Below are positions 1 through 11,634 of a stretch of 11,634 nucleotides of DNA, one piece after another. How positions within the stretch are numbered: position 1 is the first letter of the stretch; each line of letters starts with the position of its first letter. The stretch comes from a virus (lineage: Duplodnaviria; Heunggongvirae; Uroviricota; Caudoviricetes): IMG/VR virus record IMGVR_UViG_2737471861_000024. One strand, given 5' to 3'. Made by a program: the position numbers and the translations under genes. A model generated the notes under the pieces. That model made no database searches and was not told where the DNA came from. It was given only the letters and a program-made list of their open reading frames with translations.

Positions 1-1257
1 GTGCTTACCGATACAAAATTAAAAAACCTCAAGCCGCAGGACAAACTGTACAAGGTATCCGATCGTGACGGGCTGTATGTAGCTGTGCTTACGTCAGGAA
101 CGGTCTCGTTTCGCTATGACTACCGTATCAACGGTCGCCGCGAAACACTGGTAATCGGGCAGTATGGGCGTGACGGTATCAGTCTGGCAGAAGCGCGAGA
201 AGAACTGATTGCTGCAAAGAAGCTGCTTAAAGCAGGCCAGTCGCCGGCTGCGGCTAAACGTGACGGTATCAAAAAGATTCGTGGTGCCGAGACGTTTGCG
301 GTACATACCGACAGTTATATGAAACACGTCATCCTGGCTGACAGTACCCGTGCAATGAAGCAGTCGGTGATCGACCGTGACATACTTCCGGTTCTTGGCA
401 ACAAAATGATGGCTGAAATTACCACATCGATGGTTCGTGATTTGTGTGACCGGATTGTCGAACGCGGTGGCCGTGCAACAGCAGTACAGGCCAGGGAGAT
501 CATCAGCAGCGTATACCGTCACGCCAATGACCGTGGTCATGGTTTGTTTAATCCTGCGGCTGACATTAAACCTTCGTCTATCGCCATATTTAAACCACGA
601 GAGCGAACACTGACACCAGAAGAAATTGGCCTGTTCTTCCGCACGCTGGATGCCATTGGTGCTATGGGCACTATGAAAATGGCTTTAAAGCTGGTGCTTA
701 TCACTATGGTTCGTAAAGGCGAATTCACTAATGCAACGTGGGACGAAATAGATTTTAAAAAATGGACATGGACAATTCCTTCAGACCGCATGAAGGGAAG
801 CCGGGCGCACGTTATTTACCTGCCTAAACAGGCACAGGATATATTGGTTGGGTTGCAGATGTGCGCTGGTGGAAGTGAATATCTGGTTCCTGGTCGTTAC
901 AATTTCCGGAAGCCATTATCTAATGCCGCGCTGAACTCTCTGATCGACAGAACGGTGAAAATAATAAATGAAGATGGTGAGCATATTCAGGACTTCACCG
1001 TACACGATATGCGCCGTACAGCAAGTACGTTGTTGCATGAGGCTGGTTATCCTTCAGACTGGATTGAAAAGGCTCTGGCACATGAGCAGAAAGGTGTGCG
1101 CGCCGTATATAACAAAGCGGAATACGCCAGACAGCGCGCCTACATGTTGCAGCAGTGGGCCGATATGATTGATTCCTGGATTAACGGGGAGCATACGGAT
1201 CTGATTCCGTTCTCCCCGTCGAAGTTTGAGAGGTGGATGGAAGACAGTAATAAATAA
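1..1257 (+). CDS. int: Phage tyrosine integrase (P4-like, N-terminal arm-binding DUF4102-type domain); begins with GTG at window position 1, so either GTG-initiated or truncated by a few codons at the window edge
   Basis: 418-aa ORF; N-terminus LTDTKLKNLKP...DGLY..RY.Y typical of P4-family integrase arm-binding domain; C-terminal catalytic region HDMRRTASTLLHEAGYPSDWIEKALAHE...VRAVYNKAEY with the tyrosine-recombinase His/Arg/Tyr arrangement. Confidence 0.9.
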   Translation: MLTDTKLKNLKPQDKLYKVSDRDGLYVAVLTSGTVSFRYDYRINGRRETLVIGQYGRDGISLAEAREELIAAKKLLKAGQSPAAAKRDGIKKIRGAETFAVHTDSYMKHVILADSTRAMKQSVIDRDILPVLGNKMMAEITTSMVRDLCDRIVERGGRATAVQAREIISSVYRHANDRGHGLFNPAADIKPSSIAIFKPRERTLTPEEIGLFFRTLDAIGAMGTMKMALKLVLITMVRKGEFTNATWDEIDFKKWTWTIPSDRMKGSRAHVIYLPKQAQDILVGLQMCAGGSEYLVPGRYNFRKPLSNAALNSLIDRTVKIINEDGEHIQDFTVHDMRRTASTLLHEAGYPSDWIEKALAHEQKGVRAVYNKAEYARQRAYMLQQWADMIDSWINGEHTDLIPFSPSKFERWMEDSNK

Positions 1258-1259
1258 TT

Positions 1260-1919
1260 CTATCCTTCCTGGAGTTTGGTAAGCGTCAGATTTCCGCAGA
1301 ACACTGCGCCGGTGTCGATGTACATCTGGTTTGCATACACCAGTGGGTGATGTGCTGGCGTATGACCGAAGATGAACAAATCGGCACCGGTTATCTCCGA
1401 GACAATACCGTCCTGCGCGTCGCTAACCCGCTCACGATTCCATATCACCATTTCTTCTGGTACTGGCTTATCGAATGCGTATTCGTTGTGCGGGTAGTCT
1501 GCGTGACAGATGACGACCTTCTTATTGCCGGTAACCAGTTCGATAATCATCGGGAGGTTGGTAATCTTTGGCAGAAGGTATTTGAGTTGCACATCCTGCT
1601 CAGAATCAAGTTGGTGCCACCATCCACCGCCGTTTGACATCCAATGTCCGAAACTTCCGCCGTTGACCAGTGCATCCAGCATCATCTGCTCATGGTTGCC
1701 ACGAACAGCTCGGAACCACGGCATAGTAATCAAATCCAGGCATTCGACGTTTTCAGCGCCGCGGTCAACAAGGTCACCAACGGAAATAAGTAAATCGCGC
1801 GCCGGGTCGAATGAAACTTTGTCGAGTTCGTTCATCAGCAGCGTGTAGCACCCATGCAGATCGCCGACGACGAAGATATTGCACCAGTCAGCGCCATTGA
1901 TACGTTGATATAGGTTCAT
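1260..1919 (-). CDS. Ser/Thr protein phosphatase, PPP-family metallophosphoesterase (lambda PPase / NinI-like); start placed at internal ATG 1919 (MNLYQ...), not at the ORF-track start 2039
   Basis: GDLHG, GDLVDRG, GNHE metallophosphatase motifs; strong collinear similarity to recalled lambda PPase sequence ([71 protein letters not shown]); ATG at 1919 forms an ATGA overlap with the stop of the upstream methyltransferase gene. Confidence 0.85.
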
Positions 1920-2566
1920 GCTGCACGCTCCCGCCCCTGGTTGTCTATTGGTGACACCGGAGCATTGCTGAATGCATTTGTTAATCCGCCAATATCCAAC
2001 GCGTATCCAGGGTGTAGTTGCACTGCCGGGTCTTCGCACTGATTACCCCAAACATCGAAGCCATGAGACTTCTGGCGGGCGAACAGTTCAATGCGAGAAA
2101 CATCGCCTAACAATTGCACAAGTTTTTCACGAACGACATCTGGTTTTCTTGAATGCTCAAGCCGCGGTGCGGTAAATGACTGAACGATCCCTGCATTAAT
2201 GCGTGGAGGTAGTTTTCCCTTTACTGCAAACAGGCAATCTTCACTATTGGCGCGAGTCATGTGTCCCATACCCATAACCAGTTTATCTGGTTGTCGACTA
2301 CCACATTTTATCCACGTGAAGCCCTTCATGGTCATCAGACGGAATCCCCAGGCTTCAACAACTTTTAGCGCTTCGAGTGGTTGTGTTGGCACCCACCACA
2401 TGGCCAACAGACAGTTTTCATCGGCCAAATCCCACACAGGAAGGCGGCAGATATCCATCACACTCATAACCGGATATTTAAAACTGGCACCGCGATTACC
2501 ATCTGCGGCTTTGTCCCGGTATACCCAGGGTGGATCTGCATAGATTAGTGTGTATTTCTTAGTCAT
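1916..2566 (-). CDS. MT-A70 family DNA N6-adenine methyltransferase (phage orphan Dam-like MTase)
   Basis: 216-aa ORF with DPPW catalytic motif near N-terminus ([10 protein letters not shown]) characteristic of MT-A70-type N6-adenine methyltransferases; GGGGTGG Shine-Dalgarno-like sequence upstream of ATG at 2566; stop overlaps phosphatase start (ATGA). Confidence 0.8.
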
Positions 2567-2858
2567 AAACCACCCCGCAACATCCTATACCGCTATAGTC
2601 TCCACGGCGAAGGCCGTTACCTTTTGTGATACATTGGTCCCTGCGAACCGCGATCCTTGCACGCTCAACATCACCAGAAGCAACATCCATACACTGAAGC
2701 CAAAGGTGGGCGGCAATCCGGAACTGCCCTTTTTTCTCTCTTTCAATCGCGCGTTTTTCGATCTCTATCGCCGCAGGAGTAACGGCAACAACCTTTGAAG
2801 GGCTGCGCATTGAAACCTTGTTCATGTGATATTTTTCAAGTCGGCTTAACTTTCTCAC
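2559..2858 (-). CDS. Hypothetical protein (~83-99 aa; start ambiguous: GTG 2858, ATG 2825 or ATG 2810); 3' end overlaps methyltransferase start by 8 bp
   Basis: ORF in operon context with GAGAGGG Shine-Dalgarno-like sequence about 9 nt upstream of GTG 2858; no recognisable motif. Confidence 0.4.
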   Translation of the reverse strand: MRKLSRLEKYHMNKVSMRSPSKVVAVTPAAIEIEKRAIEREKKGQFRIAAHLWLQCMDVASGDVERARIAVRRDQCITKGNGLRRGDYSGIGCCGVVYD

Positions 2859-2967
2859 TTAATCCAACCCTCTCTGAAAATTAATGCCAGCAGATAAAGC
2901 CATGCTGAAACAGAGGCCAGGAATAAGTACCATCCTGACCATTTGCTCCAGTGCCTTAGCAGCGCAC

Positions 2968-3216
2968 TCATGCAGCGTTGCTCACGGGACGATATACACG
3001 TTGCTGAACAGGAGGTTTTTTACCCTGGAACTCTGCCGGGCTTGCTGCCTGACGTTCATCAAGCCAACGCTCAACTTCATCACGGTTCCATGCGCAGCGT
3101 TTATCGGTGATATACCAGCGTTTAGGAAATTCCCCTGCGCGCTCCATACGGTCGATAGTGCTCCATGACAGTGGCACCACCGCCAGGAGTTCCTTCTTAC
3201 CTAATGCACCTTTCAT
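2968..3216 (-). CDS. AlpA-family / excisionase-like small DNA-binding protein (MerR-superfamily HTH)
   Basis: 82-aa ORF; segment LLAVVPLSWSTIDRMERAGEFPKRWYITDKRCAWNRDEVERWLDER matches the AlpA/Xis pattern (st.y......G.FP....ig.r...W...EV..WL); GAGAGGT Shine-Dalgarno upstream of ATG 3216. Confidence 0.7.
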   Translation of the reverse strand: MKGALGKKELLAVVPLSWSTIDRMERAGEFPKRWYITDKRCAWNRDEVERWLDERQAASPAEFQGKKPPVQQRVYRPVSNAA

Positions 3217-3237
3217 AAATACCTCTCTTGGTTGCAG

Positions 3238-3258
3238 TGCGGCGCGCGTGGCGCCGCG
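3238..3258. other. GC-rich hairpin (7-bp stem GCGGCGC / GCGCCGC, 5-nt loop) in the bet / xis-like intergenic spacer; no flanking T-run on either strand
   Basis: Inverted repeat read directly: gcggcgc-gcgtg-gcgccgc at 3239-3257. Confidence 0.4.
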
Positions 3259-3265
3259 GTGGTGG

Positions 3266-4147
3266 TTACATAGATGTTTCGTTTAATTCTTCCCGACGAA
3301 CGCTGTAAACGTCGGTGGCTTTTGCCAGCAGTTCGTCATCATCTGAAAGTTTTTGTGCAATGTATTTGTAAGCCTTATCCAGTTCGGAGACAGTGCTGTA
3401 ATTCATCGCTGCGCTGGTAAAGGCCATCAGCATTTCTTCTGGATCACGGCTATCCGCTTTACGCGTTTGCTCATCAGGCTTTTTCGCTGGTTTAGCGTTG
3501 ATCAGACTGTTCATTCCCGCAGCAGTGGTCGTTTGCGGAGTAATGTCTCGCTCAACGCGCGGTGCCGTTTCCTGTAATTCGTCAGGGGTGTAAACACCGA
3601 GAAGTACATCAGGAGCGTGCAGGCGAGCCCATCGTTTCGTGCAAAGATAGGCAAGTTGCTGGCGCGGATCCTGTTCCCACAATGGAGAGTTACGCACTCC
3701 GGCTTGCGCCATACTGATGGTAAGCTCACGGGGTTCTGCTTCTCCTTTAAGAACCGCTGACACAGTTACCGTCAGATTCGGTGATTTATCTGTTTTGCCG
3801 TTAACATTCGACCAGTCACCGCTCCAGCGATAATTCAGGCGTGTCGCTAGCAGGCTGGAAGAGGATACGACCGCGTTTACCAACTGTGCTTCGTAGCCTA
3901 ACGTTCCGTTTACCACATGCGTTTTTTGCGCCACGGCGAAAGGGTTCATTCCCCACTGTGCCGCCTGCATGGTCACCGCCAGACAATCGGAAGGTTTGCC
4001 TTCAAGATGTTTCGGTACAGTCGCTTTGCTTTGTGACATCAACTCCGCGAAACGCACCAGTTGATTCATGCCCTCCGGGCTGAAGATTGCCGCAGCAGTA
4101 CCTACAGTTGCGCCTGGTTGTGATGTGATTGCGATATCATTGCTCAT
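3266..4147 (-). CDS. bet: Red-beta / Bet family single-strand annealing protein (recombinase)
   Basis: 293-aa ORF; ERDITP and surrounding C-terminal region resemble lambda Bet (ERQPERDITPVNDE); N-terminal region GMNPFAVAQKTHVVNGTLGYEAQLVNAVV typical of Red-beta family; start ATG overlaps stop of upstream nuclease gene (ATGA). Confidence 0.8.
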   Translation of the reverse strand: MSNDIAITSQPGATVGTAAAIFSPEGMNQLVRFAELMSQSKATVPKHLEGKPSDCLAVTMQAAQWGMNPFAVAQKTHVVNGTLGYEAQLVNAVVSSSSLLATRLNYRWSGDWSNVNGKTDKSPNLTVTVSAVLKGEAEPRELTISMAQAGVRNSPLWEQDPRQQLAYLCTKRWARLHAPDVLLGVYTPDELQETAPRVERDITPQTTTAAGMNSLINAKPAKKPDEQTRKADSRDPEEMLMAFTSAAMNYSTVSELDKAYKYIAQKLSDDDELLAKATDVYSVRREELNETSM

Positions 4148-4965
4148 ACGTACATATCCTGTTTACGTGCCCAGTCAGGGCGTTTAATAATTTCCACTCC
4201 GCCCCACTCATCGTTGATGCGGCATTCGTGATAGGTATTCAGATCCCGGCGGAACAGAGCGTGCCCGGCATCGACATCCGGCGCATCCAACTCGAACACG
4301 CGTACCGGATACCGACCACAATCAATGCTTTCGCTCACGGCAAGAAAGAAAAAACCATGCGGCTGACCAGTAACCTTCATTGCGCCTTCGCGGTACATTG
4401 CGTCCTGCACGTGGTAGCGGAATTCCTCGATGTGGCGTGCAAAACGGTCCATATCTGCAACCTTTTTCACGTCGACGATCACGTTGTGCTCGTTCAGCCA
4501 TTTGTCTGGACGAATGCGGCACAACTCACCAGTCTCTTCATCGTTCCAGTACATTGATGCTTCGTAGTAACCAGGTGCTTCCAGCATCCAGCGTGCCGCC
4601 GGGTGAGCCATTGCGCTATCACGCATCAGCTCCAGTTTCCGCCACTGCTCGGCATCAAGTACCGCAATCCCCATATCCGCTACATCACGAAGAAATGCTT
4701 CTTCGTCAGCTTTACCTTGTTTCGTCCGACGATCGAACTTTGGTGAAACAATGAAGCGTTTGTCGAATTCTCCAGGTTCCAGAAGCAGACAGTGCAATGC
4801 AGTTCCCATATCTAGTGCAGACTTTTTCTCTTCGTCTTCTGGTGCTGCCTGAACCCATTTAAGAAGCGCCGGATTCTTGGCAACCATGTCCAGTTGCGAC
4901 TTACTCACGCCGTCACCGGCGTGGTAGTCTTCGTTGCTGATGTCGAAATAAATTCCCGGTTTCAT
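4144..4965 (-). CDS. PD-(D/E)xK family exonuclease (RecB/Cas4-like nuclease domain), recombination partner of Bet
   Basis: 273-aa ORF; motifs RPDKW ... IVDVKKV (D ... D-x-K) and downstream YHVQDAMY (Q..Y) typical of PD-(D/E)xK nucleases; sits directly upstream of and translationally coupled to bet, as in RecE/RecT-type modules. Confidence 0.75.
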   Translation of the reverse strand: MKPGIYFDISNEDYHAGDGVSKSQLDMVAKNPALLKWVQAAPEDEEKKSALDMGTALHCLLLEPGEFDKRFIVSPKFDRRTKQGKADEEAFLRDVADMGIAVLDAEQWRKLELMRDSAMAHPAARWMLEAPGYYEASMYWNDEETGELCRIRPDKWLNEHNVIVDVKKVADMDRFARHIEEFRYHVQDAMYREGAMKVTGQPHGFFFLAVSESIDCGRYPVRVFELDAPDVDAGHALFRRDLNTYHECRINDEWGGVEIIKRPDWARKQDMYV

Positions 4966-5261
4966 GCCGCGTCCTTCTGTCCATCAAGCTGATCCGCCAG
5001 ATCCCAGCGGGCGATAATTGCCATTGCCTCTCGCCGATATGCATCCATCAGTTCTTCGAACTCAGGGCTGTCTTTAGCTGCTTCCAGCACTTCCTGACGA
5101 ACGCCTTTGCCTGTTACAACGTCGAAAGTTGAGGACAGTTGATGAAGTCGGATGCTCTCAATCAGTTCAACTTGTCGGTCATATAGCTGTTCTGACAGGC
5201 GGTAGTCCTTGTCGAATGCCAGCATGATTTTTTGAAGATTTTTCTGCTGATTAACGTTCAT
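4962..5261 (-). CDS. Hypothetical protein (~99 aa from ATG 5261; GTG 5267 alternative)
   Basis: ORF with GAGGTGG Shine-Dalgarno overlapping upstream stop codon, ATG 7 nt downstream; stop overlaps exonuclease start (ATGA); no recognised motif. Confidence 0.55.
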   Translation of the reverse strand: MNVNQQKNLQKIMLAFDKDYRLSEQLYDRQVELIESIRLHQLSSTFDVVTGKGVRQEVLEAAKDSPEFEELMDAYRREAMAIIARWDLADQLDGQKDAA

Positions 5262-5268
5262 ACCCACC

Positions 5269-6303
5269 TCAATATTTGATATACGCGTCCTGCACTTTGC
5301 CGCCAGCGATAGCCAACATTGCTTTCTGCGCGAATTCTTCGGGAATGCCTTGGGCTATCAGATCTTCGATTACTCTGCGGTTAACGGTACGGCGATGCTC
5401 TTTATCCGCAGCTCGGCGCGCTTCTTCGTCGGCGATACGCTTCTGTTCGTCAAGGCGGGCTTTTTCTGCCGCCTCTTGGCGTCGGCGTTCCTCGGCAACG
5501 GCTTCTTCTTTTTCGCGTTGTGCACGCTGCTCTGCTTCAATTCGCTGACGTTCTGCTACTTCAGCACGTGCTTTCTCTTCCGCCGCCAGGCGTGCCGCAG
5601 CCTCAATTTCAGATTTCGCTTTTTGTTCAGCTTCGAGCCTGGCCTGTTCAGCAGCTTCCCGGCGGATATTCTCTTCTCGCTCAATGCGCGCTTTTTCCTC
5701 CGCTTCTTTGCGAAGTCGCTCCAGCTCAGCGGCTTCATGCTCGCGTTTTTGAGCTACTGCGAGTGATTCTTCCAGTTTCTGGATGGTTGAATCCTTGGCT
5801 ACTCCAGCTTCTGCTGCGTACTCATGCCAACTCTCATCAAGTGCTACTGATTTAGCCTCTTGAATTCGTTCCTGAATATCAGTTGATGGCAAGTAGTTTC
5901 CGGAGAGATCGATCACGTCAGCTAGTGCTCGCAAATTTGTCAGGCGTTGTTGCAGTGCTTCGGTGCGTAATTTCTCAGCATTTTCCCACTCGGTGAGTGG
6001 GCGGCGTACTTCATCACGAAGCCGATCGCATTCGGTTACGAAGCGTCGTAACTCTGCTTCAACTACTTTCGGCTGTTCTTTCAGGCGTTTCAGATAATCA
6101 CGTCCTGGTTTTTCTACCGCTGTTTTACTTCTTGAAACCTTCGCAGCCAGAGATGCAATGCGCTTTCTGCCTTTGTCTGTGCTAATGTCAGGCACTTCAT
6201 TAACACCTTCACGGATCTGCTCAAGAAACTTTTCCAGTCCTTTTTCAACGTAAATTCTTGGTGCCATATCTGGTGTGATTTCGATGATTGATGATTCACT
6301 CAT
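5269..6303 (-). CDS. Hypothetical protein with long E/R/K/A/Q-rich charged helical repeat region (coiled-coil or single-alpha-helix-like), 344 aa
   Basis: Long ORF; residues ~180-300 are nearly pure E/A/R/K/Q repeats (EAEQKAKSEIEAAARLAAEEKARAEVAERQRIEAEQRAQREKEE...) flanked by non-repetitive N- and C-terminal segments; start ATG overlaps stop of upstream small ORF. Confidence 0.7.
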   Translation of the reverse strand: MSESSIIEITPDMAPRIYVEKGLEKFLEQIREGVNEVPDISTDKGRKRIASLAAKVSRSKTAVEKPGRDYLKRLKEQPKVVEAELRRFVTECDRLRDEVRRPLTEWENAEKLRTEALQQRLTNLRALADVIDLSGNYLPSTDIQERIQEAKSVALDESWHEYAAEAGVAKDSTIQKLEESLAVAQKREHEAAELERLRKEAEEKARIEREENIRREAAEQARLEAEQKAKSEIEAAARLAAEEKARAEVAERQRIEAEQRAQREKEEAVAEERRRQEAAEKARLDEQKRIADEEARRAADKEHRRTVNRRVIEDLIAQGIPEEFAQKAMLAIAGGKVQDAYIKY

Positions 6304-6461
6304 TTGCTAACCTGCTCCCATATCTCGTTATCGTTGGCCACATCGCGAGCTTCTTTGCTGACGAAAGCCCACTTAATGCCTTCCTGTAAGGTGCGGAACC
6401 TCCAGCTCATGAATCCGCATGCAGTAACGCAGTACCAACCGTTGATGATTTTCCACTGCAT
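6300..6461 (-). CDS. Small hypothetical ORF (53 aa, MQWKIINGWYCVTACGFMSWRFRTLQEGIKWAFVSKEARDVANDNEIWEQVSK), first gene after the leftward early promoter; absent from the ORF track (under 60 aa)
   Basis: Hand translation of minus strand; GAGGT Shine-Dalgarno 8 nt upstream of ATG 6461; TGA stop overlaps ATG of the next gene (ATGA). Confidence 0.45.
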   Translation of the reverse strand: MQWKIINGWYCVTACGFMSWRFRTLQEGIKWAFVSKEARDVANDNEIWEQVSK

Positions 6462-6480
6462 AACTTGTTACCTCGGTCTG

Positions 6481-6495
6481 TTACCGTTGAGGTAA
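6481..6495. promoter_or_regulatory. Operator-like palindrome TTACC-GTTGA-GGTAA overlapping the -10 / transcription start of the leftward early promoter
   Basis: Perfect 5-bp inverted half-sites separated by 5 bp; same motif recurs at 6543-6557, 7255-7269, 9586-9600 and 9648-9662. Confidence 0.55.
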
Positions 6496-6523
6496 TAATT
6501 ATGCGTATCTGGTTTGGTGTCAA
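6495..6523 (-). promoter_or_regulatory. Putative leftward early promoter (PL-like): -35 TTGACA (6523-6518), 17-bp spacer, -10 AATTAT (6500-6495) on minus strand
   Basis: Perfect consensus -35 hexamer with 17-bp spacing to an A2/T6-containing -10; flanked by operator palindromes; positioned in front of the leftward operon. Confidence 0.5.
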
Positions 6524-6542
6524 TAGATATGAGTTAAAAAAA

Positions 6543-6557
6543 TTACCCGTTAGGTAA
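6543..6557. promoter_or_regulatory. Operator-like palindrome TTACC-CGTTA-GGTAA, 19 bp upstream of the PL-like -35
   Basis: Perfect TTACC-N5-GGTAA inverted repeat. Confidence 0.55.
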
Positions 6558-6568
6558 TCGAACAGGCA

Positions 6569-6594
6569 ATAAAAAAGCCGCCAGAAGGCGGCTT
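6569..6594 (-). terminator. Rho-independent terminator downstream of the repressor gene (minus strand): 8-bp stem AAGCCGCC/GGCGGCTT, 4-nt loop, followed by T-run on minus strand
   Basis: Hairpin aagccgcc-agaa-ggcggctt at 6575-6594; plus-strand A-run 6570-6576 gives a U-tract on the minus-strand transcript; lies 20 bp beyond the repressor stop. Confidence 0.6.
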
Positions 6595-6614
6595 ACTTAC
6601 TGAAAAATATGATT

Positions 6615-7199
6615 TTATTGTTTGTTTTTTTCGTTCTGGTTGATGACAAATTCAATGTAACTTTCGATCTTTGCTTTCTCGGTTTCGGGTAACAATGCGT
6701 AGCGCGAGCGATCATAGTTGATGGTCGCAGGGTCGTGCGGGTGAATCAGTAATTCATAGCCGTGACGCCCGAATGCGGATGCAACATTCTCCAGGGTGGA
6801 AATGGAAACGCTGACCTCATTGTTTAACAGGCGGCTGATTGTCACCTGGGCGACGCCGGATGCGCGGTGTAGTTTTCCCTGCGTTGAAAGGTCGCGGCTT
6901 TCGCTCATCCAGCGTTCCAGGTTGTGAGCCGCCAACTGACCAATGTCGCTTGGGCCGACAGGATGAAAACCTTCCTGAGAAAGCGAGCGATCGATATCAA
7001 GCCAGTTACGGGGTTTATTGGCGGCAGCTTCAATTTTTCGCGCAACCTGGTCGCCGATAACTTTCTTGCCAAGAGCCCAGCGGTTTACCAGATTTGCCTG
7101 AGTTCCAAGTTTTTCTGCCATCCGCGTCTGAACACCATTGAATTCACGGTCGATCAAGTCGTTGAGATTTTGCCTGCGGACGTCCTGGATACTTTTCAT
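6615..7199 (-). CDS. CI-like prophage repressor with two tandem XRE-type helix-turn-helix domains; no peptidase-S24 (LexA-like) autocleavage domain recognisable
   Basis: 194-aa ORF divergent from the Cro-like gene; HTH 1 ~aa 25-70 (TRMAEKLGTQANLVNRWALGKKVIGDQVARKIEAAANKPRNWLD), HTH 2 ~aa 115-150 (ASGVAQVTISRLLNNEVSVSISTLENVASAFG); no Ala-Gly/Ser-Lys cleavage module seen. Confidence 0.7.
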   Translation of the reverse strand: MKSIQDVRRQNLNDLIDREFNGVQTRMAEKLGTQANLVNRWALGKKVIGDQVARKIEAAANKPRNWLDIDRSLSQEGFHPVGPSDIGQLAAHNLERWMSESRDLSTQGKLHRASGVAQVTISRLLNNEVSVSISTLENVASAFGRHGYELLIHPHDPATINYDRSRYALLPETEKAKIESYIEFVINQNEKNKQ

Positions 7200-7254
7200 T
7201 TTCTGGAAAATCGCCTCATATATGAATCAGTAGATGATTCAATTTAAAGCAATA

Positions 7255-7317
7255 TTACCCAACAGGTAAATGCACCCCATAGGTAACTATCCTTGATTTT
7301 TGTTACCTTATGGGTGA
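7255..7317. promoter_or_regulatory. Divergent immunity-region operator cluster: O1 TTACC-CAACA-GGTAA (7255-7269, perfect), O2 GCACC-CCATA-GGTAA (7272-7286, degenerate), O3 TTACC-TTATG-GGTGA (7303-7317, degenerate)
   Basis: Same TTACC-N5-GGTAA family as at PL; sites lie in the 154-bp gap between the divergent repressor and Cro-like genes; an alternative reading is a larger inverted repeat CCATAGGTAAC / GTTACCTTATGG flanking TTGATT. Confidence 0.5.
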
Positions 7318-7328
7318 ATATTTATTAT
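7300..7328 (+). promoter_or_regulatory. Putative rightward early promoter (PR-like): -35 TTGTTA (7300-7305), 17-bp spacer, -10 TATTAT (7323-7328)
   Basis: Hexamers read by eye; O3 overlaps the -35/spacer; alternative -35 TTGATT at 7293-7298 with -10 GAATAT. Confidence 0.4.
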
Positions 7329-7353
7329 CTGAAATAAATATCAGGCAATAGCT

Positions 7354-7584
7354 ATGAGCGATAACGGACATTTCGATTTCAAAAAGCACTGGCTTGCACT
7401 TACTCCGGATGAGCGTGAAGCCTTCGCACAGGAAGCCGGAACGACGAGTCACTATATCCAGACTCACTTAACAGGTAAGCGCAAAATGCCAGGTAAGGTA
7501 TTGATGAATGGGCTTTTTAAAGCCTGTAAAACAAGACAATGGCTGCGCTCAAAAGCAGAACTGGCATACTTCTTCTACTCATGA
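7354..7584 (+). CDS. Cro-like small HTH DNA-binding protein (Cro/YdaS-type)
   Basis: 76-aa ORF divergent from repressor; HTH-like segment AGTTSHYIQTHLTGKRKMP; position and size as for Cro in lambdoid immunity regions. Confidence 0.65.
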   Translation: MSDNGHFDFKKHWLALTPDEREAFAQEAGTTSHYIQTHLTGKRKMPGKVLMNGLFKACKTRQWLRSKAELAYFFYS

Positions 7585-7606
7585 TATCCAGCCACAACCC
7601 TCTGTA

Positions 7607-7628
7607 GACCGCCATCCGGCGGTCTTTT
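7607..7628 (+). terminator. Rho-independent terminator after the Cro-like gene (tR1-like): stem GACCGCC/GGCGGTC, loop ATCC, then TTTT
   Basis: Perfect 7-bp GC-rich hairpin at 7607-7624 followed by T-run 7625-7628, 23 bp after the Cro-like stop. Confidence 0.6.
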
Positions 7629-7734
7629 CATATCTATTCGCACCTAAAAGGTAACAAAAAACCAAATCTGGTTGATCTTTTTTTTGTGTCAGCACAAAAT
7701 AACCGTAATCCCAATACTAATAACAGGGCTTACC

Positions 7735-7935
7735 ATGGAAATCATTACACGTATTGATGCCGCAAAGCGCGGACTTAAACGCTACTACACCGGAAAACCA
7801 TGTAAGCATGGACATGACAGTGAACGCTGGGTTTACAACGGACACTGTGTTGAGTGCACCATGGAATCAAACCGTCGCATCAGGGCAGAGATTAAGCAGA
7901 TCATGATTAATTCCTCCCCACAACATTCAAACTGA
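7735..7935 (+). CDS. Small hypothetical protein (66 aa) with Cys/His cluster (C-x-H-x-H ... C-x2-C), possible zinc-binding; occupies the cII position between cro-like and O-like genes
   Basis: Start placed at ATG 7735 (MEIITRIDAAKRGLKRYYTGKPCKHGHDSERWVYNGHCVEC...) rather than ORF-track start 7672; AGGG Shine-Dalgarno-like sequence upstream. Confidence 0.55.
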   Translation: MEIITRIDAAKRGLKRYYTGKPCKHGHDSERWVYNGHCVECTMESNRRIRAEIKQIMINSSPQHSN

Positions 7936-7950
7936 TAGCGGAGATTAATC

Positions 7951-8766
7951 ATGAGCAGACATGCAACAGATTGGGCCTGGGAGACAGATCCAGGTAGCTC
8001 GTCATTAAAGCTCATACTGCTCTCGATGGCTGACAGAGCCGATGAATATAACCTCTGCTACCCCAGCATAGAACGCCTCGTTAAAGACACTTGCCTGAAT
8101 AAAAAAACCGTACAGGCCGGGCTTATATCGCTCATGAAAATGGGGCTTATTTCAGATACCGGAGAGAGAAAGGGAGCGACGAAAAGAGTGCGGGTTTTCT
8201 CTCTTAATATAACCAAAAACGGGAACATTAAAGGCAACCGGGAGGGGGGCAATGAACCCGAAAACGGTAATGTTACCGAAAACGGGAATATACCCAAAAA
8301 CGGGATGTTGAATGATCCCAAAAACGGGATGTTGAATGATCCCAAAAACGGGATCCAGAACCAGTCATATAACCAGTCATTTAACCAAGAGAGGGAGAGC
8401 AGGACAAAAACCGGGGATTCTGTGCCTCATGACCACGGCGCAAACAACGCCGTGATGAATAACTTTGTTCCTCCTGGTGGGCCAGGGCAATTAGGCAAAT
8501 TTGTCATGCATGAACAATGGCAGCCATCAGATGACTTTCTTCGGAAAAGCTCATTGCAGGGGATCTACCTGGACAGTCTGCCAACGGCACAGGAACTTGC
8601 AGAATTCAGAATTTACTGGATGGCTGAGGGTAAGGCATACCATCAGGCACAGTGGGAGCAGAAGCTGGCAAGGCGGCTGCAGATTAGCAGACAGAAGCAA
8701 TCAACATTACCTGATAACAACGTTCCGCACTGGAACAGCCCTGAAGCATGGGAGGATTTCTTGTGA
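7951..8766 (+). CDS. Replication initiator, lambda O-like (N-terminal winged-helix DNA-binding domain, internal iteron-encoded linker)
   Basis: 271-aa ORF; N-terminal LILLSMADRADEYNLCYPSIERLVKDTCLNKKTVQAGLISLMKMGLIS resembles the phage replisome-organiser N-terminal domain; GGAG Shine-Dalgarno before ATG 7951; immediately upstream of the P-like gene; contains direct DNA repeats as in the lambda O/ori arrangement. Confidence 0.8.
   Translation: MSRHATDWAWETDPGSSSLKLILLSMADRADEYNLCYPSIERLVKDTCLNKKTVQAGLISLMKMGLISDTGERKGATKRVRVFSLNITKNGNIKGNREGGNEPENGNVTENGNIPKNGMLNDPKNGMLNDPKNGIQNQSYNQSFNQERESRTKTGDSVPHDHGANNAVMNNFVPPGGPGQLGKFVMHEQWQPSDDFLRKSSLQGIYLDSLPTAQELAEFRIYWMAEGKAYHQAQWEQKLARRLQISRQKQSTLPDNNVPHWNSPEAWEDFL
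8213..8356. repeat. Candidate replication origin iterons inside the O-like gene: about six copies of CC(A/G)AAAACGG(G/T)A spaced at 18-24 bp, including a perfect tandem 24-bp duplication (8293-8316 and 8317-8340) and a partial third copy
   Basis: Direct repeats read in sequence at about 8213, 8258, 8276, 8294, 8318, 8342; the tandem 24-mer cccaaaaacgggatgttgaatgat encodes repeated PKNGMLND peptide units. Confidence 0.7.
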
Positions 8767-9548
8767 ACAACGTTTTTACCGCGATACAAAACCGTGACGG
8801 AGAAGCCCTTTCTCGCATGTCAGGTTATGAGCATCAGTACACCAACAATGACAACGTGGTGAACATGTCAGCAGAGAGGCTTGTTGATGCCCTTTTCAAA
8901 CAGCTGAAACAACTGTTTCCGGCGGCAGTGGTAACCAACCTGAAGACGCCAGAGCAGGAAGTTGCTGCAAAACAGCAGTGGATTGCTGCGTTTGCCGAAG
9001 GGGGGATCCGAACCCGTGAACAGGTTTCTGCTGGTATGCGCCACGCCCGCGCCAGTGAATCTCCGTTCTGGCCGTCGCCAGGGCAATTCATCAAGTGGTG
9101 TAAAGACAGCAAGATGGTTCTTGGCGTCACCATTGACGATGTGATGGCGGAGTTTCACCGGTACAGCAAGGAAAAAAGTTTATATCCTGGTGGTCCCGAA
9201 AGATTCCCGTGGCGACATCCGGTTATGTACTGGGTCGTATGTGATACCCGCCGTGCAATGTATCAGCGCCAGCTTAGCGAGATTGAGGTTGAGAAACACG
9301 CGCGCAGGCTGCTCGATGATTGGGCGAAAAAGGTGGCTTCCGGACAGCAGATACCCGATCCGGTGATCAGCATACAGGCAAAGCCAGAACCAATGAGTAC
9401 GCCTCCGGACACAGGGAGAGACGTTTACCATCCACCAGGGCGAAGTTTCGGGTGCATGCCTAACGCCGCCACCCTGGGGGGAATAACACCGGCGCAGTGG
9501 CTGATGGAGGAATACAGGCGAGGAAAGGCAGCAGGATTTATCAAGTAA
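8748..9548 (+). CDS. Replication protein P-like (DnaB helicase loader); start may be ATG 8748 or GTG 8763 (GTGA overlap with O-like stop)
   Basis: 266-aa ORF; FPAAVVTNLKTPEQEVAAKQQWIAAFAEGGIRTREQVSAGMRHARASESPFWPSPGQFIKWCKD aligns with recalled lambda P (FPASLANRDQNEVNEIRRQWVLAFRENGITTMEQVNAGMRVARRQNRPFLPSPGQFVAWCRE). Confidence 0.85.
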   Translation: MGGFLVNNVFTAIQNRDGEALSRMSGYEHQYTNNDNVVNMSAERLVDALFKQLKQLFPAAVVTNLKTPEQEVAAKQQWIAAFAEGGIRTREQVSAGMRHARASESPFWPSPGQFIKWCKDSKMVLGVTIDDVMAEFHRYSKEKSLYPGGPERFPWRHPVMYWVVCDTRRAMYQRQLSEIEVEKHARRLLDDWAKKVASGQQIPDPVISIQAKPEPMSTPPDTGRDVYHPPGRSFGCMPNAATLGGITPAQWLMEEYRRGKAAGFIK

Positions 9549-9553
9549 TACCA

Positions 9554-9573
9554 GCGCGATAGCGCATTTTTTT
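9554..9573 (+). terminator. Weak candidate intrinsic terminator after the P-like gene (4-bp GCGC stem, loop GATA, T7 run)
   Basis: gcgc-gata-gcgc followed by attttttt; stem is short so termination efficiency is doubtful. Confidence 0.3.
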
Positions 9574-9585
9574 ACGCCTCAATAG

Positions 9586-9600
9586 TTACCTAATAGGTAA
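9586..9600. promoter_or_regulatory. Operator-like palindrome GTTACC-TAATA-GGTAAC, 19 bp upstream of the -35 of a third promoter
   Basis: Perfect TTACC-N5-GGTAA; spacing to the -35 is identical to the arrangement at the PL-like promoter. Confidence 0.55.
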
Positions 9601-9619
9601 CAAAATATTCTTAGATCTA

Positions 9620-9648
9620 TTGATTTCGTGTCTTATGTGGTTTTTAAT
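9620..9648 (+). promoter_or_regulatory. Putative rightward promoter for the downstream accessory genes: -35 TTGATT (9620-9625), 17-bp spacer, -10 TTTAAT (9643-9648)
   Basis: Hexamers read by eye; flanked by operator palindromes with the same spacing as at PL; shared ATCTATTGA core around the -35 in both promoters. Confidence 0.5.
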
Positions 9649-9662
9649 TACCTTAGAGGTAA
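9648..9662. promoter_or_regulatory. Operator-like palindrome TTACC-TTAGA-GGTAA overlapping the -10/start region and the ribosome-binding site of the gene at 9666
   Basis: Perfect TTACC-N5-GGTAA; its GAGGT doubles as Shine-Dalgarno for ATG 9666. Confidence 0.55.
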
Positions 9663-9665
9663 ATC

Positions 9666-10010
9666 ATGAGAAAACAGATACAGGCTCTTGGTCGACTCAA
9701 AACAGGCCAGATGAACAAAACAGAATCTGCGTATTGCCAGCACCTTGAGCAGCGTAAACGTGCAGGGGAAGTCGCCTGGTATCGGTTCGAGGGTATCAAG
9801 CTGCGGCTGGCTGACAACACGTTTTATACGCCCGATTTCGCTGTGATGCTCGCCACCGGAGAGATGGAACTGCACGAAGTGAAAGGTTTCTGGACCGACG
9901 ACGCCAGGGTGAAAACCAAAGTCGCCGCAGATCAGTATCCGTTCCGAATCATCGGGGTAACGGTTAAACCAAAGAAAGCAGGTGGTGGCTGGAATATCGA
10001 AGAGTTCTGA
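9666..10010 (+). CDS. DUF1064-like small phage protein, possible PD-(D/E)xK-type nuclease (114 aa)
   Basis: Motifs YTPDF and ELHEVKG (D ... E-x-K) in the arrangement recalled for DUF1064 proteins; strong Shine-Dalgarno GAGGTAA upstream. Confidence 0.55.
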   Translation: MRKQIQALGRLKTGQMNKTESAYCQHLEQRKRAGEVAWYRFEGIKLRLADNTFYTPDFAVMLATGEMELHEVKGFWTDDARVKTKVAADQYPFRIIGVTVKPKKAGGGWNIEEF

Positions 10011-10071
10011 ATCGACGATCTTTTTAGTTATCAATGTAATCAATAAGTTATGTGGATAAGCGAGGGTAAAG

Positions 10072-10656
10072 ATGGAAAGTAATATCAAAGGGTTAGTTAC
10101 CGCCGGGCATGAGATGGCTTCGGAACTGAAAGCAGAATGTGGCGCCGTTGATATGCGTAGTGTGGCAAAGCTGATCAGCGATTTGGCAACGCAACTGGAA
10201 GTGCAACTGGTGCGTGCTAATGCGCTGGAAGCGGAGAATGCGGGGCTTAAGGCGGGACATTCATATTTCTCATATGGCTCTGAGCATAATTTCGAATGGC
10301 ACAAAACTGCTGAGGAAGCTATCGAATCGGCTGAGGCTGCAATTGACGACTATCGCGGTGATGCTTGCGATGGATGGAGCGAAGAGGTCGATAGTATTTG
10401 CTGGGGAATCATCATGCAATCGTCAACGAAGGTTGGCGAACGACCACGCAACGAGGATGACTGTTGTGATCCTGCGATCGATACGATTTGCGATTATGCG
10501 CTTCTGCCTAATATCGACACCCCAGCCACCGATGCTTTTCTGGCTGAAGTACGGGCGCAGGGCGTTGAGATGTTTGCGGAGTGTGCATACACACTTGAAC
10601 ATCATGATCACGCAGTAGCCTTCGCCGCTGAGCTTCGCAAAGGAGGCAACCAGTGA
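10072..10656 (+). CDS. Hypothetical phage protein (194 aa), acidic, with N-terminal predicted helical region
   Basis: ORF with GAGGG Shine-Dalgarno 6 nt upstream of ATG; no motif recognised. Confidence 0.55.
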   Translation: MESNIKGLVTAGHEMASELKAECGAVDMRSVAKLISDLATQLEVQLVRANALEAENAGLKAGHSYFSYGSEHNFEWHKTAEEAIESAEAAIDDYRGDACDGWSEEVDSICWGIIMQSSTKVGERPRNEDDCCDPAIDTICDYALLPNIDTPATDAFLAEVRAQGVEMFAECAYTLEHHDHAVAFAAELRKGGNQ

Positions 10657-10952
10657 GTGTATATCTCATTGATAAACGTCGACGTGGGCAACAAATACCA
10701 CCTGTAGGAATTCCGAATCACACATGGTTTTGCGTACTTGATATCGATGGTATGGATTCGTTGGTTGACACTCGTCATTACTGCGATACCGCAACAGCTA
10801 CTCCGGCGAAAGCAAAGAAAATGGCTGATCTGATAGAAAACTGGACTCCACCTGATGGTTGGTGCAATGGGAATGATCGAGATTGGCATGAAAAAATGAA
10901 GGGCTATATCTGCGATTTCTTACGTAAATGCAACGGATTCAGGGTGATGTGA
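10653..10952 (+). CDS. Hypothetical protein (99 aa), GTG start overlapping upstream stop (GTGA)
   Basis: ORF in operon context; contains several Cys/His/Trp residues (WFCVLDIDG, CDTATA, GWCNGNDRDWHEKMKGYICDFLRKC) but no recognised domain. Confidence 0.5.
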   Translation: MSVYLIDKRRRGQQIPPVGIPNHTWFCVLDIDGMDSLVDTRHYCDTATATPAKAKKMADLIENWTPPDGWCNGNDRDWHEKMKGYICDFLRKCNGFRVM

Positions 10953-10953
10953 C

Positions 10954-11634
10954 ATGAACAAGATTGACTATCAGGCACTGCGTGAGGCGGCAGAGCGTGC
11001 AATTCAGGCAATGGAACGCCTGTTAATGTTGCCAGTTGATGATGATCTGATAAGCGAACAGGAACTTAAAGATAGCGGTGTTGATATTGATGCCCTCAAC
11101 GCCTTCAAATTTCTGGCCGGACCAGAAACCGTGCTGGCGCTGCTGGATGAACGGGAAAGAAACCAGCAATACATCAAACGCCGCGACCAGGAGAACGAGG
11201 AGATTGCGTTAACGGTAGGGAAGTTGCGCGTTGAGCTTGAGGAAGTAAAACAACACGCTGAAGAATTATCCGAAACCAAGGCTGTTCGTAACCAATGGCG
11301 GCCAGATATTTGCCCAATAACCGGACGTGCATTTTTCATGTGGATTGAGCATCCAACATTGGGAAATGTGCCGACATATGGTGGCCCATTAGATAGTTAC
11401 ACCATTCCAACAAAGGACGGTGACGGTGAGTTTTCATGTGAGCGTTACGATCATGATTTTGGCGGTTGGGTAGAAAGCGAATGTCTTGGGTTATATCTGA
11501 TTGATGATAGAGAACAATGCAGGGTCTACGAACTGGAGGAACGCGTTAAGGAACTGGATGCTCGGGAAATATCGCTCCCGGAACGTAGCAGCATGCTTCA
11601 TCGAACAGATTTTCAAGATGATTACCAAACGGTA
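10954..11634 (+). CDS. Ead/Ea22-like family protein, 3'-partial (runs off window end; 227 codons visible, no stop)
   Basis: Hand translation from ATG 10954: MNKIDYQALREAAERAIQAMERLL... with central predicted coiled-coil; N-terminal pattern resembles recalled Ead/Ea22-like prophage proteins; not in ORF track because no stop codon lies inside the window. Confidence 0.55.
   Translation, partial: MNKIDYQALREAAERAIQAMERLLMLPVDDDLISEQELKDSGVDIDALNAFKFLAGPETVLALLDERERNQQYIKRRDQENEEIALTVGKLRVELEEVKQHAEELSETKAVRNQWRPDICPITGRAFFMWIEHPTLGNVPTYGGPLDSYTIPTKDGDGEFSCERYDHDFGGWVESECLGLYLIDDREQCRVYELEERVKELDAREISLPERSSMLHRTDFQDDYQTV

Follow-up and report, generated by a model that had tools for sequence, protein, structure and literature searches.

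An 11,634-nt stretch of Caudoviricetes DNA from IMG/VR (hereafter the window) carries two overlapping minus-strand ORFs next to a plus-strand integrase gene. The upstream ORF encodes an adenine methyltransferase of the MT-A70 family, and the downstream ORF, with its ATG at 1919-1917 and its stop codon at 1262-1260, encodes a phosphatase of the lambda NinI type. The features on which the analysis is built are given below with their window coordinates.

1..1257, plus strand: P4-type tyrosine integrase gene int (Pfam Arm-DNA-bind_3, Phage_int_M and Phage_integrase), convergent with the left operon
1260..1919, minus strand: NinI / lambda-PPase-type Ser/Thr phosphatase, 219 aa, last gene of the leftward operon, in its variable terminal slot
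1916..1919, minus strand: ATGA stop/start overlap of the methyltransferase and phosphatase genes, read directly from the sequence
1928..1931, minus strand: GGAG Shine-Dalgarno-like element within the 3' end of the methyltransferase gene, 8 nt 5' of the phosphatase ATG
1916..2566, minus strand: orphan MT-A70 family (DPPW) N6-adenine methyltransferase, 216 aa
2525..2536, minus strand: DPPW catalytic motif, methyltransferase residues 11-14 (YADPPWVY, residues 9-16)
2559..2858, minus strand: PerC-like small regulator ORF (PF06069, E 5e-7; PHROG 868), with an 8-nt overlap with the methyltransferase start
2855..2971, minus strand: 38-aa ORF with a 4-nt overlap at each side, annotated in phiV10 as a membrane protein
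2968..3216, minus strand: AlpA/Xis-like HTH protein (PF05930)
6495..6523, minus strand: sigma-70-like promoter TTGACA-17-AATTAT, candidate early-left promoter with a putative function

The plus strand reads TCAT at 1916-1919, that is, ATGA on the minus strand, so that the TGA stop of the methyltransferase gene and the ATG of the phosphatase gene share 4 nt; the overlap described in the original prediction is real. The GGAG element stands in the minus-strand context GGCGGGAGCGTGCAGCATGA, and translation of the phosphatase would start from this element, at the ATG that overlaps the methyltransferase stop. The same prediction had placed the pair between a xis-like gene and int. The pair does adjoin int, but it is not directly beside the xis-like gene, as the PerC-like ORF and the 38-aa ORF intervene. 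The PerC-like ORF was considered as a fixed partner of the methyltransferase and rejected: other genes intervene between the two in Salmonella phage SPN1S, and in two further loci the distance between them is about 0.76 kb (L009) and about 1.2 kb (L016).

At the other end of the pair, the stop codons of int and the phosphatase gene face each other with 2 nt between them (window 1255-1262), and no terminator was predicted between them by a simple scan. Since none was predicted there, left-operon transcripts would run antisense into int, an arrangement that recalls the retroregulation of lambda int.

The left operon of Uetakevirus prophages

Judged by nucleotide identity and gene order, the window represents the left arm of a Uetakevirus prophage of the phiV10/epsilon15 type. 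Positions 1-3300 are 99.4% identical in nucleotide sequence to Escherichia phage vB_EcoP_PAS61 (OQ921333, genus Uetakevirus), and the int-NinI-methyltransferase locus of this phage agrees with the window in gene order, overlaps and product names, the three genes being annotated as integrase, 'serine/threonine protein phosphatase NinI' and adenine DNA methyltransferase. The locus is already annotated, under the same product names, in the published genome of this phage and in 143 complete E. coli genomes of RefSeq; the phage papers on PAS61 and ZX5 contain no discussion of these genes. RefSeq E. coli prophages with the matching locus adjoin guaA. A broader set of relatives, including phiV10, O157 typing phages 9 and 10, ZX5 and TL-2011b, aligned at 97-98% identity with 80% query coverage, and the piece missing from phiV10 and its relatives is the phosphatase gene only.

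The left operon follows the order repressor, terminator, promoter-like site, small ORFs, PD-(D/E)XK exonuclease, RecT, AlpA/Xis-like protein, 38-aa ORF, PerC-like ORF, methyltransferase and terminal gene. This order is common to phiV10, SPN1S and epsilon15, and the terminal gene alone differs among them. The methyltransferase gene is a conserved orphan gene of Uetakevirus early-left operons. The candidate early-left promoter lies just downstream of a terminator (6594-6575) that comes after the repressor gene, and in epsilon15 repressor operators are annotated at the equivalent place. Transcription from 6523-6495 would cover the whole operon through the phosphatase gene, so that both the methyltransferase and the phosphatase would be expressed from the left promoter after infection or induction. 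The operon would then extend from the repressor, terminator and promoter to a terminal cargo gene, 2 nt short of the convergent int.

The window and PAS61 differ outside the aligned region. A 344-aa ORF on the minus strand (5269-6303) is rich in Glu, Ala, Arg and Lys over a long stretch that resembles a coiled coil; it matches PHROG 1376, a family of unknown function, and has a weak match of the TolA type. At its place both PAS61 and phiV10 have only a 153-bp ORF, so that a second variable slot seems to lie here, close to the left promoter. The right operons of the window and PAS61 also differ.

The downstream ORF encodes a NinI-type phosphatase

The product of the downstream ORF matches the calcineurin-like metallophosphoesterase family (PF00149, E 1.3e-15) and PHROG 246, 'NinI-like serine-threonine phosphatase' (E 9e-108). 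Its residues 1-217 aligned with the lambda PPase structure 1G5B (lambda NinI, orf221) at E 2e-99, with 144 of the 217 residues identical (66%). The close likeness to lambda PPase that had been noted at first sight therefore extends over the full length, and the nin region was correctly given as the home of the lambda copy. The PPP signature motifs, common to both proteins, are intact in the window (GDLHG at residues 19-23, GDLVDRG at 47-53 and GNHE at 74-77). We took D20, H22, D49, R53, N75, H76, H139, R162 and H186 to be the metal-ligand and catalytic residues of lambda PPase (1G5B), and every one of the positions compared is identical in the window phosphatase. The enzyme would be a Mn-dependent protein phosphatase acting on host or phage phosphoproteins.

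Equivalence to the chromosomal phosphatases PrpA and PrpB was also considered and rejected, as the scores against the NCBIfam equivalog models NF008516 and NF007425 (266.5 and 221.2 bits, respectively) stayed below the cut-offs of 326 and 332. On these scores, the window phosphatase is a relative of E. coli PrpA/PrpB and no equivalog. In the table of a lambda CRISPRi screen, the literature status given for the ninI gene is non-essential (PMC10695390). Our literature search for a biological target or an anti-defence role of NinI returned no report, the lambda phosphatase otherwise appearing only as a reagent, and PADLOC gave no defence or anti-defence match for the window phosphatase.

The upstream ORF encodes an orphan MT-A70 methyltransferase

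The methyltransferase scored 78.7 bits against PF05063 (MT-A70; cut-off 23.9), with positions 1-172 of the 172-position profile covered. It matches PHROG 359, and the solved structures nearest to it are Tetrahymena MTA1 and human METTL3. Inactivity of the enzyme through motif loss, which had been raised beforehand, is not borne out, since the full MT-A70 domain and the DPPW motif are both kept. M.EcoGII, a non-specific adenine methyltransferase that we considered as a possible relative, presumably belongs to a different methyltransferase family.

A Pfam search of the 19 main ORFs found no restriction endonuclease gene in the window, and none is annotated in the complete 39-kb genome of PAS61, indicating that the methyltransferase is an orphan, as had been proposed for the window. 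The alternative, that it belongs to an ordinary restriction-modification system with the nuclease encoded beyond the window, could draw on the PADLOC type II methyltransferase model PDLC03262, which matched at E 1e-77. However, this model recognises the methyltransferase fold only, and in the PADLOC analysis of the pair the methyltransferase matched generic MTase_II models only. Furthermore, no restriction nuclease was seen in the left arms of phiV10, SPN1S and epsilon15, the host flank of the prophage in E. coli consists of guaA, guaB and xseA, and PAS61, at 99.4% identity, is complete. We therefore regard an ordinary restriction-modification system as extremely improbable.

The closest studied relative of the methyltransferase is an enzyme of Stx2a phages (the M.EcoPA8orf6770P/M.EcoGV family), to which it is 83% identical across residues 1-187. 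A mutagenic primer published for M.EcoPA8orf6770P matches the Stx2a gene used in this comparison, with one mismatch outside the positions open for designed changes. In Stx phage phiPA8, M.EcoPA8orf6770P is reported to associate with the protein encoded by PNB-2, the gene upstream of it, and to prefer 16S rRNA to DNA, the holoenzyme favouring RNA over DNA more than 13-fold, and the same study reports a higher frequency of spontaneous prophage induction (PMC10810198). By homology, the window enzyme could likewise act mainly on RNA, methylating 16S rRNA and tuning the induction of the prophage, and not be a DNA anti-restriction enzyme, with the phosphatase as unrelated cargo. The identity, the primer match, the RNA preference and the effect on induction all speak for this reading. 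Nevertheless, the reported activity required PNB-2, of which we found no homologue in the window: BLASTP against the PerC-like ORF upstream of the methyltransferase gave no alignment, and tblastn against the whole window gave nothing below E 1.5. The alignment to the Stx2a enzyme stops at residue 187 of 216, and the last 29 residues are unrelated; it is the C-terminal region of M.EcoPA8orf6770P that was suggested to be important for the partner (PMC10810198). In addition, that study did not establish which rRNA base is modified, and M.EcoGV, described there as 'highly similar' to M.EcoPA8orf6770P (PMC10810198), is listed with GATC DNA specificity when over-produced (PMC6602927). On balance, a predominantly RNA-directed enzyme appears rather unlikely, yet it is the most serious of the alternatives that we weighed.

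The methyltransferase would form m6A in DNA (in a GATC-like context, as listed for M.EcoGV), in 16S rRNA, or in both. The original prediction saw in it a classic anti-restriction or epigenetic device; the orphan status on which this was founded stands, but such a device is one possibility only, given that a homologue with 83% identity is reported as mainly a 16S rRNA methyltransferase (PMC10810198). With the substrate of the family disputed between GATC DNA and 16S rRNA, the window copy, which comes with no PNB-2, is a convenient natural test case.

A variable slot between the methyltransferase gene and int

In the alignment with phiV10, the homologous sequence breaks off within the final few codons of int and begins again at GTTCATG (the first two codons of the downstream gene and ATGA). 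The slot so delimited holds a 195-bp DUF1382 gene (gp32) behind the MT-A70 gene gp33 in phiV10 and the 660-bp phosphatase gene in the window. The DUF1382 gene overlaps the methyltransferase stop by 4 bp, as the phosphatase gene does, and the operon and int are also the same; the window methyltransferase shares 96% amino-acid identity with the copy in the phiV10-like O157 typing phage 10. Other occupants were found as well. E. coli GF43 carries a 249-bp hypothetical gene, again with a 4-bp overlap with the methyltransferase gene, followed by an Ant antirepressor gene, and the slots of Superficieibacter, Pseudescherichia, Citrobacter and Klebsiella contain unrelated ORFs of 55 to 64 aa, every one of which starts at GCATGA.

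We then surveyed the slot in the 80 closest methyltransferase loci in IMG/VR. The phosphatase was present in 29 of them, and about 37 had a gap of about 200 bp to int, which is the phiV10 type. A gap of about 1265 bp was found in four loci and one of 455 bp in a single locus, and the rest reach the contig edge. The junction string GGAGCGTGC(A/T)GCATGA occurred in 77 of the 80 loci regardless of the downstream gene; of the remaining junctions, one has GGAGCATGCAGCATGA and two are shifted out of register by 6 nt. Among complete E. coli genomes, the phosphatase form was present in 143 of 5426, and the methyltransferase/int region was found at 95% identity or more in 543 E. coli records. About 74% of the E. 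coli prophages with this methyltransferase and int have no phosphatase; roughly one quarter to one third of the E. coli relatives carry it in the slot.

The GGAG-N8-ATGA junction at the 3' end of the methyltransferase gene thus precedes at least four unrelated downstream genes in the relatives, and stop/start overlaps are the rule in this operon, being present at seven of nine junctions (five ATGA, one GTGA and one 8-nt overlap). As far as these comparisons tell, the junction belongs to the slot and not to the methyltransferase-phosphatase pair.

Origin and distribution of the two genes

The closest relatives of the phosphatase outside the Uetakeviruses, at 88-92% identity (two loci, L099 and L101), are encoded in arrays of the order NinB-NinE-NinI-NinG; there, the stop codon of NinE and the ATG of the phosphatase gene overlap within GCATGA. 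The ATGA overlap at both the NinE and the methyltransferase stop indicates that donor and recipient share the boundary motif, and the phosphatase gene was apparently swapped as one ORF with exact ends, as is typical of phage mosaicism. No MT-A70 gene was found within the 4-kb flanks of the phosphatase relatives at 78-81% identity; in HK225 and phi80, the closest such phages in GenBank, the phosphatase gene adjoins NinE. Nor was an MT-A70 gene found within 3-4 kb of the nin-region phosphatase relatives at the loci inspected. Conversely, an adjacent phosphatase gene was found in none of 40 species-level loci with a relative of the methyltransferase, and only one of the 40, from Ewingella, has a phosphatase gene nearby.

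In this Ewingella sp. prophage (L024 3543-6767), an MT-A70 gene (68% identity) directly follows NinB, with which it shares one base, in a lambdoid nin region, and a NinI phosphatase gene (49% identity) and NinG lie 0.9 kb downstream of it. The position of this gene after NinB suggests that the methyltransferase family also moves between nin regions and left operons. Klebsiella phage vB_KpnP_BUCT711 (Uetakevirus; L007 3977-4639, 1419-1934) has a NinI-like phosphatase gene in the right operon, immediately upstream of a replication gene and in the same transcription unit, and a DNA cytosine methyltransferase gene further along. In SPN1S (L003 4427-6012), a DGQHR-domain (DndB-like) gene overlaps the MT-A70 start by 4 nt, which pairs a DNA-modification-associated protein with the methyltransferase.

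The phosphatase-in-slot form was also found in diverged lineages, with identities of 83-97% for the phosphatase, 80-90% for int and 51-82% for the methyltransferase and with the same 3' flank, suggesting that this form is old and stable. The most diverged methyltransferase belongs to L104 (IMG/VR UViG_3300025735_000030, 3291-4660): it is 51% identical to that of the window, and the last ~40 nt of its gene, the ATGA junction and the phosphatase are all of the window type, which points to a recombination junction inside the methyltransferase gene of L104. The persistence of the form in diverged lineages is gene retention and no demonstration that the phosphatase works jointly with the methyltransferase. 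The slot position, or co-expression with the methyltransferase, may have some selective value.

The two genes as a proposed joint module

From the overlap, the original prediction had derived a joint host-manipulation module. Set out in full, the methyltransferase and the phosphatase would be one co-selected module for host manipulation or counter-defence, in which the methyltransferase shields the DNA from restriction, the phosphatase reverses kinase signalling by the host or by rival phages, and translational coupling sets the ratio of the two proteins. The overlap is real, and the arrangement is kept in diverged Uetakevirus lineages, including the one with a methyltransferase of 51% identity. 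A role of the phosphatase in phage conflicts is also conceivable by analogy, because phage kinases are now known to disarm defences, as the T7 kinase does in its host (PMC13645617).

However, the derivation of a module from the overlap is not supported. At least four unrelated cargo genes use the same junction, overlaps are the general style of the operon (7/9), the phosphatase gene of the nin arrays overlaps NinE in the same manner, and about three quarters of the E. coli prophages with this methyltransferase lack the phosphatase. Each of the two enzymes is also common by itself: the single nearby phosphatase among the 40 species-level methyltransferase loci is non-adjacent, and the nin-region relatives of the phosphatase that we inspected have no MT-A70 gene close by. 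The lack of a defence-related PADLOC match for the phosphatase and of an anti-defence role for NinI in the literature searched points the same way. We accordingly consider a co-selected module to be improbable.

Discussion

We established the identities of the genes, their intact motifs, the synteny with Uetakevirus phages, the variability of the slot and the junction common to its occupants. Very likely, the locus forms the distal part of the early-left operon in a temperate Uetakevirus phage and consists of a conserved orphan methyltransferase gene and a mosaic slot that here holds a relocated NinI gene. The slot after the methyltransferase gene would serve as a site of mosaic exchange, into which a cassette of exactly one ORF, the NinI-type phosphatase gene, would have come from the nin region of a lambdoid phage, and the methyltransferase and the phosphatase would act independently of each other.

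A bolder reading can be put forward, although we give it little chance of being right. The GGAG-N8-ATGA end of the Uetakevirus methyltransferase gene might be a dedicated docking point for exact-ORF swaps, at which any incoming gene is translated automatically; the phosphatase might act against host defences that rely on kinases, or against kinases brought in by superinfecting phages, and together with the orphan methyltransferase it might form a counter-defence islet.

The lesson of the locus is mainly a negative one. Several unrelated genes use one junction here, so that a stop/start overlap of 4 nt in a tight phage operon should not count as evidence of a functional partnership. The locus also illustrates cleanly how lambdoid nin regions and Uetakevirus left operons, with an ATGA boundary in common, exchange a cassette that is exactly one ORF.

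In the Stx2a phages that encode M.EcoPA8orf6770P or M.EcoGV, the methyltransferase has the DPPW motif and its gene lies in an int-proximal early region, as in the window, and a DUF1382 gene comes after it, as in phiV10. The gene upstream of the methyltransferase is PNB-2 in phiPA8, whereas the window has the PerC-like ORF at that position. Lambda NinI is encoded in the rightward nin region before Q, whereas the window phosphatase stands at the end of a leftward operon beside int. Its C-terminus is three residues shorter than that of the nin relatives and different from it (…LTKLQEG in the window and …LVQVQGGSHA in the nin relatives), while all the metal-ligand positions of lambda PPase are shared.

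Follow-up and report, generated by a model that had tools for sequence, protein, structure and literature searches.

We have analysed a stretch of 11,634 nucleotides (hereafter the window) from an epsilon15/phiV10-like (Uetakevirus) prophage, in which tightly packed minus-strand genes run from a PL-like promoter and encode, in order, proteins of 53, 344 and 99 amino acids, a RecE-type exonuclease and RecT (Table 1). A preliminary description of this DNA had placed the first three ORFs between a PL-like promoter and a recombinase pair, and we find them there, on the minus strand and downstream of a PL that is under repressor control; all three are real genes. The same description took all three to be translationally coupled. 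This holds for the 53-aa and 344-aa genes, which meet in an ATGA overlap (as do the 99-aa and exonuclease genes), but the 344-aa and 99-aa genes do not overlap; the 7 nt between them (TGA-GGTGGGT-ATG) include GGTGG, which resembles a Shine-Dalgarno sequence. We note that use of an in-frame GTG at 5267 would make the 99-aa protein 101 aa. The downstream recombinases had been described as an exonuclease/Bet pair and are in fact a RecE-type exonuclease and RecT rather than lambda Exo/Bet; the 273-aa exonuclease matches NCBIfam exodeoxyribonuclease VIII at profile positions 606-873. We considered the 344-aa and 99-aa proteins as a detached RecE N-terminus (residues 1-600) and reject this, as neither matches the 877-position RecE profile NF007259.

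Table 1. Features of the early-left operon of the window and of its control region.
Feature	Coordinates	Strand	Basis or detail
RecT single-strand annealing protein	3266..4147	-	Pfam RecT, E 2e-31
RecE-type PD-(D/E)XK exonuclease, nuclease domain only	4144..4965	-	Pfam DUF3799, E 4e-22
99-aa acidic helical protein, in the Gam slot	4962..5261	-	ATG start; phrog_856; epsilon15 gp36, phiV10 p38
344-aa Agt/Mog / D3-gp53 family protein	5269..6303	-	phrog_1376
53-aa protein, first gene of the early-left operon	6300..6461	-	ORF and PHROG match; phrog_898; epsilon15 gp37, phiV10 p39
Two operator palindromes, TTACC-N5-GGTAA	6481-6495 and 6543-6557 (6481..6557)		Exact; one on each side of PL
PL-like sigma-70 promoter	6495..6523	-	TTGACA, 17-nt spacer, AATTAT; 10/12 consensus positions
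Intrinsic terminator, end of the repressor transcript, upstream of PL	6575..6594 (6594-6575)	-	8-bp stem with 6 GC pairs, then T run
Prophage repressor, two HTH domains	6615..7199	-	Pfam HTH_3

Several features of the control region have annotated counterparts in related phages. Exact TTACC-N5-GGTAA palindromes occur five times in the window against 0.01 expected; in addition to the pair that flanks PL, one lies at 7255-7269 in the divergent PR/PRM region. The epsilon15 record carries repressor sites at the place equivalent to the PL-flanking palindromes, and the phiV10 record carries a terminator at the same place as that of the window. The repressor of the window has a 97.7%-identical match in Orf43 of phiv142-3, which is itself annotated as a repressor. 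Orf43 has the same sequence as the ORF21 repressor of ZX5, overexpression of which blocks lytic transcription (PMC9782041).

By sequence, the 344-aa protein is a member of a family that has already been named, that of phi80 Agt/Mog and gp53 of Pseudomonas phage D3, and is not novel. Full-length alignments give 56% identity to phi80 Agt (E 1e-95) and 39% to the product of D3 orf53 (E 8e-49), and phrog_1376 is matched end to end by the window protein (E 1e-120), by phi80 Agt (E 1.6e-103) and by D3 orf53 (E 6.7e-131). Pfam has no model for this family; Pfam and NCBIfam searches with the 53-aa, 344-aa and 99-aa proteins gave no match above threshold, and PDB sequence searches returned coiled-coil noise only. 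The N-domain of the 344-aa protein is conserved; long charged helices come next, and a small helical domain ends the protein. It had been described beforehand as a charged coiled-coil protein, and this is borne out by a central helical stretch with 34 D+E and 31 K+R in 115 residues and by an AF2 model (pLDDT 86.5) made up almost entirely of long helices. The view that all three genes are uncharacterised does not survive this assignment, and the block as a whole, rather than being free-standing novel cargo for anti-defence, makes up the promoter-proximal section of a recombination module that is itself conserved. The N-domain family is large, with 4932 clusters at 50% identity. In IMG/VR viral contigs we collected 80 agt-like loci, a phylogenetically redundant sample, and a Rec module follows the agt-like gene in 78 of the 80 with readable downstream sequence; these modules span all single-strand annealing protein (SSAP) classes, namely RecT, Red-beta, Erf, Sak4 and Rad52-like. 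Phage JBD44 likewise has an agt-like gene (gp65) at this early-operon location, upstream of recombinases. Within the clade of the window's phage the 344-aa gene is a clean indel cassette that is absent from phiV10; phiV10 and most of its relatives carry the 99-aa gene without agt, and the two genes are therefore not obligate partners.

The two named relatives have each been associated with a phenotype or a function. The GenBank record of phi80 (Lula) annotates Agt as 'anti-toxin for Gam; Mog (modifier of Gam)' and the neighbouring gamL as 'toxic without Mog'. As in the window, the early-left operon of phi80 holds an agt-like gene, a gene of ~95 aa and recombinases, and its Agt falls into the same PHROG. 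The small downstream gene of the window belongs instead to phrog_856, a family other than GamL/Gam, and its recombinases are RecE/RecT whereas those of phi80 are Exo/Bet-like; the 344-aa protein also has ~65 residues more than phi80 Agt, and these lie at roughly 113-180, where the model passes from its first long helix to the second. The function given for phi80 Agt comes from this annotation, and a biochemical activity appears to be known for none of the Agt-family members. In the case of D3, orf53 by itself is enough to make escape phages Gabija targets again; it also cross-complements JBD30 escapers and makes transduced plasmids sensitive, and the same Gabija phenotype is seen with Exo-Erf and with Mu Gam, both of which exclude RecBCD (2025 preprint, PMC12407980). 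That preprint makes no mention of phi80 or of Agt/Mog. The N-domain, charged helices and C-terminal domain of D3 gp53 all align with those of the window protein, and its gene likewise lies directly upstream of those for an SSAP and an exonuclease; unlike in the window, orf53 directly precedes erf and there is no gene in the Gam slot. Gabija licensing is a phenotype of D3 gp53, measured in P. aeruginosa, and it is by sequence that the E. coli protein of the window is likened to it. A more distant resemblance may exist to DUF1351 (PF07083) of Firmicutes phages, proteins of ~280-350 aa that are encoded beside RecT, Erf or Sak4 genes (PMC8093625). An hhalign comparison of the Agt N-domain with 10 DUF1351 proteins gave a weak co-linear alignment (109 columns, probability 13%, P 0.002); the comparison with one sequence was negative, PF07083 matched 0 of 41 family members by hmmscan, and neither the long charged helix nor the C-terminal domain of the window protein has a counterpart in DUF1351 proteins.

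The 99-aa protein (pI 4.7; family phrog_856/3486) is 44-100% identical across 36 phage records. Members of this family lie after the agt-like gene and before the first Rec enzyme at 56 loci; Gam or GamL takes this slot at 16, and no locus has both. With lambda Gam (PF06064, phrog_259) and phi80-type GamL (phrog_1050) the 99-aa protein shares a length of 93-102 aa, helical character, acidity and a position directly upstream of the Rec enzymes, from which the two kinds of gene exclude one another; each occurs both with RecE/RecT and with Bet/Exo. There is nevertheless no significant sequence similarity between them. The 99-aa protein and five divergent relatives did not match Pfam Gam even at E<=10, a search in which GamL-type controls matched at E 0.0025-0.13. 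The family has no PHROG in common with Gam or GamL, and hhalign of the 99-aa family against Gam/GamL reached a probability of only 33% (P 4.4e-4, 62 columns). The AF2 model of the 99-aa protein is weak (pLDDT 66), with two long helices and one short, and Foldseek with this low-confidence model found no meaningful match in the PDB. Searches of the whole genomes of phiV10, epsilon15 and phiv142-3 with the lambda Gam/GamL profile and with P22-type Abc2 gave no match, and by annotation only, no gene in the phiV10 or epsilon15 records is named as Mu Gam. By its position, the product of the 99-aa gene is a putative RecBCD or DNA-end antagonist. Anti-RecBCD activity was among the functions first suggested for these genes; it is partly supported, by the relationship of the 344-aa protein to Agt/Mog and D3 gp53 and by the presence of the 99-aa gene in the Gam slot.

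Other small phage proteins are encoded at a comparable place. P22 Arf and HK75 Gp33 are, like the 99-aa protein, encoded just before the SSAP gene, with HK75 gp33 directly upstream of erf; at 47-56 aa they are shorter, and their sequences show no relationship to those of the 99-aa and 53-aa proteins. HK75 Gp33 triggers OLD, a sensor of RecBCD status, and has been proposed to manipulate RecBCD. By this parallel, the position directly upstream of the SSAP may repeatedly hold RecBCD-directed proteins. We also counted Chi sites. In lambdoid phages, richness in co-oriented Chi sites correlates with the lack of an anti-RecBCD gene (PMC12315714), and Uetakevirus genomes have 6-9 co-oriented Chi sites. 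Since phi80, which has GamL, is also Chi-rich (7 sites on the top strand and 2 on the bottom strand), Chi counts are uninformative as a test of anti-RecBCD function.

The 53-aa protein is 68-98% identical across the 36 records that also hold the 99-aa protein, and at 54 of the 80 IMG/VR loci the agt-like gene is immediately preceded by a homologue. Its family has a conserved core, NG-YC-T-CG...F...E...WAF.

We think it somewhat more probable than otherwise (roughly 55%) that the three genes form the promoter-proximal accessory part of the Rec module, with the 344-aa and 99-aa proteins acting on the RecBCD/DNA-end axis. Once repression is lifted, PL would transcribe the 53-aa gene, the agt-like gene, the 99-aa gene, recE and recT as one coupled unit. 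The 344-aa protein might then tune the activity or toxicity of a small neighbouring inhibitor, as the phi80 annotation has Agt do for GamL, or might itself keep RecBCD away from the ends of the phage DNA. If members of this family do shield DNA ends from RecBCD, this would explain how D3 gp53 alone can license Gabija. The 99-aa protein, going by position, would be the functional counterpart of Gam and GamL and would block or divert RecBCD, leaving RecE and RecT to process the phage DNA ends and allowing rolling-circle concatemers to survive. The 53-aa gene, which is conserved, is the operon's leader gene.

A rather unlikely alternative, but one that deserves consideration, is that the 99-aa protein, perhaps together with the 53-aa protein, assists recombination in the style of P22 Arf/Abc1, by loading RecE/RecT on DNA or stimulating them, and leaves RecBCD untouched. 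In its favour, an ATGA overlap couples the 99-aa gene to recE, four Erf/Sak4 modules hold a 65-aa ORF and then Arf (Pfam Phage_Arf) after the agt-like gene, and both the dissimilarity of the 99-aa protein to Gam and the Chi-rich genomes, in which RecBCD seems to retain some activity, could be read in the same way. Against this, genes of the 99-aa family also precede Bet/Exo modules (for example at locus L054), so that the family is not tied to one recombinase; it alternates strictly with Gam/GamL and does not occur beside them, and the Arf-like Gp33 of HK75 is now itself a proposed manipulator of RecBCD. We consider it improbable that the three genes are morons with separate host-takeover or anti-defence roles that ride on PL, such as a Kil-like division inhibitor, a CIII-like FtsH inhibitor or a DNA-mimic anti-restriction protein. 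Lambda does have kil, cIII and ral in the equivalent region, the 99-aa protein is acidic, the 344-aa gene is an indel cassette, and the N-terminus of the 53-aa protein (MQWKIINGW) resembles by eye that of CIII (MQYAIAGW). This likeness to CIII (PF02061) extends no further, as BLASTP gave no alignment, Pfam gave no match, and the core of the 53-aa family (NG-YC-T-CG, WAF) is unlike the amphipathic helix of CIII. The absence of resemblance to lambda Gam, Kil, CIII and Ral that had been noted at the outset is confirmed by our Pfam and BLASTP searches. Lambda_CIII, Kil, Ral, ArdA and Ocr gave no Pfam match at E<=0.1, the earlier suggestions of anti-restriction and of cell-division inhibition find no support, and members of the 344-aa family accompany Rec modules even in distant phages.

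A reading of the 344-aa protein as a TolA/EnvC-like envelope or structural coiled-coil protein is effectively refuted. JBD44 gp65 is annotated 'TolA protein', a JGI name reads 'septal ring factor EnvC', and NCBIfam TolA (NF007065) is matched weakly, at E 0.0015, but with 17.6 bits this match falls far short of the cut-off of 213, and it covers the charged helix only. The protein has no hydrophobic segment that could serve as a membrane anchor, and we regard the TolA and EnvC database names as low-complexity artefacts.

The assignment of phi80 Agt, the "modifier of Gam", and D3 gp53, which licenses Gabija, to one protein family links two observations that had been made separately. The Agt/Mog/gp53 family is large (~4,900 clusters at 50% identity) and precedes Rec modules of every SSAP class. 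We tentatively suggest, as a possibility that goes well beyond our main reading and is less probable than it, that phrog_856/3486 adds a fifth class to the phage RecBCD antagonists, with no sequence relationship to Gam, GamL, Abc2 or Mu Gam, and that Agt/Mog/gp53 acts as their general partner, either tuning such inhibitors or shielding DNA ends; it would work with either type of inhibitor and with every class of recombinase, and would make phages visible to sensors of RecBCD status, among them Gabija, OLD and retrons. RecBCD antagonism is sensed by several defence systems, among them Gabija, OLD and retron Ec48, and RecET/Gam cassettes are widespread recombineering tools. Phages of the epsilon15/phiV10 type carry RecET modules without a gene matching Gam, GamL or Abc2, and by its strict alternation with Gam/GamL the 99-aa family becomes a concrete candidate for the role of a new RecBCD antagonist in these phages.

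The three open reading frames between the repressor and exonuclease genes were confirmed by ORF calls and sequence reading where the preliminary description had placed them, and its observation holds; the downstream pair, taken there for Exo/Bet, is by Pfam a RecE-type exonuclease and RecT. The 53-aa and 344-aa genes overlap by ATGA, as do the 99-aa and exonuclease genes, and a 7-nt spacer with an SD separates the 344-aa and 99-aa genes. An intrinsic terminator and a promoter, TTGACA-17-AATTAT, lie behind the repressor gene. The palindrome TTACC-N5-GGTAA has five exact copies in the window (0.01 expected), two of which bracket this promoter and one of which lies in the divergent PR/PRM region; the epsilon15 record annotates repressor sites at the equivalent place. 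We note two further exact copies, 47 bp apart, that follow the replication genes and closely precede a 114-aa ORF. This pair suggests a third, predicted repressor-controlled site, and the epsilon15 record marks a repressor site in a similar location beyond its replication gene. The closest matches of the window are phiV10 and phiv142-3. Phage ZX5 encodes a repressor identical in sequence to that of phiV10 and of phiv142-3, and overexpressing it blocked lytic transcription (PMC9782041).

Features of the window, with gene order read from annotated neighbours and from our own ORF and family scans
Feature	Coordinates or location	Strand
Integrase	1-1257	+
Ser/Thr phosphatase (PrpA/NinI-like)	1260-2039	-
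Adenine methylase, PerC-like activator	between integrase (with the phosphatase) and AlpA/Xis-like gene	-
AlpA/Xis-like protein	2968-3216	-
RecT	3266-4147	-
RecE-type PD-(D/E)XK exonuclease	4144-4965	-
99-aa gene	4962-5261	-
344-aa (agt-like) gene	5269-6303	-
53-aa gene	6300-6461	-
Promoter	6523-6495	
Intrinsic terminator	6594-6575	
Repressor	6615-7199	-
Cro-position gene, replication genes	beyond repressor	+
CII-position gene (66 aa)	7738-7935	+
Replication protein gene (271 aa)	7951-8766	+
Further palindrome copies	9586-9600, 9648-9662	
114-aa ORF	9666-10010	

Over 4900-6620 the window is 97.7% identical to Escherichia phage phiv142-3 at full length (nucleotide comparison), and phiV10, TL-2011b and other Uetakevirus (epsilon15-like podovirus) genomes match this segment in two pieces only. 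Elsewhere in the window, int and the methylase gene are separated by the phosphatase gene (NCBIfam PRK11439, E 2e-79), at a position where phiV10 has a small DUF1382 gene; the phosphatase ORF as listed runs about 120 nt into that of the methylase, and its true start is therefore probably an internal ATG. The exonuclease and RecT are encoded by separate, ATGA-coupled genes in the window and in phiv142-3, and the phiV10 record has a single fused 1761-nt 'recET' ORF (2306-4066 of the locus used). The 271-aa replication protein carries a repetitive stretch, NGNVTENGNIPKNGMLNDPKNGMLNDPKNGIQN (window about 8230-8350), which implies tandem DNA repeats within the predicted O-like gene; by analogy with lambda O these may be origin iterons. 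The product of the CII-position gene, equivalent to Orf41 of phiv142-3, is 66 aa long (MEIITRIDAAKRGLKRYYTGKPCKHGH...C.EC) and shows a Cys/His pattern instead of a CII-like HTH; family searches with it gave no match.

The 344-aa protein had no specific match in Pfam, NCBIfam or PDB sequence searches, and a weak TolA match (17.6 bits; cut-off 213), confined to the charged helix, was rejected. It matches phrog_1376 end to end, the family that also holds its relatives phi80 Agt (56% identity, full length, E 1e-95) and D3 orf53 (39% identity, E 8e-49); its N-terminal 190 residues have relatives in 4932 clusters at the 50% identity level (E<=0.001). Judged by sequence, it is a new member of a named, biochemically uncharacterised family. 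A confident AlphaFold2 model (41 homologues, pLDDT 86.5) consists of little but very long helices (43-126, 157-245, 252-317) and a small C-terminal helical domain, and fold searches with it returned only uncharacterised relatives or generic spectrin-like bundles. The conserved C-terminal residues (about 40; 5269-5390) follow the pattern L..L...G.....A..A...IA.G.......I.Y. By eye this domain resembles a UBA/EF-Ts-N-like three-helix module, a reading that would suggest protein-protein interaction and that has no Pfam match.

The company kept by this family is more informative. In phi80 the agt gene is followed by gamL, rec(bet) and exo, in that order. We take Agt function from the database annotation, where agt carries the label "anti-toxin for Gam; Mog (modifier of Gam)" and gamL the label "toxic without Mog". 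Homologues immediately precede erf and a YqaJ exonuclease gene in Pseudomonas phages D3 and JBD44; the one in HK544 is flanked by ral and cIII and shares an operon with erf/abc2. A 2025 preprint identifies D3 orf53 as one of three redundant phage factors licensing Gabija: its expression alone made escape phages sensitive again, cross-complemented JBD30 escapers and also sensitised transduced plasmids, and the authors ascribe licensing to RecBCD exclusion from DNA ends (PMC12407980). That preprint makes no mention of phi80 or Agt/Mog. Among 80 IMG/VR loci with agt-like relatives at 47-99% identity, every locus with readable downstream sequence has a recombination (Rec) module within about 1 kb after the agt-like gene, be it RecE/RecT, YqaJ/RecT, Bet/Exo, Erf+SSB, Sak4(AAA_24)+SSB or Rad52-like+SSB. 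Members of the agt-like family thus accompany phage Rec modules, whatever the recombinase class. In Uetakeviruses the gene is a clean cassette: in comparison with phiV10, homology breaks off within the final codons of the 53-aa gene and restarts exactly at the 99-aa ATG. DUF1351 proteins of Firmicutes phages occupy an analogous position beside RecT, Erf or Sak4 genes (PMC8093625). When the Agt N-domain was compared, profile to profile, with ten DUF1351 proteins, a co-linear 109-column alignment resulted at a probability of only 13% (P 0.002), and no agt-family member searched matched PF07083; a remote relationship is possible.

The family of the 99-aa protein (phrog_856) is narrow and enterobacterial: a big protein database yielded 53 clusters, none below 73% identity, and divergent relatives in IMG/VR loci (25-55% identity) reach into phrog_3486. 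The 99-aa gene adjoins the exonuclease gene in all phage records that have it, and these 36 records also carry the 53-aa gene. Of the IMG/VR loci, 56 have the 99-aa family in the slot that separates the agt-like gene from the first recombination enzyme, 16 have a Gam/GamL-type protein there (BLAST match to lambda GamS, plus phrog_1050/phrog_259 "gam-like host nuclease inhibitor"; phi80 GamL is among them) and none has both; either filler occurs with RecE/RecT and with Bet/Exo. Of the 99-aa family, Gam/GamL and Abc2, the whole genomes of phiV10, epsilon15 and phiv142-3 have the first alone: neither the Gam/GamL profile nor Abc2 gave a match. Because of slot position and mutual exclusivity, we propose that the 99-aa protein is a functional analogue of Gam. 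Homology is another matter: the protein, which is acidic (pI 4.7) and predicted to be helical, has no Pfam Gam match, whereas GamL-type controls match weakly; hhalign of the family against Gam gave a probability of 33%; and a poor AF2 model (pLDDT 66) had no fold match in the PDB. The gene may reasonably be regarded as a candidate Gam-like antagonist of a new sequence class, a putative function.

Chi sites cut the other way. Among lambdoid phages, those with abundant Chi tend to lack an anti-RecBCD gene (PMC12315714). Uetakevirus genomes are enriched in Chi (GCTGGTGG), with 6-9 sites, all in one orientation (8/0 in phiV10, 6/0 in epsilon15, 0/9 in phiv142-3, for which base composition predicts about 0.5 per strand), which counts against a RecBCD antagonist; most of these sites lie within structural genes. 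Chi counts are not decisive as a test for an anti-RecBCD gene, because phi80, which has GamL, carries 7/2. Nor are the agt-like and 99-aa genes obligate partners, since most relatives have the 99-aa gene without agt and D3 has an agt-like gene without a slot gene. Some support for the proposed Gam analogy comes from a parallel in HK75, whose small protein Gp33, encoded before erf in a position equivalent to the 99-aa slot, triggers OLD, a sensor of RecBCD status. We also note that HK75 gp33 (7212-7382 of its locus) and its HK544 counterpart HK544_034 (6187-6357 of its locus) have, by eye, a W-[DS]-[DE]-E-x-F motif in common with P22-type Arf (for example at 4664-4819 of an IMG/VR locus, Pfam Phage_Arf), and thus Gp33, a newly proposed RecBCD manipulator, may be an Arf relative.

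The 53-aa protein (phrog_898), encoded by the first gene after PL, the repressor-controlled early-left promoter, is more strongly conserved than the proteins encoded beside it: it shares 77% identity with epsilon15 gp37, and the corresponding figure for the 99-aa protein is 49%. In 54/80 loci a homologue immediately precedes the agt-like gene. The family has a conserved core, N-G-x-Y-C-x-T-x-C-G ... F ... E ... W-A-F, with no match in Pfam or NCBIfam; lambda CIII and Kil were rejected, showing no similarity beyond a by-eye N-terminal resemblance.

The preliminary description, which proposed anti-RecBCD, anti-restriction or cell-division-inhibiting functions for these genes, was thus partly right: its RecBCD direction is partly supported, while its picture of unrelated novel anti-defence genes gives way to one in which the three-gene block would be the RecBCD/DNA-end-control part of the phage recombination module.

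What the first reader, a model, noticed from the sequence alone, without database searches (positions are those of the whole stretch)
5269..6303. 344-aa protein with a ~120-residue run of E/R/K/A/Q-only helix
The central third of the protein is near-pure alternating acidic/basic residues (EAEQ, ERQR, EEKAR repeats), typical of single alpha-helix or coiled-coil spacers, between globular N- and C-terminal parts. The underlying DNA is correspondingly repetitive, so overlapping alternative-frame ORFs appear there. Such rod-like proteins are unusual in a phage early-left operon; it could be a spacer/ruler or a TolA-like interaction protein.
Basis: seen in the sequence. Interest (0 to 1): 0.45.

Follow-up and report, generated by a model that had tools for sequence, protein, structure and literature searches.

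The report
Rod-like phage protein beside recombination genes
This gene encodes a real, intact phage protein built as two small conserved end domains held about 20 nm apart by a stiff charged helix; it belongs to a very large, unnamed family that almost always sits next to phage DNA-recombination genes, so it is probably an unrecognised helper of phage recombination.

Summary
A 344-aa ORF on the minus strand (5269-6303) has a ~116-residue stretch (aa 185-300) that is 85% E/R/K/A/Q. It is not a fusion artefact: the same three-part layout recurs in thousands of sequence clusters. The layout is an N-terminal helical domain, a charged linker (median 140 aa) and a ~45-aa C-terminal mini-domain ending in Tyr or Phe.

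The linker behaves like a charged single alpha-helix. It shows no heptad hydrophobic periodicity, has enriched i/i+4 salt-bridge patterns and almost no Pro or Gly. The DNA is purine-rich but not repetitive.

The protein is not TolA-like, because it has no membrane anchor. It is also not unusual in phages: 181 phage records carry it, and it matches PHROG 1376 (unknown function).

The gene is a precise 1053-bp cassette that is absent from phiV10. Across diverse phages it lies beside single-strand-annealing and exonuclease genes of five different recombinase types, on either side of them.

The C-terminal domain weakly resembles RuvA domain III in both sequence-profile and fold searches; neither result is significant.

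Best reading: an accessory, rod-shaped adaptor of phage recombination modules. Its partners are unknown. No family in Pfam, NCBIfam, PADLOC or the PDB matches it, and I found no paper describing it.

The parts
5269..6303 (-). 344-aa ORF (the stop codon is 5269-5271). It is a member of PHROG 1376 (unknown function) and 98% identical to phiv142-3 Orf45.
5752..6303 (-). N-terminal helical domain, aa 1-184. The predicted helices are 11-17, 24-33, 43-126, 140-152 and 157 onward. Helix 43-126 is amphipathic (3.6-residue periodicity, z 6.4), and aa 43-80 carry net charge +9.
5974..6198 (-). Most conserved core of the family, aa 36-110. The motif is EVPDxxTxKGRxRIASLAxKVSRSKT...LRDEVRxPLTxWE, with invariant T42, G45, K60, K75, D93, R100, P102 and E107 in 28 diverse members.
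5404..5751 (-). Charged linker, aa 185-300, with ER/K-type single-alpha-helix character. As an alpha-helix it would span about 17 nm. The family median linker length is 140 aa.
5272..5403 (-). C-terminal mini-domain, aa 301-344: two helices plus an extended tail ending in Tyr. The family consensus is RxADKxHRxxINxxALxALxxxGxxExxAKxxxxAIAxGxxxxVxIxY. It has weak RuvA-domain-III/UBA-like similarity.
5262..6314 (-). The 1053-bp cassette that is present here and in phiv142-3 but precisely absent from phiV10, TL-2011b and PAS61. The flanking sequence is 98% identical on both sides.
6300..6461 (-). Upstream 53-aa ORF (phrog_898, unknown function). Its stop codon overlaps the ATG of the 344-aa ORF (ATGA), which suggests translational coupling.
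4962..5261 (-). Downstream 99-aa ORF (phrog_856, unknown function). Its ATG lies 8 nt after the stop of the 344-aa ORF, preceded by GAGGTGG.
4144..4965 (-). RecE-type exonuclease, C-terminal nuclease domain only (273 aa).
3266..4147 (-). RecT-family single-strand annealing protein (293 aa).
6495..6523 (-). Promoter-like site (TTGACA-17-AATTAT, 10 of 12 matches) just upstream of the 53-aa ORF. The number of such sites in the region is no more than chance would give.
6575..6594 (-). Terminator-like GC hairpin plus T-run between the repressor gene (6615-7199) and the operon that carries the ORF.

Best explanation
The ORF encodes a cytoplasmic, rod-shaped accessory protein of the phage homologous-recombination module (single-strand annealing protein plus 5'-3' exonuclease).

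It has three parts:
- an N-terminal helical domain with a strongly basic, amphipathic long helix;
- a charged single alpha-helix about 115-160 residues long (roughly 17-24 nm);
- a 45-residue two-helix C-terminal mini-domain ending in an aromatic residue.

Shown: the architecture, its conservation, the single-helix-type sequence statistics of the linker, the optional-cassette status of the gene, and its near-obligate adjacency to recombination genes.

Inferred: the helix acts as a semi-rigid spacer, so that the two end domains engage two different partners at a set distance. Both end domains stay conserved while the neighbouring recombinase and exonuclease families change and hosts range across Proteobacteria. 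The partners are therefore more likely universal ones (DNA ends, ssDNA, or a conserved host DNA-metabolism protein) than the phage's own recombinase.

The protein would then tether, recruit or shield something at recombination intermediates. It would help, but not be essential for, phage recombination-dependent replication.
For: Architecture and conservation:
- phmmer of aa 1-185 against 1.84 billion representatives gave 4902 clusters at E<=1e-3 and 2634 at 1e-10.
- 106 of the top 150 are 290-400 aa, end in Y or F, and contain a charged block.
- The invariant and near-invariant residues are listed.

Linker:
- Median length is 140 aa (IQR 127-158), with no heptad signal and a salt-bridge z of 4.3.
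- Linker length is fixed within clades: 43 distinct HK544-type sequences all have the same length, and PAJU2-type sequences vary by +-1.
- The four main length classes of close relatives (337/344/348/355 aa) are explained by one 7-aa and one 11-aa indel inside the linker.
- BFVD family members align with 50-79 A rmsd over the full length. The relative placement of the helices is therefore not a fixed fold.

Context:
- In 229 loci with at least 3 kb of downstream sequence, an annealing protein lies within eight genes downstream in 76/77 window-like loci and 76/76 HK544-like loci (68 with RecT, ERF or Rad52 plus 8 with Sak4/DUF669).
- In PAJU2-like loci, 75/76 have a YqaJ exonuclease and 44/76 a recognised annealing protein.
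- In 10 further diverse phages the gene is directly next to these genes, or separated from them by one small ORF. Pseudomonas MR13, PAJU2 and Ab31, Leptolyngbya, Sinorhizobium, Shewanella and Acinetobacter phages have it upstream. Vibrio 219E41.1, Iodobacter PhiPLPE and Aeromonas phiARM81mr have it downstream.
- Five non-equivalent annealing-protein types are involved: RecT, Bet-like, ERF, Rad52-like and Sak4.
- The gene is dispensable: it is a precise cassette absent from phiV10, TL-2011b and PAS61.

A comparable slot next to annealing-protein genes in Firmicutes phages holds Mu-Gam-like, DUF2483, DUF1351 or Sipho_gp157 genes (PMC8093625).
Against: There is no experimental datum for any member. 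The evidence is guilt by association plus sequence statistics.

In lambdoid phages (HK544 type) the gene is separated from the recombinase by cIII, kil and small ORFs. There the linkage could simply reflect shared membership of the early-left operon.

The three large locus sets are each a clade of close relatives, so the 229 loci are not independent. The independent support is the roughly 12 diverse phages.

The single-helix reading rests on my own simple scores, not on a calibrated predictor or on biophysics. AlphaFold's model breaks the helix at 245-249 with pLDDT below 50, and I could not inspect coordinates or PAE, so a folded-back helical hairpin is not excluded.

No DNA-binding or protein-binding activity is shown for either end domain.
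Confidence: 0.5

Rival explanations
1. Gam-slot protein. The protein protects linear phage DNA by inhibiting RecBCD or another host exonuclease, or by capping DNA ends. It would be the functional analogue of lambda Gam, Mu Gam or Photorhabdus Plu-gamma, which occupy the same position upstream of the annealing protein.
For: Its position immediately upstream of the annealing protein and exonuclease in many phages matches the gam-bet-exo order.

The window phage and Ab31 have no recognisable Gam or Abc2. The BAS operon was stated to lack a RecBCD inhibitor (PMC6438905).

Plu2934, an unannotated gene in this slot, strongly raised recombineering efficiency (PMC4381043).

In Firmicutes phages a comparable slot next to annealing-protein genes often holds Mu-Gam-like genes.
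Against: 73 of 80 HK544-type loci also carry Abc2, a known RecBCD modifier, in the same operon.

The protein is near-neutral (linker -0.02 per residue), so it is not an acidic DNA mimic.

In three diverse phages it lies downstream of the recombinase instead.

There is no similarity to Gam or Abc2, or to any PADLOC or Pfam model.

The family also occurs in phages of an alpha-proteobacterium and a cyanobacterium, whose end-processing nucleases differ. That last point rests on general knowledge and was not tested.
Confidence: 0.2
2. RuvA-domain-III mimic. The C-terminal mini-domain docks on the RuvB AAA+ motor at the site used by RuvA domain III. The N-domain holds DNA or a recombination intermediate, so the protein would recruit or sequester host RuvB.
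For: A profile of 40 C-domains searched against all PDB sequences gives RuvA domain III as the top hits. Eight of the 21 listed sequences are RuvA, from several species, with a best E of 0.046.

Foldseek with a confident model of the domain (pLDDT 93.6) also ranks RuvA chains 1-3, including the RuvB-bound domain 3 of 7x7p.

Pfam RuvA_C is among the commonest weak hits, matching 3 of 40 members with a best E of 0.011.

The near-invariant Gly aligns with RuvA G171, and hydrophobic residues align with L167 and Y172. My recollection that L167, L170 and Y172 are RuvB-contact residues comes from memory and was not confirmed in the papers read.

RuvB is universal and conserved, which would explain why the C-domain is conserved across hosts. 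Cross-species RuvA/RuvB complementation is known (PMC9477746).
Against: None of the scores is significant: the hhalign probability is 27% and Foldseek E is about 2 with TM 0.54-0.62.

The third helix of RuvA domain III is missing, replaced by a 10-residue tail.

The position aligned with RuvA L170 is variable and often polar.

Glycos_trans_3N, UBA_7 and HhH models score similarly. A two-helix hairpin is a very common motif.
Confidence: 0.12
3. An early gene unrelated to recombination, such as host take-over, exclusion or a cell-cycle function. It would sit near recombination genes only because both are early-operon cargo.
For: It is an optional cassette.

In lambdoid phages it lies in the ral-cIII interval, which is known for variable accessory genes (general knowledge of lambda).

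A recent survey of 325 lambdoid phages reports very few genes of unknown function inside canonical Rec modules (PMC12315714), and in HK544-type lambdoids this gene lies outside that module.
Against: Direct adjacency is kept in non-lambdoid phages with quite different genome layouts, and on either side of the recombinase. Chance predicts about 6% per genome for lying within two genes. That figure is my rough estimate for a 70-gene phage.
Confidence: 0.17
4. Artefact: a frameshift fusion, or a non-coding low-complexity ORF.
For: None was found. The only hint is that several overlapping alternative-frame ORFs exist in the region.
Against: There are thousands of full-length homologues with conserved ends. 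Gene junctions are tight (ATGA overlap upstream, RBS overlapping the stop downstream). The AlphaFold mean pLDDT is 89.
Confidence: 0.01

Closest known systems
ER/K-type charged single alpha-helix (CSAH) spacers, as in myosin VI/X lever extensions and the helical linker of bacterial IF2
   Same: The composition is dominated by E, R and K with Ala. Opposite charges at i/i+3 and i/i+4 are enriched, there is no hydrophobic heptad, and Pro and Gly are almost absent. The linker connects two folded modules.
   Different: It is richer in Ala (23%) and Gln than classical ER/K motifs. It carries one aliphatic residue about every 7-14 positions, giving a weak period-7 signal (z 1.9-3.6) in the query only. 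No biophysical proof of a monomeric helix exists.
TolA (cell-envelope protein with a long helical domain II)
   Same: There is a long Ala/Lys/Glu-rich helical middle part, and public records sometimes name family members 'TolA'.
   Different: There is no N-terminal membrane anchor and no TolA domain III. The NCBIfam TolA score is 17.6 bits against a 213-bit cut-off, confined to the low-complexity part. The protein is cytoplasmic, phage-encoded and recombination-linked.
Lambda Gam / Mu Gam / P22 Abc1-Abc2-Arf / Photorhabdus Plu-gamma (accessory proteins of phage recombination modules)
   Same: It is a non-essential gene placed next to the annealing-protein and exonuclease pair, often in the 'gamma' position (PMC4381043; PMC12315714).
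   Different: No sequence or fold similarity was found. The protein is three times larger than lambda Gam and is not acidic. It co-occurs with Abc2 in most HK544-type phages.
RuvA domain III (Pfam RuvA_C, a UBA-like fold)
   Same: It is the best, though non-significant, match to the C-terminal mini-domain by profile and by fold. The two share a helix-Gly-helix core with aligned hydrophobic positions. Both sit at the end of a linker that separates them from the rest of the protein.
   Different: It has two helices, not three. Statistical support is lacking. The rest of the protein has nothing in common with RuvA domains I and II.
DUF1351 (PF07083) and Sipho_gp157, helical proteins encoded next to annealing-protein genes in Firmicutes phages
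   Same: They occupy a similar genomic slot and are helix-rich (PMC8093625; the Enterococcus phage LG62 DUF1351 protein was verified at E 2e-18).
   Different: hhalign of the N-domain profile against a DUF1351 protein gives probability 0.4%. No Pfam hit to either family was seen in 107 members.

Membership tests
PHROG phrog_1376 (unknown function) | Full-length match to the family HMM | tested here: met
   E 1.1e-120, covering aa 2-344 against profile positions 5-362 of 362
Charged single alpha-helix (ER/K, CSAH) | A long segment dominated by E/K/R with very little Pro, Gly or hydrophobic residues | tested here: met
   In aa 185-300, E+R+K+D is 57%, A 23% and LIV 11%, with no P or G. The family mean is P+G 0.5% and LIVMFWY 12.7%.
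Charged single alpha-helix (ER/K, CSAH) | Opposite charges enriched at i/i+3 and i/i+4 beyond what the composition gives | tested here: met
   z 5.5 against 2000 shuffles in the query. The mean z is 4.3 in 103 representatives, with 98% above 2. The score is my own, not a calibrated predictor.
Charged single alpha-helix (ER/K, CSAH) | Absence of the hydrophobic heptad (3.5-residue) periodicity of coiled coils | tested here: met
   The z at periods 3.5, 3.6 and 3.67 is -0.3 to 0.2 in the query linker. The family mean is -0.34 and 0.27. As a positive control, helix 43-126 gives z 6.4.
Charged single alpha-helix (ER/K, CSAH) | A monomeric, stable, extended helix in solution | not testable with these tools
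   This needs CD, SAXS or AUC. AlphaFold gives helix, with a low-confidence break at 240-248.
TolA | N-terminal transmembrane anchor | tested here: not met
   The maximum 19-residue Kyte-Doolittle mean is 0.78.
TolA | Match to the TolA model above its curated cut-off, including the C-terminal domain III | tested here: not met
   17.6 bits against a cut-off of 213, over aa 169-301 only. There is no Pfam hit.
RuvA domain III (PF07499 RuvA_C) | Significant sequence match to the domain | tested here: inconclusive
   The best PDB E is 0.046, with 8 of the 21 listed sequences being RuvA. Pfam RuvA_C matches 3 of 40 members, with a best E of 0.011, below the gathering score. The hhalign probability is 27%.
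RuvA domain III (PF07499 RuvA_C) | Three-helix UBA-like fold | tested here: not met
   The AlphaFold model of aa 297-344 (pLDDT 93.6) has two helices plus an 11-residue non-helical tail. Foldseek ranks RuvA first, but with E about 2 and TM 0.54-0.62.
RuvA domain III (PF07499 RuvA_C) | Binds the presensor-1 hairpin of RuvB | not testable with these tools
   No complex prediction or binding assay was available.
Anti-RecBCD proteins (lambda Gam, P22 Abc2) | Sequence homology to Gam or Abc2 | tested here: not met
   tblastn of both against the window finds nothing in this ORF. No Pfam or PADLOC hit was found.
Anti-RecBCD proteins (lambda Gam, P22 Abc2) | Inhibition or modification of RecBCD | not testable with these tools
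   This needs genetics or biochemistry. Co-occurrence with Abc2 in 73 of 80 HK544-type loci argues against simple redundancy.
DUF1351 (PF07083) | Homology of the N-terminal domain to DUF1351 | tested here: not met
   The hhalign probability is 0.4% against a verified DUF1351 protein. None of 107 members hits PF07083. The test is weak because the template was a single sequence.
RecE N-terminal region | Match to the full-length exonuclease VIII model outside the nuclease domain | tested here: not met
   NCBIfam PRK09709 (877 positions) is hit by the neighbouring 273-aa RecE-like ORF but not by this ORF at E<=0.1.

The most novel reading that the evidence does not exclude
The family is a phage-encoded surrogate or decoy of RuvA. 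Its C-terminal mini-domain would engage the host RuvB motor, or another conserved AAA+ or DNA-repair protein, in the way RuvA domain III does. The basic N-domain would hold the annealing intermediate, and a 20-nm single alpha-helix would set the reach. Phage recombination modules of all recombinase types could then hijack or block host branch migration.
Probability: 0.1. Interest if true: 0.85.

Novelty: new variant of a known kind. Interest (0 to 1): 0.55.

Why it matters
Phage recombination modules (Red, RecET and their relatives) are the basis of recombineering and a central part of phage replication.

This protein family is huge and conserved. It travels with these modules across five recombinase types and many host groups, yet it has no name, no Pfam model and no tested function.

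The BAS recombineering operon was cloned from phage Ab31 without the family member (Orf39) that lies immediately upstream of it. A recent survey of 325 lambdoid phages reports very few genes of unknown function inside canonical Rec modules, and in HK544-type lambdoids this gene lies outside that module.

If the protein helps recombination, it could improve recombineering in non-model bacteria. It would also reveal a new host-phage contact point. The protein is in addition a clean, abundant bacterial-virus example of a long charged single alpha-helix used as a spacer.

Tried and rejected
1. Known-family searches of the whole protein found nothing beyond a low-complexity TolA touch. These were Pfam, NCBIfam, PADLOC and PDB sequences. 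Pfam scans of 107 members also found nothing.

2. An N-domain profile against PDB sequences gave no hit below E 0.1.

4. The DUF1351 link was rejected by hhalign at 0.4%.

5. The idea that DNA repeats underlie the charged region was rejected.

6. The Plu-gamma (Plu2934) link could not be tested.
   - I recovered only its first eight codons (MNPYAVYD) from a primer. They do not resemble the family N-terminus.
   - Two genome-contig scans for that DNA found no Photorhabdus locus.

7. I tested whether helical phase is preserved by linker indels. The two indels among close relatives are 7 and 11 aa. Wider length classes (for example +1, +12, -4) do not keep phase, so I make no claim.

8. Literature searches for Sf6 gene 33, TolA-like phage proteins and new RecBCD inhibitors found no description of this family.

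9. One representative look-up for genomic context returned only 1-1.5 kb contigs.
Full report
**The object.**
- The finding's coordinates frame an ORF on the minus strand: ATG at 6303, stop at 5269-5271, 344 aa.
- Residues 185-300 are 85% E/R/K/A/Q.
- The window is the integrase-to-replication region of an Escherichia Uetakevirus (epsilon15/phiV10-like). It is 97% identical to phage phiv142-3, where the ORF is 'Orf45, hypothetical protein'.
- The gene order on the minus strand is: repressor (6615-7199), a terminator-like hairpin and a promoter-like site, a 53-aa ORF, the 344-aa ORF, a 99-aa ORF, a RecE-type nuclease and RecT.
- The 344-aa ORF is coupled to its neighbours. It shares an ATGA overlap upstream, and the next ATG follows 8 nt after its stop.
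- Relative to phiV10, TL-2011b and PAS61, the gene is a precise 1053-bp insertion (5262-6314) between flanks that are 98% identical. It is therefore optional cargo.

**Is it real?**
- Yes. More than 100 full-length homologues of 74-98% identity exist in Enterobacteriaceae prophages.
- A search with only the N-terminal 185 aa against 1.84 billion cluster representatives found 4902 clusters at E<=1e-3 and 2634 at 1e-10.
- Of the best 150, 106 are 290-400 aa and end in Tyr or Phe.
- The conserved plan has three parts.
  - An N-domain with invariant T42, G45, K60, K75, D93, R100, P102 and E107.
  - A charged block.
  - A C-terminal consensus RxADKxHRxxINxxALxALxxxGxxExxAKxxxxAIAxGxxxxVxIxY.
- A fusion artefact is excluded.

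**The charged middle.**
- The DNA is not repetitive: there are no tandem repeats in the linker-coding part and no direct repeats of 14 nt or more. It is purine-rich, and this composition explains the stop-poor antisense frames.
- At protein level the segment lacks the 3.5-3.67-residue hydrophobic periodicity of coiled coils, with z between -0.3 and 0.2. Helix 43-126 of the same protein shows it clearly, with z 6.4.
- Opposite charges at i/i+3 and i/i+4 are enriched 5.5 sd over shuffles.
- The same holds in 103 diverse members.
  - Median linker length is 140 aa (IQR 127-158).
  - Periodicity z is about 0, and salt-bridge z averages 4.3.
  - P+G is 0.5%, and net charge is -0.02 per residue.
- Within clades the length is nearly fixed despite the low complexity. 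The four main length classes of close relatives differ by one 7-aa and one 11-aa indel within the linker.
- AlphaFold (107-sequence alignment, mean pLDDT 89) predicts an all-helical protein with helices 43-126, 157-245 and 249-317 and a low-confidence break at 240-248.
- Family members in BFVD align over their full length only with 50-79 A rmsd. The mutual arrangement of the long helices is therefore not reproducible between models.
Solution data are still needed.

**What it is not.**
- It matches no Pfam, NCBIfam, PADLOC or PDB-sequence family.
- The TolA signal is compositional: 17.6 bits against a 213-bit cut-off. There is no membrane anchor.
- It is not rare in phages. The N-domain finds 181 phage records from Pseudomonas, Vibrio, Escherichia, Klebsiella, Erwinia, Yersinia, Acinetobacter, Shewanella and other hosts.
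- PHROGs lists it as phrog_1376, function unknown.

**Context is the main functional clue.**
- I fetched 240 loci around three clades of the family. I then called and clustered the neighbouring ORFs and annotated the clusters.
- Among loci with at least 3 kb downstream:
  - 76/77 window-type loci have a RecT, ERF or Rad52 annealing protein within five genes.
  - 76/76 HK544-type loci have one: 68 with RecT, ERF or Rad52 and 8 with Sak4 plus DUF669.
  - 75/76 PAJU2-type loci have a YqaJ exonuclease, and 44 have a recognised annealing protein.
- These sets are clades, so the more telling evidence comes from diverse phages inspected individually.
  - The gene lies upstream in Pseudomonas MR13 (one 47-aa ORF, then Sak4-like AAA, DUF669 and exonuclease), PAJU2 (ERF, exonuclease), Ab31 (Bet-like, exonuclease, SSB), Leptolyngbya Lbo-JY16 (ERF, YqaJ), Sinorhizobium phiLM21 (ERF, YqaJ, NinB), Shewanella 1/41 (exonuclease VIII, Bet-like) and Acinetobacter phi5013-M1 (RecT, exonuclease).
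  - It lies directly after the recombinase in Vibrio 219E41.1 (Rad52-type), Iodobacter PhiPLPE (RecE, RecT; RdgC follows) and Aeromonas phiARM81mr (exonuclease VIII, RecT).
- Adjacency on either side, across five annealing-protein types, is hard to explain by operon position alone.

**How this fits the literature.**
- In Firmicutes phages a comparable slot next to annealing-protein genes holds Mu-Gam-like, DUF2483, DUF1351 or Sipho_gp157 genes (PMC8093625).
- In Photorhabdus the unannotated gene in that slot, Plu2934, boosted recombineering (PMC4381043).
- The Ab31 BAS recombineering operon was cloned without Orf39, the family member just upstream. It was described as lacking a RecBCD inhibitor (PMC6438905).
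- A 2025 survey of lambdoid Rec modules reports very few genes of unknown function inside canonical Rec modules (PMC12315714). In HK544-type lambdoids this gene lies outside that module, between ral and cIII.

**The end domains.**
- N-domain: aa 43-80 carry net charge +9 on an amphipathic helix. A nucleic-acid or acidic-partner surface is plausible but untested.
- C-domain:
  - A 40-sequence profile gives RuvA domain III as the best PDB hits, with E from 0.046 upward. Eight of the 21 listed sequences are RuvA, from several species.
  - Pfam RuvA_C is among the commonest weak hits, and hhalign against E. coli RuvA gives 27%.
  - A confident model of the domain (pLDDT 93.6, two helices plus tail) retrieves RuvA chains as Foldseek ranks 1-3, at E about 2.
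- Two partly independent methods therefore point the same way, but neither is significant. The third helix is absent, and UBA, HhH and other two-helix motifs score similarly. I treat this as a lead only.

**Mechanism.**
- Both ends are conserved while the neighbouring recombinase and nuclease families and the hosts vary. The partners are therefore more likely universal ones (DNA structures or a conserved host protein) than the phage's own recombinase.
- The most economical model is a rod-like adaptor that holds two binding activities about 17-24 nm apart at recombination intermediates or DNA ends. It would be helpful but not essential.
- A pure Gam-like RecBCD inhibitor is less likely, for three reasons: 73 of 80 HK544-type loci also carry Abc2, the protein is not acidic, and the gene order is sometimes reversed.
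- An unrelated early function cannot be excluded.

**Verdict.**
The TolA idea and the 'unusual in phages' idea are rejected.
- The gene belongs to a very large, catalogued but uncharacterised phage family. Its strongest property is its linkage to recombination modules.
- Interest is moderate to good, because the hypothesis can be tested directly with standard recombineering assays.

Noticed in passing
window 3266-4965 (-), compared with L008 2996-4756: The RecE-type nuclease and RecT are two ORFs here, overlapping by 4 nt. The phiV10 record annotates a single 1761-nt RecE-RecT fusion CDS at the same place.
   Followed up: no
window 4962-5261 (-): A 99-aa ORF (phrog_856, unknown function) lies directly upstream of recE in all the Uetakevirus relatives inspected, whether or not they carry the 344-aa cassette. 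Its only link to lambda Gam is a non-significant tblastn touch (E 0.17 to Gam aa 100-132). It is another candidate occupant of the 'gamma' slot.
   Followed up: partly
L262 3495-4559 (Pseudomonas phage Ab31 Orf39): A family member sits immediately upstream of the BAS operon (Orf38-36), which is used as a Pseudomonas recombineering tool. The published work omitted it and added an exogenous Gam instead.
   Followed up: partly
L269 3459-4562; L268 3471-4478; hit H22; P0007: Family members carry misleading names in public records: 'integrase' (Aeromonas phiARM81mr p15), 'putative tail-fiber protein' (Iodobacter PhiPLPE gp77), 'TolA protein', 'cell envelope biogenesis protein' and 'septal ring factor EnvC'.
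   Followed up: yes
window 6495-6523 (-) and 6575-6594 (-): A strong terminator-like hairpin follows the repressor gene. A near-consensus promoter-like site (TTGACA-17-AATTAT) precedes the 53-aa ORF. The operon carrying the finding may therefore have its own promoter on the same strand as the repressor gene.
   Followed up: no
window 1260-2566 (-): A calcineurin-like metallophosphatase ORF (NinI-like) and an MT-A70 adenine methylase ORF overlap by about 120 nt as mechanically listed. Related phages carry either DUF1382 or the phosphatase at this position, so this is a second variable cassette site next to the integrase.
   Followed up: no
L007 3869-5155 (Vibrio phage 219E41.1): This divergent homologue is 428 aa. 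Part of its charged helix is replaced by a PVQEPVQEPVQEP proline-rich stretch and an extra acidic region, so the rigid-rod design is not universal in the family.
   Followed up: no
L004 3929-4897 (HK544 gp37) and P0124 (206 aa): A short variant of the family lacks the second half of the N-domain (query aa 127-184). It carries an 'ESDHEIAxLMxxxFDR' motif there instead. The minimal conserved N-module is therefore about aa 20-115.
   Followed up: partly

What the first reader, a model, noticed from the sequence alone, without database searches (positions are those of the whole stretch)
6481..9662. A single 15-bp palindromic operator motif (TTACC-N5-GGTAA) marks three separate promoter regions
Five perfect copies (6481-6495, 6543-6557, 7255-7269, 9586-9600, 9648-9662) plus two degenerate copies in the immunity region (7272-7286, 7303-7317) sit only at predicted promoters, not in coding sequence. 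Half-sites 10 bp centre-to-centre fit a dimeric HTH protein binding adjacent major grooves. The motif does not match the operators I recall for lambda, 434 or P22, so this may be an immunity specificity that is not well characterised.
Basis: seen in the sequence. Interest (0 to 1): 0.65.

Follow-up and report, generated by a model that had tools for sequence, protein, structure and literature searches.

The report
Known ε15/phiV10-type phage repressor operators
The repeated TTACC-N5-GGTAA palindrome is real and is almost certainly the binding site of the prophage's main repressor, but the same motif is already annotated in the sister phage ε15 and its repressor family has solved structures, so this is an ordinary, essentially known switch.

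Summary
Five perfect TTACC-N5-GGTAA sites lie at the stated coordinates, against 0 expected, and all are intergenic.

The window is about 98% identical to E. coli phage phiV10, an ε15-like podovirus of the genus Uetakevirus. The ε15 GenBank record already annotates the same palindrome, as ATTACC-N5-GGTAAT, as 'repressor' binding sites at equivalent positions.

The 194-aa repressor is a full-length homologue of Salmonella phage SPC32H Rep (PDB 5D50, E 4e-42). That protein is a tetramer that is not cleaved on induction. It has an N-terminal helix-turn-helix (HTH) DNA-binding domain and is inactivated by a LexA-controlled antirepressor.

Motif, positions and spacings are conserved in six phages of four host genera:
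- a pair 62 bp apart bracketing the leftward promoter;
- a second pair 62 bp apart bracketing the promoter after the replication genes;
- a triple site spaced 17 and 30/31 bp between the repressor and cro-like genes.

This holds although the repressors are only 42% identical. Their putative recognition helix, NLVNRW, is invariant.

So the operator reading is right. The suggestion of a poorly characterised immunity specificity is not: the specificity is genus-wide and known. Interest is low. The one residual point is the conserved 62-bp bracketing geometry, whose mechanism is not described in any paper I could read.

The parts
6481..6495 (.). Promoter-proximal operator of the leftward early promoter (TTACCGTTGAGGTAA). 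Its last base is also the last base of the -10 hexamer, and it covers the predicted transcription start.
   Evidence: Perfect match. It aligns with invariant half-sites in six phages (A3). The homologous ε15 site is annotated 'repressor'.
6495..6523 (-). Predicted leftward early promoter ('PL', my name): -35 TTGACA at 6523-6518, 17-bp spacer, -10 AATTAT at 6500-6495. It drives genes 6461 to 5269 and beyond (recombination module).
   Evidence: Consensus scan scores 10 of 12. The -35 block TATTGA is invariant in 12 aligned promoter cassettes. Prediction only.
6543..6557 (.). Distal operator of the leftward promoter (TTACCCGTTAGGTAA), 19 bp upstream of the -35 and 62 bp centre-to-centre from the proximal operator.
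   Evidence: The spacing is 62 bp in five of six phages and 63 bp in the Klebsiella phage.
6575..6594 (-). Intrinsic terminator after the repressor gene.
   Evidence: Annotated as a putative terminator in phiV10.
6615..7199 (-). Repressor (Rep), 194 aa: N-terminal HTH DNA-binding domain, a middle HTH-like domain, a C-terminal tetramerisation domain, and no S24 self-cleavage domain.
   Evidence: Matches PDB 5D50_A at E 3.9e-42 over residues 1-190. Pfam gives HTH_3 at 106-147 and a weak YdaS-type HTH at 21-61. The segment NLVNRW (residues 36-41) is invariant. The repressor of phage ZX5 is 99.5% identical to this one, and its overexpression abolished free phage and cut lysis-gene transcription by over 99.9% (PMC9782041).
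7255..7269 (.). Perfect operator nearest the repressor gene (TTACCCAACAGGTAA). It overlaps the candidate -35 and spacer of the repressor's own promoter.
7272..7286 (.). Middle operator, degenerate (GCACCCCATAGGTAA), 17 bp centre-to-centre from 7255-7269.
   Evidence: The GGTGC deviation is conserved in Tyrion and BUCT554; the site is perfect in ε15, SPC32H and the Klebsiella phage.
7303..7317 (.). Operator inside the rightward promoter of the cro-like gene (TTACCTTATGGGTGA, which reads TCACC...GGTAA on the other strand), 31 bp from the middle site.
   Evidence: The same TCACC deviation occurs at this position in five of the six phages; the Klebsiella phage's site is more degenerate.
7293..7322 (+). 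Predicted rightward promoter of the cro-like gene: -35 TTGATT at 7293-7298, 18-bp spacer, -10 AATATT at 7317-7322. Alternative: TTGTTA at 7300-7305 with TATTAT at 7323-7328.
   Evidence: TTGATTTTT is invariant in all six phages (A4). Prediction only.
7354..7584 (+). Cro-like 76-aa HTH protein, a possible second binder of the same sites.
   Evidence: Matches phrog_35 'transcriptional repressor' at E 5.6e-13. It is 58-84% identical across the genus, with AGTTSHYIQ-x-HLT invariant.
7606..7625 (+). Intrinsic terminator after the cro-like gene.
7640..7654 (.). Additional degenerate operator (GCACCTAAAAGGTAA), 17 bp upstream of a weak promoter-like site (TTGATC at 7672-7677) that precedes the replication genes.
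   Evidence: One-mismatch sites sit at the same position in phiV10 (33112), Tyrion and the Klebsiella phage (4046 in each locus).
9586..9600 (.). Distal operator of the promoter after the replication genes ('P3', my name): TTACCTAATAGGTAA.
   Evidence: The ε15 homologue is annotated 'repressor'.
9620..9648 (+). Predicted P3 promoter: -35 TTGATT at 9620-9625, 17-bp spacer, -10 TTTAAT at 9643-9648. Same geometry as the leftward promoter.
   Evidence: Read from the sequence and from the alignment of 12 cassettes. The consensus scans did not call it because the -10 lacks A at position 2.
9648..9662 (.). Proximal operator of P3 (TTACCTTAGAGGTAA), 62 bp from the distal one. Its GAGG also serves as the ribosome-binding site of the gene starting at 9666.
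   Evidence: The spacing is 62 bp in all six phages.

Best explanation
The TTACC-N5-GGTAA sites are the operators of the prophage's lysogeny repressor Rep (6615-7199, minus strand), a member of the ε15/SPC32H Rep family.

Proposed binding (inferred): pairs of Rep's N-terminal HTH domains read the two TTACC half-sites in adjacent major grooves.

Site placement (shown from sequence):
- Leftward early promoter and the promoter after the replication genes: one operator overlaps the -10 and the start site, and a second lies 62 bp upstream. The two bracket the place where RNA polymerase binds.
- Between the rep and cro-like genes: three sites spaced 17 and 31 bp. One lies inside the rightward promoter and one lies on the repressor's own promoter. 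This layout could give repression of the lytic genes and autoregulation.

Induction (by homology): Rep has no self-cleavage domain. Induction is expected to work through a small LexA-controlled antirepressor that takes the Rep tetramer off the DNA. That gene lies outside this window but is present in phiV10.

Shown here: the sites, their placement, their conservation, and the protein homologies.
Inferred: which protein binds, the promoter assignments, and whether a single tetramer bridges each 62-bp pair.
For: 1. The motif is far above chance and strictly intergenic. The host background is at chance.
2. The ε15 record annotates the same palindrome as repressor-binding sites in the homologous leftward and post-replication regions and upstream of the terS, gp3 and tailspike genes.
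3. Rep is a full-length homologue of SPC32H Rep, PDB 5D50. SPC32H itself carries the motif at the same positions.
4. Half-sites, site positions and spacings are conserved in six phages while the 5-bp spacers and flanks vary.
5. The putative recognition helix NLVNRW is invariant although overall Rep identity falls to 42%.
6. A 99.5%-identical repressor shuts down lytic transcription when overexpressed (PMC9782041; identity).
7. SPC32H Rep is described as binding palindromic DNA as a tetramer and being disassembled by Ant (PMC9638917; PMC9986798).
8. phiV10 encodes an Ant about 88% identical to SPC32H Ant, preceded by a perfect LexA box.
Against: There are no binding data for this phage. I could not read the primary SPC32H and ε15 papers, so I could not confirm that this exact sequence was footprinted, and the ε15 features may themselves be predictions. 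The cro-like protein also has an invariant HTH and could be the main binder at some sites. Promoter assignments rest on consensus matches only, and the P3 -10 is non-canonical. A span of 62 bp is about 210 Å of straight DNA, whereas the middle-domain pairs of the tetramer are reported about 100 Å apart. Bridging by one tetramer would therefore need DNA bending or extended linkers.
Confidence: 0.85

Rival explanations
1. The sites are bound mainly by the 76-aa cro-like protein, acting as a lytic-phase repressor or regulator, and not by Rep.
For: The cro-like protein matches a phage 'transcriptional repressor' family. Its putative HTH segment AGTTSHYIQ-x-HLT is invariant across the genus, which fits an invariant operator equally well.
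Against: In lambda-type switches Cro and the repressor share operators, so this is more likely an addition than an alternative. The ε15 annotation assigns the sites to the repressor. Sites in front of the late, tail, lysis and integrase genes make sense for a lysogeny repressor that silences the whole prophage. Rep's own putative recognition helix is invariant too.
Confidence: 0.07
2. The repeats are simply inherited copies of a duplicated promoter cassette, with no protein-binding role of their own.
For: The leftward and post-replication promoter regions align with each other over their whole length, about 71% mean column identity across 12 cassettes.
Against: Within those cassettes the half-sites are invariant while the spacers and neighbouring bases vary. 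The motif also occurs outside the cassette: in the rep/cro-like region, after the cro-like gene's terminator, and at about seven other intergenic places in phiV10 and ε15.
Confidence: 0.03
3. The palindromes act as RNA or DNA hairpins (for example processing or attenuation signals) and not as protein-binding sites.
For: A conserved stem with a variable loop is also the pattern expected of a hairpin. Each 15-mer can form a 4-5 bp stem.
Against: The predicted stability is marginal, -2.6 to -3.9 kcal/mol. The stem sequence never covaries; it is always TTACC/GGTAA. The distal sites lie upstream of the -35, so they would not be transcribed from the promoter they flank.
Confidence: 0.02
4. A host regulator, and not a phage protein, recognises the motif.
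For: None specific. I recalled that the E. coli MqsA palindrome (ACCT-N3-AGGT) resembles two of the sites; this comes from memory and was not tested.
Against: Host DNA shows no enrichment. The motif travels with the phage across four host genera. Only two of the five perfect sites fit the MqsA pattern.
Confidence: 0.02

Closest known systems
Salmonella phage SPC32H Rep-Ant lysis-lysogeny switch (Kim & Ryu 2013; Kim et al. 2016; PDB 5D4Z and 5D50)
   Same: The repressor is homologous over its full length (E 3.9e-42) and shares the NLVNRW segment. SPC32H has TTACC-N5-GGTAA sites at the same positions with the same 62-bp and 17/30-bp spacings. There is no S24 cleavage domain. phiV10 has an Ant homologue about 88% identical, with a LexA box.
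   Different: Rep is only 42% identical overall. The operator spacers are more GC-rich here, 39% in the phiV10 clade against 11% in the ε15 clade. The middle site of the triple is degenerate here but perfect in SPC32H. SPC32H and ε15 have a third site in the leftward region that this phage lacks.
Salmonella phage ε15 annotated repressor-binding sites (GenBank AY150271.2)
   Same: Seven 17-bp features, ATTACC-N5-GGTAAT, are labelled 'repressor / lysogeny'. They contain exactly this 15-bp palindrome and lie in the homologous regions.
   Different: The ε15 record does not annotate the three sites between rep and gp39, although they are present. The outer A/T pair that makes a 17-mer is not general: a perfect 17-mer occurs once in phiV10 and never in the Klebsiella phage.
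Lambda, 434 and P22 CI/Cro operators
   Same: Divergent repressor and cro-like genes are separated by three palindromic operators of graded quality that overlap both promoters. A separate operator set controls a leftward early promoter.
   Different: The sequence is different. The repressor lacks the RecA-stimulated self-cleavage domain and is reported to be a tetramer with three domains. The leftward and P3 operators bracket the promoter at 62 bp and are not arranged in tandem. Operators also occur in front of late, lysis, tail and integrase genes.
Genome-wide repressor sites of phage P1 (C1 operators) and mycobacteriophage L5 (gp71 'stoperators') (recalled, not tested here)
   Same: One repressor motif is scattered over most transcription units of the prophage: 14 sites in phiV10 and 15 in ε15.
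   Different: Those sites are asymmetric and the proteins are unrelated. Here the sites are palindromic and lie at promoters, not within transcribed regions.

Membership tests
ε15/SPC32H-type Rep operator system (Uetakevirus) | The repressor is homologous to SPC32H Rep over its whole length (N-terminal DNA-binding domain, middle domain, C-terminal tetramerisation domain). | tested here: met
   phmmer against PDB sequences: 5D50_A at E 3.9e-42 over residues 1-190; 5D4Z_A (C-terminal part) at E 4.1e-20.
ε15/SPC32H-type Rep operator system (Uetakevirus) | The DNA-reading helix of the N-terminal domain is conserved. | tested here: met
   N36-L-V-N-R-W41, G44, K46, A53 and R54 are invariant in six Reps that are 42-78% identical to this one. 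That this segment is the recognition helix is my inference from the HTH pattern.
ε15/SPC32H-type Rep operator system (Uetakevirus) | The palindromic operator TTACC-N5-GGTAA lies at the homologous promoters. | tested here: met
   ε15 protein_bind features.
ε15/SPC32H-type Rep operator system (Uetakevirus) | The repressor is not self-cleaving (no LexA/S24 peptidase domain). | tested here: met
   Pfam finds only HTH families and no Peptidase_S24.
ε15/SPC32H-type Rep operator system (Uetakevirus) | A small antirepressor (Ant) under LexA control. | tested here: inconclusive
   The window contains no Ant gene and no LexA box. In phiV10, which matches window 6315-9800 at 98.3% identity, p24 matches 5D50_E at E 2.9e-46 and is preceded by CTGTATAAATACACAG. 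Whether the prophage this window comes from carries it was not checked.
ε15/SPC32H-type Rep operator system (Uetakevirus) | Rep physically binds the sites as a tetramer. | not testable with these tools
   Needs gel-shift, footprinting and SEC-MALS experiments. Known here only second-hand for SPC32H (PMC9638917).
Lambdoid CI/Cro switch | The repressor has a C-terminal S24 self-cleavage and dimerisation domain. | tested here: not met
   One search finds no S24 domain. The C-terminal half matches the SPC32H Rep middle and tetramerisation domains.
Lambdoid CI/Cro switch | A tripartite operator lies between divergent repressor and cro genes. | tested here: met
   Sites at 7255, 7272 and 7303 lie between rep (minus strand) and the cro-like gene (plus strand). 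This is a resemblance of layout only.

The most novel reading that the evidence does not exclude
Two operators sit exactly 62 bp apart around the -35 and -10 elements, at two different promoters in six diverged phages. This arrangement may be a dedicated 'promoter clamp' in which a single Rep tetramer holds both sites through its two pairs of DNA-binding domains. On the same reading, immunity differences between the phiV10-type and ε15-type phages would lie in spacer composition (39% against 11% GC, read indirectly) and not in the half-sites. I found neither point described in the papers I could read, and one of them says the repression mechanism of this repressor 'has not been extensively characterized' (PMC9986798).
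Probability: 0.3. Interest if true: 0.4.

Novelty: already known. Interest (0 to 1): 0.15.

Why it matters
It matters little as a discovery. The motif, its binder family and the induction mechanism are established for the sister phages ε15 and SPC32H.

It is useful for annotation. The phiV10, ZX5 and Tyrion records fetched here carry no operator features, and this immunity/replication region is found in 561 of 5,426 complete E. coli genomes. The same simple pattern would locate the repressor-controlled promoters in all of them.

The fixed 62-bp and 17/18-bp spacings also give testable constraints for working out how the tetrameric repressor engages DNA.

Tried and rejected
1. Primary papers: I tried to read the ε15 genome paper (PMC2698709), Kim & Ryu 2013 (PMC3807360) and Kim et al. 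2016 (PMC4983836). None is held. A full-text search for the motif string found nothing. So I could not confirm that this exact sequence was shown experimentally to be the Rep site.
2. Asymmetry: all five perfect sites in the window have A at position 10 (AGGTAA), which suggested an asymmetric site. I rejected this because the pattern does not hold in ε15, SPC32H or the Klebsiella phage.
3. A 17-bp site: I tested whether the true site is ATTACC-N5-GGTAAT, as annotated in ε15. It is not general: a perfect 17-mer occurs once in phiV10 and never in the Klebsiella phage.
4. Antirepressor specificity: I considered that the strong divergence of the Rep C-terminal half tracks antirepressor specificity. 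I rejected this because phiV10 Ant is about 88% identical to SPC32H Ant.
5. MqsA resemblance: only two of the five sites fit the ACCT-N3-AGGT pattern, so I did not pursue it.
6. RNA hairpin reading: the predicted energies are marginal.
7. LexA box: there is none in the window.
8. Not run: no structure prediction or large protein database search was run, because the PDB sequence match already placed the protein.


Full report
**1. Observation**

An exact search finds TTACC-N5-GGTAA five times in the 11,634-bp window, at 6481, 6543, 7255, 9586 and 9648. None of 200 dinucleotide-preserving shuffles gave any match.

Allowing two mismatches gives 13 hits against 3.06 expected.
- The other five are scattered in coding sequence, about the number chance predicts.
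- All eight regulatory sites lie in the 12.8% of the window that is non-coding.
- A 50-kb sample of host chromosome shows no perfect site and two one-mismatch sites against 0.97 expected.

**2. What the element is**

Window 6300-9800 matches E. coli phage phiV10 at 98.3% identity, and close relatives (PAS61, phiv142-3, ZX5, TL-2011b) at 96.7-98.4%. These are ε15-like podoviruses of the genus Uetakevirus. The same region occurs in 561 of 5,426 complete E. coli genomes.

Genes around the sites:

| Coordinates | Strand | Product |
|---|---|---|
| 6615-7199 | - | 194-aa repressor with HTH motifs |
| 7354-7584 | + | 76-aa cro-like protein |
| 7735-7935 | + | small protein of unknown function |
| 7951-8766 | + | DnaT-like replication protein |
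| 8748-9548 | + | lambda-P-like replication protein |
| 9666-10010 | + | DUF1064 protein (resolvase-like by PHROGs) |

**3. The motif is already annotated in the sister phage**

The ε15 GenBank record (AY150271.2) carries seven 'protein_bind: repressor, lysogeny' features. Their sequences are ATTACCAAAATGGTAAT, ATTACCCAAAAGGTAAT, ATTACCCTTTTGGTAAT and similar. That is the same palindrome.

They lie between the repressor gene and the first leftward gene, after the replication genes, and upstream of the terS, gp3 and tailspike genes. The same record notes that the ε15 repressor matches PDB 5D50, the SPC32H repressor.

**4. The binder**

The window's repressor matches SPC32H Rep (5D50_A) at E 3.9e-42 over residues 1-190.

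According to papers I could read:
- SPC32H Rep has an N-terminal DNA-binding domain, a middle dimerisation domain and a C-terminal tetramerisation domain.
- It binds palindromic DNA as a tetramer, with pairs of DNA-binding domains drawn from different dimers.
- It is removed from DNA by a tetrameric antirepressor, Ant (PMC9638917; PMC9986798).

Pfam finds no self-cleavage domain in the window's repressor.

In phage ZX5 the repressor is 99.5% identical to this one. Overexpressing it abolished free phage and cut holin and endolysin transcription by over 99.9% (PMC9782041).

phiV10 gene p24 is about 88% identical to SPC32H Ant (5D50_E, E 2.9e-46). A perfect LexA box, CTGTATAAATACACAG, sits just upstream of it. 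The whole Rep/Ant/LexA circuit is therefore conserved in this phage type, although the Ant gene lies outside the window and the window has no LexA box.

**5. Comparative test**

I scanned the homologous regions of ε15, SPC32H, Enterobacter phages Tyrion and BUCT554, and Klebsiella phage BUCT711. Their Reps are 42-78% identical to this one. Every one has the motif far above chance, 7-10 sites per 9.5 kb against 0.07-0.16 expected, and the layout is the same.

| Region | Spacing, centre to centre | Conservation |
|---|---|---|
| Pair around the leftward promoter | 62 bp | five of six phages; 63 bp in the Klebsiella phage |
| Pair after the replication genes | 62 bp | all six phages |
| Triple between rep and the cro-like gene | 17 bp and 30/31 bp | all six phages |

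In five of the six phages the site inside the rightward promoter carries the same deviation, TCACC; the Klebsiella phage's site there is more degenerate.

Aligning the twelve 97-bp cassettes (two promoters in six phages) shows what is fixed and what varies.
- Invariant: the half-sites, a TATTGA -35 block, and the junction between the -10 and the operator.
- Variable: the spacers and the other positions.
- Shared geometry: operator, 19 bp, -35, 17 bp, then a -10 whose last T is the first T of the second operator.

The Rep segment NLVNRW is invariant in all six proteins. The cro-like protein's AGTTSHYIQ-x-HLT is invariant too. This is what one expects when an invariant DNA site is read by conserved helices.

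**6. Genome-wide picture**

phiV10 has 14 sites with at most one mismatch, against 0.64 expected. ε15 has 15 against 0.58.

In phiV10, 12 of the 14 lie in the 6.5% of the genome annotated as non-coding (P = 4.5e-13). The other two, at 87 and 105, lie in a 5' extension of the terS gene. That extension runs through a terminator hairpin and is probably mis-annotated.

The sites precede the terS, head, tail-fibre/Ant, lysis/O-acetyltransferase, integrase, early-left, cro-like, replication and post-replication genes. Rep therefore appears to silence nearly every transcription unit directly.

**7. Mechanism**

Shown: the site positions relative to consensus promoters.

Inferred:
- Rep bound at the proximal sites would occlude the -10 and the start of the leftward and P3 promoters.
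- The site at 7303-7317 lies in the spacer of the rightward promoter (TTGATT, 18 bp, AATATT).
- The perfect site at 7255-7269 overlaps the candidate -35 of the repressor's own promoter, which suggests autoregulation.

Whether one tetramer bridges a 62-bp pair is open. Sixty-two bp is about 5.9 helical turns, so both sites face the same side of the DNA. It is also about 210 Å of straight DNA, whereas the middle-domain pairs are reported about 100 Å apart. Bending or long linkers would be needed. The 17/18-bp tandem pairs in the rep/cro-like region and upstream of terS are an alternative unit for one tetramer.

**8. Rival explanations**

- **Binding by the cro-like protein only.** This is possible at some sites but is more likely additional than alternative.
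- **Inherited cassette copies with no binding role.** This is contradicted by invariant half-sites within variable surroundings, and by sites outside the cassette.
- **RNA hairpins.** The predicted stability is weak, -2.6 to -3.9 kcal/mol. The stem never covaries, and the distal sites lie upstream of the promoters they flank.
- **A host regulator.** There is no enrichment in host DNA.

**9. Verdict**

The suggestion of an uncharacterised immunity specificity is not: the specificity is genus-wide, annotated in ε15, and belongs to a structurally characterised repressor family.

Two residual points have modest interest:
- The strictly conserved 62-bp bracketing geometry.
- The difference in spacer composition between the two Rep clades, 39% against 11% GC (Mann-Whitney p = 6.5e-5; the sites are not phylogenetically independent). 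This might carry any immunity difference.

The main caveat is that I could not read the primary SPC32H and ε15 papers. The statement that Rep binds exactly this sequence rests on annotation, homology and conservation, not on binding data I have seen.

Noticed in passing
window 8256-8387: Tandem repeats lie inside the DnaT-like replication gene: 2.8 copies of an 18-bp unit (ACCCGAAAACGGGAATAT), 2.6 perfect copies of a 24-bp unit (CCCAAAAACGGGATGTTGAATGAT), and 2.4 copies of a 12-bp unit. They look like origin iterons embedded in the initiator gene, as in lambda O. phiV10 differs in length here: its gene is 828 bp against 816 bp in the window.
   Followed up: partly
window 9648-9665: The proximal P3 operator doubles as the ribosome-binding site of the DUF1064 gene (TTACCTTAGAGGTAAatcATG). 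This overlap is conserved in five of the six phages and is displaced by two bases in the Klebsiella phage. It implies a very short leader if the predicted -10 is correct.
   Followed up: partly
L002 (phiV10) 20543-20839: phiV10 p24, annotated 'hypothetical protein', is about 88% identical to the SPC32H antirepressor Ant (5D50_E). It has a perfect LexA box, CTGTATAAATACACAG, just upstream. The protein annotated 'putative anti-immunity protein' in that record is a different one, the Bro-domain protein p23.
   Followed up: yes
L002 (phiV10) 41-122: The annotated start of the terminase small subunit gene at 41 runs through a terminator-like hairpin (ccgccaactatggcgg followed by T's) and two repressor sites at 87 and 105. 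The real start is probably the ATG near 120, matching ε15, where the sites lie at 12 and 30 and the ATG at 47.
   Followed up: partly
window 1260-2039 (minus strand): A 259-aa ORF matches NinI-like serine/threonine phosphatases (phrog_246, E 1.5e-108). No product of this kind is annotated in phiV10. The region left of about 6315 also departs from phiV10: the window has a 344-aa Glu/Ala-rich protein at 5269-6303 and separate RecT and exonuclease genes instead of phiV10's recET fusion. This is ordinary mosaicism.
   Followed up: no
window 7272-7286 and 7640-7654: Both 2-mismatch regulatory sites share the same variant left half, GCACC. In the middle site of the triple this deviation is conserved in Tyrion and BUCT554. 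It suggests deliberately weakened operators and not decay.
   Followed up: partly
E. coli genomes: A few genomes contain two places matching this immunity/replication region (the highest count is 2 per genome). This could bear on whether two such prophages can coexist despite sharing operators.
   Followed up: no

Follow-up and report, generated by a model that had tools for sequence, protein, structure and literature searches.

The structurally solved counterpart of the repressor analysed here belongs to the Rep/Ant pair of Salmonella phage SPC32H, which was reportedly studied by Kim and Ryu in 2013 (J Virol) and by Kim et al. in 2016 (PNAS). One account divides SPC32H Rep into an N-terminal DNA-binding domain (DBD), a middle dimerisation domain (MDD) and a C-terminal CAD that both tetramerises and binds Ant (PMC9986798), and a second describes Rep on DNA as a tetramer whose head pairs come from different dimers and which is broken by tetrameric Ant (PMC9638917). 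According to a review, the SOS response does not cleave the repressor in phages of this type but works via an antirepressor controlled by LexA, Rep being inhibited by protein-protein interaction (PMC7380047). In the E. coli phage vB_EcoP_ZX5, overexpression of ORF21 abolished free phage and lowered the transcripts of the lysis genes (holin, endolysin) by >99.9%, mitomycin C raised the titre 100-fold, from 1e7 to 1e9 PFU/ml, and overexpression of a gene annotated 'anti-repressor' left prophage numbers about 1000-fold lower (PMC9782041). Moreover, Uetakevirus prophages of the phiV10 species were induced 21-47 fold by a DNA-damaging microcin (bioRxiv 10.64898/2026.05.26.727859). Published work already covers the repressor type, its crystal structures, the antirepressor and the link to LexA, and the two helix-turn-helix (HTH) domains that the initial annotation reported in the repressor are a correct but known finding; the GenBank record of phiV10 carries the note 'two helix-turn-helix motifs' on gp40. 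In RefSeq the repressor is named 'helix-turn-helix domain-containing protein' and Ant 'hypothetical protein'.

The DNA analysed here (the window, 11,634 nucleotides in all) is the early region of an epsilon15/phiV10-like prophage of the genus Uetakevirus, with genes for an integrase, a methyltransferase, RecT and a nuclease, followed by the immunity region, DnaT-like and lambda-P-like replication genes and a DUF1064 gene. Positions 6300-7700, which hold the immunity region, are 97-98.5% identical in DNA sequence to phiV10, vB_EcoP_ZX5, TL-2011b and other E. coli podoviruses, and the stretch was found in 561 of 5426 complete E. coli genomes, the nearest being that of E. coli E423 (99.7% identity). 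The E423 prophage adjoins guaA and is 99.06% identical to the window across 1914-10228, while the best match to the whole window among the 5426 genomes reaches 92% coverage at 97.5% identity. Several features of the window vary among relatives. A calcineurin-like metallophosphatase gene at 1260-2039 (-) (Pfam Metallophos, E=2.5e-15) takes the place of the DUF1382 gene of phiV10 and E423, a mosaic swap beside the integrase. RecT and the PD-(D/E)XK nuclease are encoded by separate, overlapping genes (3266-4147 and 4144-4965, both (-)) here, in E423 and in SPC32H, whereas phiV10 annotates one RecE/RecT fusion. Two genes downstream of the rep terminator in the leftward operon, and adjacent to a 101-aa ORF at 4962-5267 (-), positions 5269-6303 (-) encode a 344-aa protein rich in charged coiled coil, with no Pfam match, that E423 also has and phiV10 lacks. 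Within the gene for the DnaT-like replication initiator (7951-8766), tandem repeats at 8256-8387 with periods of 18, 24 and 12 bp encode an NG..PKNGMLND peptide repeat; they are probably iterons of an origin that, as in lambda O, lies within the initiator gene.

The rep ORF is intact and its opposite-facing neighbour is a cro-like gene, which puts rep at the CI position (Table 1). Its product, Rep, is 100% identical to WP_040092417.1 of the E423 prophage and 99.5% identical to phiV10 gp40 and ZX5 ORF21, annotated 'repressor', the sole change being H79Q in the linker. A phmmer search matched Rep to the PDB chain 5d50_A, 'Repressor', with E=3.9e-42 over aa 1-190 of 194, and to 5D4Z, which comprises Rep 92-198, with E=4e-20; the repressor chains of both entries are Rep of SPC32H. 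By tblastn, the rep gene of that phage (KC911856) encodes a protein 41.8% identical at 98% coverage, and the recognition-helix segment NLVNRW is identical between the two. Marks of the SPC32H type found here are homology over the full length, an N-terminal XRE HTH, the fold of Rep 92-198 (MDD plus C-terminal module) and, within a Uetakevirus early region, the CI position opposite a divergent cro-like gene, with palindromic operators. On every sequence-level comparison made, Rep is therefore placed in the SPC32H Rep family.

We consider it very likely that Rep is the immunity repressor of a phiV10/epsilon15-like (Uetakevirus) prophage, that its N-terminal head reads the operators, its second HTH dimerises and its C-terminal module tetramerises, and that it is inactivated by a LexA-controlled Ant and not by RecA cleavage. 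The basic, XRE-type head would read the half-sites of TTACC-N5-GGTAA, in palindromes predicted to lie next to or across three promoters, the early PL and PR and one before the DUF1064 gene. The second HTH-fold domain would hold Rep in dimers, which the C-terminal module would join into a tetramer, so presenting symmetric pairs of identical heads. Because Rep has no LexA-like peptidase, RecA would not cleave it; DNA damage would inactivate host LexA and derepress a small ant gene elsewhere in the prophage, and Ant would bind the C-terminal part of Rep, dismantle the tetramer and free Rep from DNA. The literature on relatives is our source for repressor activity, for induction by mitomycin C, for the tetramer and for the binding of Ant, the last two being known for SPC32H Rep, which is only 42% identical to the protein of the window and 34% identical in the dimerisation domain.

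Table 1. Coordinates of rep, the domains of its product, neighbouring genes and terminators, candidate promoters and predicted operators in the window. Identities are to SPC32H Rep.
Feature	Position	Strand	Sequence	Remarks
rep, probable immunity repressor gene, SPC32H Rep family	6615..7199	(-)		194 aa; ATG at 7199, TAA at 6615-6617
Rep aa 1-65, N-terminal XRE-type HTH, predicted DNA-binding head	7005..7199	(-)		helix 2 = aa 24-31; recognition helix 3 = aa 35-43 (ANLVNRWAL); 52% identity
Rep aa 66-88, flexible linker	6936..7004	(-)		pLDDT <50 at aa 66-81; mean column identity 0.54, the least conserved segment; 35% identity
Rep aa 89-152, second XRE-fold HTH-like domain	6744..6935	(-)		counterpart of the SPC32H Rep middle dimerisation domain (MDD); 34% identity
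Rep aa 153-194, C-terminal module	6618..6743	(-)		counterpart of the SPC32H Rep CAD; 43% identity, to the C-terminus of 5d4z/5d50
intrinsic terminator 3' of rep	6575..6594	(-)		8-bp stem with 6 GC pairs, then a T run; same terminator annotated in phiV10
cro-like gene	7354..7584	(+)		76 aa; phrog_35 'transcriptional repressor', E=5.6e-13; divergent from rep
terminator 3' of cro-like gene	7606-7625			
OL operator (predicted), distal	6543..6557		TTACCCGTTAGGTAA	perfect arms; 5' of the PL -35; kept in phiV10 and E423
OL operator (predicted), proximal	6481..6495		TTACCGTTGAGGTAA	perfect arms; abuts the PL -10, common base 6495; 62 bp centre-to-centre from the distal site
candidate PL promoter	6495..6523	(-)	TTGACA-17-AATTAT	strong leftward candidate; 10/12 consensus matches; flanked and overlapped by the two OL operators
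OR operator (predicted), rep-proximal	7255..7269		TTACCCAACAGGTAA	perfect arms
OR operator (predicted)	7272..7286		GCACCCCATAGGTAA	2 mismatches; 17 bp from the 7255 site
OR operator (predicted)	7303..7317		TTACCTTATGGGTGA	1 mismatch; overlaps the -35 and spacer of candidate PR
candidate PR promoter	7300-7328			overlapped by the OR site 7303-7317
third-promoter operator (predicted), distal	9586..9600		TTACCTAATAGGTAA	perfect arms; after a terminator-like hairpin 3' of gene P
third-promoter operator (predicted), proximal	9648..9662		TTACCTTAGAGGTAA	perfect arms; over the -10/RBS of the DUF1064 gene (ATG 9666); 62 bp from its distal partner

The palindrome TTACC-N5-GGTAA occurs at 13 sites in the window when up to two mismatches are allowed, against 3.06 expected, and none of 200 shuffles reached that number. 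In addition to the OL and OR sites, a third pair, at 9586 and 9648, brackets a promoter-like stretch before the DUF1064 gene and is conserved in phiV10, E423 and SPC32H; in this third region the promoter scan returned no site above its thresholds, and the -35 and -10 there were read by eye. Which promoters Rep would repress is suggested by this placement of the operators. SPC32H repeats the TTACC half-site, the 62-bp spacing of the pairs and the 17-bp and roughly 30-bp spacings within OR, and the common arms and spacings are in line with the identical recognition helix NLVNRW. Between the cro terminator and the rightward gene that follows, positions 7640-7654 hold a weaker operator-like site, GCACCTAAAAGGTAA; its phiV10 counterpart (33112 in that genome) has one mismatch.

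The motif extends well beyond the early region. At no more than one mismatch, the whole genomes hold 14 copies in phiV10 (12 of them intergenic), 15 in the E423 prophage and 18 in SPC32H, compared with about 0.5-0.7 expected, and the positions conserved among the three include OL, OR, the third early promoter, the head/structural operon, the divergent region between ant and the tail-fibre gene, the lysis cassette and int. Since the 62-bp spacing of the pairs is conserved, each promoter could be clamped by the two head pairs of a single tetramer. We therefore put forward, as a tentative idea that may well prove wrong, that Rep is a genome-wide silencer of almost every transcription unit instead of a two-operator switch, that each 62-bp pair is clamped by one tetramer and that ant is under dual control by LexA and Rep.

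Outside the window, the relatives supply the second half of the proposed switch. The 85-aa product of phiV10 gp24 (phiV10p24) matches SPC32H Ant (5d50_E) with 88% identity (E=2.9e-46), and the E423 prophage, whose Rep is identical to that of the window, carries an Ant orthologue behind the LexA box TACTGTATAAATATACAGTT. In phiV10 (at about 20 bp), E423 and SPC32H, ant is preceded at 20-25 bp by a perfect CTGT-N8-ACAG box; by our own count these boxes match 17-18 of the 20 positions of the LexA-box consensus TACTGTATATATATACAGTA. In the phage records, Rep homologues were found in 37 and Ant in 35, every one of which also has Rep; the two records with Rep only are a 138-kb composite and a Pseudomonas phage that matches the head domain alone. 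Among the 5426 complete E. coli genomes, ant was present in 529 and the immunity region in 561. Neither ant nor the gene for the Bro-N protein discussed below was found when Ant and the Bro-N protein were searched by tblastn against the 11.6-kb window, and the window holds no perfect LexA box, its one-mismatch boxes (6 against 3.8 expected) being at chance level. This is as expected, because in the E423 prophage as integrated some 27 kb separate ant from rep, beyond the reach of the window, and from these relatives we infer that the window's own prophage carries ant as well. The initial annotation had argued that induction would call for an antirepressor or another signal in place of self-cleavage and had pointed to the rest of the prophage as the place to look for its gene. 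The first point agrees with the literature on SPC32H Rep/Ant and with the position of ant behind a LexA box in E423 and phiV10, and the 85-aa Ant orthologue is present in both. In the divergent region between ant and the tail-spike gene, the LexA box also has a Rep-type operator some tens of bp upstream of it (SPC32H 20013-20027; phiV10 20877-20891; E423 prophage locus 36722-36736), a hint that LexA and Rep jointly control ant or the divergent tail gene. Between the phages of E. coli and Salmonella, identity is 88% for Ant as against 42% for Rep, and a near-invariant Ant facing diverged repressors hints at cross-induction between heteroimmune prophages.

Just downstream of ant, the E423 prophage encodes a Bro-N protein (prophage locus 35381-36073 (-)) in which aa 149-222 are 42% identical to Ant (E=2e-19), that is, a Bro-N/Ant-like fusion. 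At the corresponding position (1078-1773 (-)), ZX5 has a gene for a protein of similar size annotated 'anti-repressor', which we liken to the E423 protein by its position, while the ZX5 orthologue of SPC32H Ant (2089-2346) is annotated 'hypothetical protein'. The Bro-N protein of phiV10, gp23, was considered as the equivalent of SPC32H Ant and rejected, as its match is marginal (E=0.34) and the orthologue is gp24. The Bro-N protein with its Ant-like C-terminal domain could nevertheless be the main inducer, or redundant with the 85-aa Ant, given the similarity of the E423 segment to Ant and the roughly 1000-fold drop in prophage numbers upon overexpression of the ZX5 gene at the same position. 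We regard this as improbable, though of the alternatives it is the one to be taken most seriously: SPC32H has no Bro-N gene and relies on Ant alone, the phiV10 protein scarcely resembles Ant, and Ant itself is present in all 35 records.

Turning to Rep itself, the two XRE-like HTH domains that had been read from the sequence in a single chain were confirmed. The second is matched by Pfam HTH_3 at aa 106-147 with 38.5 bits (cut-off 23; E=1.2e-9), with HTH_26, HTH_31 and LacI matches in support. The first is weak in Pfam, where YdaS_toxin, a Cro-like family, matches at E=3e-4 and under its cut-off, but it is clear in PHROG repressor families (E=3e-11 and 4e-10) and in structure, the AlphaFold model of aa 1-79 having a pLDDT of 89.9. 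Rep thus contains helical XRE-fold domains with HTH motifs, as expected of the XRE/Cro-C1 HTH superfamily. When the N-terminal domain was compared by BLASTP with the remainder of the chain, nothing aligned at E<=100, so the two domains are not a recent internal duplication. The initial annotation had placed the second HTH within residues 100-194; the HTH fold at aa 89-152 bears this out in part, while aa 153-194 form a separate C-terminal module that had been overlooked and that is modelled in the monomer with moderate confidence (pLDDT about 64-81). The N-terminal domain has a net charge of +6 (+4 to +9 in 39 homologues), whereas the second domain is about neutral. Of the 26 invariant alignment columns, 16 fall in the N-terminal domain, among them N36, R40 and W41 in the recognition helix. 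Charge, invariant columns and the NLVNRW helix in common with SPC32H are all consistent with the N-terminal domain being the reading head, and the dimerisation role of aa 89-152 is assigned by analogy, from homology and from secondary descriptions of SPC32H Rep.

An alternative is that both HTH domains contact DNA and that the second reads a different sequence beside or between the palindromes. The second domain does retain a well-conserved HTH-like motif, SQxTIxRMLNN, which might reflect a residual role in DNA binding, but we think it very unlikely that Rep works as such a bipartite reader: in the published description of the solved homologue, DNA is bound by the N-terminal domain and the second domain is for dimerisation (PMC9986798), the second domain is electrically neutral next to the +6 of the first, each operator is a simple palindrome of 15 bp whose arms are identical, and the second domain of SPC32H Rep carries P where Rep has Q. 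In the preferred reading, with DNA read by the N-terminal head and dimers made by the second HTH-fold domain, the concern raised in the initial annotation that two different HTHs sit oddly with symmetric operators falls away, because identical N-terminal heads would pair within the oligomer on symmetric operators.

The absence of a self-cleavage module, also proposed at the outset, held up. No Peptidase_S24/LexA match was found in Rep by Pfam search even at E<=10, nor among the PDB sequence matches. The S24 peptidase fold is beta-rich, whereas the C-terminal half of Rep is modelled as nearly all helix, without beta-strands, and matches 5d4z. Rep therefore lies outside the self-cleaving repressors of the LexA/CI type (Peptidase S24). 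Direct inactivation of Rep by RecA-dependent cleavage, or by another protease, despite the lack of a recognisable S24 domain would suit the response of related prophages to DNA damage, which fits cleavage and antirepression alike. It is nonetheless extremely improbable, considering that no S24/LexA-like match exists at that threshold, that the whole chain is explained by two all-helical XRE-fold domains and a short oligomerisation module, that a LexA-boxed ant exists in the same type of prophage, and that the review literature has Rep of the SPC32H type inhibited by protein-protein interaction (PMC7380047). That Rep is some other XRE regulator such as an antitoxin, as one phage record suggests by labelling it 'VapI antidote', can be practically dismissed in view of its CI position divergent from cro, the palindromic operators over both promoters, the lack of a toxin gene adjoining rep, its orthology to the experimentally defined rep of SPC32H and the block to lytic growth caused by overexpression of ZX5 ORF21.

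The result is useful for annotation. The Rep immunity region is carried by roughly a tenth of the complete E. coli genomes (561 of 5426). Prophages of this type are best read as SOS-inducible through LexA and Ant, and the lack of an S24 domain should not lead to their being called non-inducible.

Compared with known systems, the locus is closest in kind to SPC32H, with which it has in common the genus Uetakevirus, the position of the gene, the three-module layout of Rep, the TTACC-N5-GGTAA arms and their spacings and the NLVNRW helix; the Ant orthologue of its relatives, 88% identical, lies likewise behind a LexA box and at the same genomic position before the tail-spike/fibre gene. It differs in that Rep has diverged far more than Ant, chiefly in the dimerisation domain (34%), in that the central 5 bp of the operators are A/T-rich in SPC32H and of mixed sequence here, in having two OL sites where SPC32H has three, and in that SPC32H is without the Bro-N protein with an Ant-like C-terminus that the E. 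coli relatives add. With phiV10 gp40 and ZX5 ORF21 it shares essentially the same protein (H79Q) in an immunity region of about 98% DNA identity, but the prophage of the window is a mosaic variant, with a metallophosphatase gene (DUF1382 in phiV10), separate RecT and nuclease genes and the extra 344-aa coiled-coil gene. The resemblance of Rep to Rco/Rap of the Bacillus plasmid pLS20 and to SinR/SinI of B. subtilis is structural and not sequence-based, and these systems lack a second HTH-fold dimerisation domain and have other partner proteins. Lambda CI, P22 C2 and the 434 repressor are different again, as they carry a C-terminal S24 autopeptidase, cleaved with the help of RecA, that is absent from Rep. 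Closer in logic are the repressors of Gifsy-1 and Gifsy-3, whose LexA-controlled antirepressors were reportedly described by Lemire et al. in 2011. In these and in the CI/Tum pair of coliphage 186, as the review presents them, a non-cleavable repressor is opposed by a small LexA-repressed antirepressor (PMC7380047), and it is by this logic alone that we liken them to the Rep/Ant switch proposed here.

What the first reader, a model, noticed from the sequence alone, without database searches (positions are those of the whole stretch)
9586..9665. A third operator-flanked promoter downstream of the replication genes duplicates the PL architecture
The arrangement operator, 19 bp, -35, 17 bp, -10, operator is identical in spacing at the leftward promoter (6481-6557, minus strand) and at 9586-9662 (plus strand), with a shared ATCTATTGA core around the -35. 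Together with the weak terminator after the P-like gene, this implies the downstream block (DUF1064-like, two hypotheticals, Ea22-like) is under direct repressor control from its own promoter rather than only PR read-through. That is unlike lambda, where the nin region depends on PR plus antitermination.
Basis: partly seen in the sequence, partly recalled or inferred. Interest (0 to 1): 0.65.

Follow-up and report, generated by a model that had tools for sequence, protein, structure and literature searches.

The report
Second repressor-bracketed early promoter in prophage
In this epsilon15/phiV10-type E. coli prophage, the gene block after the replication genes has its own probable promoter bracketed by two repressor-binding sites, laid out exactly like the leftward early promoter; the feature is real and shared by the whole phage genus, but one of the two sites is already annotated in phage epsilon15.

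Summary
The window is a phiV10/epsilon15-type (Uetakevirus) prophage. Its operator is the 15-bp palindrome TTACC-N5-GGTAA. Exact copies lie at 9586-9600 and 9648-9662, and at 6481-6495 and 6543-6557 (PL). Both pairs are 62 bp centre to centre. In both, a -35 hexamer starts 19 bp after the distal operator, and a 17-bp spacer leads to a -10 whose last T is the first base of the proximal operator.

The cassette is a short GCGC hairpin plus T7, operator, CTATTGA -35, A/T-rich -10, operator containing the ribosome-binding site, then ATG. It is present in all 12 related phage genomes examined, in 72 IMG/VR cassettes, and in 529 of 5,426 complete E. coli genomes. In 76 prophages chosen only by repressor identity, the half-sites are essentially invariant while the operator centres vary freely.

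The most likely function is a Rep-repressed promoter for the resolvase-to-late-regulator operon. This is inferred, not shown: the -10 (TTTAAT) lacks the canonical A, and the hairpin stem is only 4 bp.

It is not new in kind. The epsilon15 GenBank record already annotates the upstream site as a repressor-binding site, and N15 CB offers a parallel. Interest is moderate to low.

The parts
9554..9573 (+). Short hairpin GCGC-GATA-GCGC (9554-9565), then A and a run of 7 T (9567-9573), 6 nt after the stop of the P-like gene. Candidate weak intrinsic terminator closing the replication-gene unit.
   Evidence: -5.9 kcal/mol, 4-bp stem. Not called by the scan, which requires at least 5 pairs. The stem and T7 are invariant and the loop is variable in 12/12 related genomes. 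It is annotated as a putative terminator in phiV10.
9586..9600 (.). Promoter-distal operator (op1), TTACCTAATAGGTAA. Centred about 62 bp upstream of the predicted transcription start.
   Evidence: Exact palindrome. Half-sites are exact in 76/76 prophages chosen only by Rep identity, with 27 different central pentamers. The homologous epsilon15 site 35906-35922 is annotated 'protein_bind: repressor'.
9601..9619 (+). A/T-rich 19-bp segment between op1 and the -35 (CAAAATATTCTTAGATCTA). The conserved (T/C)AAAATAT could be an UP-like element. The shared ATCTATTGA core starts at 9615.
   Evidence: The UP-element reading is inference only.
9620..9625 (+). -35 hexamer TTGATT (4/6), within the genus-wide conserved CTATTGA.
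   Evidence: CTATTGA is invariant or nearly so in 71 unique cassettes. It sits at the same register as TTGACA of PL.
9643..9648 (+). Candidate -10 TTTAAT (5/6, 17-bp spacer). It lacks A at position 2, and its last T is the first base of op2.
   Evidence: Not accepted by the scan. Relatives offer TAAATT at an 18-bp spacer (sequences).
9648..9662 (.). Promoter-proximal operator (op2), TTACCTTAGAGGTAA. It covers the predicted start (about 9655) and contains the Shine-Dalgarno GAGG (9656-9659) for the ATG at 9666.
   Evidence: Exact half-sites in 75/76 Rep-selected prophages. Spacing to op1 is 62 bp in 12/12 genomes and 72/72 IMG/VR cassettes.
9666..10010 (+). First gene of the downstream unit: a DUF1064 protein, probably a Holliday-junction resolvase or endonuclease.
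   Evidence: Pfam PF06356. phrog_190 'Holliday junction resolvase', E=1.7e-42. Replaced by a RuvC-like resolvase at the same slot in epsilon15, Tyrion and PAT1.
6481..6557 (-). Leftward early promoter cassette with the same architecture: distal operator 6543-6557, -35 TTGACA 6523-6518, -10 AATTAT 6500-6495, proximal operator 6481-6495.
   Evidence: (10/12 promoter). Conserved in relatives with 62-63 bp spacing.
7255..7317 (.). OR region between rep and the cro-like gene. Three tandem operators at 7255-7269 (exact), 7272-7286 (2 mismatches) and 7303-7317 (1 mismatch). PR is called as TTGTTA-17-TATTAT at 7300-7328.
6615..7199 (-). Repressor gene (194 aa), a homologue of Salmonella phage SPC32H Rep.
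   Evidence: E=3.9e-42 to PDB 5D50 over the full length. 42% identity. The putative recognition segment NLVNRW is invariant across the genus. No S24 peptidase domain.
8748..9548 (+). Lambda-P-like replication gene, the last gene upstream of the cassette.
   Evidence: PF06992, E=1.5e-56.

Best explanation
Region 9554-9665 is a conserved regulatory module of Uetakevirus-type temperate phages. It opens a second rightward early transcription unit.

How it most likely works:
- A short hairpin plus T7 partly terminates transcripts coming through the replication genes.
- A sigma-70-type promoter (TTGATT-17-TTTAAT, start near 9655) then drives the DUF1064 resolvase gene and the genes after it.
- In phiV10 this unit runs about 4 kb without an annotated terminator to a transcriptional-regulator gene that sits just before the packaging genes.
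- Two 15-bp operators for the phage repressor (an SPC32H-Rep homologue) bracket the promoter. op2 covers the -10 end and the start site. op1 lies about six helical turns upstream, on the same DNA face.
- In the lysogen, Rep binds both operators and shuts the promoter, exactly as at PL, which has the same geometry.
- Rep is a tetramer with two DNA-binding units. One tetramer probably clamps both operators and bends the 47-bp promoter segment between them.

What is shown: the sequence architecture, its non-random occurrence, genus-wide conservation, and selection on the half-sites.

What is inferred: Rep binding here, promoter activity, the start site, partial termination, and the single-tetramer clamp.
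For: Architecture and statistics.

Conservation:
- All 12 phage genomes picked by protein homology have both pairs. The third-site spacing is always 62 bp.
- In IMG/VR, 184 of 193 operator-pair hits (exact half-sites 47-48 bp apart) across the loci then held are either PL-type or third-site-type cassettes.
- The inner length is 47 bp in 72/72 third-site cases, although the pattern allowed 48.

Cross-lineage footprint:
- Conserved: hairpin stem, T7, half-sites, CTATTGA, the T/A-rich -10 zone, the ribosome-binding site and the ATG.
- Variable: hairpin loop, operator centres, the -35/-10 spacer and the flanks.

Selection: in 76 prophages chosen only for at least 99% Rep identity, the half-sites are exact in 76/76 (op1) and 75/76 (op2), beside columns with diversity of 0.4-0.5.

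Module behaviour: the genes on both sides are swapped (lambda-P-like or not upstream; DUF1064 or RuvC-like resolvase downstream) while the cassette stays.

Independent annotation: the epsilon15 record annotates the op1 homologue as a repressor-binding site.

Repressor: it is homologous to SPC32H Rep, and the invariant NLVNRW segment matches the invariant half-sites. Rep binds DNA as a tetramer, and its two pairs of dimerization domains, to which the DNA-binding domains attach, point in opposite directions about 100 A apart.

Operon extent: phiV10 has no annotated terminator between 35057 and the genome end, and its last gene matches phrog_536 'transcriptional regulator'.
Against: - The -10 hexamer in this lineage lacks the near-universal A at position 2, so the tool's scan does not call a promoter here. 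The register of the -10 is ambiguous across lineages (17-bp TTTAAT/TTAAAT versus 18-bp TAAATT).
- The hairpin has only 4 base pairs (-5.9 kcal/mol), so read-through from upstream may be substantial and could suffice for expression.
- I could access no transcription-start, footprint or reporter data. The key SPC32H and epsilon15 papers are not held in the library.
- All relatives share the same half-sites, so no operator-repressor covariation test was possible.
Confidence: 0.65

Rival explanations
1. The two operators are real Rep sites, but no active promoter lies between them. They act as a roadblock to residual read-through from upstream, or as anchors for long-range Rep bridging to OR/OL (2.3-3.1 kb away). 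The downstream genes are expressed only by read-through from PR or the candidate promoter after the cro-like gene.
For: - The -10 lacks A at position 2 and the scan finds no promoter.
- The hairpin is weak.
- Single operators without obvious paired partners occur elsewhere in the phage genome, so Rep sites are not always promoter-bracketing.
- Rep belongs to a class of DNA-loop-forming tetramers.
Against: - CTATTGA at the -35 position, and the A/T-rich -10 zone abutting op2, are conserved across deeply diverged lineages while the spacer between them varies.
- The geometry matches base for base that of PL, which is a 10/12 promoter.
- A roadblock or anchor would not need a fixed 47-bp inner segment with a conserved -35, nor a conserved terminator-like hairpin immediately upstream.
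Confidence: 0.2
2. The palindromes at this site are used mainly by another regulator, for example the cro-like protein (7354-7584) during lytic growth, rather than by the lysogenic repressor. The site would then be a lytic-phase timing device, not part of immunity.
For: - In lambda-type switches Cro and CI share operators (established knowledge).
- The cro-like protein matches phrog_35 'transcriptional repressor'.
- Nothing here distinguishes which protein binds.
Against: - The same half-sites occur at OL and OR, where the lysogenic repressor must act.
- The invariant half-sites track an invariant segment in Rep's N-terminal DNA-binding domain.
- The epsilon15 depositors assign the site to the repressor.
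- The two readings are not mutually exclusive.
Confidence: 0.07
3. The similarity to PL is a chance resemblance or an inert relic of a duplication, with no present function.
For: Outside the operators and the 9-mer, the inner 47 bp are only 21/47 identical to PL.
Against: - 8 exact operators against 0.035 expected in phiV10.
- The cassette is conserved across four host genera and present in 529 of 5,426 E. coli genomes.
- The half-sites are invariant beside hypervariable columns.
Confidence: 0.02

Closest known systems
Repressor-binding sites annotated in Salmonella phage epsilon15 (GenBank AY150271.2 / NC_004775.2), with Rep of Salmonella phage SPC32H (PDB 5D50, 5D4Z)
   Same: - Same genus, homologous repressor (42% identity, E=3.9e-42) and same TTACC-N5-GGTAA operator.
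- The epsilon15 site 35906-35922 is the positional homologue of op1 (9586-9600). It lies after the replication gene and before the resolvase gene.
   Different: - The epsilon15 record annotates only the upstream operator at this locus. It annotates neither op2 nor a promoter, and no OR sites.
- phiV10 and the other E. coli records annotate none of these sites.
- The first downstream gene in epsilon15 is a RuvC-like resolvase rather than DUF1064.
- I could not read the primary papers to see whether a promoter here was described.
Phage N15 CB repressor: two OL operators over the repA promoter, distant from the OR switch
   Same: A prophage repressor binds the three-operator switch region and also a pair of operators overlapping a separate promoter for another early function (PMC4488713).
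   Different: - The N15 sites control the replication gene of a linear plasmid prophage.
- Here the extra promoter lies downstream of the replication genes and heads the resolvase-to-regulator block.
- The repressor families differ.
Lambda PL/OL and the nin region
   Same: The gene order is broadly lambdoid: repressor, divergent cro-like gene, O/P-like replication genes, then a block of recombination and accessory genes.
   Different: From established knowledge of lambda:
- Lambda operators are tandem and overlap the promoter hexamers.
- The nin region has no promoter of its own and depends on PR plus N antitermination.
- CI is an S24 self-cleaving protein.

Here the operators flank the promoter 62 bp apart, the downstream block has its own operator-bracketed promoter, and Rep has no S24 domain.
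Repression by paired, helically phased operators bridged by a tetramer (lac O1-O3, gal OE-OI; Rco of plasmid pLS20)
   Same: - Two operators on the same DNA face bracket or flank a promoter.
- The repressor is a tetramer with two DNA-binding units.
- SPC32H Rep shares the loop-associated tetramerization fold of Rco.
   Different: - Bridging of the 62-bp pair by one Rep tetramer is my inference and is not shown.
- The loop would be unusually short.
- The 2023 paper states that Rep's structural mechanism of repression is not well characterized.
Dispersed-operator immunity systems (P1 C1; mycobacteriophage L5 gp71 'stoperators'; coliphage 186 CI at the late-activator promoter pB)
   Same: One immunity repressor acts at several separate transcription units rather than only at one switch. 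Here operators also occur before packaging, structural, tail-fibre and integrase regions.
   Different: These comparisons rest on my own knowledge and were not tested here. The repressors are unrelated, and the L5 sites are asymmetric and act mainly as elongation blocks.

Membership tests
Uetakevirus (epsilon15/SPC32H-type) Rep-operator immunity system | Repressor homologous to SPC32H Rep: N-terminal DNA-binding domain, middle dimerization domain, C-terminal tetramerization domain | tested here: met
   Full-length match to 5D50, E=3.9e-42. 42-78% identity to genus members, with NLVNRW invariant.
Uetakevirus (epsilon15/SPC32H-type) Rep-operator immunity system | 15-bp palindromic operators TTACC-N5-GGTAA at OL and OR | tested here: met
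   The same motif is found at the sites annotated as repressor-binding in epsilon15.
Uetakevirus (epsilon15/SPC32H-type) Rep-operator immunity system | Operator pair after the replication genes, homologous in position to epsilon15 35906-35922 | tested here: met
   same hairpin, operator, promoter, operator and ATG layout.
Uetakevirus (epsilon15/SPC32H-type) Rep-operator immunity system | Rep physically binds these operators and is released by the antirepressor Ant under LexA control | not testable with these tools
   Needs gel shifts, footprints and genetics. The ant region lies outside the window.
Sigma-70 promoter | -35 hexamer with at least 4/6 matches and a 16-18 bp spacer | tested here: met
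   TTGATT (9620-9625) with a 17-bp spacer.
Sigma-70 promoter | -10 hexamer with A at position 2 and T at position 6 | tested here: not met
   TTTAAT has T at position 2, so the scan did not call the site. Relatives have TAAATT at an 18-bp spacing.
Sigma-70 promoter | Mapped transcription start | not testable with these tools
   No transcript data were accessible.
Intrinsic (rho-independent) terminator | G+C-rich stem of at least 5 pairs | tested here: not met
   4-bp GCGC stem, -5.9 kcal/mol.
Intrinsic (rho-independent) terminator | Run of at least 5 T immediately after the stem | tested here: met
   T7 at 9567-9573, one base after the stem. Invariant in 12/12 relatives.
Lambda-type CI/OL-PL control with antitermination-dependent nin region | Tandem adjacent operators overlapping the promoter hexamers, and a CI-type repressor with an S24 self-cleavage domain | tested here: not met
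   Operators flank the promoter 62 bp apart. Pfam finds HTH domains only and no Peptidase_S24.

The most novel reading that the evidence does not exclude
Uetakevirus phages dispense with lambda-style antitermination. They build the early region from serial 'terminator + Rep-controlled promoter' units.

At PL and at this site, a single Rep tetramer clamps two in-phase operators 62 bp apart and wraps the promoter in a roughly half-circle micro-loop.

In addition, the uncontacted centres and outer flanks of the promoter-distal operators are under diversifying selection or local hypermutation. There are 27 centre alleles among 76 prophages with the same repressor, and local diversity is about 0.25 against 0.01-0.02 in the adjacent gene. 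This could individualise repression strength or induction threshold between otherwise near-identical prophages.
Probability: 0.25. Interest if true: 0.65.

Novelty: new member of a known kind. Interest (0 to 1): 0.38.

Why it matters
The result shows how a common group of E. coli, Salmonella and Klebsiella prophages keeps its post-replication genes silent. This group is present in about 10% of complete E. coli genomes. The silenced block ends, in phiV10, with a predicted transcriptional regulator encoded just before the packaging genes.

Silencing appears to work by direct repressor control of a separate promoter, not by dependence on PR plus antitermination.

The fixed 62-bp operator bracket at two promoters gives a concrete, testable model for how the tetrameric SPC32H-type Rep represses. 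A 2023 structural paper says this is not well characterized.

For annotation, the cassette is a reliable landmark that is missing from the phiV10 and E. coli records.

Tried and rejected
1. My first operator pattern used a 7-bp centre (TTACC-N7-GGTAA). It gave only chance-level hits. The correct centre is 5 bp.
2. I tried to read Kropinski 2007 (epsilon15 genome), Kim & Ryu 2013 and Kim et al. 2016 (SPC32H Rep/Ant). None is held in the library. What the primary literature says about a promoter at this site therefore remains unchecked. I relied on the GenBank feature tables and on citing papers.
3. The ZX5 paper mentions 'four predicted promoters' but gives no positions in the text.
4. I wanted heteroimmune relatives with different half-sites to test operator-repressor covariation. 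The Rep-alignment scan of IMG/VR returned only loci with 99% identical Rep, and every genus member examined uses the same half-sites. That test could not be done. I used the returned loci as an unbiased conservation sample instead.
5. Rfam gives nothing in or near 9550-9665, so a known structured-RNA explanation was dropped.
6. A leftward promoter between the operators was considered. The scan finds none.
7. I considered reading within-lineage invariance of the -35 to -10 segment as evidence of selection. I rejected this because baseline diversity in that lineage is low. Only the cross-lineage comparison, and the contrast with the hypervariable columns, are informative.

Full report
WHAT THE WINDOW IS

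The region around the finding is 99.6% identical to Escherichia phage phiV10. phiV10 is an epsilon15-like podovirus of the genus Uetakevirus.

The annotated phiV10 gene order and Pfam/PHROG scans of the window's own ORFs give this layout:
- A leftward early operon that includes the recombination genes.
- A 194-aa helix-turn-helix repressor at 6615-7199 on the minus strand.
- A divergent cro-like gene at 7354-7584.
- A small gene at 7735-7935.
- A DnaT/O-like initiator gene at 7951-8766.
- A lambda-P-like gene at 8748-9548.
- A DUF1064 gene at 9666-10010, then Eae-like and further accessory genes.

The repressor matches Salmonella phage SPC32H Rep over its full length (PDB 5D50, E=3.9e-42; 42% identity). 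It has no S24 self-cleavage domain.

CHECKING THE OBSERVATION

The operator is the 15-bp palindrome TTACC-N5-GGTAA.
- Exact copies lie at 6481, 6543, 7255, 9586 and 9648. Degenerate copies lie at 7272 and 7303.
- There are 13 matches at up to two mismatches against 3.06 expected, and no shuffle reached 13.
- The whole phiV10 genome has 8 exact copies against 0.035 expected.

Both the 6481/6543 pair and the 9586/9648 pair are 62 bp apart. Read in the direction of transcription, both have the same order of elements:
- Operator, 19 bp, then the -35 hexamer: TTGACA at 6523-6518, TTGATT at 9620-9625.
- A 17-bp spacer, then the -10 hexamer: AATTAT at 6500-6495, TTTAAT at 9643-9648.
- The last T of each -10 is the first T of the second operator.

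The shared ATCTATTGA (9615-9623) is in the same register in both. A run that long arose in 0.05% of shuffles.

The hairpin after the P-like gene is GCGC-GATA-GCGC at 9554-9565, followed by A and T7. It is real and weak, at -5.9 kcal/mol. The terminators after rep and after the cro-like gene are about -15 kcal/mol.

COMPARATIVE EVIDENCE

I collected 11 related phage genome records (10 distinct phages) by protein homology to DUF1064 or to the repressor, not by the operator motif. They were phiV10, TL-2011b, Tyrion, BUCT554, Kp4865-1, BUCT711, ST512-KPC3phi13.3, epsilon15, PAT1, SPN1S and SPC32H.
- All of them, and the window, have both operator pairs.
- The third-site pair is always exactly 62 bp apart. 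The PL pair is 62 or 63 bp apart.

Aligned, the third-site cassette reads as follows:
- GCGC-N4-GCGC, one base, T7, about 12 bp, then operator 1.
- (T/C)AAAATAT..., CTATTGAnn, a variable spacer, and an A/T-rich -10 zone.
- Operator 2, which contains GAGG, then 3-5 bp and the ATG.

A pattern scan of IMG/VR for two exact operators 47-48 bp apart gave 120 loci.
- Across those loci and the phage genomes already in hand, 184 of 193 operator pairs were PL-type or third-site-type cassettes.
- There were 69-71 distinct third-site sequences.
- The inner segment was 47 bp in 72 of 72 third-site cases, although 48 was allowed.

Across lineages:
- Conserved: hairpin stem, T-run, half-sites, CTATTGA, -10 zone, ribosome-binding site and start codon.
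- Variable: hairpin loop, operator centres, the -35/-10 spacer and the flanks.

That pattern is the footprint expected of a terminator followed by a rightward promoter with two operators.

The flanking genes are exchanged while the cassette stays.
- Upstream there is a P-like gene, or only a DnaT-like gene, or another replication protein.
- Downstream there is DUF1064 (56 cases), a RuvC-like resolvase (12) or something else (2).
- DUF1064 here matches phrog_190 'Holliday junction resolvase'. The swap is therefore between two families annotated as Holliday-junction resolvases.

AN UNBIASED SELECTION TEST

The IMG/VR pattern scan required exact half-sites, so I also used 80 loci returned solely because they encode a Rep at least 99% identical to the window's.
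- 76 of them contain the cassette.
- Operator 1 has exact half-sites in 76/76, with 27 different central pentamers.
- Operator 2 has exact half-sites in 75/76.
- The ten half-site positions of each operator are thus essentially invariant, right next to columns with diversity of 0.4-0.5.

The cassette occurs in 529 of 5,426 complete E. coli genomes, between 'replication protein P' and, in nearly all records shown, a DUF1064 gene.

HOW IT MOST LIKELY WORKS

I propose a second rightward early unit. This is inference.
- Transcripts through the replication genes are partly stopped at the hairpin and T7.
- A promoter starting near 9655 produces a short-leader mRNA, with GAGG at 9656-9659 and the ATG at 9666.
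- This mRNA covers the resolvase gene and the block after it.
- In phiV10 that block continues about 4 kb with no annotated terminator. It ends at a gene matching phrog_536 'transcriptional regulator', just before the packaging genes.

Rep bound at operator 2 would occlude the -10 end and the start site. Operator 1 lies 62 bp away, which is 5.9 helical turns, so it is on the same face of the DNA.

Published descriptions say the following about SPC32H Rep (PMC9638917; PMC9986798):
- It binds DNA as a tetramer.
- Its DNA-binding domain pairs come from different dimers.
- One tetramer suffices for repression.
- The two pairs of middle domains point in opposite directions about 100 A apart.

Sixty-two base pairs is about 211 A of DNA contour. 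Bent into a half circle, that gives a chord of about 134 A. One tetramer bridging both operators around the promoter is therefore geometrically plausible. This estimate is my own inference. The A/T-rich tracts between the operators would favour such bending.

WEAK POINTS
- The tool's promoter scan calls PL (10/12) and PR (9/12) but not this site, because TTTAAT has T at the near-invariant second position.
- Salmonella, Klebsiella and some Enterobacter relatives have TAAATT at an 18-bp spacing. The window's lineage has TTAATT there.
- The promoter may therefore be weak or activator-dependent in E. coli phages.
- The 4-bp hairpin may let most transcripts through.
- I found no transcript, footprint or reporter data.
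- All genus members share the same half-sites, and Rep's NLVNRW segment is invariant. A covariation test between repressor and operator was therefore impossible.

WHAT IS ALREADY KNOWN
- The epsilon15 GenBank and RefSeq records annotate 'protein_bind: repressor, lysogeny' at 35906-35922. This is the homologue of operator 1, lying between the replication gene and the RuvC-like gene.
- The same records annotate three sites at OL, and single sites before the terminase, gp3 and tail-fibre genes.
- They do not annotate operator 2, a promoter, or the OR sites.
- The phiV10 record annotates only the hairpin.
- The one accessible paper on an E. coli member (ZX5) does not locate operators.
- A functional parallel is N15 CB, which binds two operators over the repA promoter far from the switch (PMC4488713).
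- From my own knowledge, 186 CI at pB, P1 C1 and L5 gp71 are further examples of one repressor acting on several separate units.

I therefore file this as a new member of a known kind.

RIVAL EXPLANATIONS
- Operators without a promoter, acting as a roadblock or looping anchor. This is the main alternative (about 0.2). The conserved -35 and the fixed geometry argue against it.
- Use of the sites mainly by the cro-like protein. This cannot be excluded, but it is not exclusive of Rep control.
- Chance or an inert relic. This is excluded.

SEEN IN PASSING
- Operators are dispersed through phiV10 at 87, 3252, 20497, 20877, 24692 and 26870.
- After the cro-like gene there is a strong terminator (7606-7625), a degenerate operator (7640-7654), a palindrome (7660-7673) and a conserved TTGATC-17-CAAAAT (7672-7700). 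This module is found in 74 distinct relatives. It suggests each early-right unit has its own operator-associated promoter.
- The centres and outer flanks of the promoter-distal operators of both PL and the third site are hypervariable among otherwise near-identical E. coli prophages. Diversity is 0.25 at 9576-9595 against 0.01-0.02 in the P gene. Neutral drift does not explain this.
- Six iteron-like 24-bp repeats lie inside the O-like gene at 8205-8357.

Noticed in passing
window 9576-9600 and 6543-6566; also 9653-9657: The central 4-5 bp and the outer flank of the promoter-distal operators (third site op1 and PL distal) are hypervariable among E. coli prophages with at least 99% identical Rep. 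There are 27 op1 centre alleles in 76 loci. Diversity is about 0.25 per 10-nt bin against 0.01-0.02 in the adjacent P gene. The half-sites, promoter core and coding flanks are almost invariant. The centres of the PL proximal operator and OR1 are not variable. This exceeds what neutral drift would give and is unexplained; diversifying selection or a local mutational hotspot are possibilities.
   Followed up: partly
window 7606-7700: After the cro-like gene there is a strong terminator hairpin (7606-7625, about -15 kcal/mol), a degenerate operator GCACCTAAAAGGTAA (7640-7654), a palindrome AACCAAATCTGGTT (7660-7673) and a conserved TTGATC-17-CAAAAT (7672-7700) followed by an operator-like half-site. 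The module is conserved in 74 distinct relatives. It may be a further operator-associated promoter for the small gene at 7735-7935 and the O/P-like genes.
   Followed up: partly
L133 (phiV10 1-29800): 87, 3252, 20497, 20877, 24692, 26870: Further exact or one-mismatch operators lie at the terminase small-subunit gene start, before phiV10p06, and before the tail-fibre and integrase genes. The epsilon15 record annotates repressor sites at the corresponding places (12-27, 2931-2947, 19895-19911). The Rep regulon therefore seems to reach late and structural units.
   Followed up: partly
L133 (phiV10) 20487-20521: The operator at 20497 is the centre of a 35-bp perfect palindrome, GTGCTTATAT-TTACCTTTGCGGTAA-ATATAAGCAC. 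It lies between a terminator and phiV10p24.
   Followed up: no
window 9666-10010 versus L006 6988-7452 (epsilon15), L009 (Tyrion), L011 (PAT1): The first gene after the cassette is either DUF1064 (phrog_190 'Holliday junction resolvase') or a RuvC-like resolvase. The junction sits exactly at the conserved operator, ribosome-binding site and ATG. This is a non-orthologous replacement at a fixed regulatory slot (56 DUF1064, 12 RuvC-like, 2 other).
   Followed up: yes
window 8205-8382: Six iteron-like 24-bp direct repeats (core CCCAAAAACGGGA; spacings 45, 18, 18, 24, 24) and a 12-bp tandem pair lie inside the O/DnaT-like initiator gene (7951-8766). This is probably the replication origin, as in lambda ori within gene O.
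   Followed up: partly
window 6615-7199 (minus strand): Pfam places the strongest helix-turn-helix match (HTH_3, residues 106-147) in the middle domain. In SPC32H Rep that domain is described as a dimerization domain, while the DNA-binding domain is N-terminal (weak HTH match at residues 21-61).
   Followed up: no
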